From positions 1 through 62,684 of the forward strand of contig JAICEW010000002.1 in assembly GCA_025923995.1 (NCBI GenBank): a DNA stretch of 62,684 nucleotides, in the 5' to 3' direction. Made by a program: the position numbers and the translations under genes. Numbering within the stretch: position 1 is the stretch's first letter; every line of letters begins with the position of its first letter. This DNA comes from Vicinamibacteria bacterium (GTDB taxonomy: Bacteria; Acidobacteriota; Vicinamibacteria; Fen-336). Shown here piece after piece: positions 1 through 62,684 of this stretch. The notes beneath the pieces are model-generated. The model did not search any database. It worked only from the letters and a program-made list of their open reading frames with translations, and was not told the origin of the DNA.

Positions 1-6
1 GGCGAC

Positions 7-1398
7 GTGGAGGCGGTGCGACGCCTGGGCATCGACCGCTACGTGGAGCAGCAGCTGCATCCCGAGCGGGTGCCCGAGAGCCCCGAGCTGGCGCGCCGGC
101 TGGCCGACCTGCGCACCGCGTCGCTCGACACGGGAACCCTCCTCTCGAAGTACGACCTGCCCCGCGAGGCCAAGCGGGAGATCCAGGAGAAGCGCGCCCA
201 GATGACGGGCGAGCCGACGGACGAGGACCGGCGGCGCGCGCGGCGCGAGCTGGCCGAGAAGTACGGCCGACGGATGGACGGCACGCCGCGGCAGGTGGTC
301 GAGGAGCTCCAGGCGGCCAAGGTCCTGCGCGCCGTCCACTCCACGCGGCAGCTCGACGAGGTGCTCGTCGACTTCTGGCTGAACCACTTCAACGTGTTCG
401 CCAACAAGGGACCCGTGAAGTTCCTGGTCGGCGAGTACGAGCGCGACGTCATCCGGCCGCACGCCTGGGGGCGCTTCGAGGACCTGCTCAAGGCCACGGC
501 CGAGAGCCCGGCCATGCTGTTCTACCTCGACAACTTCCTCTCGACCGCGCCCGGCGGCGCCTCGGCGGGCCGGTCGAACGCGCGGCGCGGCGTCGGCCGG
601 CCGCGCGCGGCAGGGCCGGAGGGCGGGCAGGGCCAGGGCCGGCGGCGCGGACTCAACGAGAACTACGCGCGCGAGATCATGGAGCTGCACACGCTGGGGG
701 TCGACGGCGGGTACACGCAGAAGGACGTGACCGAGGTCGCGCGCTGCTTCACGGGCTGGACCATCCGCGACCTGCGCCGGGGCGATCCCGGGTTCGCGTT
801 CGAGCCGCGCCTCCACGATCGCGGCGACAAGACGGTCCTGGGCCAGACCATCCGGAGCGGCGGCAAGGAGGAGGGCGACCGCGTGATCCGCCTGCTGGCC
901 ACGCACCCGGCCACCGCGCGCTTCGTCTCCTACAAGCTGGCGAGGCGCTTCGTGGCGGACGAGCCGCCCGCGTCCCTGGTGGACCGCGCGGCGGCGCGCT
1001 TCCGCGAGACGGACGGCGACATCCGGAAGGTGGTCGAGACGATCGTGACGTCCCCGGAGTTCCGGGCGCCGCAGACGCGCCAGGCGAAGGTGAAGACGCC
1101 CCTCGAGTTCGTGGTGAGCGCGGTGCGCGCGTCGGGATCGGACGTCGTGGACGCGCGCGCCCTGGCCCGGCGCATCGCCGACATGGGCATGCCGCTGTAC
1201 CTCCAGCAGCCGCCCACCGGATACAAGGACACGGCCGACGCGTGGGTCTCGACCAGCGGCCTGCTGGCCCGCATGAACTTCGCGGTGGACCTCTCGAGCG
1301 GGCGCGTGAGCGGCGCGCCGGTCGAGCTGGCGTCGCTGGGCACGACCGCGGAGGCGCAGTCGCAGCGGCTGGGCTCGCCCGCGTTCCAGAGGAGATGA
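7..1398 (+). CDS. DUF1800 family protein (5'-truncated by window edge)
   Basis: Motifs FWLNHFNVFANK, SPAMLFYLDN, GLNENYAREIMELHTLG, VARCFTGWT, KVKTPLEFVVS, MGMPLYLQQPPTGY; coupled to a DUF1501 gene. Confidence 0.9.
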   Translation: MEAVRRLGIDRYVEQQLHPERVPESPELARRLADLRTASLDTGTLLSKYDLPREAKREIQEKRAQMTGEPTDEDRRRARRELAEKYGRRMDGTPRQVVEELQAAKVLRAVHSTRQLDEVLVDFWLNHFNVFANKGPVKFLVGEYERDVIRPHAWGRFEDLLKATAESPAMLFYLDNFLSTAPGGASAGRSNARRGVGRPRAAGPEGGQGQGRRRGLNENYAREIMELHTLGVDGGYTQKDVTEVARCFTGWTIRDLRRGDPGFAFEPRLHDRGDKTVLGQTIRSGGKEEGDRVIRLLATHPATARFVSYKLARRFVADEPPASLVDRAAARFRETDGDIRKVVETIVTSPEFRAPQTRQAKVKTPLEFVVSAVRASGSDVVDARALARRIADMGMPLYLQQPPTGYKDTADAWVSTSGLLARMNFAVDLSSGRVSGAPVELASLGTTAEAQSQRLGSPAFQRR

Positions 1399-2639
1399 GC
1401 ATGTCGAGCCGCCGGTGGTTCCTCAAGTCGTCCGGCCTGGCGCTCGTGTCCTTCGGGCTGGCACCCCGGGCGCTGGTGCGCGCCGTGCACGCGGCCGGGG
1501 GTGGACGGCGACGCAAGACGCTCGTGGTCGTGTTCCAGCGGGGGGCCTGCGACGGCCTCAACACGGTGATCCCGTACGACGACGACCTCTACCGCCGCCT
1601 GCGCCCGACGATCGCGGTGCCGCCGCCGCGCGGCTCGAGCCGGGAGGCGGCGCTCGACCTCGACGGCCGCTTCGGCCTTCATCCCGCGCTGGCCCCGCTC
1701 CTGCCGCTGTGGCAGGAGAAGATCCTCGCCCCGGTCCACGCGATCGGCAGCCCGGACGCGACGCGCTCGCACTTCGACGCGCAGGACTTCATGGAGAGCG
1801 GCACGCCCGGCCGCAAGTCGACGGACGACGGCTGGCTCAACCGGCACCTGCGCGCCCACCTCGACCCCGCGGCCTCGCCCTTCCGGGGCGTCTCGTTGAC
1901 CCCGACCCTTCCCCGCTCGCTCCAGGGCGCGGCGCCCGCCGTGGCGATGACGAGCCTGCGCAGCTTCCAGGTGCGGGGCGGGAACGAGGGCGTCGCGGCG
2001 CGCGGGTTCGAGGACCTGTACGACGAGGCGACCGGCTCGCTGGCCATGGCCGGCAAGGAGACGTTCGAGGCCGTCCAGTTCCTCAAGCGCGCGGACCCGT
2101 CACGCTACCGTCCGGCCGCTGGTGCGGTGTACCCCCGCGGGAGGTACGGCGAGAGCCTCCAGCAGATCGCGCAGCTCATCAAGGCGGACGTCGGCGTCGA
2201 GGCCGCGTTCACCGAGATCGGTGGCTGGGACCACCACGCGGCGGAGGGAGGCGTCCAGGGCCAGCTCGCGCAGCGGCTGCGGGAGTTCGGGCAGGCGCTC
2301 GCCGCCTTCCGCACCGACCTGGGCGACCGCATGGAGGACGTGGTCGTCGTCTCGCTGACCGAGTTCGGCCGCACCGCGCGCGAGAACGGCAACCGCGGGA
2401 CGGACCACGGGCACGCGAGCGTCGCGTTCGTGATGGGCGGCGATACGCTGGGCGGCCGCGTGCACGGCCGCTGGCCCGGCCTCGACGCGGGCCAGCTCTA
2501 CGAAGGCCGCGACCTGGCCGTCACCACCGACTTCCGCGACCTGCTGGGCGAGGTCCTCTCACAGCACCTGGGCGCGCGCGACCTGCGTACGGTGTTCCCC
2601 GGCTACGAGCCGCGCTTCCCTGGCGTCATGCGAGCCTGA
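1395..2639 (+). CDS. DUF1501 family protein with Tat-like N-terminus
   Basis: ATGA overlap with upstream stop; SRRWFLK; LVVVFQRGACDGLN, RSHFDAQD, GGWDHH, TEFGRT, NRGTDHG. Confidence 0.9.
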   Translation: MSMSSRRWFLKSSGLALVSFGLAPRALVRAVHAAGGGRRRKTLVVVFQRGACDGLNTVIPYDDDLYRRLRPTIAVPPPRGSSREAALDLDGRFGLHPALAPLLPLWQEKILAPVHAIGSPDATRSHFDAQDFMESGTPGRKSTDDGWLNRHLRAHLDPAASPFRGVSLTPTLPRSLQGAAPAVAMTSLRSFQVRGGNEGVAARGFEDLYDEATGSLAMAGKETFEAVQFLKRADPSRYRPAAGAVYPRGRYGESLQQIAQLIKADVGVEAAFTEIGGWDHHAAEGGVQGQLAQRLREFGQALAAFRTDLGDRMEDVVVVSLTEFGRTARENGNRGTDHGHASVAFVMGGDTLGGRVHGRWPGLDAGQLYEGRDLAVTTDFRDLLGEVLSQHLGARDLRTVFPGYEPRFPGVMRA

Positions 2640-2655
2640 ACGCGCCCGACGTGGC

Positions 2656-3066
2656 TCAAGGCTGCCCGGTCGGCCGGAGTCGGATCTCCCTCTGGACCAT
2701 CCGGACATGGCAGCCGTCTTCCGTGATCGGCACCGTGACGGAAGACAGCATCCCCGGCGACAACCTCGCCGCCTCCGCGTGCACCGAGTACGTGCCAGAG
2801 CGCTCCGAGGCCCCGACGTACAGGCAGGGACTCACGAGGGACCAGCTCATCGGACGGAGCGGCTCGGAGTAGGCGCCGTCGCGTGCAGTGACGGTCGCAT
2901 CGCAGACATGCGCTCCCGTCTGGTCGTTCGCGACGACGATGCCCAGGCCGAGTCGCCTGTCGGGGGTGCAGGGACCCTGGACGCGTTCGGCGCAGCTGGT
3001 CGCGGCGGCCCCGAGCACGACGCCGAGCCAGCGCTGGAGGCACTTCGGTCTGCCCGTCATCCCCAT
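2656..3066 (-). CDS. Putative Cys-containing lipoprotein, hypothetical
   Basis: C-terminal 136 aa of ORF 2656..4752 reads as a real protein: GAGG before ATG, hydrophobic stretch then AATSC (lipobox-like), beta-rich body. Confidence 0.5.
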   Translation of the reverse strand: MGMTGRPKCLQRWLGVVLGAAATSCAERVQGPCTPDRRLGLGIVVANDQTGAHVCDATVTARDGAYSEPLRPMSWSLVSPCLYVGASERSGTYSVHAEAARLSPGMLSSVTVPITEDGCHVRMVQREIRLRPTGQP

Positions 3067-3092
3067 CCTCGGCTGACGGCGCCTGCCGCGGA

Positions 3093-4832
3093 TCAGTCCG
3101 CCTTCTGCTTCGCCTTCGCGATGAACGCGTCGACCTCGGACTCGAGCACCGTCAGGGGCACCGGGCCGTTGCGCAGGACTTCGTCGTGGAAGGCGCGGAC
3201 GTCGAAGCGCGTCCCCAGCTCCTTCTCCGCCCGCGCGCGCAGCTCGCGGATCTTCAGCTCGCCCATCTTGTACGCCAGCGCCTGGCCCGGCCACGCGATG
3301 TAGCGGTCGGTCTCCGTGCGCACCTCGTGCAGCGAGAGCGCCGTGTGCGAGGCCAGGTAGTCCATCGCCTGCTGCCGCGTCCAGCCCAGCGCGTGGAGGC
3401 CCGTGTCCACCACCAGGCGACACGCGCGCCACATCTCGTACGTCAGCCGCCCGAAGTTGCTGTAGGGGTCCTGGTAGAACCCGGCCTCCAGGCCCAGCCG
3501 CTCCGAGTACAACCCCCAGCCCTCGCCAAAGGCGTTCACGCTCGCGAAGCGCCGGAAGTCCGGCAGGCCCGTCATCTCGCGCTGCAGCGCGTTCTGGAGA
3601 TGATGGCCCGGCACCGCCTCGTGGAGCGTGAGCGACTCCAGGATGTACAGCGGCCGGCTGGACAGGTTGTAGGTGTTGACCCAGTACGTCCCCGCGCGCG
3701 TCCCGCCCGGGGCGGCCGGCACGTAGCGGCCGCCCGTGTACTTGGGCGCGATGGCGTCCGGGACCGGCTCGACGCCGTACGGCTGCCGCGGCAGCCGGCC
3801 GAAGAGCGACGGCAGCTTCGCGTCCATCTTCTTGGCGATGAAGCTCGCCTCCTTCAGCAGCTCCTGCGGCGTCTTCGCGTAGAAGCGCGGGTCGGTGCGC
3901 AGGAAGGTGAGGAACTCCGCGAACTCGCCGGTGAACCCCGCCTCCTTCATGACCGTCCGCATCTCCGCGTCGATGCGCGCGACCTCCTTCTTGCCGATCT
4001 CGTGCACCTGCTCGGGCGTGACGTCGAGCGTCGTGAAGATCTTGACCAGCGCCTCGTAGTACGCGCGGCCGTTCGGCAGGTCCTTGGCACCCGTCGACTT
4101 CCGCGCGCCAGGGGCGTACTCCTTGGTCATGAAGTCGAGGAAGCGCCGGTAGGAAGGGACCACCGCCTCGGCGACCGCCGCGCGCCCGGCGTCGGTCAGG
4201 CGCCCGCGCTCGGCCTCGGGCACGCCGACCGGGAAGCGCGAGAACGGCCGCATGAAGACGCTCTTCGAGACGTCGTCCACGACGTGCGCGGAGATGGTCC
4301 CGTCGTACCCCTCGAGGATCACCTGCGGCTGGGTGAAGCCGGCCTTGAGCCCCTCGCGCATGTACGCGATCTGCTGGTCCATGTACGCGGGGAACGCGCG
4401 CAGGCGGGCGATGTAGCTCTCGTAGTCCTTCACGTTGCCGAGCTGGGTGCGCGTCGGCAGGTCCGCGAACGAGATGTGGAACCCGCTGTCGGCCAGGATC
4501 GGGATGCGGTGCGCGCCGAAGCGGTACCGCAGCAGGTCGTCCTCCAGCTCCCGCCGCCACATGTCGTAGTTGATGCGGTCGGCACTCGAGAGCGCGGCCC
4601 GGTCGATGCGGGACGAGCGCTCGAGGAACGCCTGCTGCGCCTGGGCGCGACGCTCCAGGTCTGCCGGCGCGATCGCGGGCAGCTTGTCCGCGTAACGGTG
4701 GTCGCCCACGCCGCTGGCCTGGAGCGGGTTCTCGCGCAGGCGGAGCTCCCACTCCTCCTTGAGCAGCGCGTCGAGCTCCGCGGCCGGTCCGGCGGGGGCG
4801 AGGAGGACGAGCACGACGGGGAGGATCTGCAT
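3093..4832 (-). CDS. DUF885 family protein (secreted, putative metallopeptidase)
   Basis: Signal peptide; LTLHEAVPGHHLQ, FGEGWGLYSE, MWRACRLVVDTGLH, WPGQALAYKMG. Confidence 0.92.
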   Translation of the reverse strand: MQILPVVLVLLAPAGPAAELDALLKEEWELRLRENPLQASGVGDHRYADKLPAIAPADLERRAQAQQAFLERSSRIDRAALSSADRINYDMWRRELEDDLLRYRFGAHRIPILADSGFHISFADLPTRTQLGNVKDYESYIARLRAFPAYMDQQIAYMREGLKAGFTQPQVILEGYDGTISAHVVDDVSKSVFMRPFSRFPVGVPEAERGRLTDAGRAAVAEAVVPSYRRFLDFMTKEYAPGARKSTGAKDLPNGRAYYEALVKIFTTLDVTPEQVHEIGKKEVARIDAEMRTVMKEAGFTGEFAEFLTFLRTDPRFYAKTPQELLKEASFIAKKMDAKLPSLFGRLPRQPYGVEPVPDAIAPKYTGGRYVPAAPGGTRAGTYWVNTYNLSSRPLYILESLTLHEAVPGHHLQNALQREMTGLPDFRRFASVNAFGEGWGLYSERLGLEAGFYQDPYSNFGRLTYEMWRACRLVVDTGLHALGWTRQQAMDYLASHTALSLHEVRTETDRYIAWPGQALAYKMGELKIRELRARAEKELGTRFDVRAFHDEVLRNGPVPLTVLESEVDAFIAKAKQKAD

Positions 4833-4841
4833 GCGCGGATG

Positions 4842-5672
4842 CTACTCCGGATTCTTCGGCGCGCTGACGAGCGTGACCTTCGACGCGCGCAGGAACGCGA
4901 CGCCGTCCCTCACCTCGACGCGGCCGGTCACTTCGATCCAGCGAACCCCGTCGCCCTTGTAGGTGGGATCGAGCTTCCAGCCCTTCCCCTGCGGCTTGCG
5001 CCCGGTCACCCAGATCGCGTGCGGCGGCTGTCGCAGCACCCAGTCCTGCGAGGTGGACGCCGAGCCCGCGGGCAGCTCGCCGAGCAGGTCGCGCCCGCCG
5101 AAGAGCCCGATCACGCGCACGGCCTGGCCGGCGTAGGGCGTTTCGGGCTGGAGGATCTGCTCGAGGCGGAGGCCCTCCGTCTCGGGCCCCGCGCGGGGAG
5201 CCGCGCCGGTCTCGGCCAGCTCGTACACCGTGATCGAGATCGGCGGCCAGTCGACCTGGGCGTTCGGCAGCGCCGGCAGATCAGGATCGGCGCACTTGCT
5301 CTCGAGCATCATCTGCGCACGGCACCCGACCATCTGCTGGCTCGTGGGCAGCGAGCGGACGATCCCCGTCACCTCCACGCGCTGGCCGATGAGCCGGCGC
5401 GGCTCGTCCGCCAGCTCCGGAACGGGGATCAGGAGGACGCGAGCGGTGCCGTCCACGAGCAGGAACGTGTCGAGCAGCCCGCCCAGCGCCCGCAGCTCCC
5501 CTTTCGTGACGACCTTGTGACGCTGGTACGACTCCGAGTTGTACGCGACCTCCGCGAGCTCGACCGCTTGCTGCGGACCGTACGCGTCGTAGGCGCGCGG
5601 CGTCCCGGGATGCTCGGGCTGCGCCTGGAGCGCCGCGAGCAGCAGGGTGAGGCCGGACCGCGCGCCGTGCAT
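4842..5672 (-). CDS. Hypothetical exported protein with two OB-fold-like segments
   Basis: Start chosen at MHGARSGLTLLLAALQAQ (signal-like); two segments ending in GQRVEVTGIV and WIEVTGRVEV. Confidence 0.55.
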   Translation of the reverse strand: MHGARSGLTLLLAALQAQPEHPGTPRAYDAYGPQQAVELAEVAYNSESYQRHKVVTKGELRALGGLLDTFLLVDGTARVLLIPVPELADEPRRLIGQRVEVTGIVRSLPTSQQMVGCRAQMMLESKCADPDLPALPNAQVDWPPISITVYELAETGAAPRAGPETEGLRLEQILQPETPYAGQAVRVIGLFGGRDLLGELPAGSASTSQDWVLRQPPHAIWVTGRKPQGKGWKLDPTYKGDGVRWIEVTGRVEVRDGVAFLRASKVTLVSAPKNPE

Positions 5673-5782
5673 GAGGGTCACCGGATGATAGCGCGCGACC
5701 TGCCGCGGCCTGGCGCGTTCTGCAAGTAGTTTGGCGTATTCTGCGAGTGCGCCCGCCATCCCGGCGGCCTAAGTTGGGAGTC

Positions 5783-6838
5783 ATGAACACCACCAAGGCC
5801 AAGGCCTACTCCGCTTCCTCCCCCACGTCACCCCTCGTGCCGGTCGAGATCGACCGCCGCGAGCCGGGCCCCAAGGACGTCGAGATCGACATCCTCTTCT
5901 GCGGCGTCTGCCACTCCGACCTCCACCAGGCCCGCGACGAGTGGCACAACACCGTCTATCCCTGCATCCCCGGCCACGAGATCGTCGGACGCGTCACGCG
6001 CGTGGGCAGCCGCGCCACCAAGTTCAAGGCGGGCGACCTGGCCGGCGTCGGCTGCCTCGTCGACTCCTGCCGGAAGTGCGCGAGCTGCCTGGCGGGCCGG
6101 GAGCAGTACTGCACCGCACCCGCGGTCTTCACCTACAACAGCGACGACGTGGTCCTGGGCGGCAAGACCTTCGGCGGCTACGCCAGCCGCATCGTCGTGG
6201 ACGAGGCGTTCTCTCTGCGCATCCCCGCGGGGCTGGACCCGGCCGCGGCCGCGCCGCTGCTCTGCGCCGGCATCACCACCTACTCGCCGCTGCGCCACTG
6301 GAAGGTCGGGCCCGGACAGAAGGTCGGCGTGGTCGGCCTGGGCGGCCTGGGCCACATGGGCGTGAAGTTCGCACGCGCGATGGAGGCCCGCGTCGTCCTG
6401 TTCACGACGTCGCCACGCAAGGTCGAGGACGGGCTCAAGCTGGGCGCGCACGAGGTCGTGGTGTCGACCAACGAGGCCGAGATGGCGAAGCACGCCGGGA
6501 GCTTCGACTTCGTCCTCGACTGCGTGTCCGCGCAGCACGACATCAACGCGTACCTGGGCCTGCTCAAGCTCGACGGCACGCTGTGCCTGGTCGGCGCGCC
6601 CGAGCACCCGCTGCCCGTGGCCGCGTTCAGCCTGCTGCTGCCCCGCCGCAGCTTCGCCGGCTCGGCGATCGGAGGCATCGCGGAGACGCAGGAGATGCTG
6701 GACTTCGCCGCCCGCTACCGCGTGACGCCGGAGATCGAGATGATCCCGATGCAGAAGATCAACGACGCCTTCGAGCGCCTGCTGAAGCAGGACGTGCGTT
6801 ATCGTTTCGTGATCGACATGGCCTCGATCAACGCCTGA
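5783..6838 (+). CDS. Zn-dependent NAD(P)-dependent alcohol dehydrogenase (cinnamyl ADH/YahK-like)
   Basis: CGVCHSD, GHEIVG, structural-Zn CRKCASC...C, PLLCAGITTYSPL, GLGGLGHMG. Confidence 0.95.
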   Translation: MNTTKAKAYSASSPTSPLVPVEIDRREPGPKDVEIDILFCGVCHSDLHQARDEWHNTVYPCIPGHEIVGRVTRVGSRATKFKAGDLAGVGCLVDSCRKCASCLAGREQYCTAPAVFTYNSDDVVLGGKTFGGYASRIVVDEAFSLRIPAGLDPAAAAPLLCAGITTYSPLRHWKVGPGQKVGVVGLGGLGHMGVKFARAMEARVVLFTTSPRKVEDGLKLGAHEVVVSTNEAEMAKHAGSFDFVLDCVSAQHDINAYLGLLKLDGTLCLVGAPEHPLPVAAFSLLLPRRSFAGSAIGGIAETQEMLDFAARYRVTPEIEMIPMQKINDAFERLLKQDVRYRFVIDMASINA

Positions 6839-6852
6839 GGAAGGAGCCCCGC

Positions 6853-7893
6853 CTGGACCCGGACCACGGTTGCGCCGTCGCCACCAGCCGCTTCCGCGTC
6901 TCCCCGCTCCTGGCGGGAAGGCTCCGCGAACGGTCCATCTCCCCGTCGGCCGTCCTGCAGGTCGCAGGGCTGCCGGCGGGGTTCTTCGGCCAGGACCGCA
7001 TCCTCGCCACGACGCCCGAGCTCTTCGCGCTGTGGAGCGCGATCGCGGAGGTGAGCGGCGATCCCGGCATCGGGCTCGCGCTGGGCTCGGAGCCGCGCTT
7101 CGAGCGCAACGACCCGGCGGCGATCGCCGCCCTGTGCAGCGAGAGCTTCCGCGACGCGCTGGCGCGCATGGCGCGCTACAAGCAGCTCACCTGCCCCGAG
7201 GAGATCCGCGTCGACGGCCGGAAGCAGGAGACGGCGATCGAGTTCGCGTGGCTGCTCGCGCAGCAGGCCGAGCCCGCGGTGCTGGTCGATCTCTGCTTCG
7301 CCTGGATCCTGGCCATCGGCCGGCGCGGCACCGGTGTCCCGCTGGAGCCGGTGCGGCTCACCCTCACGCGCCCCCCGGCGCACCGCAGGACGCTGGAGGC
7401 GCACTTCGGGTGCCGCGTCCACTTCGAGGCCGACCGCAACGCGCTCGTGTTCCGCAACGGCGACCTGGAACGGCCGTTCGTGACGCACAACGCCGAGCTG
7501 CTCGGCATGATCGCGCCGCAGCTGGAGGCCGAGCTGGGCGCGCGCGCGTCGAGCCAAACGCTGGGCGACCGCGTGAAGGGCACGGTCAAGCGCGGGCTCG
7601 CCGGCCAGCGTCCGTCGATCCGCTTCGTGGCCCAGCGGCTGGGCCTGAGCGCCCGCACGCTCCAGCGCCGCCTGATCGAGGAGGGCGTCACGTTCCAGGA
7701 GCTGGTCGAGGCGGCCCGCCGCGAGCTGGCGCACCACTACCTCGGACAGAGCACGCTCGAGCTGAACGAGACCGCGTACCTGCTGGGGTACAAGGACGGG
7801 AACTCGTTCTTCCGCGCCTTCCACCAGTGGGAGGGCACGACGCCCGGCGAGTGGCGCAACAGCCGGCGGCAGGCGGCCACCGCCGGCCGCTGA
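6853..7893 (+). CDS. AraC family transcriptional regulator (ligand-binding domain + C-terminal HTH); start uncertain, probably CTG
   Basis: C-terminal SARTLQRRLIEEG, ETAYLLGYKDGNSFFRAFHQWEGTTPGEWR; AAGGAG at 6841-6846 precedes CTG 6853. Confidence 0.85.
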   Translation: MDPDHGCAVATSRFRVSPLLAGRLRERSISPSAVLQVAGLPAGFFGQDRILATTPELFALWSAIAEVSGDPGIGLALGSEPRFERNDPAAIAALCSESFRDALARMARYKQLTCPEEIRVDGRKQETAIEFAWLLAQQAEPAVLVDLCFAWILAIGRRGTGVPLEPVRLTLTRPPAHRRTLEAHFGCRVHFEADRNALVFRNGDLERPFVTHNAELLGMIAPQLEAELGARASSQTLGDRVKGTVKRGLAGQRPSIRFVAQRLGLSARTLQRRLIEEGVTFQELVEAARRELAHHYLGQSTLELNETAYLLGYKDGNSFFRAFHQWEGTTPGEWRNSRRQAATAGR

Positions 7894-7907
7894 CGACGGC
7901 GGACGCG

Positions 7908-8366
7908 CTACTGCGCGCCCTTGCGCATCTTCATCGCGTGGCCCGCCGCCATCTCCGCGCGGGTCAGGAAGCCGTCCTTGTCCCCGTCCATCCGCTCGAA
8001 CATCGTCTTCGAGCCGGTGGCGTGCTCTTCGGCCGTCAGCATGCCGTCGCCGTTGGCATCGATGACCTTGATCTTCTCCGCGGCCGACATCTCGCCCGCG
8101 GCCGGCGCACGGCCCGTGATCTTCTGGTGGGCCATGGTCATCTCCTCGGCCGTGACCTTGCCGTCGGAGTTCGCGTCCATGGTCGCGAACATGCTGGTGA
8201 CGGCGGCCGCGTGCTCGGCCGCCGAGACCTTCCCGTCGCTGTCGGTGTCCATCATCTTGAACATGTGGTCGCCGCCAGGGGCCGGCCGGGCCGGGGGGTT
8301 GGTGTCCTGGGCACCGGCGATCCCGCAAGCGAGAGCGAAGGCGGCGACGAGCGTCGTGTGGGTCAT
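7908..8366 (-). CDS. Secreted EF-hand domain protein
   Basis: GGAGGAGG SD, signal peptide, four loops DTDSDGKVSAAE, DANSDGKVTAEE, DANGDGMLTAEE, DGDKDGFLTRAE. Confidence 0.9.
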   Translation of the reverse strand: MTHTTLVAAFALACGIAGAQDTNPPARPAPGGDHMFKMMDTDSDGKVSAAEHAAAVTSMFATMDANSDGKVTAEEMTMAHQKITGRAPAAGEMSAAEKIKVIDANGDGMLTAEEHATGSKTMFERMDGDKDGFLTRAEMAAGHAMKMRKGAQ

Positions 8367-8455
8367 GGGGTCCTCCTCCGGGCGCGCGCGAGGGCGCGCC
8401 CCCCGTCCAGCATCGCAGCTTTGAGCCGGCTCGGGCGCGAGCGCGCGTTCGTTTC

Positions 8456-8908
8456 CTAGGAGGTGCTCGGCGGGACGTCCGGGGCGAACCGCACGTCGAC
8501 GATCTCCGAGGCGAGCGCGTCCTGGGCGATCACGACGGAGCGCCCGGTGGCGGCCGCCTCCTCCAATCGCCGCGCGAGAACGTCGCGGCCGGGCTCGTCG
8601 AGCCTGAGGACGGGGACAGCATCGGTTCCGGCCAGCCGGACCCGCACGCGGTCGGGGGTCCCCGGGTCGGGCAGCAGACACTCGACCGTGTTCACGCTGG
8701 CATGCAGCAACAGCTCGACCCGGCCCGCGGCATCGCTGCGGACGTAGACGGGCCAGGCGTACTCCCAGCTCTTCGCGAGGAGACGCGCCCAGAAGTCGAA
8801 CCACCCCGACTCGCGGTCGAGCCGGCAGACGGTCCCGTCGTCGAGCGTGAAGACGTCGCCGGCGTCCGCGTCCAGGGACACGACCCAGCCCATGCGCGCG
8901 GGGCCCAT
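8456..8908 (-). CDS. Hypothetical protein resembling the N-terminal accessory domain of long-form protein-glutaminase homologs
   Basis: ATG 1 nt after upstream TGA (TGAAATG); RLD...PVYV...LRLD...LEEAAATGRSVVI...EIVDVR pattern. Confidence 0.6.
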   Translation of the reverse strand: MGPARMGWVVSLDADAGDVFTLDDGTVCRLDRESGWFDFWARLLAKSWEYAWPVYVRSDAAGRVELLLHASVNTVECLLPDPGTPDRVRVRLAGTDAVPVLRLDEPGRDVLARRLEEAAATGRSVVIAQDALASEIVDVRFAPDVPPSTS

Positions 8909-8909
8909 T

Positions 8910-9719
8910 TCAGGCCGTCCGCTCGAAATCGTCGTCGTCGTCGGCCGAGTCCTCGTCGGGCACGATCCCGTCGTCCTCCCAGGACGCCTCGTCGGGCACG
9001 ATGCCATCCCTCACCGGATCGTCCACCACCTCGGGCGGAGGAGGAGTGAAGGGCGGCGGCGCAGGAATGAACGGCGGCGGCGCCGACTCCGCGGCCGTCC
9101 TCGCCGCCCGCTCGCTGGCCAGGCCCCGGCCCTCCGCCTCCAGGCGCGCCTCCTCCAGCAGCCTCTGCGTCTGGCTGTAGTCGTCGTCGCGGGCGTCGAA
9201 GGGCTGGTAGACCTCGCCCGGCGTCTCCACCAGTTGGGCGCTGGGGCACGACATCACGGCCCTCCACTGCTCGATCGTCACCGGCCCGTCGAAGAGCGAC
9301 GGGTCGACGACCATGCGGACGACGACGCCCTGCGGCGTCTGCACAGCCACCGTAGGGGCCACGTGGTAGGACCAGGTGATCGTCCCGTGGACCGGATGCT
9401 CCGCGCCGATGCTGTGCCCCACCGTGGGGTGGAAGAAGACCTTGCGGCACTCGATGCCCTGCTCGGCCATGAGCCGCCGCATCTCGTGCGCACGCGCCGA
9501 GCAGTAGCTTTGCGGAAAGTCGAACGGGATGTGCTGCTGCGATCGCAGTTCGCCGAAGAGGGCGACCGCCCGCTCCAGGCTCAGCGGATTCGCGTCGGTC
9601 CCGGGTGCAGGCCCGGCGGGCGGCGGGCCACTGAAGCCAGCCACCTCACGGGCCCTCCTCGGGGTGAGGACGGCCCAGTGCGGCACCTCGATGAGACGAA
9701 CGGGGGGCGGTCCACCCAT
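8910..9719 (-). CDS. Protein-glutamine glutaminase (Gln deamidase) family catalytic domain with Pro/acidic tail
   Basis: IPFDFPQSYCSARAHEM (catalytic Cys), WSYHVAP (His), VVDPSLF (Asp). Confidence 0.8.
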   Translation of the reverse strand: MGGPPPVRLIEVPHWAVLTPRRAREVAGFSGPPPAGPAPGTDANPLSLERAVALFGELRSQQHIPFDFPQSYCSARAHEMRRLMAEQGIECRKVFFHPTVGHSIGAEHPVHGTITWSYHVAPTVAVQTPQGVVVRMVVDPSLFDGPVTIEQWRAVMSCPSAQLVETPGEVYQPFDARDDDYSQTQRLLEEARLEAEGRGLASERAARTAAESAPPPFIPAPPPFTPPPPEVVDDPVRDGIVPDEASWEDDGIVPDEDSADDDDDFERTA

Positions 9720-9765
9720 ACCCCCCTACACGCCGGAGGAGGGCGACTCCCGCCACCGCGCTGCT

Positions 9766-10821
9766 TCAGACCCCCCAGCCGTACGCGGTCGCCGCGTCCT
9801 CCTCGGGCGTGCGGCCCAGGCGCCGCAGGACGGCGACGGTGAACTCGCGCGTCGTGGCGTTGCCCCCGATGTCCGGCGTACGCGCGTCGCGCAGGGCGGA
9901 CTCGACGGCCGCCTCGACCGCGGCGGCCAGATCGGGCCGGCCCAGCCCGTGGCGCAGCATCATCGCGACCGAGAGGATGGCGCCGGTCGGGTTGGCGATG
10001 CCCAGGCCGGCCAGCGTCGGCGCGGAGCCGTGTACCGGCTCGAACAGCGGCGTGCCCTCCCCCAGCGACGCCGACGCCAGCAGCCCGATCGAGCCCACCA
10101 CCGCGCCCAGCTCGTCGCTGAGGATGTCCCCGAACAGGTTCTCGGCCAGGATCACGTCGAAGCGGCGCGGCGCCTGCAGCAGCTCGAAGCTGGCCGCGTC
10201 GACGTAACGGTGCTCGAGCTCGACGTCCGGGTACTCCCGTCCCACGCCGGTCACGACGGCGCGCCACAGCCGCGACGCCTCCAGCACGTTGGCCTTGTCC
10301 ACCGACGTGATGCGCCGGCGTCGCAGCCGGGCCGCCTCGAACGCGACGCGGGCGACGCGGCGCGCCTGCTCGGCGGTCTGCCGCCAGGTGTTGAACGCCT
10401 CCTCGCCGCCCTGCCCGCGTGGCTCCCCGAAGTACACGCCGCCCGCGAGATCACGGACGACCAGCAGGTCGGCGCCGCGCGCGAGCCCCTCGCGCAGGGG
10501 CGTCGGCAGGCCCAGGTAGCGGGCCGGACGCAGGTTCGCGTAGAGGCCGAGCCCCTGCCGCAGGCGCAGCAGGCCGCTCTCCGCTCGGAGCGGACCCTCC
10601 CAGCGCGGCCCGCCGACCGCGCCCAGCAGGATCGCGTCGGCATCGCGGCACGCCGCCAGCGTCTCCGGCGGCAGCGGGTCGCCGTGGTGGTCGATGGCGT
10701 CGCCGCCGATGCGCGCCTCGCGCACGTGGACGGGCACGCACGCGCCGAGCACGCCCAGCGCCGCCTCCACCACCTCGGGGCCGATACCGTCGCCGCGCAG
10801 GACCGTCACTCGAGCAGCCAT
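9766..10821 (-). CDS. leuB: 3-isopropylmalate dehydrogenase
   Basis: GDGIGPEVV, LYANLRP, VDKANVL, ENLFGDILSD, FEPVHGSAP, NPTGAILS; leu operon context. Confidence 0.95.
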   Translation of the reverse strand: MAARVTVLRGDGIGPEVVEAALGVLGACVPVHVREARIGGDAIDHHGDPLPPETLAACRDADAILLGAVGGPRWEGPLRAESGLLRLRQGLGLYANLRPARYLGLPTPLREGLARGADLLVVRDLAGGVYFGEPRGQGGEEAFNTWRQTAEQARRVARVAFEAARLRRRRITSVDKANVLEASRLWRAVVTGVGREYPDVELEHRYVDAASFELLQAPRRFDVILAENLFGDILSDELGAVVGSIGLLASASLGEGTPLFEPVHGSAPTLAGLGIANPTGAILSVAMMLRHGLGRPDLAAAVEAAVESALRDARTPDIGGNATTREFTVAVLRRLGRTPEEDAATAYGWGV

Positions 10822-10830
10822 GGGGTTCCT

Positions 10831-11409
10831 CTAGGCTTCCAGGGAAACGCCGCGCTCGTGCGCGGCGATCGCGTCTTCGTGCGAAAGGAGGATGTCCAGC
10901 TCGTCCCGCCCCTCGAGCAGGCAGCGGCGGGCGAAGGGAGGCAGCGCGAACGCGGCGACGCCGCCCGCCCACGACACGGTGAGCGCGGCCACGTCCACGC
11001 GGACCTCCCGGCCCTCCGCGGCCACGAGCGAGGCGTGCGCCGCCTCGTCGATCTCGACGGGAACGAGTCCGTTCTGCAGCGCGTTGCGCTTGAAGATGTC
11101 GGCCAGCTTCGTGCTGACGACGGCGCGGAAGCCCGCGTCCATGAGCGCCCACACCGCGTGCTCGCGCGAGCTGCCGCACCCGAAGTTGGCCCCGGCGACC
11201 AGGACCTGCGCGCCGGCCGCCTCGGGCCGGTCGAGCGCGAACGAGCGCGACGCGTCGCCGCGCCAGTCCGCGAACAGGCCGCGGCCCAGCCCCTCGCGGA
11301 CGGTGCCTTTCAGGAAGCGCGCCGGGATGATCTGGTCGGTGTCGATGTCGGCCGCGGCCAGCACGACCGTGCGGGAGCGGACGAGGCTCACCGGCTGGCG
11401 GCTGGTCAT
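10831..11409 (-). CDS. leuD: 3-isopropylmalate dehydratase small subunit
   Basis: [40 protein letters not shown]. Confidence 0.95.
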
Positions 11410-12806
11410 GCCACCAGCTCCCGCGGGTCGGCGATGTGCCCGCACACGGCCGCGGCGGCCGCGGTCAAGGGGCTGGCCAGGAACGTGCGCCCGCCGGGCC
11501 CCTGGCGCCCCTCGAAGTTCCGATTGCTCGTGCTCACCGCGTACTGCCCGCGCTCCAGCCGGTCGCCGTTCATGGCGATGCACATCGAGCAGCCGGCCTC
11601 GCGCCACTCGGCGCCCGCCTCCAGGAACGTGCGGTCGAGCCCCTCCGCCTCCGCCTCCCGCTTCACCTGCTGCGATCCGGGCACGACCAGCGCGCGGATC
11701 CAGGGCGCCACCTTGCGGCCGCGCATCACGGACGCGGCCAGCCGCAGGTCCGACAGCCGCGAGTTCGTGCAGCTCCCGATGAACACGACGTCGACCGGGT
11801 GGCCCAGCATCGGCTGACCGGGCGCCAGGCCCATGTACGCGAGCGCGCGCTGCGTCGGACCCGAGACGTCCGCCGGGACGTGCCCGCGCACGGGCACCGC
11901 CATCGCCGGGTTCGTGCCGTACGTGATCATCGGCTCCAGCGAGGTCGCGTCGAAGGCGACCACGCGGTCGAAGGCCGCGCCCTCGTCCGTCGCCAGTGCG
12001 CGCCAGCCGCTCACCGCGCGCTCCCACGCCTCGCCCCCCGGCGCGTGCGGCCGTCCCTTCAGGTACGCGAACGTCGTCTCGTCGGGAGCGACCATGCCGG
12101 CCCGCGCGCCGGCCTCGATCGACATGTTGCACACGGTCATGCGCTCCTCGATCGACAGCGCGCGCACGGCCGGGCCGCGGTACTCGACGACGTGCCCGGT
12201 CGCGCCGTCCGCGCCGAGGCGCGCGATGAGGGCCAGGGCCAGGTCCTTGGCCGTCACGCCCGGCCCCAGGCGACCCTCCACCTCGACCGCCAGCGTCCGC
12301 GGCGGCTCCTGCAGCAGGCACTGCGTGGCCAGCACCTGCGCCACCTCGCTGGTCCCGATGCCGAACGCCAGGGCGCCCAGCGCGCCGTGCGTGCTGGTGT
12401 GGCTGTCGCCGCACACGATCGTCCGGCCCGGCTGCGTGACGCCCAGCTCGGGCGCGATCACGTGCACGATGCCCTGCCGGTCGTGGCCGACGCCGTAGAG
12501 CGTGATGCCCGCGCCCCGCGTGTTCGTCTCCAGCTGCGCGACCTGGGCGGCCGCCTCGGGATCGGCAGGCACGAACGGCCGCCCGGCCGCGCGCGGCGTG
12601 GTGGGGATCGCGTGGTCCATGGTGGCGAGCGTGCGGTCCGGCCGGCGCACCGCCAGCCCCCGCTCGCGCAGCACCGCGAAGGCCTGCGGCGACGTCACTT
12701 CGTGCAGCAGGTGGAGGTCCACGTAGAGCACCGCCGGCGTGTCGGCGGTGGCCGGCCGCACCACGTGCGCGTCCCAGACCTTCTGGAACAGCGTGCGCGG
12801 GGTCAT
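11406..12806 (-). CDS. leuC: 3-isopropylmalate dehydratase large subunit
   Basis: [51 protein letters not shown]. Confidence 0.97.
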
Positions 12807-12834
12807 CGGCCTTCGCGGCCTGCGGGTCCCGCTC

Positions 12835-14330
12835 TCACGCCGCCTCCTGGCCGACGCGCGCGGCGCCGGCTGCGGTGAGGTACGCCTTGAGCGCGGCCTC
12901 GATCGAGTCGGTGCTCGCGGCCTGGCCGGTGGCCTCGCGCCCGTCGAACCGCACCCGCACCGAGACCTCGGCCAGCGCGTCCTTGCCGGCCGTGACCGCC
13001 CGCGTGTGCAGCTCCAGCAGCTCCAGGTCCAGGCCCAGCGCCGCGTCGGCGGCCTTGAGCGCGGCGTCGAGCGGCCCGTTGCCCACGGCGGAGGCCGCGT
13101 GTGCGCGACCGTCCCGCTCGACCTCGACCGTGGCGGTGGGCAGCACGCTGTTGCCCGTCACCGCCTGGTAGCGCACCAGGCGCAGCTCGCCGGCCGGGGC
13201 GCGGCCCGCGAGCGCCAGCAGGTCGTCGTCGTAGACGAACTTCTTGCGGTCGGCCAGGTCCTTGACCTCGGCCGTGAGCTCGTCCAGCTCCTGCGCGCCC
13301 AGGCGGCAGCCCAGCGCGAGCAGGCGCGACTCCACCGCGTGGCGTCCCGAGTGTTTGCCCAGGACGAGCAGACTCTCGCCGGCGCCCACGCTGGCGGGGG
13401 TCATGATCTCGTACGTGAGCGGGTTCGCGAGCATGCCGTGCTGGTGGATGCCGGCCTCGTGCGCGAACGCGTTGCGGCCGACCACGGCCTTGTTGGGCTG
13501 CGGCCAGATGCCGGTGATCGAGGAGAGCAGGCGGCTGGCCCGCGTCAGCTCCTCGGGCCGGACGCCGGTCGAGAGGCCGAGCGACTCCTGCCTCACGCGC
13601 AGCGCCATCACCAGCTCCTCCAGCGACGTGTTGCCCGCGCGCTCGCCGATGCCGTTGATCGTCACCTCGACCTGGCGCGCGCCGGCGCGCACGGCCGCCA
13701 GCGAGTTGGCGACGCCCAGGCCCAGGTCGTCGTGGCAGTGCGCCGAGAGGGTGAGGCCAGGCACGTCCTGGTGCAGGCGGGCGAAGACGGCGCCCAGCTC
13801 GTCCGGCAGCGCGTAGCCGACGGTGTCGGGCACGTTGAAGACGGACGCGCCCGCCTCCTGCACCGCCTGCGCGACCTCGCGCAGGAACGAGTAGTCCGTG
13901 CGCGACGCGTCCTCGGCCGAGAACTCCACGTCGTAGACCGCGCTGCGCGCGTAGCGCACCGCTTCGGCCGCCTGGCGCAGGGCCTGGGCGGGCCGGATCT
14001 TGAGCTTGTGCTCGAGGTGGATCGCCGAGGTGGCCAGGAACACGTGCAGGCGCGGGCGCGCGGCCGGCTCCAGCGCCCGCGCGGCCGGCTCGATGTCCTC
14101 CTCCTTGGCGCGCGCGAGCGCGGCCACGCTGCACGAGCGCACCTCCGCCGCGACCCGCCGCACCGCCTCCAGCTCCGCCTTGGAGGCGACCGGGAAGCCC
14201 GCCTCGATGACGTCGACGCCGAGCCGCTCGAGCTGCCGCGCGAAGCGGACCTTCTCGTCCGGCGTCATCGAGCAGCCGGGCGACTGCTCGCCGTCGCGCA
14301 GCGTCGTGTCGAAGACAGCGACGCGGTCCG

Positions 14331-14334
<4 letters not shown>
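12835..14334 (-). CDS. leuA: 2-isopropylmalate synthase
   Basis: TTG start overlapping ilvC stop; [45 protein letters not shown], regulatory domain GNGPLDA. Confidence 0.95.
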
Positions 14335-15383
<1,049 letters not shown>

Positions 15384-15384
15384 G

Positions 15385-15879
15385 TCAGCTCTCCGTTCCG
15401 TTGTTGCCGCCGCGAACCATCGCGACGCGTCCGGTTCGAACGATCTCCAGCACCCCCCGCGGGCGCAGCAGCTTCACGAGCGAGTCCAGGTCCTCCTCGG
15501 TGCCCGCCGCCTCGACGATCACCGAGTCGCTTCCGACGTCCGCCACCCGGGCCCGGAAGCCCGCGACCAGGTCGTGCACGGGCCCGCGCTCCTCCGGCGC
15601 GCAGCGCACGCGGATGAGCGCCAGGTCGCGCGCCACGGTCGGGAGGTGGGTGACGTCCGTCACCTCCTCGACCGCGACCAGCTTGCCCAGGTTCGCGGCC
15701 ACCAGGCGCGCCGAGGTGCGCGTCGCGTCGACCACGATCGTCATCCGCGACCAGCCGCGCGACTCGCTGGCGCCCACCGTCAGCGAGTCGATGTTGAACG
15801 CGCGGCGCCGGAACAGGCTGGCCACGCGGTTCAGCACGCCCGGCTGGTCCTGCACGCGCGCCAGCAGCACGTGCTTCAC
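15385..15879 (-). CDS. ilvH: Acetolactate synthase small (regulatory) subunit
   Basis: GTGA overlap with ilvB; [33 protein letters not shown]. Confidence 0.93.
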
Positions 15880-17567
15880 GCGGTCGCCTCCTGCGCCGGG
15901 GCCGGCCGGCGGATCATGTCGGAGATGTCCGCGCCGGACGGGACCATCGGGTAGACCGCCTCCTCCTGCTCGACGCGGAACTCGATCAGGCCGCCCTGGG
16001 CCGAGGCGCGCACGGCCTCGATCGCGGGAACCATCCCGGAGCGGCTGGCGACGGTGCACGCCGGCAGCCCGTACGCGGCCGCCAGCGCCGCGAAGTCCGG
16101 CGAGAGCAGCGGCGTCGCCGAGTAGCGCTTCTCGTAGAAGAACTCCTGCCACTGGCGGACCATGCCCAGGTACCCGTTGTTGACGACCGCGATCTTCACG
16201 TCCAGGTTCTCCTGCCGCAGCGTGGCCAGCTCGCACTGCGTCATCTGGAACCCGCCGTCGCCCGCGACCACCCACACCTCGGCGTCGGGGCAGGCCATCT
16301 TGGCGCCGATGGCCGCGGGCAGCGCGAAGCCCATGGTGCCCAGTCCTCCCGACGTCACCAGCGACCGCGGCCGCTCGTGCGGGTAGTACTGCGCCTCCCA
16401 CATCTGGTGCTGGCCCACGTCCGTGACGACGACGGCGTCGCCGCCGGTCGCGCGCCACAGCTCGCGGATGACGTGCGCCGCGTAGAGCCGGCCGTCGTCC
16501 GGCTGGTGCAGCAGGTCGCGCGAGCGCGTGTCCTCGCGCCCCTCCGCGATCTCCTCCAGCCACGCGCGATGGCGCCGCGAGGGCACCATCGGCACGAGCG
16601 CCGAGAGCGTCTCGCGCACGTCCGCCTGGATGGCCACGTCCACCGGCACGTTCTTGCCGATCTCGGAGGGGTCGAGCTCGACGTGGATCTTCCGCGCGTG
16701 CCGCGCGAACGTCTCGAGCTTGCCGGTCACGCGGTCGTCGAACCGCATGCCCAGCGCGACGATCAGGTCCGCTCGCTGGATCGCGCGGTTGACGTACGCC
16801 TCGCCGTGCATGCCCATCATCCCCAGGCACAGCGAGTGGCTGGCCGGGAACCCGCCCAGGCCCAGCAGCGTGAGCGCGACCGGCACGTCCGCCTTCTCCG
16901 CCAGCTCGGTGAGCAGGCGCGACGCGCCCGCGCGGACGATGCCGTGGCCGGCCAGGATGAGCGGCCGCTCGCTGGCGGCGATCAGGTCCGCCGCTCGCGC
17001 GAGCTGGTCCTTGTCCGGCGCCGGCGCGGTCCAGCCCGAGCGGGCCGGCTCTTCCGGCCACTCGAACGTGGTGCGCGCCTGCTGCACGTCCTTGCAGATG
17101 TCGACCAGCACCGGCCCCGGCCGGCCCGAGCGCGCGATCGCGAACGCCTCGCGCAGCGCGGGCGCCAGCCGAGCGACGTCCGTGACCAGCTCGTTGTGCT
17201 TGGTGATGGGCAGCGTGATGCCCGTGACGTCCGTCTCCTGGAAGGCGTCGCTGCCCAGCAGCTTGCTGGGCACCTGCCCGGTGATGAACACGGTGGGGAC
17301 CGAGTCGAGCATCGCGGTCGCGATGCCGGTCGTGAGGTTGGTGGCGCCCGGCCCCGACGTCGCGACCGCCACGCCCACGCGGCCGCTGGCCCGCGCGTAG
17401 CCGTCGGCCATGTGCGCCGCGCCCTGCTCGTGGCGCACGAGCACGTGGTGGATCGGGAAGCGGCCCAGCGCGTCGTAGGCGGGCAGGCTGGCGCCGCCGG
17501 GATACCCGAAGACGGTGTCGACGCCCTCGCGGACCAGGCACTCCCAGAGGATCTCCGCGCCCGTCAT
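15876..17567 (-). CDS. ilvB: Acetolactate synthase large subunit
   Basis: MTGAE, FGYPGG, RHEQGAAHMADGYAR, TSGPGATN, GMRFDDRVTG, TDVGQHQMW, GDGGFQM. Confidence 0.96.
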   Translation of the reverse strand: MTGAEILWECLVREGVDTVFGYPGGASLPAYDALGRFPIHHVLVRHEQGAAHMADGYARASGRVGVAVATSGPGATNLTTGIATAMLDSVPTVFITGQVPSKLLGSDAFQETDVTGITLPITKHNELVTDVARLAPALREAFAIARSGRPGPVLVDICKDVQQARTTFEWPEEPARSGWTAPAPDKDQLARAADLIAASERPLILAGHGIVRAGASRLLTELAEKADVPVALTLLGLGGFPASHSLCLGMMGMHGEAYVNRAIQRADLIVALGMRFDDRVTGKLETFARHARKIHVELDPSEIGKNVPVDVAIQADVRETLSALVPMVPSRRHRAWLEEIAEGREDTRSRDLLHQPDDGRLYAAHVIRELWRATGGDAVVVTDVGQHQMWEAQYYPHERPRSLVTSGGLGTMGFALPAAIGAKMACPDAEVWVVAGDGGFQMTQCELATLRQENLDVKIAVVNNGYLGMVRQWQEFFYEKRYSATPLLSPDFAALAAAYGLPACTVASRSGMVPAIEAVRASAQGGLIEFRVEQEEAVYPMVPSGADISDMIRRPAPAQEATA

Positions 17568-17647
17568 CGTCGGACCGTCTGCGCGCCGTGCTCGCTGCCC
17601 CATGGTGTCGTCGTCTCCCGGGCGGCCTTCCGGGCCCCCCTCAAGCC

Positions 17648-17680
17648 AAAAAAAAACCCCCGAGGTCTCTTCCTCGGGGG
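17648..17680 (-). terminator. Intrinsic terminator of the ilv attenuator
   Basis: Perfect 9-bp stem CCCCCGAGG/CCTCGGGGG, 6-nt loop, followed by 9 T on the minus strand. Confidence 0.9.
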
Positions 17681-17706
17681 CTCCTTCGATCTCGCTCTCG
17701 CGCTTC

Positions 17707-17820
17707 CTAGATCAGGGAACCCCCGGACGGTCCAATGGAGATGGCCCGCAGGACCAGGACCGACAGTCGAACAGCGACGTTCGATTCGGAGGCAGCGCGG
17801 ATTCGAGAGAGATGCGTCAT
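17707..17820 (-). CDS. ilv operon leader peptide (37 aa, MTHLSRIRAASESNVAVRLSVLVLRAISIGPSGGSLI)
   Basis: Manually translated ORF rich in Val/Leu/Ile, lying between a promoter and the terminator upstream of ilvB. Confidence 0.8.
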   Translation of the reverse strand: MTHLSRIRAASESNVAVRLSVLVLRAISIGPSGGSLI

Positions 17821-17833
17821 CGACGTTCGCGCG

Positions 17834-17862
17834 AAGTTACGCGTCGGGTAAACGAGAGTCAA
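17834..17862 (-). promoter_or_regulatory. Sigma70-type promoter of the ilv leader
   Basis: TTGACT (17862-17857), 17-nt spacer, TAACTT (17839-17834). Confidence 0.65.
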
Positions 17863-17895
17863 GTGAATTCTGCTTCTGCGCGTCATGCCCGCGCG

Positions 17896-18594
17896 TCATG
17901 CCAGGTCGAAGACGAGCACCTCGGCGTCGCTGGTGGCCTCGAGCTGCAGCGCCCGCTCCTCGCTCACCGCCGCGCCGTCGCCCTCGCCCATCTCGGCCTC
18001 GTTGAGCGTGACCGATCCCCTGGCGACGTGAACCCAGGCATGGCGCTTCTCGCCCAGGGGACGCGACCGCCTCTCGCCCGCGCCCATCCGCGTCACCTCC
18101 AGCTCCAGGTCCTGCTGGACCTGGATCGAGCCGTTGCGGCCGTCGCGCGAGGCCAGGAGGACGAAGCCGCGCCGGGCCGCCTCCGGGTCGAACGCCTTCT
18201 GGTCGTACCGCGGAGGAAGTCCGCGCCGGTCGGGGATCACCCAGATCTGCAGGAAGTGCACGGGCTCGACGTCCGAGCCGTTGTACTCGCTGTGCGTCAC
18301 GCCGGTCCCCGCGCGCATGAACTGGATCTCGCCGGGCCGGATCACGCCCCCGCCGCCGGCCGAGTCCTTGTGCTTGAGCGAGCCCTCGAGCACGTACGAG
18401 AGGATCTCCATGTCGCGGTGCCCGTGCGTCCCGAAGCCCGCGCCCGGCTCCACGCGGTCGTCGTTGATCACACGCAGGGAGCGGAAGCCCTCGAAGCGCG
18501 CGTCGTAGTACTCGCCGAACGAGAACGTGTGGCGGCTGTCGAGCCACCCCCACTCCGTCCGTCCCCTGTCGTCCGCCCGCCGGATCTCGATCAT
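17896..18594 (-). CDS. Pirin family protein (YhhW-like)
   Basis: WLDSRHTFSFG, LRVINDD, HGHRDMEILSYV, GTGVTHSE, FLQIW. Confidence 0.93.
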   Translation of the reverse strand: MIEIRRADDRGRTEWGWLDSRHTFSFGEYYDARFEGFRSLRVINDDRVEPGAGFGTHGHRDMEILSYVLEGSLKHKDSAGGGGVIRPGEIQFMRAGTGVTHSEYNGSDVEPVHFLQIWVIPDRRGLPPRYDQKAFDPEAARRGFVLLASRDGRNGSIQVQQDLELEVTRMGAGERRSRPLGEKRHAWVHVARGSVTLNEAEMGEGDGAAVSEERALQLEATSDAEVLVFDLA

Positions 18595-18631
18595 GCCCGC
18601 CTCCAACGCGACAGGATAGCGCCTCGGCGGG

Positions 18632-20308
18632 CTATGGGACGCGGTCCGTCACCGCGCCCAGGCTCGCCGAGGACACCGTGCGCGCGTACTTCGCGAGCAC
18701 GCCCCGCTCGGCGCGCGGCGCCGGCGCCCGCCACGCCTGCCGCCGTCGCGCGATCTCCCCCACCGGCACCTCGAGGTCCACGACGCGCGCGTCCGCGTCG
18801 ATCGTCACGCGGTCGCCCTCCTGCACGAGCGCGATCAGCCCGCCGGCCGCGGCCTCGGGGGACACGTGGCCCACGACGAGGCCGTGCGTGCCGCCGGAGA
18901 AGCGGCCGTCGGTGATGAGCCCGACCGAGTCCCCCAGGCCCGCGCCGATGAGCGCGGCCGTGGGCGAGAGCATCTCGCGCATGCCCGGCCCGCCGCGCGG
19001 GCCCTCGTAGCGGATGACCACGACGTCGCCGGGCTCGATGCCTCCGGCCAGGATCGCCGCCAGGCACGCCTCCTCCGAGTCGAACACGCGCGCGGGCCCG
19101 CTGTGCCGCGCCTTGGCGACGCCGGCGATCTTCGCCACCGCACCCTCGGGGGCCAGGTTGCCACGGAGGATGGCCAGGTGGCCCTGCGCGTGCAGCGGCC
19201 GGTCGAACGGGCGGATGATGTCCTGGCCGCTCGGGGCGTCGGACGGCACGTCCGCCAGCGTCTGCGCGATCGTCCGTCCGGTGACGGTGGGCGCGCCGCC
19301 GTCGAGCAGGCCCCGCGCCAGCAGCATGCTCATCACACGCGGGACGCCGCCCACGCGGTGCAGGTCGGTCGCGACGTAGCGTCCGAACGGCTTCAGGTCG
19401 CACAGGACGGGCACGCGCTGCCGGACGGCCTCGAAGTCGTCCAGCGCGAGGCGCGCACCGGCCGCGTCGGCGATCGCGAGGAGGTGCAGGACCGCGTTCG
19501 TCGACCCGCCGAGGGCCATCACGACCGCGATCGCGTTGAGGAACGACTCGCGCGTCAGGATCGTGCGCGGACGACGGTCGTGGCGGATGGCGTCCGCCAG
19601 CACGTCCGCCGCTCGCGCCGCGGCGTCGGCCGTCTCGGCGTCCTCCGCCGCCATCGTGGACGAGCCGGGCAGGCTCAGCCCCAGCGCCTCGATCGCGGAG
19701 GACATGGTGTTCGCGGTGTACATCCCGCCGCACGAGCCCGCACCCGGGCAGGCGTGACGCTCCACCTCCACCAGCTCCGCCTCGCTGATGCGCCCCGCGC
19801 TCCACTGGCCGACGGCCTCGAACGCGCTCACGACCGTGAGGTCGCGGTCGCCCAGCCGGCCCGGCTTGATGGTCCCGCCGTAGACGAAGACGGACGGCAC
19901 GTCGAGGCGCGCGATCGCGATCATCGCTCCTGGCATGTTCTTGTCGCAGCCGCCCACGGCCAGCAGCCCGTCCAGGCTCTGGGCGTTCACGACCGTCTCG
20001 ATCGAGTCCGCGATCACCTCGCGCGAGACGAGCGAGTAGCGCATCCCCGAGGTCCCCATCGAGATGCCGTCGCTCACGGTGATGGTCCCGAAGAGCTGCG
20101 GCATCGCGCCGGCCGCGCGCAGCGCGGACTCGGCGCGCGAGGCCAGCCCGGCCAGGCCCAGGTTGCAGGGCGTGATCGTGCTGTATGCGCTCGCGATCCC
20201 GACCACCGGCTTGTCGAAGTCCGCGTCAGAGAAGCCGACCGCACGCAGCATCGCGCGCGCGGCGGCCCGCTCGGGGCCGCGGGTCACGACCTGGCTGCGC
20301 AGCTTCAC
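18632..20308 (-). CDS. ilvD: Dihydroxy-acid dehydratase
   Basis: GTGA overlap with pheA; [57 protein letters not shown]. Confidence 0.96.
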
Positions 20309-21141
20309 GAATCCTCCCGCCAGGCGCTCGCCGGATACGAGCCCAGCACCCGCAACGATACCGCCGACGAGGCCAGCTCGCGCACGGCCTCGCCCGCTGG
20401 GCCGTCGGGATCGCCCAGGGCGTCCAGGTAGAACGCGTACTCCCAGGGCCGGCCGCGCAGGGGGCGCGACTCGATCTTGGCCAGGTCCACTCCCCGCGAC
20501 GCGAACATGCCCAGGGCCCGGTGCAGCGCGCCCGGCTGGTTGTGGAGCACGAACGTGACGGACGTCTTGGAGGGCGCGCCGGCCGTCTCGGTGCCCCGCG
20601 AGAGCAGCAGGAAGCGCGTGTAGTTGCGCGGGTCGTCCTCGATCGCCTCGCGCAGGACCTGCCCGCCGTACAGCTCGGCCGACAGGCGCGAGCCGATGGC
20701 GGCGCCGCTGGCCAGCCCGCCCTTCATGAGGTCGCGGACGCTGCCCGCGGTGTCGTAGACGACGACCGGCTCGATCTGCGGGTTCTCGGCGAAGAAGCGC
20801 CGGCACTGCGCGAGCGCGACGGCGTGTGATGCCGCGCGGCGGATGGAGGCCAGCGTCGAGCCCGGCCGGCCGATCAGGCAGTGCGAGACGCGGAGCTGGG
20901 TCTCGCCCACGATGTGCAGCGGCGAGGCGGACAGCCGGTCGTAGTTCTCGTGGATCGAGCCGGCCAGCGAGTTCTCGATGGGCAGCAGGCCGCGGTCGGC
21001 CTCGCCGGTGTCCACCGCCTGGAACAGCGCGTCGAAGCTGGGACGGTGCAGCAGGCGGACGTCCTCGCCGAGGAGCTGGCGGGCGGCGGCGTGGCTGAAC
21101 GAGCCGGCCTCGCCCTGGATGGCGACGGTTTCGATGCTCAT
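20305..21141 (-). CDS. pheA: Prephenate dehydratase with ACT domain
   Basis: [32 protein letters not shown]...LAKIESRP...WEYAFYLD. Confidence 0.93.
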
Positions 21142-21185
21142 CTCCGGAACCTCCTGAGGCACGTTCTCCAGGCCCCGGAAAGGCC

Positions 21186-21220
21186 AAAAGGCCCGTCCCG
21201 GGTGTCTTCGGGAGCGGGCC
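21186..21220 (-). terminator. Terminator hairpin of the phe attenuator
   Basis: 11-bp GC-rich stem with one bulge (21190-21200 / 21209-21220), then TTTT on the minus strand. Confidence 0.7.
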
Positions 21221-21255
21221 TCGCGTTTGCGGCCACTTCAGGCTGGGGCGACCGG

Positions 21256-21333
21256 CTAGGCCTTCCCCCCACCCGCTCCGTTGGAGCAGGTAAACAGGAA
21301 GAACCGGACGTTCCACTTCGCCTTCGGGACCAT
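21256..21333 (-). CDS. pheA leader peptide (25 aa, [25 protein letters not shown])
   Basis: Manually translated; Phe cluster TTC TTC CTG TTT; located upstream of the terminator and pheA. Confidence 0.8.
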
Positions 21334-21342
21334 GAGGCCCCG

Positions 21343-21372
21343 AGTATAGGCCCTCGAGGCACCCGGCGGCAA
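21343..21372 (-). promoter_or_regulatory. Putative promoter of the phe leader
   Basis: TTGCCG (21372-21367), 18-nt spacer, TATACT (21348-21343). Confidence 0.5.
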
Positions 21373-21407
21373 CATCGGTGTATAGTTGAATGAGAGGTCA
21401 TTCACTT

Positions 21408-23306
21408 ATGGCAGAGCAGGCGCCGTCGCACGCCACCGAGCGCGAGTCCCGGCAGGTCGCGGAGGCCTCGCGCCAGGCCGAGTGGGAGAAGCCCAGCTTC
21501 ATGCGCGAGCTGTTCCTGGGCACGCTGCGGATGGATCTCATCCACCCCTTCCCGCTGCCCGGGACGGAGCGGCCCGAGTTCCGCAGCTTCTTCGAGAAGC
21601 TGGTCCGCTTCCTCCAGGAGGAGGTGGACCCGGTCACCATCGACACCACCGGCGAGTACCCGGCGCACGTGGTCGACGGCCTGCGCCGGCTGGGCGCGTT
21701 CGGCATGAAGATCCCCACCGCCTACGGCGGCCTCGGCTTCACCAACGTCGAGTACAACCGCGTGATGACGCTGCTGGGCAGCTACGAGGGGAACCTCTGC
21801 GCCCTGCTCTCCGCGCACCAGTCGATCGGCGTGCCCCAGCCGCTCAAGCTGTTCGGGACCGAGGAGCAGAAGAAGAAGTTCCTCCCCCGCTGCGCCGCGG
21901 GCGAGATCTCCGCGTTCGCGCTGACCGAGATGGACGTGGGCTCCGACCCCGCGCGCATGTCCACGACGGCGGTGAAGACGCCGGACGGCGCCGCGTACGT
22001 GCTGAACGGCACGAAGCTGTGGTGCACGAACGGGACCATGGCGAAGCTGCTGGTCGTCATGGCCACGGACCCGAAGACGAAGAAGATCTCGGCGTTCGTG
22101 GTCGAGACCGACTGGCCGGGCGTGACGGTCGAGCATCGCTGCCGCTTCATGGGCCTGCGCGCGCTGGCCAACGCGGTCATCAGCTTCAAGGACGTCCGCG
22201 TGCCGGCGGAGAGCCTGATCGGCGCGGAAGGCCGGGGGCTCAAGATCGCGCTCACCACGCTCAACGACGGCCGCCTCTCGATCCCGAACACCTCGGTGGG
22301 CACGGCCAAGTCGTGCCTGGCCATCGTCCGCAAGTGGGCCGCTGAGCGCGTCCAGTGGGGACGCCCGGTCGGCAAGCACGAGGCGGTCGCGCACATGATC
22401 GCGGACATGGCGGCGCGCACGTTCGCCATGGAGTCGGTCGCGAACCTGGCGACCGAGATGTCGGACCACAAGGGCTACGACATCCGCCTGGAGGCGGCCG
22501 CGGCCAAGGAGTGGAACACGTTCCGCACCTGGGAGATGGTCGACGACACGATGCAGATCCGCGGCGGGCGCGGGTACGAGACGGAGTCATCGCTCGCCTC
22601 GCGCGGGGAAGCGCCCATCGGCGTCGAGCGCATGATGCGCGACTACCGCATCAACAAGATCTTCGAGGGCTCGACGGAGATCATGCACCTGTTCATGGCC
22701 CGCGAGATGGTGGACAAGCACCTCGCGGTCGCGGGCGACCTGATCGATCCCGACAAGGGGTTCGGCGCCAAGCTGGGGGCGCTGCCGGGGATGGCGGCGT
22801 TCTACGCCTGGTGGTACCCCACGCGCTGGCTGGGCTGGGGCTTCTGGCCGCGCTTCTCCTCCTTCGGTCCGCTGGCCGGCGACCTGCGGTTCGTGGACCG
22901 CGCCGCGCGGCGGCTGGCGCGCGCCAGCTTCCACGGCATGCTGGTCTACCAGGCGAAGCTGCAGAACAAGCAGGCGTTCCTGTTCCGGTTGGTGGACATC
23001 GCGAACGAGCTGTTCGCGATGGCGGCGTCGCTCTCGCGCGCGGAAGCGCTGCGCGCCTCCGGCTCGCCGCAGGCCGCGGAAGCGCGCGACCTGGCGCTGC
23101 AGTTCTGACGCGGCGCGCGGCGGCGCATCAAGGCGCTCTTCCGCGACCTGTGGAGCAACGACGACACGGAGCGGTATCGCACGGCCGCTGACGTCCTGAA
23201 GGGCCGCCACGTCTGGCTCGAGGGCGGCATCATGGCGCACCAGCCCGCGCCGGCCCAGGCGCCGCGGAGCACGGAGCCGGCGTCCGAGACCGCCGGGGTG
23301 GCTTAG
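21408..23306 (+). pseudogene. Acyl-CoA dehydrogenase with in-frame TGA at 23106-23108 (nonsense allele, sequencing error or readthrough)
   Basis: SAHQSIG, AFALTE..GSD, LNGTKLWCTNG, GRGYE, RINKIFEGSTEIM; frame continues after TGA as RGARRRIKALFRDLWSNDD...WLEGGI to TAG 23306, 3 nt before the next gene. Confidence 0.7.
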
Positions 23307-23309
23307 GCC

Positions 23310-24323
23310 ATGGCCGCCGAGAACAGGCAGTGGAAGCTGGTGGCGCGCCCCGACGGCCCGGTCAAGCGCAGCGACTTCGAGTGGGTGACGTCGCCGGCAG
23401 CGGCGCCGGGCCCGGGCCAGGTGCTGGTGCGCGTGCTCTACGTGTCGCTCGACCCGGCCATGCGCGGCTGGATGACCGACCGGCGCTCGTACATCCCGCC
23501 GGTCGCGCTGGGCGACGTCATGCGCGCGATCGGCGTGGGGCGCGTCGTCGAGTCGAGCGATCCCGCCCTCTCCCCCGGTGACCACGTCACCGGCCTGACG
23601 GGACTTCAGGACTACGCCGTGATGGCGGCCAAGGACCTCGTGCGCATCGACCCGCGCCTGGCTCCCCTGCCGCGCTTCCTGGGCGCGCTGGGCGGGTCGG
23701 GCATGACGGCCTACTTCGGTCTCCTCGACGTGGGCCAGCCCAGGGCCGGCGACACGGTGGTGGTCTCGGCGGCGGCGGGCTCGGTCGGCTCGCTCGTCGG
23801 CCAGATCGCGCGCATCCAGGGCTGCCGCGCCATCGGGATCGCCGGCGGGCCCGGGAAGTGCGCGTCCGTCCGCGACGAGCTGGGCTTCGACGCCGTGATC
23901 GACTACAAGAACGAGGACGTGGCCGCAGGCCTCAAGCAGCACTGCCCGAAGGGCATCGACGTCTACTTCGACAACGTGGGCGGCGAGATCCTGGACCATG
24001 CGCTGGCCCGCCTCGCCCGCAAGGCCCGCGTCGTCATCTGCGGCGCGATCTCGCAGTACGACAATCGCGATGCGGCTCCGGGCCCGAAGAACTACCTCTC
24101 GCTGCTCGTCAACCGCGCGCGCATGGAGGGGTTCATCGTCTTCGACTACGCCGCGCGCTACGGCGAGGGCGCGCAGGCGATCGCCCGCTGGATCGCGGAG
24201 GGCAAGCTCAAGACGAGCGAGCAGGTCGAGGACGGCCTCGAGAGCTTCCCCGAGGTGTTCCTGAAGCTGTTCCGCGGCGAGAACACGGGCAAGCTCGTGC
24301 TCAGGGTCGATCCGGCCGCCTGA
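23310..24323 (+). CDS. NADP-dependent oxidoreductase (prostaglandin reductase/CurA-like MDR)
   Basis: YVSLDPAMRGWM, TAYFGLLDVG, VVSAAAGSVGS, DVYFDNVGG, ENTGKL. Confidence 0.93.
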   Translation: MAAENRQWKLVARPDGPVKRSDFEWVTSPAAAPGPGQVLVRVLYVSLDPAMRGWMTDRRSYIPPVALGDVMRAIGVGRVVESSDPALSPGDHVTGLTGLQDYAVMAAKDLVRIDPRLAPLPRFLGALGGSGMTAYFGLLDVGQPRAGDTVVVSAAAGSVGSLVGQIARIQGCRAIGIAGGPGKCASVRDELGFDAVIDYKNEDVAAGLKQHCPKGIDVYFDNVGGEILDHALARLARKARVVICGAISQYDNRDAAPGPKNYLSLLVNRARMEGFIVFDYAARYGEGAQAIARWIAEGKLKTSEQVEDGLESFPEVFLKLFRGENTGKLVLRVDPAA

Positions 24324-25473
24324 CGCGCGGCGCCAGCGCTGCCTCGTTCAGCCCCAGGACCATCAGCGCCAACGCGACCAGGCCGCGGGCCAGCATCTCG
24401 AGGCCGTACGCGCTCGCCATCAGGCCCAGCAGCGACGGCCACAGCGCCTGGCCCAGCGCGGCCGCGGCGATCTGGAAGCCGACCGCGTTCGGCGCGTGGT
24501 GCACACCCAGCCGCCCCGGCGTCTCCGCGATGAGCGTGGGGAAGATGGGGCCCGCGGCCGCGCCCGCGACCACGAGGCCGACCAGGTCGAGCGAGGGCGA
24601 CACCGCCGCGGCGAACAGACCGAGGCCGGACGCGAGCAACGCCATCGAGGAGCGCAGGAGCACGCGAGCGCCCAGCCGCGTGACCAGGGCGGCGCCGACG
24701 AGACGGCCGCCGGTCAGGCCGACCCAGTAGAGGCTCGTCCACGCTCCTGCGACCGCCGTGGGCCGTCCGCGTCCCTCCGTGAGGACCGTGAACGCCCAGG
24801 CGCCGATTCCCAGCTCCAGGCCGGTGTAGCACACGAACAGCAGGATCCCGACGCCCGCCGTCGGCCGGCGCAGCGTCTGCGCGATCGAGGGCGCCGGTCC
24901 CGTCTCGTGCGTGGGGGTCGCCTCGGGCCACGCGCGCCGCGTCGCGGCGAACGCGATCGCGAGCACGACCTGGGCCAGCGCGACCGTCACGTAGCCGACC
25001 TGCCAGGGCTCGTTCGCGGCCAGGACCGCCGTCATCAGCGCGGGACCGGTGGCCGCGCCCACGCCCCAGCACGCGTGGAGGACGTTGAGGAAGCGCGGAC
25101 CGTGCCGCAGCGCCGCGTAGGTGTTGATGCCGGTGTCGATCCCGCCCGCCCCGAAGCCGGCCAGCAGCCCGAGCCCGATCACGATCCACCACGAGGAGCT
25201 GGCGGCGTAGCCGAACAGGCTCACGGCGGTCGCCGCGCAGCTCAGCGCGAGCACACCGCCCAGGCCGAGCGCGCGCATCGCTCGGCCTCCCGCGAAGCTG
25301 GAGAGCACGAAGCCTGCGGTCGTCGCGGTGAGCAGCGCTCCCAGCGCGTCGAGCGGCACGCCGAACGTCCGGCGCATCGAGGGCCAGGCGACGCCGAGGA
25401 GGCCGTCGGGGAGACCGAGGCCGACGAAGGCGATCCCCGCGAGGATGGCGAGCCCGGCTCCGCTCGTGCGCAT
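24301..25473 (-). CDS. MFS transporter
   Basis: About 12 hydrophobic helices; GLPDGLLGVAWPSMR, GPIFPTLI. Confidence 0.85.
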   Translation of the reverse strand: MRTSGAGLAILAGIAFVGLGLPDGLLGVAWPSMRRTFGVPLDALGALLTATTAGFVLSSFAGGRAMRALGLGGVLALSCAATAVSLFGYAASSSWWIVIGLGLLAGFGAGGIDTGINTYAALRHGPRFLNVLHACWGVGAATGPALMTAVLAANEPWQVGYVTVALAQVVLAIAFAATRRAWPEATPTHETGPAPSIAQTLRRPTAGVGILLFVCYTGLELGIGAWAFTVLTEGRGRPTAVAGAWTSLYWVGLTGGRLVGAALVTRLGARVLLRSSMALLASGLGLFAAAVSPSLDLVGLVVAGAAAGPIFPTLIAETPGRLGVHHAPNAVGFQIAAAALGQALWPSLLGLMASAYGLEMLARGLVALALMVLGLNEAALAPRVRRPDRP

Positions 25474-25596
25474 CCTGTCCAGGCCGACGCGAGTCCCTAC
25501 AGGACGTCGCGCAGGAGACGGCGGAAGCCGGGAAGCACAGTTCATCGTAGCACTGCGATTGAGAGGCGCCGCGGCAGGTCCGGCCGACTCGGAGAA

Positions 25597-26547
25597 TCAG
25601 CCGCGTGGCCGCGCGCGCTTCACGGCGACCGCCAGCAACGCGGCCGCGACGAGCGCGCACAGCGCGTCGCCGACGTGGTCGAGCGCGCCCTGGCCGCCCA
25701 CGACCGGGGATTGCACGAACGCGTACCACGCGTAGGTCATGAGCGCGCCGCCCGCCAGCGCCACCACGTGGCGATCCCCCCAGCCGGGTCGGGCCGACCA
25801 CGTGCGAACGGCCGCCGCGGCCATCACGATCAGCGCGACCTCGATGGCGGCGACGGTCCAGCCGCCCACGAGCCGCCGCGCGCCCATGAACGCGCTGGCC
25901 GCCGCCAACGACAGCAGCCCGACCGTCAGCTGGGGCGGCGCGTGTCCGGTCGCGACCTCGCGCTGCGCGCGCACGCGCGATGCCGCGGCGATCGCTCCCA
26001 GCGCGACCAGGACGGCGCCGCCGAGCTGGGCGGGTGACGCGATGAACTGCTGCTGCCCATACGTGATGGCCGCCGTGAGCCCGGCGCCCAGCAGGAAGAG
26101 GACCGCGCTCACCGCGATGCCGACCCCACCGAGCCAGGGCTCTCGCGCGCGGGCCGGCGCGAGCGCCTCGGCCAGCGCGATGGGGACGGCCATGCTCCAC
26201 ACCGTGTGGAGCGTCAGCACGAAGACGGTCCACCAGGCGCCCATCCCGAGCCAGGGCACGTACCCCTCGCGCAGCAGGTCGAGGCCGAGGTATCCGGGGT
26301 TGAACAGCGTCTGGACGACGAGGCCCTCCTCGACGACCGCGTACGCGAACGCGAGCAGCAGGATCGCGGGCCAGCCTCCTCTCATCCGACGCCCGGCCTC
26401 GCGGACCAGGAGCGCGCCGCCCCCGTACAGGGGAGCGAGCACCAGGCCGGTCACGACCTGGTCGATCCCGATCGTTCCGAGCAGGAACTCCGCGACGAAC
26501 GGCGACAGGACGAACAACGTGAGCGCCGGACCGACTCCCCCGCTCAT
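25597..26547 (-). CDS. Hypothetical polytopic membrane protein
   Basis: Multiple TM segments; LYGGGALLVRE, YAVVEEGL, TLFNP. Confidence 0.7.
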   Translation of the reverse strand: MSGGVGPALTLFVLSPFVAEFLLGTIGIDQVVTGLVLAPLYGGGALLVREAGRRMRGGWPAILLLAFAYAVVEEGLVVQTLFNPGYLGLDLLREGYVPWLGMGAWWTVFVLTLHTVWSMAVPIALAEALAPARAREPWLGGVGIAVSAVLFLLGAGLTAAITYGQQQFIASPAQLGGAVLVALGAIAAASRVRAQREVATGHAPPQLTVGLLSLAAASAFMGARRLVGGWTVAAIEVALIVMAAAAVRTWSARPGWGDRHVVALAGGALMTYAWYAFVQSPVVGGQGALDHVGDALCALVAAALLAVAVKRARPRG

Positions 26548-26696
26548 CTCGAGGGACTCTACGATGCCGACGGCGGGTTCGCCTCGTCACCCGCCGACTC
26601 GTGGCGTGCGCTGGCCGGTTCGCGGGCCGTCCGACGTCCCGACCGACCTGACGCCTGGAGCGCATGAAAGGCCGAAGGACTCCCTATCATTGCCGT

Positions 26697-27968
26697 GTGA
26701 ACCACGCGGTCTACTGGCAGCGGGGCGGGACTCCGTCGGTCACGCCCCTGCGCGGCCACACGCGCTGCGACGTGGTGGTCGTGGGCGGCGGCATGGCCGG
26801 CCTCACCTGCGCCGACGTCCTGGCCCAGCGAGGCGTCCGCGTCGCCCTGCTGGAGCAGCGCTACTGCGGCGCGGGAGCCAGCGGGCTGTCGTCAGGCTTC
26901 GTCACGCCGGACTCGGAGCTGGCGCTGCACGACCTGGTGACGAGCCTGGGCGAGGCTCGCGGCCGCCGGCTCTGGGACTTCGCGTCCGGCGGCGTCGCGC
27001 GCATCCGCGGGACGATCGAGCGGTTCGGCCTCGACTGCGACCACCAGGTCCAGGACTCCCTGCTCGTCGCGCGGTCGGCCCGCGCGTACCGCAAGGCCGT
27101 CGAGCCCGAGCACCGGACCCGTTCCGCGCAGGGCGAGGGCTCGACGCTGTACGACCGCGAGTCGCTTCGCCCGGTCCTGGCCGCGCGCGACGTCCACGGC
27201 GGCGTCCGCTACGGCGACACGTTCGGCATCGACTCGTACGCGTACTGCCGCGGGGTCCGCGACGCGCTCGAGCGGTGCGGCGTCTCGATCCACGAAGGGA
27301 CGCCCGCGCTGCGCCTGACCGCGGGCGGAGTCGAGACCCCGACCGGCAGCGTGGGGGCGGACGCGATCGCCGTGTTCACCGACCGCTGGCTGGCCGCTCT
27401 GGGCCTCGCGCCCGCGGCGGTCGGCGAGGTCCAGACGTTCCTGGCGGTGTCGCAGCCGCTGCGTGACGACGAGCTGCGCGCGATCTTTCCGGCCGAGCCA
27501 CTCATGGTCTGGGACACCGACCTCGTGTACCAGTACTTCCGCGCGATCGGCGGCGGGCGGCTGCTCGTCGGCGCGTCCGACCTGCGCGAGACGTACGCGC
27601 GGCGCGAGGCGCGCCGGAGCCCGCGGGTCCTGCGGCGCATGCGGCGCTACCTCGCCCGGCAGTTCCCTTCGGTGCGGATCGAGCTCGAATGGTTCTGGCC
27701 GGGCCGGCTCGGGGTGAGCAAGGACTTCCTGCCGATCCTGGGCCGGGGCGACGCGCGACGCTTCTTCGCCGGCGCGGGAGCGGGCCTGCCGTGGGCGGCC
27801 GCGCTCGGCGCCTACGTGGCCGACGCGATGACGCACGGACGGCAGGAGCTGGACCAGGAGCTCTCCCCCGCGCGTCGCTTCGCGGTCGGCTCCCGGGTCC
27901 AGCGCGTCCTGGGGAAGCCGGTGGCGTTCGCGCTGAGCCACGCGGCCGCGAAGTACTTGCGGCGGTAG
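26697..27968 (+). CDS. FAD-dependent oxidoreductase (DAO/PuuB-like)
   Basis: DVVVVGGGMAGL, GASGLSSG, WFWPG...D.LP; TATCAT 6 nt before GTG. Confidence 0.88.
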   Translation: MNHAVYWQRGGTPSVTPLRGHTRCDVVVVGGGMAGLTCADVLAQRGVRVALLEQRYCGAGASGLSSGFVTPDSELALHDLVTSLGEARGRRLWDFASGGVARIRGTIERFGLDCDHQVQDSLLVARSARAYRKAVEPEHRTRSAQGEGSTLYDRESLRPVLAARDVHGGVRYGDTFGIDSYAYCRGVRDALERCGVSIHEGTPALRLTAGGVETPTGSVGADAIAVFTDRWLAALGLAPAAVGEVQTFLAVSQPLRDDELRAIFPAEPLMVWDTDLVYQYFRAIGGGRLLVGASDLRETYARREARRSPRVLRRMRRYLARQFPSVRIELEWFWPGRLGVSKDFLPILGRGDARRFFAGAGAGLPWAAALGAYVADAMTHGRQELDQELSPARRFAVGSRVQRVLGKPVAFALSHAAAKYLRR

Positions 27969-28192
27969 ACGAAGGGGACGTCGCGGTTGTGCCACGGATT
28001 GTGTGAGGGCGGTCACGTGGTTCGCGGGTCCTGGCAAAAATGTTTGGCGTTCGACGGATGGCAGACGTATAAGAAGTGACCGCACCCTCCCTACCATTCC
28101 GGCAAGGCTGGTAGCCGCACCCCGGTCGACACGTGTCGGATCCGCATGGGGACCGGGCAAGGGCCGGCCGCAGCGGAGCCGTCGGAGGTCAC

Positions 28193-29359
28193 ATGGCGCA
28201 GAAGCACATCGTTCTCCGGAGCAACCGCTCCGCCACCGGCGACATCTTCCTGGGGCCGACGCCGACGGAGGCCCCGTCCGCCGGGATCAAGGTCGACGTC
28301 GAGGACCTCGATCCGGCGAAGGTCGGCCGGCTGACCCAGCAGCGCGACGTCGTCGCCGTCGCGCCGTCCATCCCGATGAAGCTGGTCAGCCCGTTCGACG
28401 TCACGGCGCAGCCGGCGGCCACGTCGAGCTGGGGGATCGCGGCCGTCGGGGCGGACACGACGCCGTTCACGGGAGCCGGCGTGGTGGTCTCCGTCCTCGA
28501 TACGGGAATCGACGCGGCCCACCCGGCCTTCGCGGGCGTGCAGGTGGTCGAGAAGGACTTCACCGGCGAAGGCGACGGCGACCAGCACGGCCACGGGACC
28601 CACTGCGCCGGCACCATCTTCGGGCGCGACGTCGCCGGCGCGCGCATCGGCCTGGCGCGGGGCGTCACGAAGGCGCTGATCGGCAAGGTGCTCGGGAACC
28701 AGGGCGGGTCGAGCGAGTCGATCGTGACGGCCATCCAGTGGGCCGTCGAGAACGGGGCGCACGTGATCTCGATGTCGCTCGGCATCGACTTCCCGGGCCT
28801 GGTGGCCGAGCTGCAGGCGGACGGCTTCCCGCCCGAGCTGGCGGCGAGCCGGGCCCTCGAGGGCTACCGGGCCAACGTCCAGCTCTTCGAGCGGCTGGCC
28901 GCCCTCGTCCGCGCACAGGGCGCCTTCCGGCAGGCGACGCTCACGGTCGCCGCGGCCGGCAACGAGAGCCAGCGCAACGTGGACCCGAGGTTCGTCATCG
29001 CGGTCAGCCCGCCTGCCGTCGCCGAGGGCATCGTCTCGGTCGCGGCGCTGGGCCAGAGCCCGCAGGGGCTCACGGTCGCGCCCTTCTCGAACACCGGCGC
29101 GAACGTCGCGGCACCGGGCGTCGCGATCGTCTCGGCCAAGCCGGGCGGTGGACTCCAGAGCATGAGTGGTACGAGCATGGCGACGCCGCACGTCGCGGGG
29201 CTGGCCGCGCTGTGGGCCGAGAAGATCATGGGCGTGGCGCCGCTCACCGGCCTGCAGCTGACCGCGCGCCTGGTCGCCTCCGGGACCATGACCGGCCTCG
29301 CGCCGGGCGTCGACCCGGTGGACGTCGGCGTCGGTCTGGTGAAGGCGCCCCAGGCGTGA
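28193..29359 (+). CDS. S8 (subtilase) serine protease, no signal peptide
   Basis: GGAGG SD; triad VLDTG / HGHGTHCAG / GTSMATPHVAG; oxyanion AAAGNES. Confidence 0.93.
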   Translation: MAQKHIVLRSNRSATGDIFLGPTPTEAPSAGIKVDVEDLDPAKVGRLTQQRDVVAVAPSIPMKLVSPFDVTAQPAATSSWGIAAVGADTTPFTGAGVVVSVLDTGIDAAHPAFAGVQVVEKDFTGEGDGDQHGHGTHCAGTIFGRDVAGARIGLARGVTKALIGKVLGNQGGSSESIVTAIQWAVENGAHVISMSLGIDFPGLVAELQADGFPPELAASRALEGYRANVQLFERLAALVRAQGAFRQATLTVAAAGNESQRNVDPRFVIAVSPPAVAEGIVSVAALGQSPQGLTVAPFSNTGANVAAPGVAIVSAKPGGGLQSMSGTSMATPHVAGLAALWAEKIMGVAPLTGLQLTARLVASGTMTGLAPGVDPVDVGVGLVKAPQA

Positions 29360-29374
29360 CGCGCGGAGGGACCG

Positions 29375-30151
29375 ATGAGCAATGCTGACGTCGAGAAGGC
29401 GCGAGCGTTCGTCAAGAGCCTGGCGCTGCCTGCCAGCCCGCCGGTCATGCTCGGTGCGGCGGGGTCGGAGCTCGAGTTCGACGCCGCCAGGCAGGACGCG
29501 GCCGTCGTCGGGTCGGACGTCGTCGCCTTCGTGAAGGAGGTCACGCCCGAGCAGCGCAACGACGTCGTGAACGCCACGCTGCTCGCCCAGCTGGTCGCGA
29601 ACAAGGCGCACCCCGACCCGAAGGCAATGCCCCAGGTGCTGGCCTGGTTCGACACCTACTTCGAGACGCTCTCGCAGATCGGCTTCGCCACCCAGGACCT
29701 GGGCTTCGCGGAGTACACCGCGGGCGGCGACACGTTCGAGGCCCATCAGGCCATCCTCGAAGTCGCGGCGACGCTGCTGGTGGGATCGCCGGGCGCGATC
29801 GTGATCGTGAAGAAGACCCTGGAGGCGCTGCAGAAGATGGACGCCGACAGCCCGTGGATCACGCTCTTCCATCGCGAGAGCCAGTCGGCCAACACGGCCC
29901 GCGTCCAGATGTCGGTCGTCGAGGACGACCAGAACGGTGGCTTCCTGCTGTCCACGATCGCGTTCGGCCTGGAGGCCGAGAAGAAGGTCACGCAGGTGCT
30001 GTTCTTCCGCTTCCAGAAGAACCGCCTGAAGCTGCGCCACCACATGGGCAAGGCGACCATCAGCCCCGACGTCCTGGCCGGCGTGCGCGACCAGGTGCGG
30101 CAGAAGGTGGTCGCCTTCTCGACCAGCTTCGTGGCCGGGCTCGAGGTGTAG
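29375..30151 (+). CDS. Hypothetical protein, possibly Cyt/volvatoxin-like alpha/beta pore-forming fold
   Basis: Clean 258-aa ORF with SD, 15 nt after the protease; confidence refers to the CDS, the fold is remote-motif inference only. Confidence 0.75.
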   Translation: MSNADVEKARAFVKSLALPASPPVMLGAAGSELEFDAARQDAAVVGSDVVAFVKEVTPEQRNDVVNATLLAQLVANKAHPDPKAMPQVLAWFDTYFETLSQIGFATQDLGFAEYTAGGDTFEAHQAILEVAATLLVGSPGAIVIVKKTLEALQKMDADSPWITLFHRESQSANTARVQMSVVEDDQNGGFLLSTIAFGLEAEKKVTQVLFFRFQKNRLKLRHHMGKATISPDVLAGVRDQVRQKVVAFSTSFVAGLEV

Positions 30152-30182
30152 CGGAGGGCCAGGCACGGGCTCGCGTTCGCTG

Positions 30183-30211
30183 TTTCACATGTGGCGGGCG
30201 AGGGCTAGAAT
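30183..30211 (+). promoter_or_regulatory. Putative promoter for the TIR-ATPase pair
   Basis: TTTCAC (30183-30188), 17 nt, TAGAAT (30206-30211). Confidence 0.45.
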
Positions 30212-30276
30212 CCGAGCACACGATCCGCATGGAGCGGGGCGCAGGTCGGGACTGCGTCGCTTCCGGGAGGGAACGG

Positions 30277-31431
30277 TTGGCGGCTCCGTTCTTCTTCAGC
30301 TACGCCCATAACGACGTCGACGATCAACTGAACTACTTCTACGACGAGTTGAGCAGCCGGGTCCGCAAGCTGACCGGCGTCTCGCTGAACGGGTTCAGGG
30401 ACACGGACGACATGCGCGCCGGCGAGCTCTGGGGAACCCGACTGTCCGCGGAGCTCAACTCCTGCCGGGCGCTCGTCGCGCTGTACTCGCCTTCGTACTT
30501 CAACAGCCGCATCTGCGCGCGCGAGCTGCAGGTCTTCCTCGAGCGCCGGCGCAAATACATGCTGGAGAAGACCGGGCGCCGGCCGGCCGCCATCATCCCC
30601 GTGCTCTGGCAGGTATCCGAGATCCCGAGGTCCCTGCCGGACTTCCACTACGAGGCCCCGCGGTCGGAGAGCCTCAAGGGGAAGGAAGGCGTCTGGTACG
30701 TTCGCAAGATCCGCCGCCACAACGAGTTCGACGCCATCATCCATTCGGTGGCCAAGCGCGTGAAGGAGTCCATGGCGGTGGATCTGCCCGCCCTGCCCTA
30801 CGAGCCGGTGCTCACGGGCGTCACGAGCGCATTCGAGCCACCGCCGCTCCCGCCGGCGGAGTTCGACGCCGCCGGTGCCGAGGCGGGGCCTCGGTGCGCG
30901 ACCTTCGTCTTCGCGAACGCGCCGGCGTGGACGGCGTGGCCGTTCAGCCCCGGGCACGATCCGCTTCTCCACATCGCGGCCGCGGTGGCCAAGGGCAAGG
31001 ATCTCGAGACGCACCAGCTGACGTTCGATCCGACCGACCCCCACCTGCTCGAACGCCTGAAGGCTGCACGCACCGCCAACAACCTCGTGCTGTTCTTCGT
31101 GGACGGCACCAGCCTCTCGAATCCGGTCGTCGCCCAGCGGCTGCGCGAGTACGACCGCGAGAAGTACGACTCGATGGGGACGCTGGTCGTCTGGCCTCCT
31201 GGCGCCAGGGTCGCGCGCGACGTCGTGAGCCAGGTCTTTCCCAACCTCAGCGCCAGGCAGCCTCCGCTCTTCTGGCACGAGCTCCAGGAGCCCAGGCCTT
31301 TCGCGGACGCGGTCGGCGACAGCCTCGACCGGCTGTCGAACGAGGTGCTCAGGACCGCGACCACCGAGTCGCCCGCGGCGCCAGCCGTCTACGGGACCGT
31401 CCCCATCGTCAGCAACCGGATCGCGACCTGA
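30277..31431 (+). CDS. TIR domain protein, FxsC-like
   Basis: GGGAGG then TTG; FFFSYAHND, GFRD...RAGELW, LVALYSPSYFNSRICARE (conserved Glu), IIPVLW. Confidence 0.85.
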   Translation: MAAPFFFSYAHNDVDDQLNYFYDELSSRVRKLTGVSLNGFRDTDDMRAGELWGTRLSAELNSCRALVALYSPSYFNSRICARELQVFLERRRKYMLEKTGRRPAAIIPVLWQVSEIPRSLPDFHYEAPRSESLKGKEGVWYVRKIRRHNEFDAIIHSVAKRVKESMAVDLPALPYEPVLTGVTSAFEPPPLPPAEFDAAGAEAGPRCATFVFANAPAWTAWPFSPGHDPLLHIAAAVAKGKDLETHQLTFDPTDPHLLERLKAARTANNLVLFFVDGTSLSNPVVAQRLREYDREKYDSMGTLVVWPPGARVARDVVSQVFPNLSARQPPLFWHELQEPRPFADAVGDSLDRLSNEVLRTATTESPAAPAVYGTVPIVSNRIAT

Positions 31432-33983
31432 TGGGCGGCCGGATCGTCACCTTCTACTCCTACAAGGGCGGCACGGGGCGGTCGATGGCGCTGGCCAACG
31501 TGGCGTGGGTGCTCGCCAGCAACGGCGCCCGCGTGCTGGTGGTCGACTGGGACCTCGAGGCTCCGGGCCTGCATCGCTACTTCCGTCCGTTCCTGACCGA
31601 CAAGGACCTGGTGGGCTTCGAGTCCGAGGGCGTGATCGACTTCGTGCTGGACGTGGCGCACCGCCTGGCCACGCCGAGCGCCGAGACGGCGCCTCGCGAC
31701 CAGCGCTGGATCGACGAGCACGCCGACGTGTCGCAGTGGACCAAGCGCCTGACCTGGCCCTCGGGCGAAGATGCCGTCACCGGCCTGAAGGGAACGATCG
31801 ACTTCGTCCCCGCGGGGCGCCAGGGGCCGCAGTACGCCCAGCGCGTCAACTCCTTCGACTGGGCGGGCTTCTACGAGAAGTACAACGGGGGCGCGTTCAT
31901 GGACGCCTTGCGCCGCAGCATGGAGCGCTACGACTGGGTGCTCATCGACAGCCGCACGGGCGTGAGCGACACCTCGGGCATCTGCACGGTGCATTTCCCC
32001 GACACGCTCGTCGTCTGCTTCACGCTCAACTACCAGAACATCGACGGCGGGGCCGCGGTCGCGGCGTCGGCGCGCGCGCAGCGCAAGGATCGCGAGCTGC
32101 GCATCCTGCCGCTGCCGACGCGCCTGGACGGGAACGAGGAGAAGTCGCTCAAGGCGATGATGGCCCACGCGCGCCGGAGGTTCGACGGCCTGCTGGACTC
32201 GCGCGTCGATCCCGAGAAGTACTGGCGCGAGATGGGCGTGCCCTACTTCTCGCGCTACGCCTACGCGGAGAAGCTGGCGCCCTTCGAGGACCAGGTCAAC
32301 GTCTCCACGTCCACCCTGCCGGCGATGGAGCGCCTCGTCTGGTACCTCTCCGACGGCCTCATGAGCTCCCTGCGGCCGCTGCCGGAGGCGCATCGCCTTT
32401 CGGCCCTGAGCGAATACGAGCAGGTGGACGACGCCTCGCGCGAAGCCGCGATGCCCGGGGCGGTCGCTTCCGCGAGAGGCGCAGGAGGATTCCTCCGCGA
32501 ACTCCGCATCAACCTGGTCCGCAGCTGGTATGCGTCCAGCGCCGTCGCGCGCGGGCTGTTCTCGCTGGCGGTCCCGCTGACGTTCGTCGCCTTCTACCTG
32601 GGCGGTGCGTTCAGCCGCAGCCCACCTTCGACGTCGACGCTCGTCAGCAAGCTCATCGCGGAAGCCAACACGGCGCGGGCACAGGAAAGGCTCGAGCGGT
32701 CGGCCCTCCTCGTGGCCGAGGCGGCGGCACGTCTCGATCCTGCGACCGTGGTGAGCGAGTCGAGCGAGTCCGGCAAGGAGGTGTTCACCGCGTTGCGGGC
32801 TCTGCAACCCTTCCGGCTGGCGTCGTCCGACTCATCGAGCGCACCTTCGCTCCCCGTCGCCACGCGCGCCCCCCGCTACGGGACGCGCGGCGTCGCCTTC
32901 AGCCCGGACGGACGGTTCCTGGCGAGCACCGGGCCCGCGCAGCCGGCCAACCTCTTCCGCTTTCCCCTCGGGAACACCACGGGGCCCGCGATCGAGTCCG
33001 GCTATTCCGCCATCGCCTTCAGCCCCGACTCGCGCTACCTGGCCTCCGGCGGACGCAACGGGAGCCTCATCGTCGTCGACCTGTCGACCGGCGCGCGCGT
33101 CTGGCAATGGGAGAACCCCGACCCTGATTCCGCCTGGGTCACGGCCATCGCCTTCAGCCCCGATGGCAACGTCGTCGCGGCGGGAACCGATACCGGGCAG
33201 GTGCTGGTCGCGCGCGTCGATCCCTGGCGGGAGCTCACTTCGTTCCGCGAGCCCGGCGTGACCGCGCTCGCGTTCAGCCCCGACTCGAAGTGGCTCGCGA
33301 CGGGCGGAAAGGAGGGCGCGCATCTGTGGTCCATCGAGAAGCGGGCCCTCGATCGGGAGCTCGTCACGTCGGAAGGCGCGGTGGTGACCATCGTCTTCGC
33401 CGGCAACGACCTGGTCATCCGCACCGAGGGGCGGACGCAGTCCTTCCGCGCGACGGGCGGCGACTCGTCCGCGGTCACGGGCCCGATTCCGACCACTGCG
33501 TATGCCCTCGCGATCACCCCCGACGCCGCCACCGTGGCCTACGCGGACGGGCCGACCGTGCATGTGCAGTCCGTGACGCCCGCCGAGCCGATGGTCGAGC
33601 GGCGTTCGGCACGCTTCGAGTTCCCCGACGTCACCAGCATGGCCTTCAGCCCCGGCGGCGACATGCTCGCCTGCGGGGGCGTGAGCGGGGAGCTTCGCGT
33701 CTGGCGGCTCGACGGCGGCCCCTCCGCGTCGCCCCTCCCCTCGATCCGCTTCCCGTCCGTGAACGCGATCTCGATGAGCGCGGACCTGAGGTTCGTCGCC
33801 GTGGCGGCTCGCGAAGGCACCTACCTCGCGTTCCTGCCGACCGACAGCTCCACGGCCCTCTCCGCCACGCAGGCGCGGAGCCTCGCCTGCAGCCAGGCCG
33901 GCGGTGCACGCCTGACCCAGGAGGACTGGGCGCGCCACTTCGGCTCGGAACCGCTCCGCGATTCCTGCGCCGGCGGCTTCTAG
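31431..33983 (+). CDS. MinD/ParA-type (KGG motif) ATPase + TM helix + WD40 propeller
   Basis: TGATG coupling; TFYSYKGGTGRSMALAN, VDWDLEAPGL, LIDSRTG; hydrophobic FSLAVPLTFVAFYLGG; repeated AFSP(D/G) WD40 blades. Confidence 0.88.
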   Translation: MGGRIVTFYSYKGGTGRSMALANVAWVLASNGARVLVVDWDLEAPGLHRYFRPFLTDKDLVGFESEGVIDFVLDVAHRLATPSAETAPRDQRWIDEHADVSQWTKRLTWPSGEDAVTGLKGTIDFVPAGRQGPQYAQRVNSFDWAGFYEKYNGGAFMDALRRSMERYDWVLIDSRTGVSDTSGICTVHFPDTLVVCFTLNYQNIDGGAAVAASARAQRKDRELRILPLPTRLDGNEEKSLKAMMAHARRRFDGLLDSRVDPEKYWREMGVPYFSRYAYAEKLAPFEDQVNVSTSTLPAMERLVWYLSDGLMSSLRPLPEAHRLSALSEYEQVDDASREAAMPGAVASARGAGGFLRELRINLVRSWYASSAVARGLFSLAVPLTFVAFYLGGAFSRSPPSTSTLVSKLIAEANTARAQERLERSALLVAEAAARLDPATVVSESSESGKEVFTALRALQPFRLASSDSSSAPSLPVATRAPRYGTRGVAFSPDGRFLASTGPAQPANLFRFPLGNTTGPAIESGYSAIAFSPDSRYLASGGRNGSLIVVDLSTGARVWQWENPDPDSAWVTAIAFSPDGNVVAAGTDTGQVLVARVDPWRELTSFREPGVTALAFSPDSKWLATGGKEGAHLWSIEKRALDRELVTSEGAVVTIVFAGNDLVIRTEGRTQSFRATGGDSSAVTGPIPTTAYALAITPDAATVAYADGPTVHVQSVTPAEPMVERRSARFEFPDVTSMAFSPGGDMLACGGVSGELRVWRLDGGPSASPLPSIRFPSVNAISMSADLRFVAVAAREGTYLAFLPTDSSTALSATQARSLACSQAGGARLTQEDWARHFGSEPLRDSCAGGF

Positions 33984-34015
33984 GCCGCACGCAGAGCCGG
34001 GAGTGACAAACGACT

Positions 34016-34030
34016 GGCGGCGGGAGTTGA
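34016..34030. repeat. 15-bp duplicate of the tmRNA T-arm region (att-like scar)
   Basis: GGCGGCGGGAGTTGA at 34016-34030 is identical to 34078-34092. Confidence 0.75.
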
Positions 34031-34070
34031 CGCCAATGAGCGACGTCTCGACGCTCGCGCGAAGCGCGGG

Positions 34071-34431
34071 TGGTGGAGGCGGCGGGAGTTGAACCCGCGT
34101 CCGGAAAATCGCCGGCGAGAGAGACTACAGGCTTAGTCCGACCTGGAGTTTCGCCGTCGCCGTGAAGGCCGGACAAAACCGGCGGCGGCTAGTCCGATTG
34201 ATCTCGCCCTCCGCCTACGGACCGAAGGCTCGGGGCCAGCCCACCTTGATGACGCTCTGTCCAACCGCCGTGGGCGGGCAGCCGGCAGAGCGGGTTACCT
34301 AACGGTTAGTTAGGCAGCCAGCGCCAAGTTATCGTTGGCAGCTATGGTTTTTCCACCTGATTTACGAGCAGGTAGACACGCTCGGCCTGCCTCGCTCGGG
34401 GTCAGTTTCCCGTCGAAACCGTGACGCCCCC
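34071..34431 (-). ncRNA. ssrA: tmRNA
   Basis: 5' GGGGGCG, 3' ...CGCCTCCACCA; tag reading frame ANDNLALAA* at 34339-34310. Confidence 0.97.
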
Positions 34432-34443
34432 GTCGAAACACCT

Positions 34444-35352
34444 TCATTGTACCACCCGCGCGGTCGACAGGCCGAGCGCCCGCAGGTGCTTCTCGCCCCC
34501 GGGCGCGTTCAGCTTCCAGTAGGCCAGGCGCGTCGATCCCAGCAGGACGGCCTCTTCGCCCGACGTCGAGGTCCGCCGCACCAGCCGATACGGCGGATCG
34601 GCCTCGAACTGCAGCGTCGTGGTCGGCCCTCCCTCCTGGGCCACCGTCCACGTGGTCGCCCGGAAGCGTCCCGCGGGCGTCGTCACGGTCTCGACCGCGG
34701 CCGCGCGCGCGATCTCGGCGCGTCCCCACGCCAGCGGCTTGTGCCCGAGCCGCGACGACAGCAGGCTGGGGAGGAACGGCACGCTCTTCTTCTGGCCCGG
34801 CTTCAGGAGCTCGCCCTGCCACCCGCGCAGGAGGATGGGCAGCACGTCCTCGAACACGCCGTCCGCCGGCATCGAAAGGTCGTCGGAGCCGTCCGCCTCG
34901 CCGTCGAAGTAGCTGTGGAAGATCCCCGGCACGCGCCCGCCGCGCGGCGTGAGATGGTGGTAGACGAGGCCGCACCACTCCTGGCTCGAGAAGCTCACCT
35001 TCGCGATCGGCCAGCCCGCGGCCACGCGCGCGAACACGGACGTCATCACGTCGTAGTGGTAGATGCCCGTCTGGAAGTCGCGCACCTCGTTCAGCTTCAT
35101 CACCGGGTACACGTCCGTCTTCGGGTGCTTCCCCGGATCGGCCTTCACGCGCAGCGAGTCGCTGAAGTCCTCCGTCACGAAGATCAGCACGGCCGTCCCG
35201 TCGCGCACCGCGCCGTAGCGCGGCTGCTTGAGGCGATAGCCGCTCAGCTCCGCCTGGCCGTCCCCCCAGTGCTTCCAGAAATCGGGCGGACCCTGGGCGG
35301 ACACGGTGCGGGACAACAGCGACACGAGCAGGACGGCGAGACGAGTGCGCAT
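34444..35352 (-). CDS. Conserved hypothetical exported protein
   Basis: Signal peptide; FWKHWGDGQAELSGY, LIFVTEDF, KVSFSSQEWCG, HSYFDGEAD. Confidence 0.8.
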   Translation of the reverse strand: MRTRLAVLLVSLLSRTVSAQGPPDFWKHWGDGQAELSGYRLKQPRYGAVRDGTAVLIFVTEDFSDSLRVKADPGKHPKTDVYPVMKLNEVRDFQTGIYHYDVMTSVFARVAAGWPIAKVSFSSQEWCGLVYHHLTPRGGRVPGIFHSYFDGEADGSDDLSMPADGVFEDVLPILLRGWQGELLKPGQKKSVPFLPSLLSSRLGHKPLAWGRAEIARAAAVETVTTPAGRFRATTWTVAQEGGPTTTLQFEADPPYRLVRRTSTSGEEAVLLGSTRLAYWKLNAPGGEKHLRALGLSTARVVQ

Positions 35353-35368
35353 GGGTCCTCCGAGGGCG

Positions 35369-36043
35369 TCAGGCGCGCGCCACACCCACTTTCGCGCACA
35401 CGGCGTCGAGCGGGCAAGACGCGCAGAGCGGGCGCTTGCGGCAGACCTGCTTGGCCAGGACCACGATCTGCGCGTGGTAGTCGTTGAACAGCGCGGCGTC
35501 GGCCGGCAGGCCCTCGTGGAAGAGGCGCTGGACCTCGTCGTAGCTCTCCCCTCCCCGCAGCAGGCCCAGCCGCTCGAACACGCGCCGCGTGTAGGCGTCC
35601 ACCACGAAGGACGGCAGCCCCGCGGCGTAGAGCACGATGCAGTCGGCGGTCTCGGGGCCGATCCCGTGGACGCGAAGCAGCGCGGCCCGCAAGGTCACGG
35701 CCCGACTCGAGGCCATGCGCTCGGCCACGCCGCCGTACTCGGACTCGAGGAAGTCCAGGAACGCCCGCACGCGGCGCGCCTTCACCTGGAACGTCCCCGA
35801 CGGCCGGATGAGCCGCGCGATGGCCGCCGCCCGCAGCGGGTGGAGCGCGCGATGCGAGAGCAGCCGTCGCGAACGGATCGCGTGCAGCGCCTTCTCCACG
35901 TTCGTCCAGGCGGTGTTCTGCGTGAGGATCGCGCCCAGGCAGACCTCGAACGGCGTCTTCGCGGGCCACCACCCCGCGGGCCCGAAACGGGCACGCAGCG
36001 AGCCATAGATTCCGCGCAGGGACGGCGTTGCGGGAGCCTTCAC
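35369..36043 (-). CDS. Endonuclease III-related HhH-GPD DNA glycosylase
   Basis: GWWP..TPFEVCLGAILTQNTAW, HGIGPETAD, FVVDAYTRR, C-terminal C..RPLCASCPL...C. Confidence 0.9.
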   Translation of the reverse strand: MKAPATPSLRGIYGSLRARFGPAGWWPAKTPFEVCLGAILTQNTAWTNVEKALHAIRSRRLLSHRALHPLRAAAIARLIRPSGTFQVKARRVRAFLDFLESEYGGVAERMASSRAVTLRAALLRVHGIGPETADCIVLYAAGLPSFVVDAYTRRVFERLGLLRGGESYDEVQRLFHEGLPADAALFNDYHAQIVVLAKQVCRKRPLCASCPLDAVCAKVGVARA

Positions 36044-36170
36044 CCCCCGACGATAGCCTCCAGGGGACCCCATGCTCACGTGATCTGTGCATTGACAGTG
36101 CGTAAGCCCACCTCCATAATCGCTAAACTCAGGCAGAGACGGGCTTTCTGGGCGGACGGCCGAGGTGGAG

Positions 36171-37445
36171 ATGAGTCTACAAGACGAGCTCAAGGGCAAG
36201 ACGCTCGCCCTCATCAGCCAGCAGATGAACAACTGGGTGGTGGAGATCCAGCGGCACATCGGCCGCCATCAGGAGACGCTCGTCCGGGCCCTGGACGAGC
36301 TGCAGGAGACGGTCGCGCGCTACGACGAGCGGATCGACGAGGGCGAGATCGGGCGCGCGATGTCCGAGGTGGTCGCGGCCCAGCCGCCTCCCGCGCCGTC
36401 CGGACCCGGCTTCGGCCGCCTCAAGACGTCCCTGGCCGCCATCGAGAAGGGCACCAGCCTGAGCGAGGTGCTGACATACCTCGTGAACGAGGTCTCGCAG
36501 TACGTCGAACGCTCCGCCATGTTCATCGTCAAGGGGCCGAGCGCGATCGGCTGGTACTCGCGCGGCTTCGACGGCACGCCCGAGACCATCAAGCAGGTCA
36601 ACATCCCCCTCGGCACCGACACCCTCTTCCGGCCCGTGCACAACCAGCGCCAGGCGCTGCGGATGGCGCTCGCCGACACGCCCGGCACGGTGGAGGCGCT
36701 GGCGCGCCTGGGCGGCCGGCCGCGCGGCGCGCTGGCGGTCCCGCTGATCCTGCGCGACAAGCTGGCGGCCATCCTGTACTGCGACACGGCGCAGGCCGAG
36801 ATCCCCGAGAGCGTGGCGGACCTGATCGAGCTGCTCGTGGTGTTCGCGGGCAAGATCGTGGACGTCATCTCGGTCGCGCCCAAGGCGGCCGTCGGCCGCA
36901 CCACGAGCTCGGGCACCAGCACCGAGCGCGCCGCCGCCATCCGCTCGGGCGGGGACGAGGTGCGCGAGCGGGCCGGCGTGCCGCCGCGGCCGCCCTCGCA
37001 GCCGGAGCGGCCGCTGGCGTCGCCCGGCACGTCGCCGGACGAGAGCGCGTCCACCATCATGTTCAACCCCGGCGCCGTGGCCCAGGTGCGGGCCGCGGCC
37101 GCCGCGGCCACGGCGTCGACCGCCACCCCGGCGCGCCCCGCCGCGGCGCCTCCGCCGGCCGCGGCTCCGGCCGTGCTCACGCCCGAGGCGCAGAAGGCGC
37201 ACGAGGACGCCAAACGTTTCGCGCGCCTGGTGGTGAGCGAGATCAAGCTGTACAACGAGACGAAGGTCAACGAGGGGCGGCGCGCCAAGGACCTCTACGA
37301 GCGCCTGAAGGAAGACATCGAGCGTGGCCGTCAGATGTACATGGACCGCGTGGCCGCTCCCATCCGCGAGACCACGAACTACTTCTACGATGAGCTGGTG
37401 CGGATCCTGGCCGGAGGCGACCCGAGCGCCCTTGGTCCGATGTAG
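36171..37445 (+). CDS. GAF domain protein with low-complexity linker and conserved-looking helical C-terminal domain
   Basis: LAVPLILRDKLAAILYCD (GAF); Pro/Ala linker; AKRFARLVVSEIKLYN...YFYDELVRILAGGD. Confidence 0.75.
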   Translation: MSLQDELKGKTLALISQQMNNWVVEIQRHIGRHQETLVRALDELQETVARYDERIDEGEIGRAMSEVVAAQPPPAPSGPGFGRLKTSLAAIEKGTSLSEVLTYLVNEVSQYVERSAMFIVKGPSAIGWYSRGFDGTPETIKQVNIPLGTDTLFRPVHNQRQALRMALADTPGTVEALARLGGRPRGALAVPLILRDKLAAILYCDTAQAEIPESVADLIELLVVFAGKIVDVISVAPKAAVGRTTSSGTSTERAAAIRSGGDEVRERAGVPPRPPSQPERPLASPGTSPDESASTIMFNPGAVAQVRAAAAAATASTATPARPAAAPPPAAAPAVLTPEAQKAHEDAKRFARLVVSEIKLYNETKVNEGRRAKDLYERLKEDIERGRQMYMDRVAAPIRETTNYFYDELVRILAGGDPSALGPM

Positions 37446-39588
37446 CCTCCGGCGCCTGCTTCCGCCGGCCGTCGCGGTCGTCCTCGTCGCCCTGCTGTCG
37501 TCCTCCGCAGCCGCGCACACCTGGGTCGATCCCGAGCCCGCCAACCCGGGGGAGGCCGCGGTGCGCGGAGCCATCGACGCGGGACTCGCGGGAGCGGCCC
37601 GCGCGGACGCCCTCAAGCGCGTGGCGGAGCAGAACCCCGCGAGCGTCGCGGCGGGCCTGGCCCAGATCGAGGCGGGCCTGACCCTGATGGAGGGCGGACG
37701 CACCGCGGCCGCGCTCCCCTTCTTCGAGTCGCCGGACGTCCGCCGCACCGCGCTCGCCGACTACGCGCTCGCGGGGATGGCGGAGTCGTTCGCGGCGCTG
37801 GGCCGGGCGCAGCGCGCCGCGGACTCCGCGGCCGCGCTCGTCCTGGCGCACCCGCAGAGCCCGCTGCTGTGCCAGGCCCTCGCGCTGGGGGCGGAGTCGG
37901 AGGAGAAGGCCGGCCGCGCGGCCCGCGCGGTCCCCGTGTACGAGCGCCTGCTCGGCTCCTGTCCGGGCTTCGAGCCGCGGACGCTGCTGCGGCTGGCGAC
38001 GCTGCGGGCGCGCGCGGGCGACGGGAAGGCGGCGGGAGCCGCCTACGAGCGCCTCGATCGGGAGTTCCCCGCGTCGACCGAGGCGAAGGAGGCGCGGCGC
38101 ACGCTCCGTACGCTCGAGGCCCAGCTGCCCGCCCCCGGCTCGCCCGGCCGGCGCGAGCGCGACGCGAAGAAGGCGGCGGCGCTCGCCGACGACGGCCAGT
38201 ACCGCGAGGCGGTCGCGCTGCTCCGCGCGAGCATCGGGCCCGGGCTCACGGGCCAGCCCGCGGACGAGGCGAACGTGAGGATGGGCCGCGCGCTGGTCGT
38301 GCTGAAGCGCGAGCGGGAGGCCGTCGCCTACCTGAAGGCGGTTCCGCGCACGTCGCCGCTGGCGGCGGAGGCCGCGTTCCAGCTGGCGAAGATCGACGCG
38401 CGGCGCACGCGCGGCGCCCAGCCCTACGAGGCCGTCGTCGCTGGATTCCCCGGAACGCCCTGGGCCGAGGACGCGCTGCTGAGCCTCGCGAACCACTACT
38501 TGAAGGACGGCCGCTACGGCGAAGCGGCGCCGTACCTCACGCGCCTGCTGCGCGAGTTCCCCGAGGGCCGATACCTGGAGCGCGCGACGTGGAGCGTCGG
38601 CTGGTGGGAGTACCGCAGCGGGCGGTTCCAGGGCGCGGTGGACCTGTGGGAGAAGGCGGCCCGCCAGCGCCCGACGAGCGGCTGGGCGCCGCAGTTCCTC
38701 TACTGGGCCGCGCGCGCCCGCGCGGGTCTGCAGCAGCACGACCGCGCCGCGTCGCTCTACCAGGAGACGGTCCGGCGCTACAAGCACACCTACCACGGGC
38801 TGCTGGCGGCGCAGGTGGTGGGCCCGCGCGTGCCGGCCGAGCCGACGCCGATCTCCTGGCAGCCGACCGCCGACCTGCCGGAGCCGACGCTGAGCCGCGT
38901 GCACCAGCTCCTGCTGATCGACCGGCTGGACGAGGCGCGCGCCGAGCTGCTGCGCGTGGCCGGCAGCGTGCAGGCCCAGTCCACGCTGGCCTGGATCGAG
39001 TGGAAGCGGGGCCGGCTGCGGCCCGCGATCACCGCCATGAAGCGCGCGCACCCCGAGTGGAAGAGCGAGGCGGGCGACCGGCTGCCCGCCGAGGTGTGGC
39101 ACATCATCTACCCGCTGCAGCACCGCGACGCGCTGGTGGCGCAGGCGCAGGCGCGAGAGCTCGACTCGTCCCTGGTGGCGGCGGTCATCTGGCAGGAGTC
39201 GACGTTCGACGCGGGCGCCGTGAGCAGCGCGGGCGCGCGCGGCCTGATGCAGGTGATGCCGTCCACGGGCCGGTCGCTGTTCCGGGGTCTGGGCCGCCGC
39301 GGGCGCACGCGCGACCTGCACGACCCCAAGACCAGCCTCGAGATCGGCACCCTCTACCTGAAGCAGATGCTCGACCGCTTCGGGGGCCGCGTCGAGCAGG
39401 CGCTGGCGGCGTACAATGCGGGCCCGCACCGGGTGGTCGCCTGGACGGCCGGACGCCCCGGCGTGTCCGCCGAGGAGTTCGTCGAGAGCATTCCCTTCAC
39501 GGAGACGCGGAACTACGTGATGAGCATCCTCGCCCACCGCGAGCACTACCGGCGCCTGTACGGCCTCGGGCCCGCCGCCGCCGACTGA
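37432..39588 (+). CDS. TPR-containing soluble lytic transglycosylase (Slt-like); start uncertain
   Basis: VIWQESTFD..AVSSAGARGLMQVMP, ALAAYNAGP, IPFTETRNYV; TPR-like helices. Confidence 0.9.
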   Translation: MVRCSLRRLLPPAVAVVLVALLSSSAAAHTWVDPEPANPGEAAVRGAIDAGLAGAARADALKRVAEQNPASVAAGLAQIEAGLTLMEGGRTAAALPFFESPDVRRTALADYALAGMAESFAALGRAQRAADSAAALVLAHPQSPLLCQALALGAESEEKAGRAARAVPVYERLLGSCPGFEPRTLLRLATLRARAGDGKAAGAAYERLDREFPASTEAKEARRTLRTLEAQLPAPGSPGRRERDAKKAAALADDGQYREAVALLRASIGPGLTGQPADEANVRMGRALVVLKREREAVAYLKAVPRTSPLAAEAAFQLAKIDARRTRGAQPYEAVVAGFPGTPWAEDALLSLANHYLKDGRYGEAAPYLTRLLREFPEGRYLERATWSVGWWEYRSGRFQGAVDLWEKAARQRPTSGWAPQFLYWAARARAGLQQHDRAASLYQETVRRYKHTYHGLLAAQVVGPRVPAEPTPISWQPTADLPEPTLSRVHQLLLIDRLDEARAELLRVAGSVQAQSTLAWIEWKRGRLRPAITAMKRAHPEWKSEAGDRLPAEVWHIIYPLQHRDALVAQAQARELDSSLVAAVIWQESTFDAGAVSSAGARGLMQVMPSTGRSLFRGLGRRGRTRDLHDPKTSLEIGTLYLKQMLDRFGGRVEQALAAYNAGPHRVVAWTAGRPGVSAEEFVESIPFTETRNYVMSILAHREHYRRLYGLGPAAAD

Positions 39589-39657
39589 CCCATGGGCTTC
39601 CGCATCGGCGACTTCAAGCTGCAGATCGATCCCAAGCTGCTGGAGAAAGGCAGGAAC

Positions 39658-40407
39658 ATGCGCAGCGACGGCCGCGCGCCGGACCAGCTCCGCCCGGTGA
39701 CCGTGACCCCGCGCTTCAACAAGCACGCGGAGGGCTCGGCGCTCATCGAGGTCGGCGACACCAAGGTGGTATGCACCGTGAGCGTGGAGGAGCGGGTGCC
39801 ACCCTTCCTGAAGGGCAAGGGTGAGGGCTGGATCACCTCCGAATACGGGATGCTCCCGCGCTCGACGAGCACGCGCTCGCAGCGCGAGGCGAGCCGGGGA
39901 CATCCCTCCGGCCGGACGCACGAGATCCAGCGCCTCATCGGCCGCTCGCTGCGTGCGGTCGTCGACATGAAGGCCCTGGGCGAGCGCACGCTGTGGGTCG
40001 ACTGCGACGTGATCCAGGCGGACGGGGGCACGCGCACCGCGGCCATCACCGGCTCGTTCGTCGCGCTGGTCGAGGCCCTGCGCCACATGAAGCGCGCGGG
40101 GCAGGTGGGCGAGCTGCCGCTGCTCGACTTCGTCGCCGCCACCTCGGTCGGCCGCGTCGGCGGCCAGATCCTGCTGGACCTCAACTACGAGGAGGACTCC
40201 AAGGCCGAGGTCGACATGAACATCGTGAAGACCGGCCGCGGCCTCTTCGTGGAGATCCAGGGCACGGCCGAGAGCACGCCCTTCGGCGACCCGGAGCTGG
40301 CGGCCCTGATGGCCGCGGCCGACAAGGGCATCCAGGAGCTGGTCGCGCTCCAGAAGAAGGTCCTGGGCGACGTCCCGCTCCGCGAGGTCAAGAAGCTGAA
40401 GCCCTGA
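39658..40407 (+). CDS. rph: Ribonuclease PH (possible upstream start at 39592)
   Basis: [58 protein letters not shown]. Confidence 0.96.
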
Positions 40408-40484
40408 CGTTTCGGCGCGTCCTCAAGAGAACGCTTCGACCCCGCCGCTCGTCCTATCTGCATACGGACAACACGGAGGGGGTC

Positions 40485-42305
40485 ATGCGGGCTCCGACGA
40501 TCAAGCGCTTGGACGAGGGCCTGCCCGCGGGCACGCGGCTCGGCCCCTACGAGGTGGTGGGCCCGCTCGGCGCCGGCGGCATGGCGCGCGTCTATCGGGC
40601 CTTCGACCGGCGGCTGCGCCGCGAGGTCGCGATCAAGACGCTGGACGAGGAGTCCGCGGCCGATCCCCGCTGCCGGCGGCGGTTCGACCGTGAAGCGCTG
40701 GCGGCCGGCGTCGTCAACCATCCGCACGTGCTCATGGTCCTCGACGTCGGCGAGTGGCAGGGCCGGCCCTTCCTCGTGACGGAGCTGCTCGAGGGCTCGC
40801 CGCTGCGCGCGCTCCTGCGACCGGGCCTGCTCTCCGTCCGTCAGTCCGTCGACTACGCGGTGCAGCTCTGCCGCGGGCTGCAGGCGATCCACGAGCGCGG
40901 CATCGTCCATCACGACCTGAAGCCCGAGAACGTCTTCGTCACGGCCGACGGATGGGTCAAGGTCCTCGACCTGGGCCTGGCGGGGCCGCAGCCCGGCGAG
41001 GACGCGGAGTGGCTCCACACCACCGAGGAAGGCGCCCCCGGCGGGACCACCGCGTACATGGCTCCCGAGCACGTGCGGCGGCAGCCCACGGACGCGCGCG
41101 CGGACCTGTTCGCGGTGGGCGTGATCCTCTACGAGATGCTGGGCCGCCGGCGGCCGTTCGCCGAGGAGACCGCGGCCGAGACCATGACCGCGATCCTCAG
41201 GCGCGAGCCGACGCCGCTCCGCCAGCTCGATCCCACCCTTCCCTCCGGCCTCGTGCGCGTGGTCGACCGCTGCCTGCGCAAGCGCCCGGAGGACCGGTTC
41301 CATTCCGCGCACGATCTCGCGCTGGCGCTCGAGGCCGCGCTCCTGGACGCGCCGACCGAGGCCTCTCGTCCCCTCGCTCCCCCCACGCCTGCGGCCGGCA
41401 TGCGCCGGCGGCGCCTGGCCGCCGCGAGCCTGGCGGCGGGCCTCGCCCTCGTCGTCGCGGCCAACGTCTGGCGGCCGAAAGGCGGCTTCGAGTCCAAGCA
41501 GGCGACGGTGCTCGCGGGGATCGAGAACCCGGCGCTGGTGCGCTACGACGGCTCGCGGCGCCGCTTCACGCCGTTCCTGTCGGGCGCGATCGACGGCATC
41601 GACACCTCGAGGGACGGCCGCTCCATCGCCTACACCACCTACGCGACCGGCGAGCTGTGGCGCGCGAACGTGGACGGCAGCCAGCCGCGGCGCCTGACCT
41701 CGGCGCCGCTGCGCGTCGCACTCCCGCGCTGGTCCCCGGACGGGACGCGCATCGTCTTCGCGGGCCACGCGCCGGACCGGCCCTGGCAGATCCACATCGT
41801 GCCCGCGGACGGAGGGGACATCGAGGTGCTCGCGCCGCAGCACGTCACGGACCCCGGATGGAGGCCCGACGGCCGCGCGATCGTGATGGGCACGCTGTCG
41901 GACACGCCCGGGCCGATCTTCGAGTGGAACCTCGAGCACCACCGGCAGACGATCGTGCCGGGCTCGCACGGGCTCTTCTCTCCGCGTCCGTCTCCCGACG
42001 GCCGCTACCTGGCCGCTCTCGACGTGAAGACGTGGCAGATCGCGATCCGCGACCAGGCCACGGGGACCTGGTCGAGGCATGGGCCGGCCGGCGTCGGCTA
42101 CCCGGCCTGGACGCGCGACAGCGGGTGGCTCCACTTCAGGCGCGACGCGTCGTTCGGCCGCATCGATCCCGCGACCGGCCGCGAGGAGTCGATCGCCACC
42201 CTGGAGGGCGCGGTGCCGGTCGGCGGCGAGTTCGGCTCGTGGAGCGGTCTCACGCCGGACGGATCCCCCGTGGTCCTCGCCACCCGCGATCCCTTCAGCG
42301 ACTGA
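40485..42305 (+). CDS. Ser/Thr protein kinase + TM + PD40/TolB-like propeller
   Basis: LGAGGM..VY, VAIK, HHDLKPEN, DLG, YMAPE; WSPDG/PSPDG repeats. Confidence 0.9.
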   Translation: MRAPTIKRLDEGLPAGTRLGPYEVVGPLGAGGMARVYRAFDRRLRREVAIKTLDEESAADPRCRRRFDREALAAGVVNHPHVLMVLDVGEWQGRPFLVTELLEGSPLRALLRPGLLSVRQSVDYAVQLCRGLQAIHERGIVHHDLKPENVFVTADGWVKVLDLGLAGPQPGEDAEWLHTTEEGAPGGTTAYMAPEHVRRQPTDARADLFAVGVILYEMLGRRRPFAEETAAETMTAILRREPTPLRQLDPTLPSGLVRVVDRCLRKRPEDRFHSAHDLALALEAALLDAPTEASRPLAPPTPAAGMRRRRLAAASLAAGLALVVAANVWRPKGGFESKQATVLAGIENPALVRYDGSRRRFTPFLSGAIDGIDTSRDGRSIAYTTYATGELWRANVDGSQPRRLTSAPLRVALPRWSPDGTRIVFAGHAPDRPWQIHIVPADGGDIEVLAPQHVTDPGWRPDGRAIVMGTLSDTPGPIFEWNLEHHRQTIVPGSHGLFSPRPSPDGRYLAALDVKTWQIAIRDQATGTWSRHGPAGVGYPAWTRDSGWLHFRRDASFGRIDPATGREESIATLEGAVPVGGEFGSWSGLTPDGSPVVLATRDPFSD

Positions 42306-42948
42306 AGGGACGGGGCGACGCCGTATGCGTCGACTCCATCGTTGCCGACGAGCGGAAGACGAAGCGGTCCGAGCCGATCAGCACCTCGTCGCCCTCCGCC
42401 AGGGCCACGGGCTCCGCGATCCGCGCGCCGTTGACCCAGGTGCCGTTCTTGCTGTCGCGGTCGCGCACGACGGCGCCGCGGTCGTCCACCTGCAGGCTCG
42501 CGTGGATGCGTGAGACGCCGGACGAGGGCAGCCGGAGCGCGCACTCCGGCCCGCGCCCGATCAGCACTTCGCCCGCCGGGATCGCGAACTCCCAGCCGTC
42601 GGCCACCAGCAGGAAGCGCGACGGGCCGGAGGCCGCTCCCTCGACGATCACGGTCCCCGCGAACGCGTAGCCGAAGCGCGGGACCGTCCGGATGAGCGAG
42701 CCGTCCTCGGCCGTCTCGCCGAGAGCCTTGCGCACCTCGCTGACGACGCGCGCGAGGCTCGTGTAGCCCACGTGCGCTTCGGGCCAGAGCACGTCGCGCA
42801 GGTCCTCCTGGGTCACCGCCGCCGGCCGTCGCGTGAGCAGCAGGACGAGGAGCTCGATGCCCTTCGGCGACAGCTCGACCGGACGGCCGCCGCGCCGCAG
42901 CTCGCGCGCGTCGGTGTCCAGGACGCAGTCTCCGAACCGGGCGCGCAT
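42295..42948 (-). CDS. Winged-helix (OmpR/CadC type) DNA-binding + FHA domain regulator
   Basis: RFGDCVLD...REL, IRTVPRFGYAF; IGRG, VSRIHA, SKNGTWVNG. Confidence 0.9.
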   Translation of the reverse strand: MRARFGDCVLDTDARELRRGGRPVELSPKGIELLVLLLTRRPAAVTQEDLRDVLWPEAHVGYTSLARVVSEVRKALGETAEDGSLIRTVPRFGYAFAGTVIVEGAASGPSRFLLVADGWEFAIPAGEVLIGRGPECALRLPSSGVSRIHASLQVDDRGAVVRDRDSKNGTWVNGARIAEPVALAEGDEVLIGSDRFVFRSSATMESTHTASPRPFSR

Positions 42949-43097
42949 GCCGATGAGACGCTCCCCGGCACGCCGTTGTTTCAAGACTTCGTCAACCCTC
43001 GCGAAACAGGGCGGGCCGTGCGCCGGCGATATTGGGAAGCGATCGAGCCGGCGCCGACGAGCGCCGCCTGGCCAGGCGGCTCCGAAAGGAGTCGCCC

Positions 43098-43625
43098 ATG
43101 TCGCAGACGTCGAGGTTCCGCGCGCTGGTCGCGCTGTCGGCCGCCCTGGCGCTCGAGGCGCCTGGCGCTCTCGCCGGACCGCGCCCCGTCGTGCCGTCGT
43201 TGCGTGTCGCCCTGCCCAGCCACGCCGGCACCGCGGTCCGGCGTGCCGTCCTGTCGGCGCGCCGCCGCCTGGCCGAGCAGCCCTGCCGCTCGGTCCTCTC
43301 CGACTTCTCCGCGGACGGAGGCCGCTCGCTCGACCGCGTCCTGGGCGACCTGGGGCGGTCGCCCGAGGCCCACCTGGACTCCCTCGTGTTCCGCGACGGG
43401 TCCACGCGTCCGCGCTGCGCGTCCCAGGCGATCCTCGCCTTCACGCACGTCGGGGGGGACACCGTCTACGTCTGCGCCGGCCAGTTCACCCGGATGGCCG
43501 AGCGGGACCCGGTGTCCGCAGACCTCGTGCTCATCCACGAGGCGCTGCACACGCTCGGGCTGCGCGAGAACCCGCCCACGAGCGGCGAGATCAACGCCCG
43601 CGTCGCGGAGCGCTGCCGCGGCTAG
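43098..43625 (+). CDS. Secreted hypothetical protein with HExxH zinc-binding motif
   Basis: AAAGGAG SD, signal peptide, LIHEALHTLGL. Confidence 0.75.
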   Translation: MSQTSRFRALVALSAALALEAPGALAGPRPVVPSLRVALPSHAGTAVRRAVLSARRRLAEQPCRSVLSDFSADGGRSLDRVLGDLGRSPEAHLDSLVFRDGSTRPRCASQAILAFTHVGGDTVYVCAGQFTRMAERDPVSADLVLIHEALHTLGLRENPPTSGEINARVAERCRG

Positions 43626-44218
43626 GCGAGCGTCTCGAGATACCGCCGGAGGCGCGCGAACGCCTTGCCCCGGTGGCTCACGCGGTCCTTCTCCTCGTGC
43701 GGCACCTCGCCGAACGTGCGGCCGAACGGCGGGTAGAAGAACAGCGGGTCGTAGCCGAAGCCGTTGGGTCCGCGCAGCGCGTCGGCGATGCGGCCCTCGA
43801 CCGACTCCTCGGCCTGGAACAGGATCGCGCCGTCCTTCGCCACGGCGACGGCGCTGGTGAAACGCGCGCCGCGCTGCGCCTCGGGCACGCCGGAGAGCCG
43901 CTCCAGCAGCAGCCGGTTGCGCTCGGCGTCGGTCGCCCCCTCGCCGCCGAAGCGGCTCGAGTAGAGCCCCGGTCCCCCGCCCAGCGCGTCGACCGACAGC
44001 CCCGAGTCGTCCGCCACCGTCAGGCGTCCCGAGCGCGACGCGTAGTGCCGCGCCTTCAGGATCGCGTTCTCCATGAAGGTCGTGCCGGTCTCCTCGGGCG
44101 CGTCCCCGATCCCGACGTCGCGCGGGCCGAGCACGCGGAACGGCAGCTCCGCGACCAGCACGCGCATCTCCGCCAGCTTCCCGGGGTTCTGCGTGGCCAG
44201 GAGCAGCTCGGTGGGCAC
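43622..44218 (-). CDS. rdgB: Non-canonical purine NTP pyrophosphatase (RdgB/HAM1)
   Basis: ATQNPGKLAE, ADDSGLSVDALGGGPGLYSSRF, GFGYDPLF, KDRVSHRG. Confidence 0.96.
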   Translation of the reverse strand: MPTELLLATQNPGKLAEMRVLVAELPFRVLGPRDVGIGDAPEETGTTFMENAILKARHYASRSGRLTVADDSGLSVDALGGGPGLYSSRFGGEGATDAERNRLLLERLSGVPEAQRGARFTSAVAVAKDGAILFQAEESVEGRIADALRGPNGFGYDPLFFYPPFGRTFGEVPHEEKDRVSHRGKAFARLRRYLETLA

Positions 44219-44251
44219 CGTCCGCGATGATACGCGATAGAATCGCGCCGA

Positions 44252-44328
44252 CGGGGCGTGGCGCAGCCTGGTGGCGCGCGTGGTTTGGGACCACGAGGTC
44301 GCAGGTTCGAATCCTGCCGCCCCGACCA
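44252..44328 (+). tRNA. tRNA-Pro(UGG)
   Basis: 77-nt cloverleaf, anticodon stem CGTGG/CCACG, TGG anticodon, encoded CCA. Confidence 0.95.
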
Positions 44329-44348
44329 ACTTCGCCCGAGGACTCCCC

Positions 44349-46460
44349 CTGAGCCTGGAACCCAGACGCTTCGCGATCGCCGCCGGTGCGCTCGTCCTGG
44401 CCTGCGTGCTCGTCTACGCGCGCTCCTTCGGCGGCCCGTTCGTCTTCGACGACCTCGCGAGCATCCCCGACAACCCGAACATCCGGCAGCTCTGGCCGAT
44501 CACGGTGCCGCTGTCGCCGCCGCCGGAGCTGGGCGCCCTGGGCGGGCGGCCGCTGGTCAGCCTCTCGTTCGCGGTCAACTACGCCCTGGGCGGCCTGGAC
44601 GTGCGCGGGTACCACGCGGTGAACCTCGCGCTGCACGTCATCTCGACGCTGCTGCTCTGGCGCATCGCCGCGCGCACGCTGGCGAGCCCCGCGCTGGGCG
44701 GCCGCTTCGGCGGCGAGGGCGCCGCGTTCGCGATCGCGCTTCTGTGGTGCGTCCATCCGCTGCTGACCGAGGCCGTGACGTACCTCGTGCAGCGCACCGA
44801 GCTGATGATGGGCGCCTTCTACCTGGCGACGCTCTACGCCTCGCTGCGCGCCTGGACGGCGGCCCAGCCGGTCCGCTGGCAGGCGGCGGCGGTCGCGGCC
44901 TGCGCGCTGGGGATGGCGTGCAAGGAGCCGATGGTCTCGGCCCCGATCATGGTCGTCCTGCACGACCTGGCCTTCCGCGGCCGGCCTGTCCGCGAGGTCC
45001 TGCGCGAGCGGAGCCGCTTCTACCTCGCCCTGGCGGCGTCATGGGTGGTCCTCGTCGCCATCCTGCTGGGCGGCGCGCAGGTGAAGGGCGCGCTGGGCGG
45101 GCTCGGGAAGATCAGGTCCTTCGAGTACCTCCGCATCCAGGCGCGCGCGATCGTGCACTACCTCCGCCTGGCCTTCTTTCCGTACCCGCTGACGATCGCG
45201 TACGACTGGAGCATCCCGACGGTCCTGGCGGCCCTGCCCTACGGGCTGGTGGTGCTCGCGCTGATCGCGGCGTCCGTGTGGGCGGTGCGGGCGGGACGCC
45301 CCTGGCTCGGCTTCCTGGGCGCGTGGTTCTTCCTGATCCTGGCCCCCACCTCCAGCGTGCTGCCTCTGCACACCGAGCCGGTCGCGGAGCGCCGGATGTA
45401 CCTGCCGCTCGCGGCGGTGGTGGCCCTGGCGGTCGTGTGCGTGCGCGGCCTGCTGGTGCGCGCGGCGCCCGAGCGCGTGCGCATCGCCGGACCGGTCCTC
45501 GCCGGCCTCGTCGCGGCCGCCCTGGGCGCGGCGGCTTTCGTGCGCGTCCTGGACTACCGCACGGTCCTCACCATCTGGGAGGACGCGCTGCGCAAGTCGC
45601 CGCGCAGCACGACCGTGCGCAACAACCTCGGCAACGCGTACGCCTTCGCGGGCCAGCTGGACAAGGCGATGGAGATGTACGAGGAGGCGGCCCGCCTCAA
45701 CCCCAACCACCCGCTCGCGTTCTACAACATGGGCTTCACGCTCGTGCACCAGAACAAGAACGCCGAGGCGGTGGCGCCGCTGCAGGAGGCCATCCGCATC
45801 CGCCAGAACGACGGTGACTCGCAGTACATCCTCGGCCGAGCGCTCGCCAACTCGGGCCGGCCGGCGGAGGGGCTGCCGCACTTCGAGATCGCGCTCCAGA
45901 TCAAGCCGGGCGACGCCGAGTGCCGGCGCGACTACGCGTCGGCGCTGCTCGCGGTCGGGCGCTTCCCCGACGCCGCGCACCACTTCCGCGAGGCCCTCAA
46001 GACGCGCCCGGACGACCAGGGCGCGCACAGCCGGCTCGGCAACGCGCTCGCCAACATGAACCAGACCGAGCCGGCCATCGCGAGCTACGAGCAGGCGCTG
46101 CGGCTGTCACCGAAGGACGCGCGGACGCGCAACAACCTCGCGTCCGTGCAGGTCCGCACGGGGAAGGTGGCCGAGGCGATCGAGAACCTGCGCCGCTCCA
46201 TCGCCGACGACCCGACCTACGCGCTGCCGCACTACAACCTCGCGAACATCCTGACCAAGGACGGGCACGTGACCGACGGAGCGCGCGAGTACCTGGAGAC
46301 CATCCGCCTGGCCGGCAGCGACGACCGCCTGCGCCGGATGGCCTTCGACCACCTGCGCGAGCTGCGCGGCAACGGCCAGGCTCAGGCGGTGCTGATGCAG
46401 GCCCGCAGCGACAAGGACGCGGCCGTGCGGGGCGCCGCGGCCGCGGCGCTCGGCTCCTGA
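44349..46460 (+). CDS. TMTC-like membrane protein (putative GT-C glycosyltransferase) with TPR tail; start uncertain
   Basis: FVFDD...DNP, RPL..S, YHAVNLALH, HPLLTEAV, CKE, VAERRMYLP, then TPR repeats; GAGGA then CTG 44349. Confidence 0.85.
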   Translation: MSLEPRRFAIAAGALVLACVLVYARSFGGPFVFDDLASIPDNPNIRQLWPITVPLSPPPELGALGGRPLVSLSFAVNYALGGLDVRGYHAVNLALHVISTLLLWRIAARTLASPALGGRFGGEGAAFAIALLWCVHPLLTEAVTYLVQRTELMMGAFYLATLYASLRAWTAAQPVRWQAAAVAACALGMACKEPMVSAPIMVVLHDLAFRGRPVREVLRERSRFYLALAASWVVLVAILLGGAQVKGALGGLGKIRSFEYLRIQARAIVHYLRLAFFPYPLTIAYDWSIPTVLAALPYGLVVLALIAASVWAVRAGRPWLGFLGAWFFLILAPTSSVLPLHTEPVAERRMYLPLAAVVALAVVCVRGLLVRAAPERVRIAGPVLAGLVAAALGAAAFVRVLDYRTVLTIWEDALRKSPRSTTVRNNLGNAYAFAGQLDKAMEMYEEAARLNPNHPLAFYNMGFTLVHQNKNAEAVAPLQEAIRIRQNDGDSQYILGRALANSGRPAEGLPHFEIALQIKPGDAECRRDYASALLAVGRFPDAAHHFREALKTRPDDQGAHSRLGNALANMNQTEPAIASYEQALRLSPKDARTRNNLASVQVRTGKVAEAIENLRRSIADDPTYALPHYNLANILTKDGHVTDGAREYLETIRLAGSDDRLRRMAFDHLRELRGNGQAQAVLMQARSDKDAAVRGAAAAALGS

Positions 46461-46483
46461 CGCGTGTTATACTTCGGCGTTTG

Positions 46484-46560
46484 GCGCCTGTAGCTCAGTT
46501 GGACAGAGCGGCAGCCTTCTAAGCTGCGGGTCAGGGGTTCGAATCCCTTCAGGCGCGCCA
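46484..46560 (+). tRNA. tRNA-Arg(UCU)
   Basis: 77-nt cloverleaf, stem GCAGC/GCTGC, anticodon TCT, CCA. Confidence 0.95.
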
Positions 46561-46572
46561 AAAGCACCCGGT

Positions 46573-46651
46573 GGTGGCTGTAGCTCAGCTTGGTTAGAGC
46601 GCCAGGTTGTGGCCCTGGAGGTCGCGGGTTCGAATCCCGTCAGCCACCCCA
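46573..46651 (+). tRNA. tRNA-His(GUG) with encoded G-1
   Basis: Stem CCAGG/CCTGG, anticodon GTG, discriminator C, CCA. Confidence 0.95.
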
Positions 46652-46668
46652 ATCCACGAATCAGGAAA

Positions 46669-47703
46669 TCAGCGGCTGGCCGTCGGCTCCGTGCGCTTCG
46701 CGCGGAAGCGGTTCAGGTCCGGCGTGCCGCCGGCGCGGATCTCCGCGATCCACTCACCGAGCTGGTCGTCCGTCTTCTTCCAGAACCGCCGGCACATCTC
46801 GAGGTACTGGATCACCGTCTCGCGCTCGCCTTTCGCGAGCAGGTCCTTCGCGAGCGTCAGCTCGGGACCGAACGAGTTGAGCACCGGCGAGCCCGACGTG
46901 GCACCGGCCTTGAGCAGGAACTCCTTGGCGCCCTCGACGTCGCCGGAGCGGAGGGCCAGGTGGCCCAGGATGCGGTTGCCCTCGTGGACGGCGTTGCCCC
47001 GGTTCCATTCTCCCTGCGGCCGCTCGCTCAGGGCCAGCAGCTCCTCCGCGTACGCGCGCGCCTTGGCGTCCTGGCCCGCCTGCAGCGCGGTCTCGGCGAG
47101 CCCCTGGAGCGCGTAGGATCTGCCGTCTTCCTCTGTGTCGACCAGCGCCGACTCCCGCAGTTCCAGCGCGTCGCCGGCGCGCTCGCCCGCGACGGACTCG
47201 CTGAGCGTCAGCAGGTGCGCGAGGTTCTCCTTCCAGCGCGGCTGCGTCGGCTCGAGCTGCATGCCTCGCTTGAGGAGCTCGGCGGCCCGCTCCTTGTCAT
47301 GGATGAAGAAGTACTGCGCGGCGTTCCAGAGCACGTCGGCCGCGACCGGCTCCTTCGCGACATGCGAGAGCCAGAGGTCCTGGCCCTTCGGGTAGGTGTC
47401 CCGGTCCAGGATCCGATCGAGCTGGGCGTAGGGCAGGCCCGCGATCGGCGCCTCCGGGGCCTTGGCGATGACCCAGAGCGCGTGGCGCGCGCGGGCGGCT
47501 CGCGCCTCCGGCGATCTCTCGAGGAGATACGCCTCGAGGGCGCGCGCCCGCAGCGCGACGTCGTTCGGCGCCGCGGCGACCTGCTTCTCCAGCTCCGCCA
47601 GGGATGGTTTGGGCTCGCCGGCGAGGGCGTCGCCGGATCCGCTCGCGAACCTCGAGGCGGCGACGGCTGCGACGAAGACCCTCAGGAAGGTTCGTCCACC
47701 CAC
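46669..47703 (-). CDS. Exported TPR-like helical repeat protein
   Basis: Signal peptide, TPR-like helices, WNRGNAVH, SGSPVLNSFGPELTLAKDLL. Confidence 0.75.
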   Translation of the reverse strand: MGGRTFLRVFVAAVAASRFASGSGDALAGEPKPSLAELEKQVAAAPNDVALRARALEAYLLERSPEARAARARHALWVIAKAPEAPIAGLPYAQLDRILDRDTYPKGQDLWLSHVAKEPVAADVLWNAAQYFFIHDKERAAELLKRGMQLEPTQPRWKENLAHLLTLSESVAGERAGDALELRESALVDTEEDGRSYALQGLAETALQAGQDAKARAYAEELLALSERPQGEWNRGNAVHEGNRILGHLALRSGDVEGAKEFLLKAGATSGSPVLNSFGPELTLAKDLLAKGERETVIQYLEMCRRFWKKTDDQLGEWIAEIRAGGTPDLNRFRAKRTEPTASR

Positions 47704-47786
47704 GCGTTCACCGCCTTTCCGTCGGCGCCGCCGACGCCCTCAGAGTACTAGGACGGACGGCGAGGGGCAAGGGTCGGACGGAACCG

Positions 47787-48179
47787 TCAGGGGTGCGCCT
47801 GGAGCACGCGCTGGACCTGCCTCGCGACCGCGTCGGCGGTCACGGGCTTGACGAGGTGCGCCCGGAACCCCGCCGCGAACGTCCTCATCAGCGCGTTGTC
47901 GGAGGCCGATCCGGTCAGGGCGATCACCGGGATGTGCCCGAGCCCGCGTTCCTGAAGCCCCTGGACGAAGGCGCAGCCGTCCATTCGCGGCATGTGGAGG
48001 TCGCAGACGATGACGTCGGCGGCCGGGTCGGCCTTGAGGATCGCGATGCCGTCGAGCGCGCTGCTGGCGGTCCGGACGACGCCGCCGAGGCGCGAGAGCC
48101 AGAACTGGAGCAGGTCCCGCGTGTCCTCGTGATCCTCGACCACCAGGACGCGCACGCCCGTCAGGTCGATCTTCTCCAT
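47787..48179 (-). CDS. Single-domain response regulator (CheY-like)
   Basis: VLVVEDH, DVIVCDLHMPRMDG, IALTG, LVKP. Confidence 0.93.
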   Translation of the reverse strand: MEKIDLTGVRVLVVEDHEDTRDLLQFWLSRLGGVVRTASSALDGIAILKADPAADVIVCDLHMPRMDGCAFVQGLQERGLGHIPVIALTGSASDNALMRTFAAGFRAHLVKPVTADAVARQVQRVLQAHP

Positions 48180-48185
48180 GGCCCG

Positions 48186-48395
48186 TCAGTTCGCCGGACG
48201 CTTGTCGACGGGCCAGCGCTTCGTGTGGGGACCGAGCAGCGACGTCCGGTTGATCTCGGCCTCCGAGTGCTGCGGCGCGTAGCCGTATTCCTCCCAGCAG
48301 GCCCGGCAGAGCGGGCAGGAGTCGATCTCGCAGCGGGCGATCTCGTCCTCGCCGATGAGATACGCGCCGCAGCCCCGACAGGCCCAGGGGGACAT
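48186..48395 (-). CDS. Small Cys-rich hypothetical protein (putative Zn finger)
   Basis: CRGC, C-x4-C, CRAC in about 69 aa; stop 6 nt before the receiver gene. Confidence 0.5.
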   Translation of the reverse strand: MSPWACRGCGAYLIGEDEIARCEIDSCPLCRACWEEYGYAPQHSEAEINRTSLLGPHTKRWPVDKRPAN

Positions 48396-48467
48396 GGAGC
48401 TGATGGTGGCACGCACGGCGGCGCCCCGGCCGTGAGGCGCGATCTTTTTTCCGCTCCCTTCGCCGCC

Positions 48468-48734
48468 TCAGGCCAGGTCGGCCTGGGCGGCTTGCAGCAC
48501 CGAGAACGACCCGGCCGCGGCGGTCCGCCGGCCGGCGATCAGGTCGGCCAGCGACCGGTGGTAGACGGCGTAGACGCGGTCGGTCGCCTGGTGCCGCGAC
48601 CGCAACGCGCGGCTCGCGATCTCCAGCGCCTCGTCGAGCTGGTCGATGTCCGCCCGCGTGATCAGCGGTGCGGTGGGGGCGTCCTCGAAGGACGGCGCTC
48701 GCTCGAGCCGTCCGGCTTCCCATGTCTGGCTCAT
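48468..48734 (-). CDS. Small hypothetical protein
   Basis: 88-aa helical-looking ORF with normal composition. Confidence 0.45.
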   Translation of the reverse strand: MSQTWEAGRLERAPSFEDAPTAPLITRADIDQLDEALEIASRALRSRHQATDRVYAVYHRSLADLIAGRRTAAAGSFSVLQAAQADLA

Positions 48735-48925
48735 GGCCTGGCGCTCCTCGCCGGCCGTCCCTGGCCTTCGCGAGCCCCTGGGGACCGACCCCGGGGCTCC
48801 CGGGAGGCCTCTTCGTCTGGCCGGTACGCTCTCTTTCGACGCGCGTCGCGCCCCCCACGGTCGTGAGGATCGTCACCGGTTTTCGCGCGAACGTGCGGGC
48901 CGTCACGCGAACCTATAATCCAGGT

Positions 48926-49588
48926 GTGCCCGAGCGCGTCCCGGACGTCACCCCCGAGCTCGTCCGCGAGGACCTGACGGAGGATCAGCTCCAGGCCTGC
49001 CTGCGGGCGACCGAGGTCGCCGTCGACACGGAGACGCTGGGCCTCCACCCCCAGCGAGACCGCCTGTGCCTGGTGCAGATCTGCGACCGCGCGGGACGCG
49101 TCATGCTGGTGCAGGTCCCGCGCGAGCAGCTCACGCGCCCCGGGCCGACCGCCGCGCGCGCGCCGCGCCTCAAGCGCCTGCTGGAGGAGCGCGCGGTGCT
49201 CAAGGTCCTGCACTTCGCGCGATTCGACCTGGCCGCGCTGCGGCACAACCTCGGCATCGAGGTGGCGCCGATCTACTGCACCCGCACCGCCAGCAAGCTG
49301 ATCCGCACCTACACGGAGCGGCACGGGCTGCGCGACCTCGCCCTCGAGCTGCTCGACATCGAGATGGACAAGTCGGTGCGCCACACCGACTGGGCCAGCC
49401 CCGACCTGAAGCCGGAGCAGGTGCGCTACGCCGCCTCGGACGTGACGCTGCTCCTGGCCCTCATGGACCGGCTGAACGTCATGCTCGAGCGGGAGGAGCG
49501 GCGCGCCCTGGCCGAGGAGTGCTTCGGGTTGATCCCGACGCTCGTGCGGCTGGACCTCCTCGGCTACGAGGACCTCTTCATCCACTGA
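48926..49588 (+). CDS. RNase D-like 3'-5' exonuclease (DEDDy)
   Basis: VAVDTETLGL, RDRLCLVQ, HFARFD, CTRTASK, TDW, YAASDV; TATAAT 6 nt before GTG. Confidence 0.92.
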   Translation: MPERVPDVTPELVREDLTEDQLQACLRATEVAVDTETLGLHPQRDRLCLVQICDRAGRVMLVQVPREQLTRPGPTAARAPRLKRLLEERAVLKVLHFARFDLAALRHNLGIEVAPIYCTRTASKLIRTYTERHGLRDLALELLDIEMDKSVRHTDWASPDLKPEQVRYAASDVTLLLALMDRLNVMLEREERRALAEECFGLIPTLVRLDLLGYEDLFIH

Positions 49589-49596
49589 CCGGCGGG

Positions 49597-49637
49597 AGAA
49601 AGAAGGCCCGCTGCGCCGGAGGGTTGCGCAGCGGGCC
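49597..49637 (-). terminator. Strong intrinsic terminator
   Basis: 12-bp stem GGCCCGCTGCGC/GCGCAGCGGGCC followed by TTCTTTCT on the minus strand. Confidence 0.8.
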
Positions 49638-49713
49638 AGTCCGGCTCGCGTGCTCGCCGTTCTTCGGCGGAACCTACGACCGGCCTGCGGATCGTAGACC
49701 GACGCCGCGACGA
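49597..49713 (-). ncRNA. Candidate small RNA (about 115-120 nt)
   Basis: TTGACA-18-TACGGT promoter, two internal hairpins, terminator; no terminated ORF inside. Confidence 0.5.
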
Positions 49714-49796
49714 CACCTCACCGTACCAACGAATCCCGTAAACTGTCAACGCTTATTGCTCGGACCGACCGCTCGGTCGGCTTTCGGAAACCGTCG

Positions 49797-51119
49797 TCAG
49801 AGCAGCCCGACGACGTCTTCCGGCCGCACGTAGGACAGGTCCTGCAGGGCGGCGACGATCGCGCGGGCGACCGCGCTGCAGTGCTCGAGCACCAGCGGGT
49901 CGTCGTGATCGCGCAGCCCGCGGCGCGGGAGCTTGGACTCCGCCTCGCCGTGGGGCACGCAGGCGCCGCCCTCGACGCGATGGGGCGGCCGCTTCTCGTA
50001 CTTGAACCCCGACCCGCCGGGGAACGCGTACTCGAGCAGGTGGTCGATCACGCGCACGATGCGCTCGCGGTCCTGCGCGAGCAGCCGGCTGTCGGCGCGG
50101 ACCGAGACCTCCGTGCCCATGTCGGTCACCGCCACCGAGATGCCGATCGAGGTGCCTTCCACGCGCAGGAGCTCGTTCGCGATCTCCGCGATCACGTCCC
50201 GGTGGTCGTCGCGCACGTAGCCGACAGGCGCGATGCGGACCGCCCCCGTGACCTCCAGGTTGCGGAACGCGGACGCGCGGTAGTCGAACCACTGGGGCGG
50301 CACGCGGTAGTCGCGCAGCTCGTCCACGATCTCCTGCGTGTCCTCGTCGCGCGTCAGCTTCTCGAACATCCGGAAGTCGAGGGGCGTGGCGCCGTGCAGC
50401 AGCGCGCTGGTGTCGGTGTAGATCCCGAGCGCGGCCGCCGCGCGGCCCGCCGCGCCCAGGCCCTCGAGCACGCCGAAGGCGAGGCCCAGAGCGGTCATGA
50501 ACGCGGACGTCGAGCCCACCGGCAGCCCCACGAACGCGTGCTTCACGCGACGCACGCCGGCCCGGCGCACGTCCTCCTCCACCTCCTCGGGGTCCGCGTG
50601 GTGGTCGGCCACGAAGAAGTACTCGCTCACGGGCTGCACCGGGCCCGTGTTCGCCCGGCCCAGCGGCGGCGAGGTGTCCACCATGCAGTTGAGACCGCGC
50701 GGCAGGCGCTCCTCGTTCGGGTCGTAGAGCCGGATCCCGCAGCGCGCGACCAGGTTGCGGTTCTGCGGATGGCCCAGCTTGCCGGTCAGGATGCGCACTT
50801 CCTTGGCGCCCAGCTCGCGCAGGATCGCGTCCAGCACGACCGCGCTGCCCAGCGCGTCGGGGTCGCCCACCCACTGCGTGAAGATGTTCGCGCCGCGCCC
50901 GCGGATGGCCTTGGCCGACCGGCGCAGGGCCAGGAACGCCGCGTGGGTCTGCTGCAGGATGGCCAGGTTGTTGCGCGTGAACCGCTTGCCCAGCGTGCGG
51001 CCGAACCGCATGGCCACCGCCTGCGGGCCGGGCACGCGCGTCGCCCGCTGGAGGATGGCCGTCCCGTTCCGTCTGGGCTTCTCGTGCCTGTCGTGCTTCT
51101 CGTGGTGCGCGGGTTTCAA
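49797..51119 (-). CDS. DHH family phosphoesterase (NrnA-like)
   Basis: TTGA overlap with upstream stop; GDPDALGS, GHPQNR, MVDT, ADHH, VGSTS, GIYTDT. Confidence 0.85.
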   Translation of the reverse strand: MKPAHHEKHDRHEKPRRNGTAILQRATRVPGPQAVAMRFGRTLGKRFTRNNLAILQQTHAAFLALRRSAKAIRGRGANIFTQWVGDPDALGSAVVLDAILRELGAKEVRILTGKLGHPQNRNLVARCGIRLYDPNEERLPRGLNCMVDTSPPLGRANTGPVQPVSEYFFVADHHADPEEVEEDVRRAGVRRVKHAFVGLPVGSTSAFMTALGLAFGVLEGLGAAGRAAAALGIYTDTSALLHGATPLDFRMFEKLTRDEDTQEIVDELRDYRVPPQWFDYRASAFRNLEVTGAVRIAPVGYVRDDHRDVIAEIANELLRVEGTSIGISVAVTDMGTEVSVRADSRLLAQDRERIVRVIDHLLEYAFPGGSGFKYEKRPPHRVEGGACVPHGEAESKLPRRGLRDHDDPLVLEHCSAVARAIVAALQDLSYVRPEDVVGLL

Positions 51120-52849
51120 GCCTCGATCGCCTCCAGGGTGCTGCGGTCGCCGCTGCGCACGATGTCCCCGTGCATGCGGAGCAGCGGCAACGCGCGGTGC
51201 ACGAACCGCTCGGCCAGCCGGCGGTGGCGCGCGGACGCGGCGGCGTGGGCGCAGAGCGCCTCCGCCGCGCGCACGTGCGCGAGCATCAGCACCAGCCGGT
51301 CCGCGCACAGCAGCGCGTAGGCCATGTCCTCGCGCGCGACCTCGCGTCCCGCGAGCGCGCGCAGCAGGCCCGCCCCGCCCAGGCTCCGGGTCAGGGCCGA
51401 GCGCAGCGCGCGGTTGTACTCCCCCGCCAGGTCGCGCAGGCCGTCGCCCAGCGGAGTCGGTGCCGCCTCGACCGCGACCGCGCCGGTCAGCAGCCGCCAG
51501 GGCCGCGAGAGGGTCCACTTCGCCTGGTCCTTGAGCGACATGAGCCCCTGGATCTGGCTGGTCCCCTCGTAGATGGGCAGGATCAGCGCGTTGCGGTAGT
51601 GCCGCTCGACGTCGTACTCGTGGACGACGCCGTAGCCTCCGAGCACCTGCACCGCCGTGCGCGTCACCCACAGGGTGCGCTCGGAGCCGAACCACTTCAC
51701 GAGCGGCGTGCGCTCGCGCAGCGCGCGGCGGAGGCGGGCCCGCTCGTCCGCCGACCCGCCCGCCCGCTCCAGCCCGATCAGCCGGTCCTGGAGCTCGGCC
51801 GTGCGGTAGACCAGCGCGCGCAGGGCCGCCGTCTCCGCCTCCATGTCGAGCAGCATGTCGACCACCAGCTCGTGGCGGGAGATGGGTCGGCCCATCTGCA
51901 CGCGACGCGCCGCGTACTCCTTCGCGGCCGTGAGCGCGGCCTCGCACAGCCCCAGCCCCTGGATGCCGACCGTGAGCCGGGCCTCGTTCATGAACGTCAG
52001 GATGGCCTCGAACCCGCCGCCGCGGCGGCCGAGCAGCTCCGCGCAGGACGCGTCGAACGACAGCTCGCAGGTGGCCGACCCGCGGATCACGAACTTCTTC
52101 TCCGGACGCGCCACGCGGTAGTTGTCGCGGTCGTCCTCCCGGCGCGGCGCCACGAAGAGCGAAAGGCCTTCGAGGCCGCGCGAGCCGGGCTCGCTGCGGG
52201 CCAGCACGATGCAGACGTCGCCGCAGCCGTTCGTGATGAACTGCTTGCGGCCGGTCAGGCGCCAGTGCCCGCCCTGCTCGACCGCGGCCATCTGCACGTT
52301 GCCCACGTCCGAGCCGGCGTCGGGCTCGGTCATGGCCACCGCGCCCGAGAGGTCGCCCGCGGCCAGCGGCTTCACCCAGCGCTCGACCTGGTCGGGCGTG
52401 CCGAAGCGCAGGACCATCGCGGCCGGGCCCTGGTAGAACGCGTGCAGCAGCAGCGTGTTCGTGCAGGTGCGCGAGAGGCACTCCATGAACGCGGCGCCGA
52501 CCGTGAACGGGAAGTTGAACCCGCCCACCTCGCGCGGCAGGTTCATCGCCATCATCCCCAGCTTCCGGAAGCCCTCGATGTTCAGCAGGAGCCCCTCGGG
52601 CTGCACGACCGCGCCGTTCTCGAACGACACGCCGGCCTCGTCGATCGCGCGGGCCCGCGGCGCCACCTCGCGGTCCATGTATTCGCCCGCTTCCGTGAGG
52701 CTCGCCTCGTACAGCTCGCGCGCCTCGGCCAGGCTCCGCGGCCCGTCCTCGAAGCGGAAGCCCTCCTCCCACTGCGGCACGAAGGCGTCCCAGCGGATCC
52801 CCTGCCGGAAGTGGAACTGCAGGTCGGGGTTGCCCGTGAAGGGGTTCAT
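51116..52849 (-). CDS. Acyl-CoA dehydrogenase
   Basis: GAVAMTEPDAGSD, GRKQFITNG, FMNEARL, QVLGGYG, LPIYEGTSQIQ. Confidence 0.93.
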   Translation of the reverse strand: MNPFTGNPDLQFHFRQGIRWDAFVPQWEEGFRFEDGPRSLAEARELYEASLTEAGEYMDREVAPRARAIDEAGVSFENGAVVQPEGLLLNIEGFRKLGMMAMNLPREVGGFNFPFTVGAAFMECLSRTCTNTLLLHAFYQGPAAMVLRFGTPDQVERWVKPLAAGDLSGAVAMTEPDAGSDVGNVQMAAVEQGGHWRLTGRKQFITNGCGDVCIVLARSEPGSRGLEGLSLFVAPRREDDRDNYRVARPEKKFVIRGSATCELSFDASCAELLGRRGGGFEAILTFMNEARLTVGIQGLGLCEAALTAAKEYAARRVQMGRPISRHELVVDMLLDMEAETAALRALVYRTAELQDRLIGLERAGGSADERARLRRALRERTPLVKWFGSERTLWVTRTAVQVLGGYGVVHEYDVERHYRNALILPIYEGTSQIQGLMSLKDQAKWTLSRPWRLLTGAVAVEAAPTPLGDGLRDLAGEYNRALRSALTRSLGGAGLLRALAGREVAREDMAYALLCADRLVLMLAHVRAAEALCAHAAASARHRRLAERFVHRALPLLRMHGDIVRSGDRSTLEAIEA

Positions 52850-54972
52850 GCGCCGGCCGCCCGCGCGGGATGGAAGCTCCGCTCGTCCCGCGCCATGTCC
52901 TGCAGAAGGCTGGCGGGGCGGAAGCGCTCGCCGTGCTGCGCGGCCAGCCGCTCGAGGACGGACGTCGCGAAGCGCGCGCCCAGGTGGTCGAGGTAGCGGA
53001 ACGGCCCGCCCAGGAACGGCGGGAACCCCAGGCCGAAGATCGCGCCCACGTCGCCGTCGCGCGCCGAGCGCAGGATGCCCTCCTGGAGGCACAGCACGGC
53101 CTCGTTCAAGAACGCGAACGCGAGCCGCTCCTGGATGAGGCGCGCGTCCAGGGGCCGCCGCGCCGCCCCGCCCGGCAGCAGCGCGTAGATCGTGGCGTCG
53201 ACGTCCTTCTTCTTCCCGCCCTCGTACCGGTAGAACCCACGCCCGTTCTTGCGGCCCAGCCGTCCATCGTCGATGACGCGGCCCATGGACTCGGGCGGCG
53301 CGAGGCGCTCGCCGAACGCGTGGTGGAGGATCTTCGACACCTTGGCCCCGACGTCGATCCCGACCTCGTCCAGCAGCGTCAGCGGGCCCACCGGGAACCC
53401 GAAGTCGACCAGCGCGCGGTCCACGTCCTCGACCGCGGCCCCCTCCTCGACGACGCGACAGGCCTCGTTGAGGTACGGCGCCAGCGCGCGCGTCGTGTAG
53501 AAGCCCGGCCCGTCGCGCACCACGATGACGTTCTTGCCCAGGCGGCGGCCGAAGGTGACGGCCGTCGCCGTGGCCCAGGCGTCGGTGTGCGGGGTCACGA
53601 CCACCTCGAGCAGCGGCATCTTCTCGACCGGCGAGAAGAAGTGCATGCCCAGCACGCGCGCGGGACGGCGCGAGCCGAGCGCGATCTCGCCGATCGGCAG
53701 CGACGACGTGTTGCTCGCGAACACGCAGTCCTCGGCCGTGCGCGCCTCCATCTCCGCCAGCACCTGCCGCTTGACGTCCAGGTCCTCGAACACCGCCTCG
53801 ATCACGAGATCGGCCTGGCCGAAGCCGCTGTCGTCGGTCGTGACCGACAGGCGGTCCATCCGCTTCTGGACGTCGAGGCGGGTCAGGCTCCCCTTCCGGC
53901 GCCGATCCTCCAGGCCCTCGCGCGCGTGGCGCAGCGCGCGGCCCAGCGCTTCGCGCGACGCGTCCTTGAGCCGCACCAGGGCGCCGGCCTCCGCGGCCGC
54001 GGTCGCGATGCCCGCGCCCATCAGTCCGCCGCCCACCACGCCCAGCTTCTCGACGTCGTGCGCCTCCGTCCCCTCGGGGTAGCCCGCGTCCTTCTTGATC
54101 TCCTGCGTGGCGAAGAACACGGACACGAGCGCGCGCGAGACGTCCGAGACGGCCAGCTCGCCGAAGTGCCTGGCCTCGATCTTGAGCCCTTCCTCGAGCG
54201 ACCGCGAGGTCCCCTTCTCGATGGCCTCGATCGCGCGCAGCGGCGCCGGGTAGTGGCCGTGCGTCTTCTCCATCACGGACGCCCGCGCCTTGCGGAAGAT
54301 GACCGGCTTCAGCAGCCGGTCCTGCAGGCGGATGCCCCGCTTGCGAGGCTGCAGCGTCCCCGCCGCCAGCGCGAGCGCCGCGCGCCGGGCCGCGCTCAGC
54401 AGCACCGGCGTCGGCACCACCTCGTCCACCACGCCGGCCTTCAGCGCGCGCGACGCCTTGAGCGAGCGGCCGGTCACGATCAGGTCGAGCGCGGCCGGCA
54501 CGCCGACGAGGCGCGGCAGCCGCTGCGTGCCCCCCGCGCCGGGGATGAGGCCGAGCTGTACCTCGGGCTGGCCCAGCACGGTCTTCTTGTCGTCGGTGGC
54601 GATGCGGTAGCGGCACGCGAGCGCGACCTCCAGGCCGCCGCCCAGCGCGGGCCCGTGGATCGCGGCCACCACCGGGAACGGCAGCGACTCCAGGCGGTTC
54701 AGGATGGCCTGGCCGCCGCGCGAGAGCGTCTCGGCCTCGAGCGCGCTGCGGATGGTCCCGAAGTCGCGGATGTCCGCCCCGGCGATGAACCCGTCCGGCT
54801 TGCCGCTGCGCAGCACGACGGCGGTCACGCCCATGCTCGACTCGATCTCGCCCAGGGCCACGTCCAGCTCGTTCATGAGCGCGCGGCTCAGCGTGTTGAC
54901 CTTCTCGCCCGGGACGTCGAGCGTGACCACCAGCACGCCGTCGTCCAGCAGCTCCCGCGTGAGCGCGCTCAT
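52846..54972 (-). CDS. fadJ: Fatty-acid oxidation multifunctional enzyme alpha subunit (enoyl-CoA hydratase / 3-hydroxyacyl-CoA dehydrogenase)
   Basis: FIAGADI, LGGGLE, QPEVQLGLIPGAGGTQRLPRLVG, GGGLMGAGIA, VIEAVFEDL, SNTSSLP, GMHFFSPV. Confidence 0.93.
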   Translation of the reverse strand: MSALTRELLDDGVLVVTLDVPGEKVNTLSRALMNELDVALGEIESSMGVTAVVLRSGKPDGFIAGADIRDFGTIRSALEAETLSRGGQAILNRLESLPFPVVAAIHGPALGGGLEVALACRYRIATDDKKTVLGQPEVQLGLIPGAGGTQRLPRLVGVPAALDLIVTGRSLKASRALKAGVVDEVVPTPVLLSAARRAALALAAGTLQPRKRGIRLQDRLLKPVIFRKARASVMEKTHGHYPAPLRAIEAIEKGTSRSLEEGLKIEARHFGELAVSDVSRALVSVFFATQEIKKDAGYPEGTEAHDVEKLGVVGGGLMGAGIATAAAEAGALVRLKDASREALGRALRHAREGLEDRRRKGSLTRLDVQKRMDRLSVTTDDSGFGQADLVIEAVFEDLDVKRQVLAEMEARTAEDCVFASNTSSLPIGEIALGSRRPARVLGMHFFSPVEKMPLLEVVVTPHTDAWATATAVTFGRRLGKNVIVVRDGPGFYTTRALAPYLNEACRVVEEGAAVEDVDRALVDFGFPVGPLTLLDEVGIDVGAKVSKILHHAFGERLAPPESMGRVIDDGRLGRKNGRGFYRYEGGKKKDVDATIYALLPGGAARRPLDARLIQERLAFAFLNEAVLCLQEGILRSARDGDVGAIFGLGFPPFLGGPFRYLDHLGARFATSVLERLAAQHGERFRPASLLQDMARDERSFHPARAAGA

Positions 54973-56111
54973 GCGACCACCCCCAGGCCGCGCAGCGCTT
55001 CGACGTCGCGCGCGTCGTAGCCCAGCTCGGCCAGGACCTCGCTCGTGTGCTGGCCCAGGGCGGGCGCCGGACGCTGCGGACGGACCGGGGTTCCGGCCAG
55101 CGTCACCGGCGTCGCGACCGTCCGCAGCCAGCCGTCGCCGCTGGGCTGGTCGAGGAACGCGCCGGCGGCCGCGCCCGTCGCCTCGAACGCGTCGAGCACG
55201 GGCTCGACGCACGCGTCGATGCCGGAGAGGTCGCGCAGCCACTCGTCGCGGTCCCGGGACGCGAAGATCGCGCGCACCTCGTCGAGCGTGCGCTCGCGCG
55301 GGCCGTCGCCCTCCCACTGGCGGCCGACCAGGTCGTCGCGGCCCAGGCGGCGCACGAGCGCCTCCCAGAACTTCGGCTCCAGCGCGCCCACCGTCAGGTC
55401 GCGGCCGTCGCGGCAGCGGTAGACGTTGTAGCAGGCGTGCGTGCCCGACAGCTCGCTCCGCTCCGCTCCGCCCGCGAGGCGGCGCGCCAGCGGGACCGTC
55501 ATCAGGGCCAGCACCGAGTCGCGCAGCGAGATGGTGACCGCCTGCCCGCGGCCGGTCCGCTCGCGGGCCTGAAGGGCGGCCAGGATGCCGATCACGGCGC
55601 TCAGCGCCCCCGTCATGTCGGCGACCTGGGCCTGGGGCAGCACCGGCTCGCCGTCGCGGCCGCGGTTGCCGTCCAGGAAGCCACCCACAGCGGCGTAGTT
55701 CACGTCGTGCCCGGCGCGCACGTCGTCGGGGCCGTACCCGGTGATCGAGCAGTAGACCAGCCGCGGGTTCTCGGCGGTGAGCGCGGGAGCATCCAGGCCG
55801 CGGCGCGCGAGGACGCCCGGACGGTAGCTCTCGACCAACACGTCGGCGCGGGCCGCCAGCCGGCGCACGACCTGCGCGCCGGGCTCGCTGCGCCAGTCGA
55901 GCAGCACCGAGCGCTTGTTCCGGTTGAGCGCCGCGTGCAGCGCGGCGTCGCCGCCCACGGCCGGCGGCGTCACGCGGGTGGGATCGCCGACGGGGCCGTC
56001 CTCGACCTTGACCACGTCCGCGCCCAGGTCGCCCAGGACGAGCGTCGCGTAGGGCCCCGGGATGTATCTCGTCAGGTCCAGCACCCGCAGGCCCGCGAGG
56101 GCGCCGGTCAC
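54969..56111 (-). CDS. CaiB/BaiF family (class III) CoA-transferase
   Basis: LAGLRVLDLTRYIPGP, LNRNKRS, ADVLVESYRPG, GHDVNY, APALGQHT. Confidence 0.93.
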   Translation of the reverse strand: MTGALAGLRVLDLTRYIPGPYATLVLGDLGADVVKVEDGPVGDPTRVTPPAVGGDAALHAALNRNKRSVLLDWRSEPGAQVVRRLAARADVLVESYRPGVLARRGLDAPALTAENPRLVYCSITGYGPDDVRAGHDVNYAAVGGFLDGNRGRDGEPVLPQAQVADMTGALSAVIGILAALQARERTGRGQAVTISLRDSVLALMTVPLARRLAGGAERSELSGTHACYNVYRCRDGRDLTVGALEPKFWEALVRRLGRDDLVGRQWEGDGPRERTLDEVRAIFASRDRDEWLRDLSGIDACVEPVLDAFEATGAAAGAFLDQPSGDGWLRTVATPVTLAGTPVRPQRPAPALGQHTSEVLAELGYDARDVEALRGLGVVA

Positions 56112-57403
56112 CGTTCGAGCACCATCGCGAAGCCCATGCCGCCCTGCGCGCAGACCGAGAGGAGCCCGTAGCGCGCGTCGCGGCGCGCCATCTCGTTGGC
56201 GAGCGTCGTCGTGATGCGCGCGCCGGTGGCACCGAAGGGATGCCCAACCGCGATCGAGCTGCCGCAGACGTTGAGACGGTCTTCGTCCACCCGGCCGACC
56301 GGCTCGGAGCGGCCCAGCTTCGTGGCCCACTCCTTCGACTCGAGCGCCTGGACGTTCGAGGCCACCTGGGCCCCGAACGCCTCGTGCATCTCGATCAGGT
56401 CCATGTCCGCCAGCGTGAGGCCCGCGCGCGCGAGCGCGCGCGGGATCGCGATGCCGGGGCCCATCAGGAGCTGCCCGCCGGGATCGACCGCGGCCGTGGC
56501 CCAGGCGCGGATGAACGCGAGCGGCGTGACGCCTTCGGTGCGCGCCCGCTCCTCCGAGATGAGGAGCACCGCGGCCGCGCCGTCGGTCAGCGGGGACGAG
56601 TTGCCCGCCGTGACCGTGCCGTACTTGCGGTCGAACACCGGCGGCAGCCTGGCCAGCGCCTCCATCGACGCGTCCGCGCGGATCAGGTTGTCGGAGTCGA
56701 TCACCTGGTCGTAGGTCGGCGGCAGGAGCACGTCGCACATCTCGGCCCGCAGGCGGCCGTCCGCGAACGCCCTGGCCGCGTTCAAGTGGCTCCGCAGCGC
56801 GATGCGGTCCTGGGTCTCGCGCGAGATCCCGTTCTCCTTCGCCATCTTCTCGGCCGACTGGCCCATCGTCAGGCCGGTCGACGGCTCCGCGATCGCGGGC
56901 GTGTCGGGGACGAGGTCCCGCGGACGGATGCCGGCGAACGCCCTGATCCGGGCGCCCAGGCTGCGCGCCTTGCTGGCCTCGACCAGCGCCCGCGCCATGC
57001 GCTTGCCGTGCAGGATGGGAACGTCCGAGAGGCTCTCGGCGCCGCCCGCGATCCCGATCTCGACCATCCCCGACCCGATCGCGAACGCGACGTCGGCGAT
57101 CGCTTCGTTCGCGGACGCGCAGGCCCGGTTCACCGTGTAGCCCGGCGTCGACATCGGGAGGCCCGTGCCCAGGACCACCTCGCGGCCCAGGTTGGGGGCC
57201 TTGGCCGAAGGGATCACCTGGCCCATCACGACCGTCTCGATGGCTTTCGGGTCGATTTCCGTGCGCTCGACCAGCTCCCTGACGCAGGCCTTGGCGAGGT
57301 CCAGTGCGGTCAGGTCGCGATAGGCGGTCCCGGCTTTGGCGAATGGGGTCCGGCACCCGGCGAGGATGGCCACGCGGCCCCCGCCGTGGTTCACGGGTGG
57401 CAC
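56108..57403 (-). CDS. fadI: Acetyl-CoA C-acyltransferase (thiolase)
   Basis: RTPFAK, TVNRACAS, TAGNSSPLTDGAAA, MHEAF, GHPFGATGAR, CAQGGMG. Confidence 0.93.
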   Translation of the reverse strand: MPPVNHGGGRVAILAGCRTPFAKAGTAYRDLTALDLAKACVRELVERTEIDPKAIETVVMGQVIPSAKAPNLGREVVLGTGLPMSTPGYTVNRACASANEAIADVAFAIGSGMVEIGIAGGAESLSDVPILHGKRMARALVEASKARSLGARIRAFAGIRPRDLVPDTPAIAEPSTGLTMGQSAEKMAKENGISRETQDRIALRSHLNAARAFADGRLRAEMCDVLLPPTYDQVIDSDNLIRADASMEALARLPPVFDRKYGTVTAGNSSPLTDGAAAVLLISEERARTEGVTPLAFIRAWATAAVDPGGQLLMGPGIAIPRALARAGLTLADMDLIEMHEAFGAQVASNVQALESKEWATKLGRSEPVGRVDEDRLNVCGSSIAVGHPFGATGARITTTLANEMARRDARYGLLSVCAQGGMGFAMVLER

Positions 57404-57468
57404 TGGTCGATCTTATCCCAACGCCCGGGGGGCGGTGGGTGACCTGCGACATACCCCCCGGGGCGTCC

Positions 57469-57497
57469 TTGACACGGGCTTCCGGCGGGCCGATCAT
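57469..57497 (+). promoter_or_regulatory. Sigma70-type promoter of a Cys-rich sORF
   Basis: TTGACA (57469-57474), 17 nt, GATCAT (57492-57497). Confidence 0.65.
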
Positions 57498-57503
57498 CGA
57501 GCC

Positions 57504-57593
57504 GTGACGGGTTTTGCTTCGGCCGGCGTGGTTTCGATGTGCGCCTGTTGTATGTGCGCCAGGGCCACCGGCCTGCCGGAGGACGTCGGGTAG
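57504..57593 (+). CDS. Candidate Cys-rich leader peptide (VTGFASAGVVSMCACCMCARATGLPEDVG; alternative ATG 57537)
   Basis: GTG at the predicted +1; 4 Cys and 2 Met within 7 codons; followed by terminator. Confidence 0.6.
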   Translation: MTGFASAGVVSMCACCMCARATGLPEDVG

Positions 57594-57626
57594 CAAGCCC
57601 GCAAGTCCAATCCGGCACGGACCTTA

Positions 57627-57659
57627 GGCCCTTCGATCGATCGAAGGGCTTTCGTGTTT
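57627..57659 (+). terminator. Terminator hairpin after the Cys-rich sORF
   Basis: GCCCTTCGAT/ATCGAAGGGC stem followed by TTTCGTGTTT. Confidence 0.7.
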
Positions 57660-57802
57660 CTGGGGCTCGTTTCTGAGGGGCCCGGGGAGGTGCGCGAGAG
57701 AAGGTCGCATGGACAGAGGAAGGTTCGTCGGAGGCGGCCTGTGCGGCAGGTCGTCTCGTGAAGGGAGGGGCCACGGCCCCTCCCTTTATACTTGGCGCCT
57801 GC

Positions 57803-58291
57803 ATGAAGCAACGCGACCTGCTGATCGGCGCCGGCATCGTCCTTCTCCTCGCGGTCGGGGTGGTCCGGCTGGCCGTTCCCGACCGGTCCCGGATCCGGCC
57901 GATCTCGATCGAAGGGTTCGAGATCAAGAGCGAGCGGATCGACCCCGGCCAGACCGTGACCCGCGAGCTGCCCTGGAACCCGCCCGACGACATCTACGTG
58001 ATGGGCTGGAACCCCTACCTGGGCGCGCCGTCGGACGCGAAGTACGACGCGGACATGATCCTGTTCCACCCCGACCGCCAGACGACCGTGTTCATCACCG
58101 GCTACCGCGTCTCGCCGCCCGCCTCCACGGACGCGTGGCGCTTCTACAGCCTGCCGCCCCACACCGGGTTCCTGCTGCGCAAGGGCGAGCGGCTCGTGCT
58201 GCGCTACCGGATCTCGAACACGGGCGCGGCGTCCTTCGAGACCAAGGGCGCGACCGCCCTCGTGTACTTCGTGCCGGTCGCCGGCAATTAG
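57803..58291 (+). CDS. Hypothetical membrane-anchored beta-sandwich protein
   Basis: N-terminal TM helix, good codon usage, TATACT at 57787-57792. Confidence 0.75.
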   Translation: MKQRDLLIGAGIVLLLAVGVVRLAVPDRSRIRPISIEGFEIKSERIDPGQTVTRELPWNPPDDIYVMGWNPYLGAPSDAKYDADMILFHPDRQTTVFITGYRVSPPASTDAWRFYSLPPHTGFLLRKGERLVLRYRISNTGAASFETKGATALVYFVPVAGN

Positions 58292-58323
58292 GGCCGTTCA
58301 CGAGCGTGCTAAGCTGACTCGAC

Positions 58324-58400
58324 GCGCCCGTAGCTCATTTGGATAGAGCAGCTGGCTTCGAACCAGCAGGTGGGGAGTTCGAATCTCTCCGGGCGCGCCA
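58324..58400 (+). tRNA. tRNA-Arg(UCG)
   Basis: 77-nt cloverleaf, stem GCTGG/CCAGC, loop CT-TCG-AA, CCA. Confidence 0.93.
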
Positions 58401-58418
58401 CCCTCCCCGGAGGTCGCC

Positions 58419-58985
58419 ATGAGCAGGTCGACGCGTCGCGCGATCTGGGCCCTCTCCCTCGCCGCCGCCCTGACCTCCGCACGCTCCCTCGGAGCGCAAG
58501 ACGCGCAGCGGCCGCCGCTTCCCCTGGTGATGAAGTCGATGGTGATGAACCGGGGTCTCGGCAGCCAGGACCCGCTGCGGATCGTGGTCGAGCGCTGGTC
58601 CACCGATGAAGAGCACCAGCTGTTGCTCGACACCTTGTCGGAGAGTGGCAGCAAGAAGCTCGACGACGTGCTGGAGAAGATCAAGCCGCGCGCGGGCTTC
58701 ATCGACACCACGAACACCCTGTCGTGGGACATGCAGTACACGCAGGCGACGCCCCGGCCCGAGGGAGGGTGGCACATCCTCTTCCTGATGTACCGGGTCA
58801 ACGCGCCGAGCGAGTGGGACTGGTTCGACGTCGGCGAGATCGACGTGGACGCCGAAGGCAGGGGCGAGGGCACGCTGACCGTGGCGAAGAAGGCCACGCA
58901 CGACGCCGACAAGAACGAGCTCGTGATGCATCTCCACGGTGGCCTGGAGCCGTTGCGGCTGAAGCTGGTCAGCGTCGAGCCCTAG
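58419..58985 (+). CDS. Hypothetical exported protein
   Basis: GGAGG SD, signal peptide, typical codon usage. Confidence 0.75.
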   Translation: MSRSTRRAIWALSLAAALTSARSLGAQDAQRPPLPLVMKSMVMNRGLGSQDPLRIVVERWSTDEEHQLLLDTLSESGSKKLDDVLEKIKPRAGFIDTTNTLSWDMQYTQATPRPEGGWHILFLMYRVNAPSEWDWFDVGEIDVDAEGRGEGTLTVAKKATHDADKNELVMHLHGGLEPLRLKLVSVEP

Positions 58986-59064
58986 GGCGATTGTTCTCGC
59001 GGGGAGACGGCGCTGCTCAAGCAGGGAGCTCGAGTCCCGGACCGACCCGAGCTCCCCGTCCCGA

Positions 59065-60369
59065 CTAGTTGATCCCCCACCTCTGGTTCGCGCCACCGCC
59101 GCACGTCCAGATCTGGAGCTGCGTGCCGTCGGTGGTCGACACTCCGGTGACGTCGAGGCAGCTGTTGGGCGCATTCGCCGGCCGGAGCTCGAAGCCGCCC
59201 GCAGAATGCGGCACCACCCTCCACGACTGGGCGTTGGTGCCGTTGCACTGCCAGATCTGCACCCTCGTCCCGTTCGCCGTCCCCGCGCCCGCGACGTCGA
59301 GGCACCAGCCGCCGCCGATCTGCGACGCGATGTTGTAGTTGCCCGCGGGCACCACGTTCACGTTCGAGAAGTTCCAGTTCTGCGCGGCCGTCCCGTTGGC
59401 GGTCCAGATCTGGACCTTGTTGCCGTTGAAGGTCTGCGCGGCATTGAGGTCCATGCGCTTGCTGGTCGCGTGCTGAGGCGTCACGGTGTGGATGCCGTTG
59501 AGGTTCCCGCCGCCGCCGCCGCCCCCGCTGCCCTGGTACACGCGGACCCAGTCCACGAACACCTGGGCGGGGTTGGGCGTCGACGCGTTGGGCGGGCCCG
59601 GGAAGTTGCCGCCGATGGCCAGGTTCATGATCAGGAAGAACGGGTGGTTGAAGACCCACTGCGTCCCGGCCGGGATGTTCGACGGCGTGACGGTGAAGAA
59701 CGGCGTGTTGGGGTTGTCGCGGTAGAAGTCCATCCGGTTGGGCGCCCAGATGACGCCGTAGACGTGGTAGTTCCCGTCGTCGACGCGGCCGCCGTTGGGG
59801 AAGGTGAAGCTGCGGCCGATGTTGCCGCCCCCGGAATAGCCGGGCCCATGGAGAGCCGACGACGTGGTGCTCGGGCCGTACTGCGGGACCCACTCCATGA
59901 TGTCCTGCTCGCCGCACTGCGGCCAGCCGACGCTCGTGATGTCCGTCCCGAGCATCCAGAACGCGGGCCACAGCCCCGCGCCGATCGGCAGGCGCATGCG
60001 CGCCTCGATGCGCCCGTACTGGAACGACGCCTTGCCCTGGGTCTTCATGCGCCCGGAGGTCCAGGTGCCCCCGGAGTTGCGCGCACGGATCACCAGCTGC
60101 CCGGCGCCGTTCTGGAAGATGTTCGTGTTGGCGCTGCTGCACGGCGCCGCGTTGCTGCCCGGCGCGCAGTAGACCTGCAGCTCGTTGTTGCCCCAGCCGC
60201 CGCCTCCGGTGTCGTAGTTCCACTTCGACGCGTCGGGCGCCGCTCCGCTGGGCCCGTTGAACTCGTCGCTCCAGGTCAGCGTCCACTGGGCGTCGGCCGG
60301 CTGCGGCGCGGCGAGGAGGGACAAGACGATCAACACGAACGCGAACGACAACCGCTCTTTCTTGGACAT
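59065..60369 (-). CDS. GH16 beta-glucanase (laminarinase-like) with C-terminal ricin-B/CBM13 lectin domain
   Basis: WSDEFNG, WTSGRM, YGRIEAR, GLWPAFWMLG, catalytic GEQDIME; Gly linker; QxW repeats (AQNW, AQSW, NQRW). Confidence 0.93.
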   Translation of the reverse strand: MSKKERLSFAFVLIVLSLLAAPQPADAQWTLTWSDEFNGPSGAAPDASKWNYDTGGGGWGNNELQVYCAPGSNAAPCSSANTNIFQNGAGQLVIRARNSGGTWTSGRMKTQGKASFQYGRIEARMRLPIGAGLWPAFWMLGTDITSVGWPQCGEQDIMEWVPQYGPSTTSSALHGPGYSGGGNIGRSFTFPNGGRVDDGNYHVYGVIWAPNRMDFYRDNPNTPFFTVTPSNIPAGTQWVFNHPFFLIMNLAIGGNFPGPPNASTPNPAQVFVDWVRVYQGSGGGGGGGNLNGIHTVTPQHATSKRMDLNAAQTFNGNKVQIWTANGTAAQNWNFSNVNVVPAGNYNIASQIGGGWCLDVAGAGTANGTRVQIWQCNGTNAQSWRVVPHSAGGFELRPANAPNSCLDVTGVSTTDGTQLQIWTCGGGANQRWGIN

Positions 60370-60523
60370 CTTTCGACTCCTCGGGAGGAAGGTCGTTTCG
60401 CGGACTCCCAGCCGGCAACGGCGAGGAGAAGCGGGAAACGGCCGAGGAAAACCCGCATCGTCACGACGGGAAGGGGCTGCGAGGTCGATGCTAGCACGCT
60501 ATGCTTCGCGTCCCGGAGGCGAC

Positions 60524-61900
60524 ATGAACAAACCGTTGAACGCCGTGGCGCTGGCGCTGGTCGCGTCGGCTGCAGCCGCCCAGGCGCCCGCTCCCCCGCC
60601 GCCGGCCCTCGCGATCGAGAACGTGACGGTCCTTCCCATGGACTCGGAGCGCGTCCTCGAGGACCACACGGTCGTGATCGACGGGCGGCGCATCGTGGCG
60701 GTCGGCCCCAGCGCGACGACGAAGGCGCCCGACGGCGCGACCCGCATCGACGGGCGGGGCAAGTTCCTGCTGCCGGGCCTCACGGAGATGCACGCGCACT
60801 TCGTGGGCCCACAGGGCATCCAGCAGTACGGCGAGGCCCTGGCCGACCGCTTCCTGTACCTCAACGTCGCCTGCGGCGTGACGACCCTGCGCGGCATGAT
60901 CGGCGGGCCGCGGGACCTCACGGTACGCGAGGAGGTCGCGCGCGGCGCTCGGCTGGGCCCGCGGATCTTCACCGCGGGTCCCTCGGTCAACGGCAACAGC
61001 ACGCCCGACGTGCGCGCGGCCCGGCGCCACGTCACCGAGCAGCGCGCGGCCGGCTACGACCTCGTGAAGATCCACCCCGGCGTGCCACTCGCCGCCTTCG
61101 ACGAGGTGGCGCGCGTGGCGAGGGCCGAGGGCATTCCGTTCGCCGGGCACATCCCGGCCGCGGTCGGCTTGAAGCACGCGATGGACGCGGGCATCCGCAC
61201 GGTCGAGCACCTCGACGGCTACGTCGAGGCCCTCCAGAAGGACGGCGCCGCGCTTCCGGAGCAGACCGGCTTCTTCGGCTCCGCCATCGTCGACACGGTG
61301 GACGGGTCGAAGATGGGGCCGCTGGCCGCCGCCACGAAGGCGAAGGGCGTCTGGAACACGCCGACGCAGGTCCTGATCGACAACGTCTACGGCGGCGCGA
61401 CGATCGACGAGGTCGCCGCGCGCCCCGAGATGAAGTATGTGCCGAAGGCGATGCTCGAGCAGTGGCGGTCCGGCGCCGGGCAGTTCCGCGGGCCCGGGTT
61501 CGACGCCGCCAGCGGCAGGCGGTTCGTGGAGCTGCGCCGCCAGCTGATCCGCGCGCTGCGCGACGCCGGCGCGGGCCTCGTGCTGGGCGCCGATGCGCCG
61601 CAGGTGTTCAACGTGCCCGGGTTCGCGACGCTGCGCGAGCTGGAGTCGATGGTCGCCGCCGGCCTCACGCCGTTCCAGGCGCTCCAGGCCGGCACGAAGA
61701 ACCCCGCGATCGCGCTGGGCGTGCCGGACTCGTTCGGCACGGTCGCCGTCGGACGCCGCGCCGACCTGCTGCTGCTCGACGCCGACCCGCTCGCGGACAT
61801 CCGCAACGTCTGGAAGCGCGCGGGTGTCGTCCTGGCGGGGCGCTGGCTCCCCGCGAGCGAGCTGGACGCGAAGCTCTCCGAGTACGCGGGCGCGCCGTAG
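60524..61900 (+). CDS. Secreted amidohydrolase family protein
   Basis: Signal peptide; LPGLTEMHAH, GVTTLRGM, GHIP, EHLDG, GADAP, GRRADLLLLDADPL. Confidence 0.9.
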   Translation: MNKPLNAVALALVASAAAAQAPAPPPPALAIENVTVLPMDSERVLEDHTVVIDGRRIVAVGPSATTKAPDGATRIDGRGKFLLPGLTEMHAHFVGPQGIQQYGEALADRFLYLNVACGVTTLRGMIGGPRDLTVREEVARGARLGPRIFTAGPSVNGNSTPDVRAARRHVTEQRAAGYDLVKIHPGVPLAAFDEVARVARAEGIPFAGHIPAAVGLKHAMDAGIRTVEHLDGYVEALQKDGAALPEQTGFFGSAIVDTVDGSKMGPLAAATKAKGVWNTPTQVLIDNVYGGATIDEVAARPEMKYVPKAMLEQWRSGAGQFRGPGFDAASGRRFVELRRQLIRALRDAGAGLVLGADAPQVFNVPGFATLRELESMVAAGLTPFQALQAGTKNPAIALGVPDSFGTVAVGRRADLLLLDADPLADIRNVWKRAGVVLAGRWLPASELDAKLSEYAGAP

Positions 61901-62605
61901 CTAACGCAGCCGGCGGAACACGAACCGGCCCATCGAAGGCACCGTGCCGCCCACGTCGACGGGCGCGCCCGTCAGGCGATGGATGGCCTGGGGCGGCGCC
62001 GTCACGCGATCAGCCGACCGATAGCTGACGCCGCTGTCGGTCCCCGCGTCCCAGGGATGCAGGTCGACCGTGCGGTCGGCCCAGTCGCCGCTTTCGAGCA
62101 GGTTGAGTCCCGACACGCCCACGAACCAGTCGGGGCTGGGCGCCACCATCGTGACCAGCGTGACCAGGGGGTAGTCGACCGACACGTCGAACTCGAGGCT
62201 CGTCGACCCGGGCGAGCTGGGCACGTCGCTGCCCACGAGCAGGTGCTGCGCGTGGCCGGCGCGCATGGCGGCATCGACCTCGATGTCGAGCGGCGTCTGG
62301 CGCCCGCGCTCGGCCATCAGCCGGATCCCTTCGGTGGCCAGGCCGGCGTCCTGCCAGAAGCTCACCGTCCCGCGGTGCGTCCCGCCGATGAGGCCCGAGA
62401 AATGGGCGTTCGAGGGGAAGTCGGTCGGATGCGACGTGCTGTCCCATGTCGCCTCGAACGTCACGCGATAGCGCGCGGTGGCGGCGGGGCTGGGCCGCGT
62501 GACCGGCGCGGGCGTCGACGTCATCTCGACCGGCCCCTCACCTCCGCACGCGACCAGGATCGCGAAACACCCGGAGACGAAACTCGTAAGCATGGTTCGC
62601 GTCAT
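61901..62605 (-). CDS. Spondin_N domain lipoprotein
   Basis: ILVAC lipobox; YRVTFEATW, HFSGLIGGTH, MVAPSPDWFVG, WDAGTDSG. Confidence 0.85.
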   Translation of the reverse strand: MTRTMLTSFVSGCFAILVACGGEGPVEMTSTPAPVTRPSPAATARYRVTFEATWDSTSHPTDFPSNAHFSGLIGGTHRGTVSFWQDAGLATEGIRLMAERGRQTPLDIEVDAAMRAGHAQHLLVGSDVPSSPGSTSLEFDVSVDYPLVTLVTMVAPSPDWFVGVSGLNLLESGDWADRTVDLHPWDAGTDSGVSYRSADRVTAPPQAIHRLTGAPVDVGGTVPSMGRFVFRRLR

Positions 62606-62684
62606 GGGCAGCCTCCCTCGACCAGACCAGAACGCTCGGGGAGACGCGCTCATTCCAGGGATATGATTCCGCACGGATGGAGCC

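Follow-up and report, generated by a model that had tools for sequence, protein, structure and literature searches.

The window analysed here (62,684 nucleotides of contig JAICEW010000002.1, positions 1 to 62,684, from the Vicinamibacteria bacterium assembly GCA_025923995.1) carries two adjacent genes on the reverse strand, gene 1 encoding a homolog of protein-glutaminase and gene 2 a small protein whose cistron starts one base further on (Table 1). The pair lies directly after the leu operon, between leuB and a gene for an EF-hand protein; its GC content is host-like, there is no terminator-like site in between, and neither foreign composition nor a promoter or terminator was detected around it. 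The dN/dS values (0.21-0.37 for gene 2, and within 0.2-0.5 for both genes) point to purifying selection. Gene 1 is the sole PF18626 copy in the 6.8-Mb genome, and no extra or orphan copies were found elsewhere in it.

Table 1. Features of the two-gene locus and its downstream neighbour, in window coordinates
Feature	Position	Strand	Size or residues	Basis and remarks
Gene 1, signal-less protein-glutaminase homolog	8910..9719	-	269 aa	ORF and translation; stop codon 8910-8912 included
N-terminal motif of gene 1, MGGPPPVRLIEVPHWAVL	9666..9719	-	residues 1-18	conserved in homologs
Catalytic Gln_deamidase_2 core of gene 1	9252..9563	-	residues 53-156	Pfam envelope; genome-wide search gave the same coordinates
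Triad codons of gene 1	9501-9503; 9363-9365; 9303-9305	-	Cys73; His119; Asp139	read in the DNA
C-terminal tail of gene 1, Pro-rich then highly acidic	8913..9107	-	residues ~205-269	sequence
Junction TGAAATG, with a single base separating the gene 1 stop from the gene 2 start	8906..8912	-		sequence; translational coupling
Gene 2, stand-alone protein homologous to the pro-region-like domain at the N-terminus of fused glutaminases	8456..8908	-	150 aa	stop 8456-8458 included
Loop A93-G-T-D-A97-V-P99 of gene 2, second repeat, between two strands	8612..8632	-	residues 93-99	secondary structure of the model; proposed plug
EIVDVR motif of gene 2, the family's most conserved strand	8489..8506	-	residues 135-140	family alignments
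Gene for a secreted EF-hand protein, downstream of the pair	7908..8366	-	152 aa	ORF; signal-like N-terminus MTHTTLVAAFALACGIAGAQD

In the Pfam scan, gene 1 matches Gln_deamidase_2 (PF18626) with 91.8 bits (E 3.9e-26) against a curated cut-off of 25 bits. The Cys-His-Asp motifs pointed out in the sequence-only reading form an intact triad: Cys73, His119, and Asp139 are invariant in an alignment of 19 homologs and line up with the triad region of 2zk9/3a54. When compared with the PDB by sequence, gene 1 finds the Chryseobacterium protein-glutaminase chains 2ksv, 2zk9, and 3a54 (E ~1e-15). By its domain and its triad, the product is a predicted catalytically competent protein-glutamine deamidase with the protein-glutaminase fold. 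The NCBIfam equivalog for the Chryseobacterium-type pre-pro protein-glutaminase, NF040782, gives 81.2 bits, below its cut-off of 250 bits, and is aligned over the catalytic part only.

Protein-glutaminase (EC 3.5.1.44) of Chryseobacterium proteolyticum/Flavobacterium is a secreted, proteolytically activated enzyme, made as one polypeptide that runs from a 21-aa signal through a 114-aa pro-region to the 185-aa mature part (PMC6132073, PMC9396377). Its structures are available both for the pro-form (3A56/3A54, 8Z3I) and for the mature enzyme (2ZK9/2KSV). Gene 1 shares with it the catalytic fold and the Cys-His-Asp triad; unlike it, gene 1 bears neither a signal nor a pro-region in cis, as had been supposed before the present analysis. 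By inspection, no hydrophobic signal segment is present in its N-terminus (MGGPPPVRLIEVPHWAVLTPRRAREVAGFSGPPPAGPAPG...), and the first 52 residues, rich in proline and likewise lacking a hydrophobic segment, are too short for a pro-region. A Tat or Sec signal was also considered and rejected by inspection, and the RR is not conserved.

Both ends of gene 1 outside the catalytic core have recognizable conserved elements. The source annotation calls a protein of 244 aa, which probably misses the first 25 residues; the real start is more likely the ATG at 9719, because the motif MGGPxPVxLIExPxW is conserved in gene 1 homologs. Homologs P0010-P0025 retain this N-terminal motif at identities as low as 40%, and in gene 1 a Pro-rich linker follows it up to about residue 45. 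The C-terminal tail contains the DGIVPDE repeat twice and ends with DDDDDFERTA. Repeats of the type DG(I/L)VP(D/E) are kept in gene 1 homologs and in a second paralog of related contigs, and are absent from the enzyme homolog of the related genome G020. Neither the DGIVPDE tail motif nor the N-terminal motif was found in other ORFs of the same genome, which rules out the terminal motifs as a shared sorting signal.

The two reading frames are offset by one base, and the one-base spacing is kept in a metagenome copy with 95% identity (L092), where the junction reads TGA-C-ATG; the window's two genes, joined by TGA-A-ATG, are regarded as translationally coupled, as proposed earlier. In other phyla, the enzyme and partner genes overlap by 4 bases or are 0-3 bases apart. 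With gene 2 immediately downstream of the leaderless gene 1 on the same strand, the locus has the gene order of an effector–immunity pair.

Gene 2 has no match in Pfam (DNA-binding domains included), NCBIfam, PADLOC, PHROGs, or, by sequence, the PDB, and it lacks a signal peptide. Its AlphaFold2 model (pLDDT 85) consists of two beta-beta-beta-alpha-beta units. In a Foldseek search of the PDB, the top three matches of the model fall on the protein-glutaminase pro-form entries 3a56 and 3a54, at E 2e-3 and a probability of 1.00 over 73 columns, with an rmsd of 1.6-2.1 A. The pro-form 8z3i is also among the matches listed; 2zk9 and 2ksv, which contain the mature enzyme only, are not. These matches, of modest significance, suggest that gene 2-type domains are folded like the inhibitory pro-region of the secreted protein-glutaminase. 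The link to the Chryseobacterium pro-region at the level of sequence is weak (E 0.2). Gene 2 profiles match 3a54 only within its pro-region (chain residues 30-94, E 0.17-0.22), the profile of the whole repeat places 3a54 (E 0.17) behind spurious matches to de novo TIM barrels, and a profile of the loop-bearing strand/loop half alone does not recover 3a54. An hhalign comparison of the gene 2 family with Bacteroidota pro-regions returns a probability of 54%.

The sequence-only reading had pointed to a resemblance of gene 2 to the domain that precedes the catalytic domain in long-form homologs, and it had proposed in advance that gene 2 be aligned to the N-termini of full-length glutaminases. A profile built from gene 2 and its close homologs was scored against 1.84 billion proteins and gave 82 matches, 76 of them genuine (58 standalone and 18 fused). 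In the 18 fused proteins (346-380 aa), a gene 2-like domain occupies residues ~20-165 and is followed by a glutaminase domain detected by HMM; PF18626 was present in all ten fused matches scanned against Pfam. The motifs quoted beforehand (RLD, PVY, L..A..TGRSV, EIVDVR) are all present in gene 2 and coincide with those conserved in the domain that opens the fused homologs. The proposed resemblance is supported. The model of a fused homolog (pTM 0.81) superimposes on the pro-forms over 292-302 columns (~297), with a target TM-score of 0.64-0.70 and E 1e-16, and on the mature enzyme over 168 columns (E 7e-12). In a tree of catalytic domains, the fused forms make up one clade.

Fused PF18626 forms, exemplified by proteins of Nocardioides islandensis (L017) and Reyranella soli (L012), also include ~1080-aa polypeptides; we know of none that has been characterised. 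Both of their domains are homologous to the two proteins of the window, and they have no signal peptides either. Unlike the pair, they are single chains with the lid first, and many of them end in PPPYxxCP or possess a Trp-rich linker or a C-terminal membrane anchor. A permuted fused form, with the lid at the C-terminus, was considered for a Flavobacterium/Mucilaginibacter clade and rejected, the extensions being helical and unrelated. A first profile scan of genome contigs with a narrow gene 2 alignment yielded no confirmed locus.

The proposed plug over the catalytic pocket is a loop of gene 2 that connects two strands in its second repeat. The family consensus at this site is S-x-A-x-H, with Ala97 of gene 2 at its alanine. 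In the zymogen of protein-glutaminase, the loop with Ala47 reportedly mimics the substrate (Hashizume et al. 2011), and the title of a PDB entry with A47Q points to a functional relevance of residue 47 in the pro-region; Ala97 may tentatively be regarded as the equivalent of Ala47. Elsewhere in the protein, I136, within the EIVDVR strand, is near-invariant among 35 diverse family members, and Gln129 is invariant in close homologs, with Thr prevailing at this position in the wider family.

The location of a lid-domain homolog in trans and after the enzyme, as envisaged earlier, is confirmed, gene 2 lying directly 3′ of gene 1. The locus had also been described as split and permuted. This correctly describes how its genes are ordered when set against the fused and zymogen forms; as a peculiarity of the window it does not stand, since the enzyme-then-partner order is the family's commonest arrangement. 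Of 80 named genomes that carry a PF18626 gene, ~28 have this order and 14 have a fusion, and the order recurs across many phyla. It is also found in four of six sampled metagenome partners. Related metagenome contigs bear the same pair with conserved synteny, and they contain a second glutaminase paralog that is not accompanied by a separate partner gene. The pair itself is sporadic, occurring in 2/61 related genomes; G020 is the one related genome with the enzyme, and there the same order is found in a different neighbourhood. Two sampled gene 2 homologs do not adjoin any glutaminase. The association of the two genes is far beyond chance because it recurs in related contigs, in G020, and in ~28/80 genomes of many phyla.

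The gene context in several other phyla shows the pair in a predicted type VI effector–immunity layout. A vgrG gene is situated directly upstream of the pair in four loci (L062, L069, L043, and L065), and the glutaminase is fused to a PAAR domain in L043 and, by reading of the sequence, in L065. The partners in other phyla often have signal peptides or lipoboxes, whereas their enzymes do not. A literature search found no paper linking PF18626 to type VI secretion. In the lineage of the window, the surroundings are different. Gene 1 contains no PAAR domain, and no linkage to vgrG, hcp, or PAAR exists at the window locus; the type VI sheath gene TssC (PF05943) is absent from the window's genome and from 60 relatives, and the markers WXG100 (type VII) and VirB4 (type IV) are absent from the window's genome, which is 97%-complete. 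Nor does the pair match catalogued defence or antitoxin families in PADLOC or PHROGs. The earlier comparison with toxin–immunity pairs is supported for the relatives, with their vgrG, PAAR, and exported partners; the lineage of the window is without a type VI system. The same absence means that the pair here is most likely a self-contained toxin/antidote or a regulated deamidase.

Homology to the fused and zymogen forms suggests that gene 2 inhibits gene 1, and the locus is probably a two-protein zymogen-like unit in which gene 2 plugs the active site of the enzyme in trans. In the proposed sequence of events, gene 2 would be read off the mRNA of gene 1, starting one base past the gene 1 stop, and its product would bind the enzyme 1:1 during synthesis. 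The second-repeat loop A93-P99, with Ala97 in the S-x-A-x-H context, would cover the substrate pocket and act as a pseudo-substrate plug, like the Ala47 loop in the Chryseobacterium zymogen. The logic of a lid over the active site would be that of the pre-pro protein-glutaminase, and the fold of gene 2 matches the pro-region; in contrast to the latter, the lid is here a separate 150-aa protein, has two repeats versus one, and is encoded after the enzyme.

A comparable arrangement is known from a different enzyme class. In Streptococcus pyogenes, the free-standing inhibitor Spi is homologous to the propeptide of the protease SpeB, is encoded directly downstream of the SpeB gene, and guards the cytoplasm of the producer; propeptide-like free protease inhibitors are also classified in MEROPS as I9 and I29. 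These systems resemble the window pair in logic, by analogy and not by homology. SpeB differs from gene 1 in fold family and in chemistry (peptidase versus deamidase), and it has its own propeptide and signal, of which gene 1 has neither. Type VI pairs built on papain-like folds, such as amidases of the Tse1–Tsi1 type, likewise combine a small leaderless Cys-His enzyme with a protective gene immediately downstream; unlike them, the window pair belongs to a lineage without a type VI system, and gene 2 is not exported.

The pair might nevertheless be an exported weapon in this lineage too, an effector–immunity pair in which gene 2 protects the producer. Delivery would then bypass type VI, IV, and VII secretion, and the enzyme would be targeted by its conserved N-terminal motif or by its acidic DGIVPDE tail. 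We consider this unlikely, though worth bearing in mind. The relatives that form type VI effector–immunity pairs speak for it, as do the sporadic occurrence of the pair in differing neighbourhoods, the conservation of terminal motifs outside the catalytic core, and the diderm host with its many Omp85-family proteins. Set against this are the absence of TssC, WXG100, and VirB4 from a nearly complete genome (and of TssC from the 60 relatives) and the tail motif, which within the genome is confined to this one protein and hence is not a shared sorting signal. Moreover, gene 2 would protect only the cytoplasm because it has no signal peptide.

Another explanation would make gene 2 a folding helper, an "intramolecular chaperone" working in trans that is subsequently released or degraded, with the enzyme playing a housekeeping or regulatory part in the cytoplasm. 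The pro-regions of many secreted hydrolases do act as foldases, coupled translation would supply both proteins 1:1, and the position right behind the leu operon, at host-like GC and with no terminator-like site between, would suit such a role. A pair present in 2/61 relatives is, however, far too sporadic for housekeeping, and the export of the partner, but not of the enzyme, in other phyla fits protection and not co-folding. This explanation appears rather improbable on the whole, even if the roles of chaperone and inhibitor are not mutually exclusive.

That gene 2 serves as a substrate or a specificity adaptor of the enzyme, and not as its blocker, is very improbable. The zymogen loop, said to mimic the substrate (A47Q entries; Hashizume et al. 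2011), and the invariance of Gln129 among close homologs could be read in this way, but Gln129 gives way to Thr in the wider family, the loop position is occupied by Ala and not Gln, and the fusion and immunity contexts favour inhibition. Chance neighbours or a decaying remnant devoid of joint function can hardly be maintained in view of the pairing conserved across phyla, the existence of fusions, the intact ORFs and triad, and dN/dS <0.5 for both genes.

With the two-protein zymogen-like unit as the preferred reading, the enzyme family appears in another light. To our knowledge, protein-glutaminase has been described almost exclusively as a food-processing enzyme that Bacteroidota secrete, with no natural role assigned to it. 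The pair of enzyme and putative plug is widespread and unannotated, and the protein-glutaminase fold is used much more widely: leaderless enzymes have it too, and their lid domain, a separate partner or part of the same chain, is unnamed in databases. In several phyla, gene context presents the enzyme/lid pair as a payload of type VI secretion loci, so that the family gains a plausible biology as protein-deamidating toxins, and one and the same domain would, in this clear case, be the pro-region of a zymogen and a protein of the immunity type. A family of "hypothetical proteins", which forms at least 76 clusters when grouped at 50% identity, can be annotated as a named partner, and a separately encoded natural inhibitor, so far putative, could help to control the industrial enzyme.

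A bolder and doubtful extension of this reading would place the pair, in a diderm soil lineage devoid of type VI, IV, and VII secretion markers, wholly inside the cell, as a new toxin–antidote or a switch triggered by stress or phage, in which loss of the plug frees the deamidase onto the cell's own proteins. Glutaminase-fold deamidases would then be an undescribed toxin superfamily, with one homologous lid domain employed as immunity proteins, as cis pro-regions, and as fused N-terminal domains; if true, zymogen inhibition and toxin immunity share a common origin. The EF-hand gene downstream is syntenic with the pair and is only an unproven candidate member of the system; the same gene follows the pair in L001-L003, in L092, and in the P0011 contig, with weak EF-hand_7 matches.

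Gene 1 encodes a homolog of the protein glutaminases. Its product matches PF18626 (Gln_deamidase_2) in Pfam with 91.8 bits versus a cut-off of 25, aligns with the solved Chryseobacterium protein-glutaminase chains at E about 1e-15, and carries the Cys-His-Asp motifs already recognized by a sequence-only reading. The three residues, Cys73, His119, and Asp139, are invariant across 19 homologs, and their codons have been confirmed in the DNA. The protein reaches only 81 of the 250 bits required by the NCBIfam equivalog that represents the Chryseobacterium enzyme; judged by sequence, it is a member of the superfamily distinct from that enzyme. The motif MGGPxPVxLIExPxW is kept in homologs as distant as 40% identity, which places the start at ATG 9719; the database gene call of 244 aa (P0009, start MAGFSG...) is probably truncated. 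The N-terminal 52 residues are rich in Pro and lack a hydrophobic segment, leaving gene 1, as had been proposed, with neither a Sec signal nor space for a pro-region. The DGIVPDE tail is retained in homologs, paralogs included, and occurs in no other ORF of the window's genome; this acidic segment could be a partner-binding or export motif.

The junction of the two genes reads TGA-A-ATG, so that gene 2 starts one base past the gene 1 stop. The GC content of the pair (~72%) is the same as that of its surroundings, and neither a sigma-70-like promoter nor an intrinsic terminator was seen between leuB and the EF-hand gene. Both genes are single-copy in the window's genome and both are under purifying selection, with dN/dS of 0.21-0.37 for gene 2 and 0.47 for gene 1.

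Features of the glutaminase locus and of homologous loci
Feature	Locus	Position	Strand	Remarks
Gene 1	window	8910-9719	minus	269 aa
N-terminal stretch of gene 1, start codon revision	window	9645-9719	minus	homolog motif conservation
C-terminal tail of gene 1	window	8913-9107	minus	Pro-rich, then very acidic; two DGIVPDE repeats, DDDDD run
Gene 2	window	8456-8908	minus	150 aa
First lid repeat of gene 2	window	8744-8860		residues ~17-55
EF-hand protein	window	7908-8366	minus	after gene 2; 152 aa, signal-like N-terminus
leuB	window	end at 9766	minus	gene 1 directly after
Second PF18626 paralog	L001	6846-7601		~250 aa
Second PF18626 paralog	L004	353-1108		~250 aa
Second PF18626 paralog	L005	492-1220		~250 aa
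Lid-glutaminase proteins of ~1070-1100 aa	L012	4401-7586		also L016, L018, L022, L036, L039, L052
Short fused forms with Trp-rich linker	L027	1737-2879		also L017, L031, L061, L077
Coiled-coil genes and pair of G020	L089	4618-7472
Lid, enzyme, lid of Bacteriovorax stolpii	L056	4423-5938
Annexin-glutaminase of Solirubrobacteraceae MAGs	L081	4173-5750		also L082

The pair and its neighbourhood are found again in metagenome contigs at 58-86% identity, in the order leuA-leuC-leuD-leuB, enzyme, partner, EF-hand protein, and AraC regulator. In all close relatives seen (L001-L003, L092, and the contig of homolog P0011), the EF-hand gene comes after the pair in the same orientation; on the P0011 contig, a group II intron reverse transcriptase (RVT_1 + GIIM) ~700 bases past it replaces the AraC gene. 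Related contigs bear, between the EF-hand and AraC genes, a second PF18626 paralog whose Cys and His motifs are separated by an insert and whose DGIVP tail is as in gene 1; no partner gene accompanies it, and the window lacks this paralog. Among 60 related genomes, only G020 has a PF18626 gene, which is likewise followed by a gene 2 homolog but stands in another neighbourhood, behind three tandem coiled-coil proteins (apolipoprotein-like matches below cut-offs); the pair is followed by an ORF of 264-305 aa that matches no family.

By sequence, gene 2 has no match in Pfam, NCBIfam, PADLOC, PHROGs, or the PDB; 35 diverse members of its family match no recurring Pfam family, and its relatives are labelled "hypothetical protein" in the databases. 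A profile built from gene 2 and six close homologs was searched against 1.84 billion representative proteins and gave 82 matches at E up to 1e-3; six were discarded, five as repeat artefacts and one as an 84-aa fragment, which left 76 genuine ones. Fifty-eight of these are standalone proteins (~130-220 aa), while 18 are 346-380 aa long, with the gene 2 match at residues ~20-165 and the glutaminase domain after it; PF18626 was found by Pfam in all ten long relatives scanned. The proposal that gene 2 resembles the N-termini of long-form glutaminases is thus borne out, and the motifs cited for it are the conserved motifs of the N-terminal domain of the fused proteins. The first lid repeat gives a borderline CyaY/frataxin profile match (E 0.02, "tLeFengsklIinRQeP.hqvW"), probably a common beta-hairpin pattern.

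The AlphaFold2 model of gene 2 (pLDDT 85, pTM 0.73) consists of two similar beta-beta-beta-alpha-beta units. When it is compared with the PDB by Foldseek, the top three places go to 3a56 and 3a54, both pro-protein-glutaminase entries (E 2e-3, probability 1.00, 73 columns, rmsd 1.6-2.1 Å); generic OB-like B subunits come next. The PDB matches also include the Flavobacterium pro-form 8z3i but neither of the mature-only entries, 2zk9 and 2ksv; it is therefore the pro-region that the model matches. For the fused homolog L027, which comes from a Verrucomicrobiia MAG, a model was built from 13 sequences (pLDDT 83, pTM 0.81); it aligns with the pro-forms over 292-302 columns (target TM-score 0.64-0.70, E 1e-16) and with the mature enzyme over just 168 (E 7e-12), indicating that its N-terminal domain is part of the same superposition. 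At the sequence level, the lid family profiles match 3a54 weakly and only at chain residues 30-94 (E 0.17-0.22), and an hhalign comparison with four Bacteroidota pro-regions reaches a probability of 54% across the second repeat; this weak link agrees in direction with the structure.

The best-supported reading, which we regard as quite probable, is that the enzyme and its plug are made together in stoichiometric amounts. Hashizume et al. (2011) reportedly found that, in the zymogen, a short inter-strand loop of the pro-region lies over the pocket and places Ala47 over the active-site Cys. The A47Q titles of PDB entries agree with this role of Ala47. The counterpart in gene 2 would be the loop A93-G-T-D-A97-V-P99, which in the model runs between strands 87-92 and 100-102, ahead of helix 108-121, and bears the family motif S-x-A-x-H. 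The profile-to-3a54 alignment is near-gapless (17-81 to 30-93), an offset predicted to align the conserved Ala with position 47 to within about one residue; a profile of the loop-bearing half alone did not recover 3a54.

Across 185,579 species genomes, 117 PF18626 loci were confirmed; 80 of them were retained and classed with custom HMMs. In about 28, a gene 2 homolog lies on the same strand about 20-400 bases past the enzyme gene; 14 encode a fused protein, lid first; one has a partner upstream only and one on both sides; and in about 35, mostly from Bdellovibrionota and Bacteroidota, no partner was detected. Among sampled metagenome homologs of gene 2, four of six lie directly past a glutaminase gene, another adjoins an ADP-ribosylglycohydrolase gene, and the last is near neither enzyme. 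The locus had been called permuted, which holds insofar as the lid precedes the enzyme in fused proteins and follows it here; however, enzyme-then-partner is the commonest order in the family and no peculiarity of the window. In a tree of catalytic domains, 13 of the 14 fused forms fall together in a single clade (support 95), and the split forms spread across at least five. Gene 1 belongs to a group with its metagenome orthologs, the paralog that lacks a partner, and the G020 enzyme; adjacent to this group are the clade of fused forms and one of vgrG/PAAR-linked pairs. Being unrooted, the tree sets no direction between fission and fusion.

Several further architectures were observed. In Reyranella, Azoarcus, Saprospiraceae, and others, proteins of ~1070-1100 aa carry lid and glutaminase domain at the N-terminus, then ~700 residues with no Pfam match and a C-terminal hydrophobic anchor. 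In short fused forms, the lid-enzyme linker contains a hydrophobic stretch rich in Trp (e.g., LWCWCGWPWWWFRCRC), and the C-terminus reads GPPPYxxCP; the same Trp-rich stretch ends some standalone lid proteins (P0068). Lids of Bdellovibrionota comprise the second repeat only, and all three proteins of the Bacteriovorax stolpii locus have signal peptides. Solirubrobacteraceae MAGs encode 526-550-aa proteins with an annexin repeat N-terminal to the glutaminase domain and a short lid-like ORF downstream. A ~190-aa lid subgroup (P0049, P0065, P0084) is set apart from other lid proteins; the P0049 gene lies 140 bases past an ADP-ribosylglycohydrolase gene, with no glutaminase gene there. The lid domain may serve other enzymes too.

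Weapon-type contexts are found among relatives. A full vgrG gene lies immediately 5′ of the pair in Geobacterales (L062) and Methylococcaceae (L069); an Acidobacteriaceae MAG (L043) has vgrG, a small gene, a PAAR-glutaminase fusion, and the partner; and in a Verrucomicrobiaceae MAG (L065), vgrG precedes a glutaminase with a PAAR-like N-terminal extension, called by reading the sequence with no Pfam match. A ClpB/ClpV-like ATPase gene lies upstream in L013, and a 1320-aa Actinoallomurus protein has the domain at its C-terminus with a weak WXG100-like match ahead. At eight proteobacterial-type loci (Pseudomonadota and two Thermodesulfobacteriota MAGs), the enzyme is signal-less and its partner bears a signal peptide or lipobox; signal peptides, assigned by eye and a simple hydrophobicity rule, or lipoboxes occur in at least 11 of the 58 standalone lid representatives and in none of the 18 fused forms. 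A leaderless enzyme with an exported partner is the standard layout of a periplasm-acting type VI effector and its periplasmic immunity protein. Our literature search found no paper tying PF18626 to type VI secretion or immunity proteins, and the accessible part of the 2012 polymorphic toxin catalogue does not mention it; according to one classification paper, some PF18626 members have Dot/Icm genes nearby.

The window's genome is a 97%-complete, 6.8-Mb diderm MAG with 14 Omp85-family matches, in which TssC, WXG100, and VirB4 were not found; TssC was found in none of 60 relatives. Both proteins of the pair lack a signal peptide. The pair could be a weapon delivered by a route other than type VI, IV, or VII secretion, an internal toxin-antidote switch, or else a regulated enzyme. 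We lean toward a role in conflict because of the weapon-type relatives and the sporadic distribution.

Follow-up and report, generated by a model that had tools for sequence, protein, structure and literature searches.

Organization of the locus

The DNA analysed here (the window) is a 62,684-nt stretch from a Vicinamibacteria bacterium, in which a cassette of four genes adjoins the tmRNA gene just past the 3' end of ssrA (Table 1). The second of these genes, X258, is the subject of this analysis. Its open reading frame is a real coding gene, with a GC content of 0.96 at third codon positions against 0.40 at second positions; the overlapping antisense frame (28091-30166) is a shadow. Translation yields the 258-aa protein of the original prediction, whose quoted C-terminal string corresponds to residues 159-213 and whose two quoted helices sit in predicted helices 58-78 and 85-101. 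The N-terminus contains no hydrophobic stretch and thus no signal peptide, as that prediction had stated. The start codon is found 15 nt past the end of the upstream subtilase gene, and the GGAGG of its ribosome-binding site is 5 nt upstream of the ATG.

Table 1. Features at the X258 locus and parts of the X258 protein, in window positions.
Feature	Position	Strand	Remarks
S8 subtilase	28193..29359	+	388 aa; PF00082 E 1e-39; GC3 0.95; ATG 28193 preceded by GGAGG
Intergenic spacer	29360..29374	+	15 nt; carries X258 ribosome-binding site GGAGG; read from sequence
X258 (Cyt-fold protein)	29375..30151	+	258 aa; pI 5.4; no Cys; no signal peptide; no TM segment
X258 N-terminal helix, residues 3-15	29381..29419	+	conserved 'ARxFVxxxxLP'; block pLDDT 93-97
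X258 Pro-rich linker, residues 16-40	29420..29494	+	variable, least conserved, least confident; block pLDDT 62
X258 Cyt-like alpha/beta core, residues 41-229	29495..30061	+	Foldseek, HMMER, secondary-structure order
X258 long C-terminal helix, residues 231-254	30065..30136	+	model
Sigma-70-like promoter match TTCACA-16-TAGAAT	30184..30211	+	in the 125-nt X258-TIR gap; consensus match only
FxsC-type TIR protein	30277..31431	+	start TTG 30277, RBS GGGAGGGA, or in-frame ATG 30229
KGGVGR-motif ParA-like ATPase fused to WD40 repeats	31431..33983	+	NF047398 E 4e-43 (above cut-off); WD40 E 1e-26
tmRNA gene (ssrA)	34071..34431	-	ARAGORN

The subtilase claimed to lie beside X258 is real and intact, although its frame is 28133/28193-29359 on the forward strand and not the longer frame 28003-29388. 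It consists of an I9-like N-terminal prodomain and a catalytic domain, with neither signal peptide nor sensor domain, and the residues of its catalytic triad (D103/H134/S328), like N257, do not vary when it is aligned with three X258-linked S8 proteins. Its best NCBIfam likeness is to the mycosins of type VII secretion, far below the cut-off. The S8-X258 gene order is kept in relatives at 68-88% identity, and the subtilase is presumed to be the activating protease of the pair.

The two genes downstream form a "TIR-ParA" dyad. The TIR protein matches TIR_2 (E 5e-10) and, below the cut-off, the NCBIfam model FxsC_Nterm (E 3.5e-32); the class of ParA-like ATPases with a KGGVGR motif has been described (bioRxiv 10.64898/2026.10.19.760177). 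The promoter match ahead of the dyad is the only one between 27900 and 34500, with 0.3 expected by chance, and suggests that the TIR-ParA pair may be transcribed separately from S8-X258; the gap between X258 and the TIR gene shows no sign of RNA structure (z-score 0.04). The idea that S8-X258 is an obligate component of a TIR-ParA cassette is not supported, since the pair recurs without TIR-ParA and the promoter-like site separates the two. From the sequence, S8-X258 thus appears to be a unit of its own, and the FxsC-type TIR protein probably belongs to a separate module. The 3' end of tmRNA genes is a common insertion site of genomic islands; a search for a flanking direct repeat of this end, as a mark of an island boundary, gave none.

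X258 is a remote relative of the Cyt cytolysins

The original prediction had proposed, by eye, a Cyt/volvatoxin fold for X258 and named AlphaFold and Foldseek as a check. An AlphaFold2 model built from a diverse alignment (pLDDT 88.3, pTM 0.88) bears this out: the first 13 Foldseek matches in the PDB are without exception chains of Cyt1Aa, Cyt2Aa, Cyt2Ba, Evf or volvatoxin A2, with E values of 7e-7 to 4e-3 and probabilities of 0.96-1.00, and the next match has a probability of 0.35. The similarity is moderate (TM 0.31-0.52, TMt up to 0.52) with a high rmsd. Two other kinds of fold were considered and dismissed: a gasdermin-like fold, of which there is no instance among the top 50 Foldseek matches, and a Bet v1/START-like or OXA-like fold, for which the Foldseek probability is low and TM is 0.14-0.2.

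A family profile built from 96 members and searched against 177,635 PDB sequences has Cyt1Aa as its only significant match (E 7.4e-4), and Cyt1Aa chains alone score below E 0.1. This match is marginal in score, yet it agrees with the structure search and is an independent line of evidence. In the HMMER alignment, profile positions 98-214 pair with Cyt1Aa residues 92-214 over 117 aligned positions, with the QVLFF and PWI..ES motifs in register; the motif likeness to Cyt toxins of the original prediction (W-I, E-S/T, QN..G, QVLFF) is reproduced here. Cyt1Aa has a central sheet flanked by two helix hairpins, plus N- and C-terminal propeptides whose removal activates the toxin (PMC7052140). The X258 model likewise has two alpha-helix hairpins predicted to pack on a central mixed beta-sheet, and the order of its secondary-structure elements is that published for Cyt1Aa. 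None of the 96 members scanned against Pfam at E <= 1, a scan that listed 25 families, matches PF01338 (Bac_thur_toxin). Given this and the moderate TM-scores, X258 is a remote relative of the Cyt proteins outside the curated Pfam family.

Four parts can be distinguished in the protein. Cyt1Aa starts with a propeptide of 37 residues (PMC7052140), and by this analogy the N-terminal helix of X258 is a candidate latch or propeptide. The linker that follows is 19-41 residues long across the 96 sequences, has the lowest information content and is rich in Pro (12.5% against 3.7% overall), which makes it a candidate protease cleavage region; no motif specific to a protease class was found in it. In the model, the core runs through a beta-hairpin, a helix hairpin (58-101), a strand (104-116), a hydrophobic helix hairpin (123-154), a helix (160-169) and three long strands (174-229), and it holds the PWITLFxRES and TQVLFF motifs. 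The 123-154 hairpin reaches a Kyte-Doolittle peak of 2.09 at residue 136 (19-residue window) and the long strands are amphipathic (muH 0.52-0.53), indirect hints that the protein may bind lipid, oligomerise and permeabilise membranes. Finally, the C-terminal helix appears to sit where the C-terminal propeptide helix alphaF of Cyt1Aa lies (PMC7052140), and family-wide the C-terminus is [DE]-[IVL]-COOH or LPDL.

A Cyt fold is in itself no guarantee of cytolysis, as Evf has this fold, binds lipid and is not known to form pores.

Distribution and mobility of the X258 family

The family is large, spread across many bacterial phyla and wholly unannotated. At E <= 1e-3 there are 629 homologues of ~259 aa, and an exhaustive search yields 1,436 representatives, so that the family comprises no fewer than 1,436 clusters when grouped at 50% identity. 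X258 is matched by none of the models in Pfam, NCBIfam or PADLOC, a family representative (P0001) has no Pfam match even at E <= 10, and a literature search found no description of the family.

X258 loci are mobile: the gene was not found in any of the 40 related genomes searched, its locus neighbours a tmRNA gene, members occur on 46 plasmids, and host phylogeny is scrambled in the family tree. One locus is carried by a conjugative plasmid of Sinorhizobium fredii NXT3, a strain that can be cultured, and an ABC-3C system adjoins X258 on an S. fredii plasmid. A search of 50,697 phage genomes and 2.9 million viral contigs returned no match, and a role as a phage lysis or counter-defence gene was set aside on this ground. 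The hosts are free-living soil and groundwater bacteria, for example Nitrospira, NC10 and Desulfobacterales.

Protease partners and gene neighbourhoods

Coupling of X258 to a protease, as originally predicted from the adjacent subtilase, holds across distant taxa and is more general than S8. Of 66 loci, 46 have a protease gene no more than 3 kb away and 23 have one within 300 nt, the distances piling up close to X258, and 18 loci have no recognised protease within 6 kb. All seven closest relatives have an S8, caspase or CHAT protease directly adjacent, in some of them as the sole partner. S8 is the partner in this subclade only; elsewhere the partners are trypsin-like proteases, caspase/CHAT or a probable metalloprotease (M4-like, probable gluzincin), and the family tree requires 25 changes of partner class. 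Compact systems include the two-gene S8-X258 pair, a three-gene caspase-X258-STAND unit and the locus on the S. fredii NXT3 plasmid. A sensor beside or fused to the protease is seen in many X258 relatives; the window S8 itself has none, and the neighbouring ParA-WD40 protein could be a source of sensing for S8-X258. We lean, with modest confidence, towards X258 being a latent membrane-disrupting effector that would be licensed by proteolysis, which would set a new family alongside bacterial gasdermin, EACC1 and Pepco. Its protease partner fits the activation of Cyt1Aa by removal of terminal propeptides (PMC7052140). In one locus (L071) the caspase beside X258 resembles the NCBIfam "EACC1-associated caspase" (E 3e-28, below the cut-off), which places X258 in a slot equivalent to that of a protease-activated pore former.

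In several loci the gene next to X258 encodes a TIR protein, patatin or lipase and not a protease. TPR-S and TIR each occur in 20 loci; patatin is encoded no more than 6 kb away in 18, and in about seven it is the direct neighbour; LCAT/Lipase_3/GDSL lipases recur beside X258, and FGE-sulfatase is also present among the loci. Enzymes devoid of signal peptides also neighbour X258: 11 loci encode a GH108 lysozyme, three have Amidase_2, and a lipase-amidase-M15 protein occurs as well. A supposed Cyt-amidase fusion (L017) was not confirmed, its 690-aa extension neither matching Pfam nor resembling the S. fredii amidase. This assortment could mean that X258 is a membrane-targeting cofactor, a holin-like "direct lytic factor", and not a protease substrate: it would perturb the inner membrane or bind lipid, as Evf does, and so recruit, activate or admit lipid and wall enzymes, with the proteases regulating patatin, lipases, GH108 lysozyme and amidases instead of X258. 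The recurrence of these enzymes, and some loci in which TIR or lipase partners occur with no detected protease, speak for it. We nevertheless regard it as unlikely, as the closest relatives are always protease-adjacent, X258 is fused to caspase and TIR but not to lipases, and the EACC1-type caspase suggests that X258 is a substrate.

The fusions found are caspase-X258, X258-caspase, X258-TIR-TPR-S and nSTAND1-TIR-X258. In the last (P0155), X258 is C-terminal to nSTAND1-TIR, a position usual for sensor repeats, and X258 is the constant member of systems whose enzymatic partners vary. Both observations would suit a non-lytic regulator, decoy or sensor: X258 would restrain proteases or TIR enzymes as their bait substrate or allosteric partner, or report a phage cue, and toxicity would come from the enzymatic partners only. 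The lack of any sensor domain in the window S8 would suit it too. The regulator explanation seems distinctly improbable to us: one conserved protein is unlikely to inhibit four catalytic mechanisms, the known relatives of the X258 fold are membrane-active proteins, and the use of one effector with many protease classes is also seen in known protease-effector pairs.

Characterised Cyt-fold proteins all target eukaryotic cells and subtilases often mature toxins, so X258 might instead be an exported Cyt-type toxin against protists, invertebrates or competitors, matured by S8 and released by lysis or a non-classical route, as for crystal Cyt toxins. The faint mycosin likeness of the window S8 points the same way. 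We judge this explanation very improbable, because X258 and S8 both lack a signal peptide, secretion-system genes are absent nearby, the hosts are free-living as noted above, and the surroundings are of an intracellular immune type: TIR, TPR-S, ABC-3C, the EACC1-type caspase and STAND NTPases (found in L069-L071).

Proposed mechanism of X258

Under the preferred reading, that of a protease-licensed effector, X258 would be a cytoplasmic Cyt homologue serving as the constant "executioner" module of mobile conflict systems, probably anti-phage or abortive-infection systems. It would be made soluble and self-inhibited, the helix layers (including the hydrophobic 123-154 hairpin), the N-terminal helix and the linker masking a membrane-active sheet. 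Once triggered, the partner protease would cut it; here this would be the co-transcribed S8 subtilase, and elsewhere a caspase, a CHAT or trypsin-like protease or a probable metallo-protease, in many cases with TPR-S, STAND or WD40 sensors in the same protein or next to it. X258 would most likely be cut in its variable linker rich in Pro (residues about 16-40), or else at a terminus. Processed X258 would then bind and disrupt the producer's own inner membrane, leading to cell death, and in many loci the lesion would let co-encoded signal-less lysozymes, amidases and phospholipases reach the envelope. In this scheme we infer that X258 is cleaved, where this happens, that it acts on membranes and that it serves in defence. 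The ties of X258 to four protease families and to TIR, patatin and signal-less wall hydrolases suggest a programme of self-lysis assembled from modules.

To our knowledge, the Cyt fold has so far been known only from toxins against insects, nematodes and mammalian cells; our reading of X258 would give it a cell-autonomous, intracellular role. A bolder and rather doubtful extension is that the Cyt fold might primarily be a prokaryotic immune executioner, X258 being the protease-licensed "holin" of a modular self-lysis kit and the Cyt delta-endotoxins, volvatoxin and Evf its outward-turned offshoots. If true, this would be a bacteria-to-eukaryote story parallel to that of the gasdermins.

Comparison with known systems

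Within the Cyt superfamily, X258 was compared with Bacillus thuringiensis Cyt1Aa, Cyt2Aa and Cyt2Ba, Volvariella volvatoxin A2, Erwinia Evf and Dickeya CytC (PF01338). X258 and the Cyt cytolysins share a single alpha/beta domain of about 250 residues whose elements come in the same succession (an N-terminal extension and strands, then a helix hairpin and a strand, then a second, hydrophobic helix hairpin followed by three long strands and a C-terminal helix), and the QVLFF motif is common to the X258 family and Cyt1Aa. They differ in that identity is only 10-18%, with the TM-scores and lack of a PF01338 match given above, and in that X258 has an extra conserved N-terminal helix with a Pro-rich linker and a longer C-terminal helix. 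X258 belongs to cytoplasmic conflict-system loci of diverse environmental bacteria with a dedicated protease gene, and is probably not a crystal or secreted toxin against eukaryotes. Unlike Evf, X258 has no conserved Cys and so no Evf-type palmitoylation.

Signal-less muramidases and amidases of lysis cassettes need a membrane lesion to reach peptidoglycan, and the placing of a putative membrane-lesion protein beside signal-less muramidases (GH108) or amidases recalls phage holin-endolysin cassettes. In contrast to holins, X258 has no transmembrane segments; unlike these cassettes, it associates with proteases and immune-type sensors and not with phage late genes. The phage genomes and viral contigs searched gave no match to it.

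Protease-gated pore formers are an emerging central logic of bacterial immunity, with eukaryotic parallels. Bacterial gasdermins were reportedly treated by Johnson et al. in 2022. They are protease-activated pore-forming defence effectors (Wein et al., PMC10312443); EACC1, a protein of about 13 kDa that contains a TM helix, has been shown experimentally to be a protease-activated pore former, in a survey of ten protease-associated families that also gives Pepco as 117 aa and does not include X258 (Evans et al., bioRxiv 10.1101/2025.11.14.688446). X258 differs from the gasdermins in its unrelated fold, and at 258 aa is larger than EACC1 and Pepco. Identity with either of the latter was rejected on account of their size (about 115-117 aa), the TM helix of EACC1 and the lack of any model matching X258; homology to gasdermin, EACC1 or Pepco likewise found no match in Pfam, PADLOC or NCBIfam, and size and architecture differ. 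A further difference is that X258 has patatin, TIR and wall hydrolases among its partners. Those three are protease-activated pore formers, whereas for X258 cleavage and pore formation are predictions. Like them, X258 is one effector family used with several protease classes in mobile loci of patchy distribution, and with EACC1 it shares, in one locus, a neighbouring caspase of the EACC1-associated type. The X258 family would thus add a fourth, structurally unrelated executioner to gasdermins, EACC1 and Pepco.

The X258 gene and its island setting

Translation places the 258-residue protein of the original prediction, here X258, in an ORF (table). Because overlapping ORFs abound in the window at its G+C content of 72%, codon-position G+C was chosen for picking real genes; X258 has the signature of a real gene (0.67/0.40/0.96 at codon positions 1/2/3), and the long antisense ORF over it lacks that signature. 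GGAGG stands 5 nt before its ATG, which starts 15 nt past the stop of the upstream gene. That gene is a genuine subtilase, as had been proposed: its frame matches PF00082 (E 1e-39), and the longer ORF at 28003-29388, which is not the subtilase frame, has no domain matches. From the ATG at 28193 the protease, S8, is 388 aa long, with an I9-like prodomain at its N-terminus and an invariant Asp103/His134/Ser328 triad plus Asn257; neither a signal peptide nor a sensor domain was found in it.

Coordinates of the features discussed (window positions unless a locus of an X258 relative is named)
Feature	Locus	Position	Strand	Remark
S8 subtilase gene	window	28133/28193-29359		388 aa from ATG at 28193
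X258 gene	window	29375-30151	+	258 aa
FxsC-type TIR gene	window	30277-31431		downstream of X258
KGGVGR ParA-like ATPase fused to WD40 repeats	window	31431-33983		downstream of TIR gene
TIR and ParA-WD40 pair	window	30277-33983		genes overlap (TGATG)
tmRNA gene	window	34071-34431	-	tag ANDNLALAA; 3' end faces four-gene cassette
cl2long gene	L004	8830-10728	+	~630 aa
MBL-fold gene	L020	6363-7994
MBL-fold gene	L032	6388-7974
MBL-fold gene	L028	10735-12174
X258 fusion gene	L017	7968-10796		Bradyrhizobium denitrificans LMG 8443
pSfreNXT3a locus	L072	NZ_CP024308.1 16504-31262		Sinorhizobium fredii NXT3

The 3' end of a tmRNA gene is a classic island insertion site, and the four-gene block containing X258 stops 88 nt short of one; no direct repeat of this 3' end was found flanking the cassette, and no integrase gene was seen within it. 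The TIR and ParA-WD40 pair matches the "TIR-ParA" dyads (bioRxiv 10.64898/2026.10.19.760177), but the FxsAB peptide genes are absent beside it. The S8-X258 pair is found in relatives without TIR-ParA genes, and the sole sigma-70-like match of the 6.6-kb region falls within the 125 nt that separate the TIR gene from X258; we therefore regard the pairs as two adjacent modules of one island. The two might communicate, say by a TIR signal that switches on the S8 lacking its own sensor, but such cross-talk is hypothetical.

Predicted fold

Searches with the X258 sequence alone matched no model in NCBIfam, PADLOC or Pfam, the last even at E <= 10, and no PDB sequence. An AlphaFold2 model built from an alignment of 96 sequences (24-72% identity) reached a pLDDT of 88.3 and a pTM of 0.88, and predicts an N-terminal helix (3-15), an unstructured linker, a beta-hairpin (41-52), a helix hairpin (58-78/85-101), a strand (104-116), a second helix hairpin (123-134/139-154), a helix (160-169), long strands (174-184, 190-201, 218-229) and a C-terminal helix (231-254). 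The Cyt/volvatoxin fold, called by eye in the original prediction, was recovered by Foldseek, in which PDB ranks 1-13 all belong to the Cyt superfamily: Cyt1Aa chains (6T1A, 6T14, 6T1C, 3RON), Cyt2Aa (1CBY), Evf (2W3Y), Cyt2Ba (2RCI) and volvatoxin A2 (1PP0/1VCY/1PP6), with E 7e-7 to 4e-3, probability 0.96-1.00 and TM-scores 0.31-0.52. The next match has a probability of 0.35 and the remainder is noise; Dickeya CytC ranks 48th. When the family's HMMER profile was run against all 177,635 distinct PDB sequences, Cyt1Aa was its sole significant match (E 7.4e-4), aligning profile positions 98-214 to Cyt1Aa residues 92-214 and pairing "tQVLFFkf" with "EQVLFFTI" and "PWItlF.rEs" with "AWI-FWGKET", the very motif series pointed out in the original prediction. 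The element order of the model also agrees with that of Cyt1Aa, in which the alphaA/alphaB and alphaC/alphaD hairpins lie on two faces of a central sheet and propeptides of 37 N-terminal and 7 C-terminal residues are cut off, with a helix, alphaF, in the C-terminal propeptide (PMC7052140). Since the TM-scores are moderate, the rmsd is high and none of the 96 family members scanned reaches the Pfam Cyt model (PF01338), X258 is, as judged from model and profile, a remote homologue with a predicted Cyt fold that lies outside the curated family. In BFVD the model also finds Cyt-like structural matches, weak to moderate ones, among giant-virus proteins: Marseillevirus A0A481YQZ0 (probability 1.0, TMt 0.39), M1I283 and M1HBT0.

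Distribution and mobility of the family

X258 is a member of a large and well-conserved protein family: 629 homologues, nearly all of ~259 aa and none named more fully than "hypothetical protein", came from a word-indexed search, and an exhaustive profile search gave at least 1,436 representatives of clusters formed at 50% identity. Hosts include NC10, Nitrospirota, Chloroflexota, Acidobacteriota, Gemmatimonadota, Planctomycetota, Bacteroidota, Actinomycetota, Desulfobacterales and many proteobacteria, among them Bradyrhizobium and Pseudomonas. The gene is accessory and horizontally moving: its own genome has one copy, a search of 40 relatives (24 genomes from its family and 16 from its order) did not find it, and 46 plasmids, mostly conjugative Sinorhizobium replicons, carry it. 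Searches of 50,697 phage genomes and 2.9 million viral contigs did not find it. A distant branch (~25% identity over residues 40-258), on Sinorhizobium meliloti GR4 pRmeGR4b and ~40 other Sinorhizobium plasmids, is surrounded by IS elements with a protease nowhere near; it may be a relic, or do something else than the rest of the family.

Proteases and other neighbours

For 66 genome loci, ORFs were clustered, representatives were classed by Pfam and the classes were widened by profile searches. X258 has no universal partner among these loci; a rotating gene set lies within ~6 kb instead, comprising TIR (20 loci), TPR-S sensor repeats, mostly on proteases (20), patatin (18), CHAT (15), trypsin-like (15), the unannotated "cl2long" (12), GH108 lysozyme (11), S8 (7), LCAT-type lipase (7), caspase C14 (6) and MBL-fold (5) genes. 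Counting all protease classes, including cl2long and the weakly caspase-like "cl40" family, the nearest protease lies within 300 nt at 23 loci, 1.5 kb at 39, 3 kb at 46 and 6 kb at 48, the distances clustering right beside X258. Eighteen loci show none within 6 kb, and at six of these a flank measures less than 3 kb.

The proposed protease coupling also holds among the closest relatives looked up, all seven of which have a protease directly adjacent. P0004 (88% identity) has S8 followed by X258 only, on two contigs; P0007 and P0008 have S8, X258 and CHAT, the former also patatin and TPR-S; in P0015, X258 precedes CHAT; P0050 and P0062 have patatin, caspase and X258, then STAND/TPR proteins; and at P0108 a caspase resembling the NCBIfam "caspase, EACC1-associated type" (E 3e-28, below cut-off), X258 and a 1,402-aa STAND protein are set between thyA/folA and hom. 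Fusions occur as caspase-X258, X258-caspase, X258-TIR-TPR-S and nSTAND1-TIR-X258. In Bradyrhizobium denitrificans LMG 8443 the X258 domain runs on into 690 further C-terminal residues that match no Pfam model, and the fusion gene is followed by one for a 952-aa protein with two protease domains, S8 and trypsin-like. This protein could not be confirmed as a fusion of X258 to an amidase: the extra residues show no similarity to the amidase encoded beside X258 in Sinorhizobium fredii.

In a maximum-likelihood tree of 65 X258 sequences, the window protein falls inside an S8-linked clade (support 100/94) whose sister is a CHAT-linked pair, with a caspase-linked clade next out, and host phyla are scrambled. 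The tree requires 25 switches of partner class, against a possible minimum of 6 and a mean of 40.8 under shuffling; co-inheritance of partners thus holds over short distances, with repeated swapping.

The cl2long proteins (nine loci aligned) have no Pfam, NCBIfam or PADLOC match and share invariant HExxH and HE-x3-D motifs. Their profile matches only the M4 proteases 1NPC and 1BQB in the PDB, aligning exactly on these motifs; because the matches are weak (E 0.14 and 0.65), we grade cl2long as just a probable new gluzincin protease family. Its genes lie beside X258, patatin and MBL-fold genes. MBL-fold proteins are a class lately shown to be protease-activated nucleases, and those at three loci (table) adjoin both X258 and the probable metalloprotease, so that a single protease may serve two latent effectors.

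The GH108 lysozymes beside X258, and three of four Amidase_2 proteins, lack a signal peptide and begin with the catalytic domain. On the conjugative plasmid pSfreNXT3a the X258 homologue (WP_104840064.1, "hypothetical protein") is preceded by an ABC-three-component system and four hypothetical genes. The three genes after it encode a GDSL-lipase/Amidase_3/Peptidase_M15 protein of 825 aa that lacks a signal peptide, a trypsin-like protease of 902 aa and a DUF4231 protein. This stretch is defence-island-like and, being in a culturable rhizobium, offers a tractable experimental model. Cytoplasmic wall hydrolases act only given a membrane lesion, and such neighbours therefore lend circumstantial support to a putative membrane-breaching role for X258. 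The same lipases and hydrolases would suit X258 as their cleavage-independent membrane or lipid cofactor, a reading we think unlikely. That X258 is an exported toxin against other organisms seems highly improbable.

Proposed role and relation to known systems

The best-supported reading, towards which we lean, is that X258 is a protease-licensed, Cyt-like membrane-disrupting effector whose cleavage and membrane activity are putative. Several features are consistent with a latent protein: a conserved and confidently modelled N-terminal helix; the linker after it, which is the most variable and least conserved part (19-41 residues, 12.5% Pro, block pLDDT 62); a hydrophobic helix hairpin (123-154, Kyte-Doolittle peak 2.09), which the predicted Cyt fold would keep packed on the sheet; amphipathic long strands; and a C-terminal end, [DE]-[IVL] or LPDL, that is strikingly constant across the family. 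By analogy with Cyt1Aa, where the propeptides are removed and the alphaC/alphaD hairpin opens before membrane insertion (PMC7052140), cleavage would free membrane-active surfaces. No cleavage motif specific to any protease class was located in the family sequences. A non-lytic regulator, decoy or sensor is a rather improbable role for X258.

In its working logic X258 is most like the bacterial gasdermin, EACC1 and Pepco systems but is homologous to none of them. Evans et al. (bioRxiv 10.1101/2025.11.14.688446) surveyed ten families associated with proteases, and X258 is not one of these. Our literature search returned no paper placing a protein of the Cyt fold in a bacterial defence or conflict system. 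By descent X258 is closest to the Cyt cytolysins, which are known solely as toxins against eukaryotic cells. It would thus add an effector family to the protease-gated defence modules and give a known toxin fold a biological role new to it.

Follow-up and report, generated by a model that had tools for sequence, protein, structure and literature searches.

A conserved, predicted leaderless cysteine-codon leader ORF with alternative RNA structures and a non-coding tail in Vicinamibacteria

What does a cysteine-codon attenuator control if no cysteine gene lies behind it? The question is raised by a locus in the window, the whole 62,684-nt stretch of Vicinamibacteria (Acidobacteriota) DNA analysed here, in which a preliminary description had recognised a leaderless, cysteine-rich small open reading frame (sORF) followed by a terminator and had proposed that the element was either orphaned by a deletion or served an uncharacterised downstream gene responsive to cysteine or methionine. 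To our knowledge, leader-peptide attenuators have always been described as front ends of amino-acid operons, and cysteine versions have been reported only in mycobacteria, where they are translational, and, in the form of a predicted motif upstream of cysS, in Rhodobacterales. The answer that is tentatively preferred here, with rather less than even confidence, is that positions 57469-57792 constitute an autonomous unit of ~290 nt, in which a leader-peptide attenuator would respond to the charging of Cys-tRNA and the regulated product would be a non-coding tail. If this is true, an RNA regulator can use ribosome stalling as its sensor, much as small RNAs are gated by some riboswitches, and leaderless sensory mini-ORFs extend to the Acidobacteria, an abundant and little-studied soil phylum; should the unit instead prove to be a relic or simply a small gene, it matters little beyond annotation.

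The module lies on the forward (+) strand at positions 57469-57792. Its promoter consists of TTGACA (57469-57474), a 17-nt spacer and GATCAT (57492-57497); it scored 10 of 12 in the promoter scan and was the sole promoter-like match within 1.6 kb (0.1 expected). A GTG located 6 nt further on opens a predicted leaderless sORF of 29 codons (MTGFASAGVVSMCACCMCARATGLPEDVG; 57504-57593), which ends with the stop codon TAG (57591-57593) and whose Cys codons start at 57540, 57546, 57549 and 57555 (57540-57542, 57546-57551 and 57555-57557). These codons sit at the tip of hairpin H0 (57521-57573), a putative anti-antiterminator, the 3' arm of which includes region 1, AGGGCC (57561-57566), that can alternatively pair with positions 57627-57632. 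Hairpin H1 (57574-57617) follows, with a base formed by TGCCGGA (57574-57580) and TCCGGCA (57611-57617) and a loop beginning with the stop codon; it would be enclosed by the antiterminator. The intrinsic terminator T1 (57626-57662) comprises a stem-loop at 57626-57651, with 11 pairs in the window, 6 of them GC, and then a U-rich tract. All sORF, promoter, hairpin and terminator elements of the preliminary description were recovered at its coordinates, its terminator (57627-57659) corresponding to T1 with the T-rich tail and its second hairpin (57761-57787) to a stem at 57761-57786. When the window and six related loci were compared with Rfam at E-values of up to 5-10, tRNA was the only match.

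Contigs of relatives were fetched via homologues of the thiolase encoded upstream and of the 162-aa protein encoded downstream of the module. The search of related genomes proposed in the preliminary description thereby yielded six further distinct sequences with the whole layout, all from related Vicinamibacteria, so that seven complete copies (window, L005, L006, L088, L089, L001 and L013) from three lineages were available; L001 is identical to L002 and was counted once. L005, L006, L088 and L089 belong to the clade of the window, as does L091, which has only the part from H1 to the second terminator, and L013 is a metagenome-assembled genome (MAG) of Vicinamibacteria. All seven sequences thus come from one part of this class. 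The closest thiolase loci in named genomes were found in Vicinamibacteria MAGs (70-76% identity), and among 15 thiolase loci in Vicinamibacteria/Acidobacteriota genomes, 14 were without the module within 2.5 kb and one had it. When 92 sequences were searched with nhmmer profiles built from the module and the tail, no additional copies emerged, and an 85-aa stop-to-stop frame around the sORF had no match among called proteins. DNA of the locus was present in many soil and root metagenomes.

The start of the unit is arranged alike in all copies: TTGACA is invariant, a -10 box follows at 17-18 nt, and 6-7 nt of variable sequence separate this box from an invariant GTG (7/7). The promoter and start codon arrangement proposed for the window is thus a conserved one, and its geometry fits a transcript starting with RUG in 7/7 sequences, the 5' end being predicted. 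Each sORF contains 3-5 in-frame Cys codons at codons 10-18, within a stretch of 4-8 codons (7/7), with CC or CCC, and therefore at least two consecutive Cys codons, in all seven loci. The peptides are MTGFASAGVVSMCACCMCARATGLPEDVG in the window, MTGFATAGVACVCACCMCARATGLPEDRG in L088, MTGFIAAGVVRMCACCRCARATGLPEGIG in L089, MTGFAMTGVSQMCACCMCTGATGLPDGIG in L005, MMYFVSTGGLTPCGCCMCTGATGLPEGIG in L006, MTRSHGGRACTCCCRSMPRGAAGGARRSSS in L001 and MIRFQHMHRRPCCCPKGPSVRP in L013. The Cys cluster is the only part common to them; other residues change freely, and the length varies between lineages (22, 29 or 30 aa). A C-terminal ATGLPEGIG is retained inside the window clade and coincides with the H1 stem. 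The MCACCMC cluster noted previously is thus conserved in its cysteines, kept in frame in all seven sequences, and varies in its methionine: relatives have M, R or L at the position that separates CC from C, which speaks against methionine sensing. Strain variants in soil metagenomes showed N-terminal changes (G>D, V>A and S>L), replacement of Met by L or R and, in one strain, a stop-to-stop change from TAG to TAA; one variant (run X30) had lost a Cys codon (TGT>CGT), leaving C-A-C-R-L-C. In the 29 long ORFs of the window, TGT was used once and TGC 62 times, as compared with two TGT among the four Cys codons of the window sORF and 1-3 among the 3-5 Cys codons of all sORFs. Rare control codons sharpen attenuation in the Salmonella leu leader. 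The GC3 of the sORF was ~79%, as against 85-99% in genes, and UGUUG within the Cys cluster was conserved at the nucleotide level.

Folding of the RNA, the check proposed for this region, returned H0, H1 and T1 in all seven sequences. The minimum-energy fold of 7/7 sequences contained H0, its tip occupied by the Cys codons; H1 was likewise found in 7/7, with differing stem sequences and the stop codon in or beside the loop. Formal pair counts were restricted to the window clade, as MAFFT alignments misregister L001 and L013. In these counts, 93% of cells were paired for H0, with one compensatory pair (GC to AU), and 84% for H1, also with one compensatory pair, as compared with 25-49% in a control in which the partner strand was slid. 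The covariation support that both hairpins gain is modest, given that one of the sequences counted had served to define the structure. T1 was present in 8/8 sequences as a GC-rich stem of 10-11 bp and a U-tract, with nearly invariant arms (GGCCCUUCG/CGAAGGGCC) and a variable loop.

The segment GGGCC directly after the Cys codons is invariant, even though the L013 sORF runs through it in another frame; it is part of the 3' arm of H0 and is complementary to the 5' arm of T1 (GGCCCUUCG). In the window, the complementarity between AGGGCC (57561-57566) and GGCCCT (57627-57632) pointed out earlier is present, but the resulting 6 bp were matched or beaten by 20% of shuffled sequences. The nested antiterminator built on it fared differently by lineage. 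In L001 it was highly significant, with 12 bp and -27.3 kcal/mol (shuffles: mean -14.8, SD 2.3; 0/500 matching); in L013 it comprised 9 bp and was matched by 6% of shuffles; in the window clade, with 6-7 bp and 20-36% of shuffles matching, it was no better than shuffled sequence. The nascent RNA was also folded with a ribosome footprint imposed at chosen codons. A footprint on the first Cys codon left the 5' arm of T1 paired with the post-Cys segment in 7/7 sequences; when the ribosome was placed at the stop codon, the antiterminator was absent in 6/7, and a position at the third or fourth Cys codon blocked it in the model. Equilibrium folding did not discriminate between these states, since T1 formed in every one of them, as is expected for a switch decided by kinetics. 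The addition of H0 to the elements recognised previously completes a three-state logic, and the modelled geometry of H0, antiterminator and T1 fits that of a classical leader-peptide attenuator. Overall, the comparison supports, at the level of sequence, the proposed leaderless leader ORF with Cys codons and a choice between terminator and antiterminator: the GTG, Cys cluster, stop-codon hairpin and terminator recur in seven sequences.

Beyond T1, a tail of ~110-135 nt reaching up to the second terminator (T2) is conserved as part of the unit. It starts with a small hairpin C (57662-57683), which was seen in local folds of five sequences in a region where the alignment is gappy, followed by the single-stranded motif CCCGGGGAGGTGCGCG (57681-57696) with GGAGGTG (57686-57692), a purine-rich stretch, hairpin A (57731-57757) and hairpin B, which represents T2 (57761-57792; stem 57761-57786) and abuts TATACT (57787-57792). 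GGAGGTG resembles a ribosome-binding site, lies ~30 nt after T1 and is invariant in 8/8 sequences; reading of the alignments revealed no start codon at a usable spacing from it and no frame common to the lineages. Hairpin A has covarying stems, which are GGCGGCC/GGUCGUC, GGGCGGCC/GGGCCGCC, GAGGCCG/CGGCCUC and GGGGCCG/CGGCCCC depending on the lineage, and an invariant loop TGCGGC (57742-57747 in the window). Nothing else in the tail is as conserved as this loop and GGAGGTG. T2 is a strong terminator with a true U-tract in L001 and L013; in the window clade, it has a poor T-tract that runs into the following -10 box (TTTATACTT), and its hairpin is missing in L006 only. There was no conserved ORF between T1 and T2, and an ORF on the minus strand (57624-57710) likewise lacks conservation. 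The conservation of ~130 nt between the two terminators speaks against a recent orphaning of the attenuator by deletion. A contig of 171 nt from a soil metatranscriptome, 95% identical to the window, covers positions 57536-57704 and hence crosses T1 into the tail; it was the sole near-identical metatranscriptome piece in 20 kb around the locus, the neighbouring genes not being detected. It is weak evidence of expression, since it has low depth, gives neither strand nor ends and may stem from DNA carry-over.

Which gene, if any, the unit serves was judged from its surroundings. In the window, it is followed on the same strand by a gene for a 162-aa membrane protein (57803-58291, with ATG at 57803) and, 3' of the latter, by a tRNA-Arg(TCG) gene (58324-58400). 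An ordinary Cys attenuator, in which RNA polymerase reads past T1 and a weak T2 into these two genes, would agree with the poor T-tract of T2 in the window clade and with the order module, 162-aa gene and tRNA-Arg, which is kept in five sequences. It is nevertheless unlikely. The 162-aa gene lies outside the unit and, as had been proposed, possesses its own promoter: a TATAAT-like -10 box is kept 9-12 nt before the ATG in every copy (TATACT in the window, with ATG 10 nt beyond), and a long transcript would offer no conserved ribosome-binding site for translation of the gene. Gene and module also occur without each other. A homologue with 84% identity (L003) adjoins a TetR-type gene and has ~90 nt upstream without the module, more distant homologues all have upstream gaps of ~100 nt without it, and in L013 the module leads directly to tRNA-Arg, with the 162-aa gene absent; moreover, T2 is strong in L001 and L013. 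The protein itself has 66 homologues and no Pfam match; a further search with it found no relative among genome contigs and two loci only among metagenome contigs. Its AlphaFold model (pLDDT 89), with a transmembrane helix and a jelly-roll, predicts a membrane-anchored beta-sandwich. The protein lacks Cys and informative relatives, and nothing in it was recognisably connected with sulfur; a sulfur or metal link sought through structure prediction was dropped, since only a generic jelly-roll was obtained. A Cys sensor before tRNA-Arg has no evident logic either, and sensing of Arg in connection with this neighbour was rejected because Arg codons are not conserved. By these comparisons, the 162-aa gene appears to be a neighbour of the module and not its target, one of the two options considered earlier. 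No cysteine or sulfur gene was found near the module, whose neighbours are the gene for the jelly-roll membrane protein or tRNA-Arg, plus a divergent thiolase operon. The missing target could in turn suggest a functionless relic, i.e. an ancestral attenuator that has lost its cysteine-related operon, with GGAGGTG, ~30 nt after T1, as a leftover ribosome-binding site. This reading is improbable, given that a neutral remnant should have decayed, whereas the motif and the loop of hairpin A persist across lineages with ~72% thiolase identity to the window and diverged spacers.

Two further explanations dispense with attenuation altogether. A constitutive small gene, producing an sRNA, a Cys-rich micropeptide (for instance a metal- or redox-active one) or both, with T1 and T2 as successive terminators, would account for a unit that has its own promoter and terminators, no regulated gene behind it, a C-terminal ATGLPEGIG kept in the window clade and RNA detectable in a metatranscriptome in which the neighbouring genes are not. 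It is considered unlikely, as the peptides of different lineages have only the Cys cluster in common and are not equally long, the C-terminal conservation falls on the H1 stem, and H0 and the shared GGGCC segment would be superfluous for a simple gene. More specific peptide functions were also dismissed: a RiPP precursor, because modification genes are absent and the peptide lacks conservation, and a type I toxin, because the L001 and L013 peptides are not hydrophobic. Quite unlikely is an untranslated structured sRNA, in which UGUUGY, a motif in the apical loop of H0, would serve in pairing or in the binding of a protein and the frame would be incidental, although the low GC3 of the sORF and the invariant UGUUG would also fit such an RNA motif, and H0, H1 and T1 resemble a typical multi-hairpin sRNA. 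What argues for translation of the frame, with the Cys codons as the selected feature, is that the predicted start of transcription always coincides with GTG while the spacer preceding it varies, that the Cys triplets are in frame with this GTG in three independent lineages with spacings differing by multiples of three, and that TGT and TGC interchange (in L013) and the stop is preserved, including by the stop-to-stop change seen in one metagenome strain.

According to the preferred reading, that of a free-standing switch, transcription would start at the G of the GTG at 57504, and a 70S ribosome would initiate on the leaderless 5' end; ~13% of Acidobacteria genes are leaderless (PMC3160421). 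With the ribosome absent or moved on, H0 (57521-57573) would hold AGGGCC, allowing T1 to form and an RNA of ~155 nt to be released. When Cys-tRNA is scarce, the ribosome would stall at the first Cys codons (57540-57548), which are partly the rare TGT, and cover the 5' arm of H0, thereby freeing AGGGCC. H1 would then fold, and the freed AGGGCC would pair with positions 57627-57632 in the 5' arm of T1, this helix stacking on H1. T1 would be blocked, and RNA polymerase would continue through hairpin C, GGAGGUG and hairpin A to T2. When Cys is plentiful, the ribosome would reach the stop codon within H1 and melt this hairpin, upon which H0 would re-form behind it and T1 would terminate transcription. 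This uncultured organism uses leader-peptide attenuation, as judged by leader ORFs for Phe and for Ile/Leu/Val that the window also contains, with terminators and located in front of biosynthetic genes.

The module resembles E. coli trpL, Salmonella hisL and leuL, and the Phe and Ile/Leu/Val leaders in having a promoter-proximal short ORF with clustered control codons. The resemblance extends to rare control codons, to three mutually exclusive pairings, here predicted (H0, antiterminator and terminator), and to a stop codon placed such that a terminating ribosome would disrupt the antiterminator. The module differs from these leaders in being predicted to be leaderless, in its use of Cys, in the extra hairpin H1 inside the antiterminator and, chiefly, in having a non-coding tail with a second terminator in place of a co-transcribed protein gene. 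Mycobacterial polycysteine leaderless sORFs, the 'Cys ribulon', head operons with cysteine-related genes (Canestrari et al., 10.1101/834739; Mol Microbiol 2020), and the case studied in detail is translational, with a sequestered ribosome-binding site being freed (10.1101/834739). The common features are a leaderless start at a 5' GUG (predicted here), consecutive Cys codons, an otherwise unconserved peptide and the proposed signal, i.e. ribosome stalling at scarce Cys-tRNA; by contrast, the present module has a canonical intrinsic terminator, belongs to Acidobacteriota and is not followed by a cysteine gene. Leader peptides with Cys runs but without terminators were noted in Actinobacteria in 2005 (PMC1262725). 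In Rhodobacterales, uORFC-8-2, situated upstream of cysS, has been proposed to be a ribosome-mediated Cys attenuator (PMC8632094). It is alike in that the tandem Cys codons of its uORF fall into the first of a pair of stems and a terminator with a U-run comes next; that motif, however, always stands before cysS and is not described as leaderless, and no sequence relation to it was found. Neither the window region nor the related loci yielded a cysS gene.

SreA and EutX/Rli55 are regulatory RNAs made by riboswitches or attenuators. A further precedent is rnTrpL of Sinorhizobium, which acts as an RNA in trans; it is the terminated leader from an attenuator by which trpE(G) is still controlled (PMC6614838). 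In common with these systems, the RNA resulting from the termination decision may itself regulate; unlike rnTrpL, the module appears free-standing, and its candidate regulator is the read-through tail, which, judged by its conserved motifs, could be a trans-acting riboregulator. The short RNA ended at T1 may also have a role. A more elaborate version, which is very improbable as a whole, makes the locus an sRNA gene gated by Cys-tRNA charging, in which transcription would pass T1 at scarce Cys only and add a trans-acting tail with a conserved loop and an exposed, perfectly conserved mimic of a ribosome-binding site, GGAGGUG. Such a tail could pair with inhibitory sequences of the CCUCC type in sulfur- or CoA-related mRNAs, for instance that of the thiolase operon, or could serve as a 30S decoy in an organism where leaderless genes coexist with ones preceded by a ribosome-binding site. 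If true, this version would turn a leader-peptide attenuator into the sensor domain of a trans-acting riboregulator. As a separate observation, GGAGGUG comprises 7 nt complementary to the usual 3' end of 16S rRNA.

On its upstream side, the module faces a thiolase gene (56108-57403) on the opposite strand, which has a divergent promoter and heads a beta-oxidation-type operon for thiolase, a family III CoA-transferase, a FadB-like enzyme and an acyl-CoA dehydrogenase. Between the two divergent promoters lies the box GCGACATAC (57446-57454), which is kept in the window, L005, L006, L088 and L089 and has GCGCCATAG as its counterpart in L001; from its position and conservation, it may be a binding site for a regulator. 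The promoter of the thiolase gene has the same geometry as that of the sORF, with TAAGAT followed after 6 nt by GTG.

The leaderless Cys-codon sORF (57504-57593, plus strand) and the thiolase gene at the head of a beta-oxidation-type operon (56108-57403, minus strand) are transcribed divergently, and a GCGACATAC box at 57446-57454 is located between their back-to-back promoters. This box is conserved throughout the window clade, and its counterpart in L001, a related sequence from another lineage, is the related GCGCCATAG. It could be a binding site for a regulator shared by both promoters. The thiolase gene of the window also appears to be leaderless; at its start (57401-57415, minus strand), TAAGAT is followed after 6 nt by GTG, with the same arrangement in L005.

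At the orthologous thiolase locus of a Gemmatimonadales MAG (L026:1382-1510), a 12-codon ORF, MAGSSQCCCCKK, precedes the thiolase gene by ~100 nt and has the same orientation; it is followed by a long imperfect palindrome (GTGAGAA/TTCTCAC repeats) and then GGAGAAGC-ATG. This ORF may be a poly-Cys leader for the thiolase operon, seen as a single instance in ~65 loci from outside the Vicinamibacteria.

On its 3' side, the module is syntenic with tRNA-Arg(TCG) (58324-58400 in the window) in all lineages, including L013, L089, L091 and L006. The gene for a 162-aa protein (57803-58291, plus strand) is situated between the two in some lineages and is missing from L013. All copies carry TATACT or TATAAT 9-12 nt upstream of the ATG. 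The protein family comprises 66 homologues, found exclusively in metagenomes, which have an N-terminal transmembrane helix and a jelly-roll beta-sandwich (predicted structure, pLDDT 89); the 162-aa protein is devoid of Cys, and searches with it returned no Pfam match and only generic fold matches.

Codon usage in 29 long ORFs of the window was extremely biased (TGT 1 vs TGC 62; TTT 4 vs TTC 282; AAT 4 vs AAC 141), so that T-ending codons, when they occur within small ORFs, are a useful flag in this genome. Two leader ORFs were observed at 21150-21420 and 17620-17900 (minus strand), one for Phe (…RFFLF…) and one for Ile/Leu/Val (…VAVRLSVLVLRAISI…), each with a promoter, a strong terminator and, within ~40 nt downstream, a ribosome-binding site and gene.
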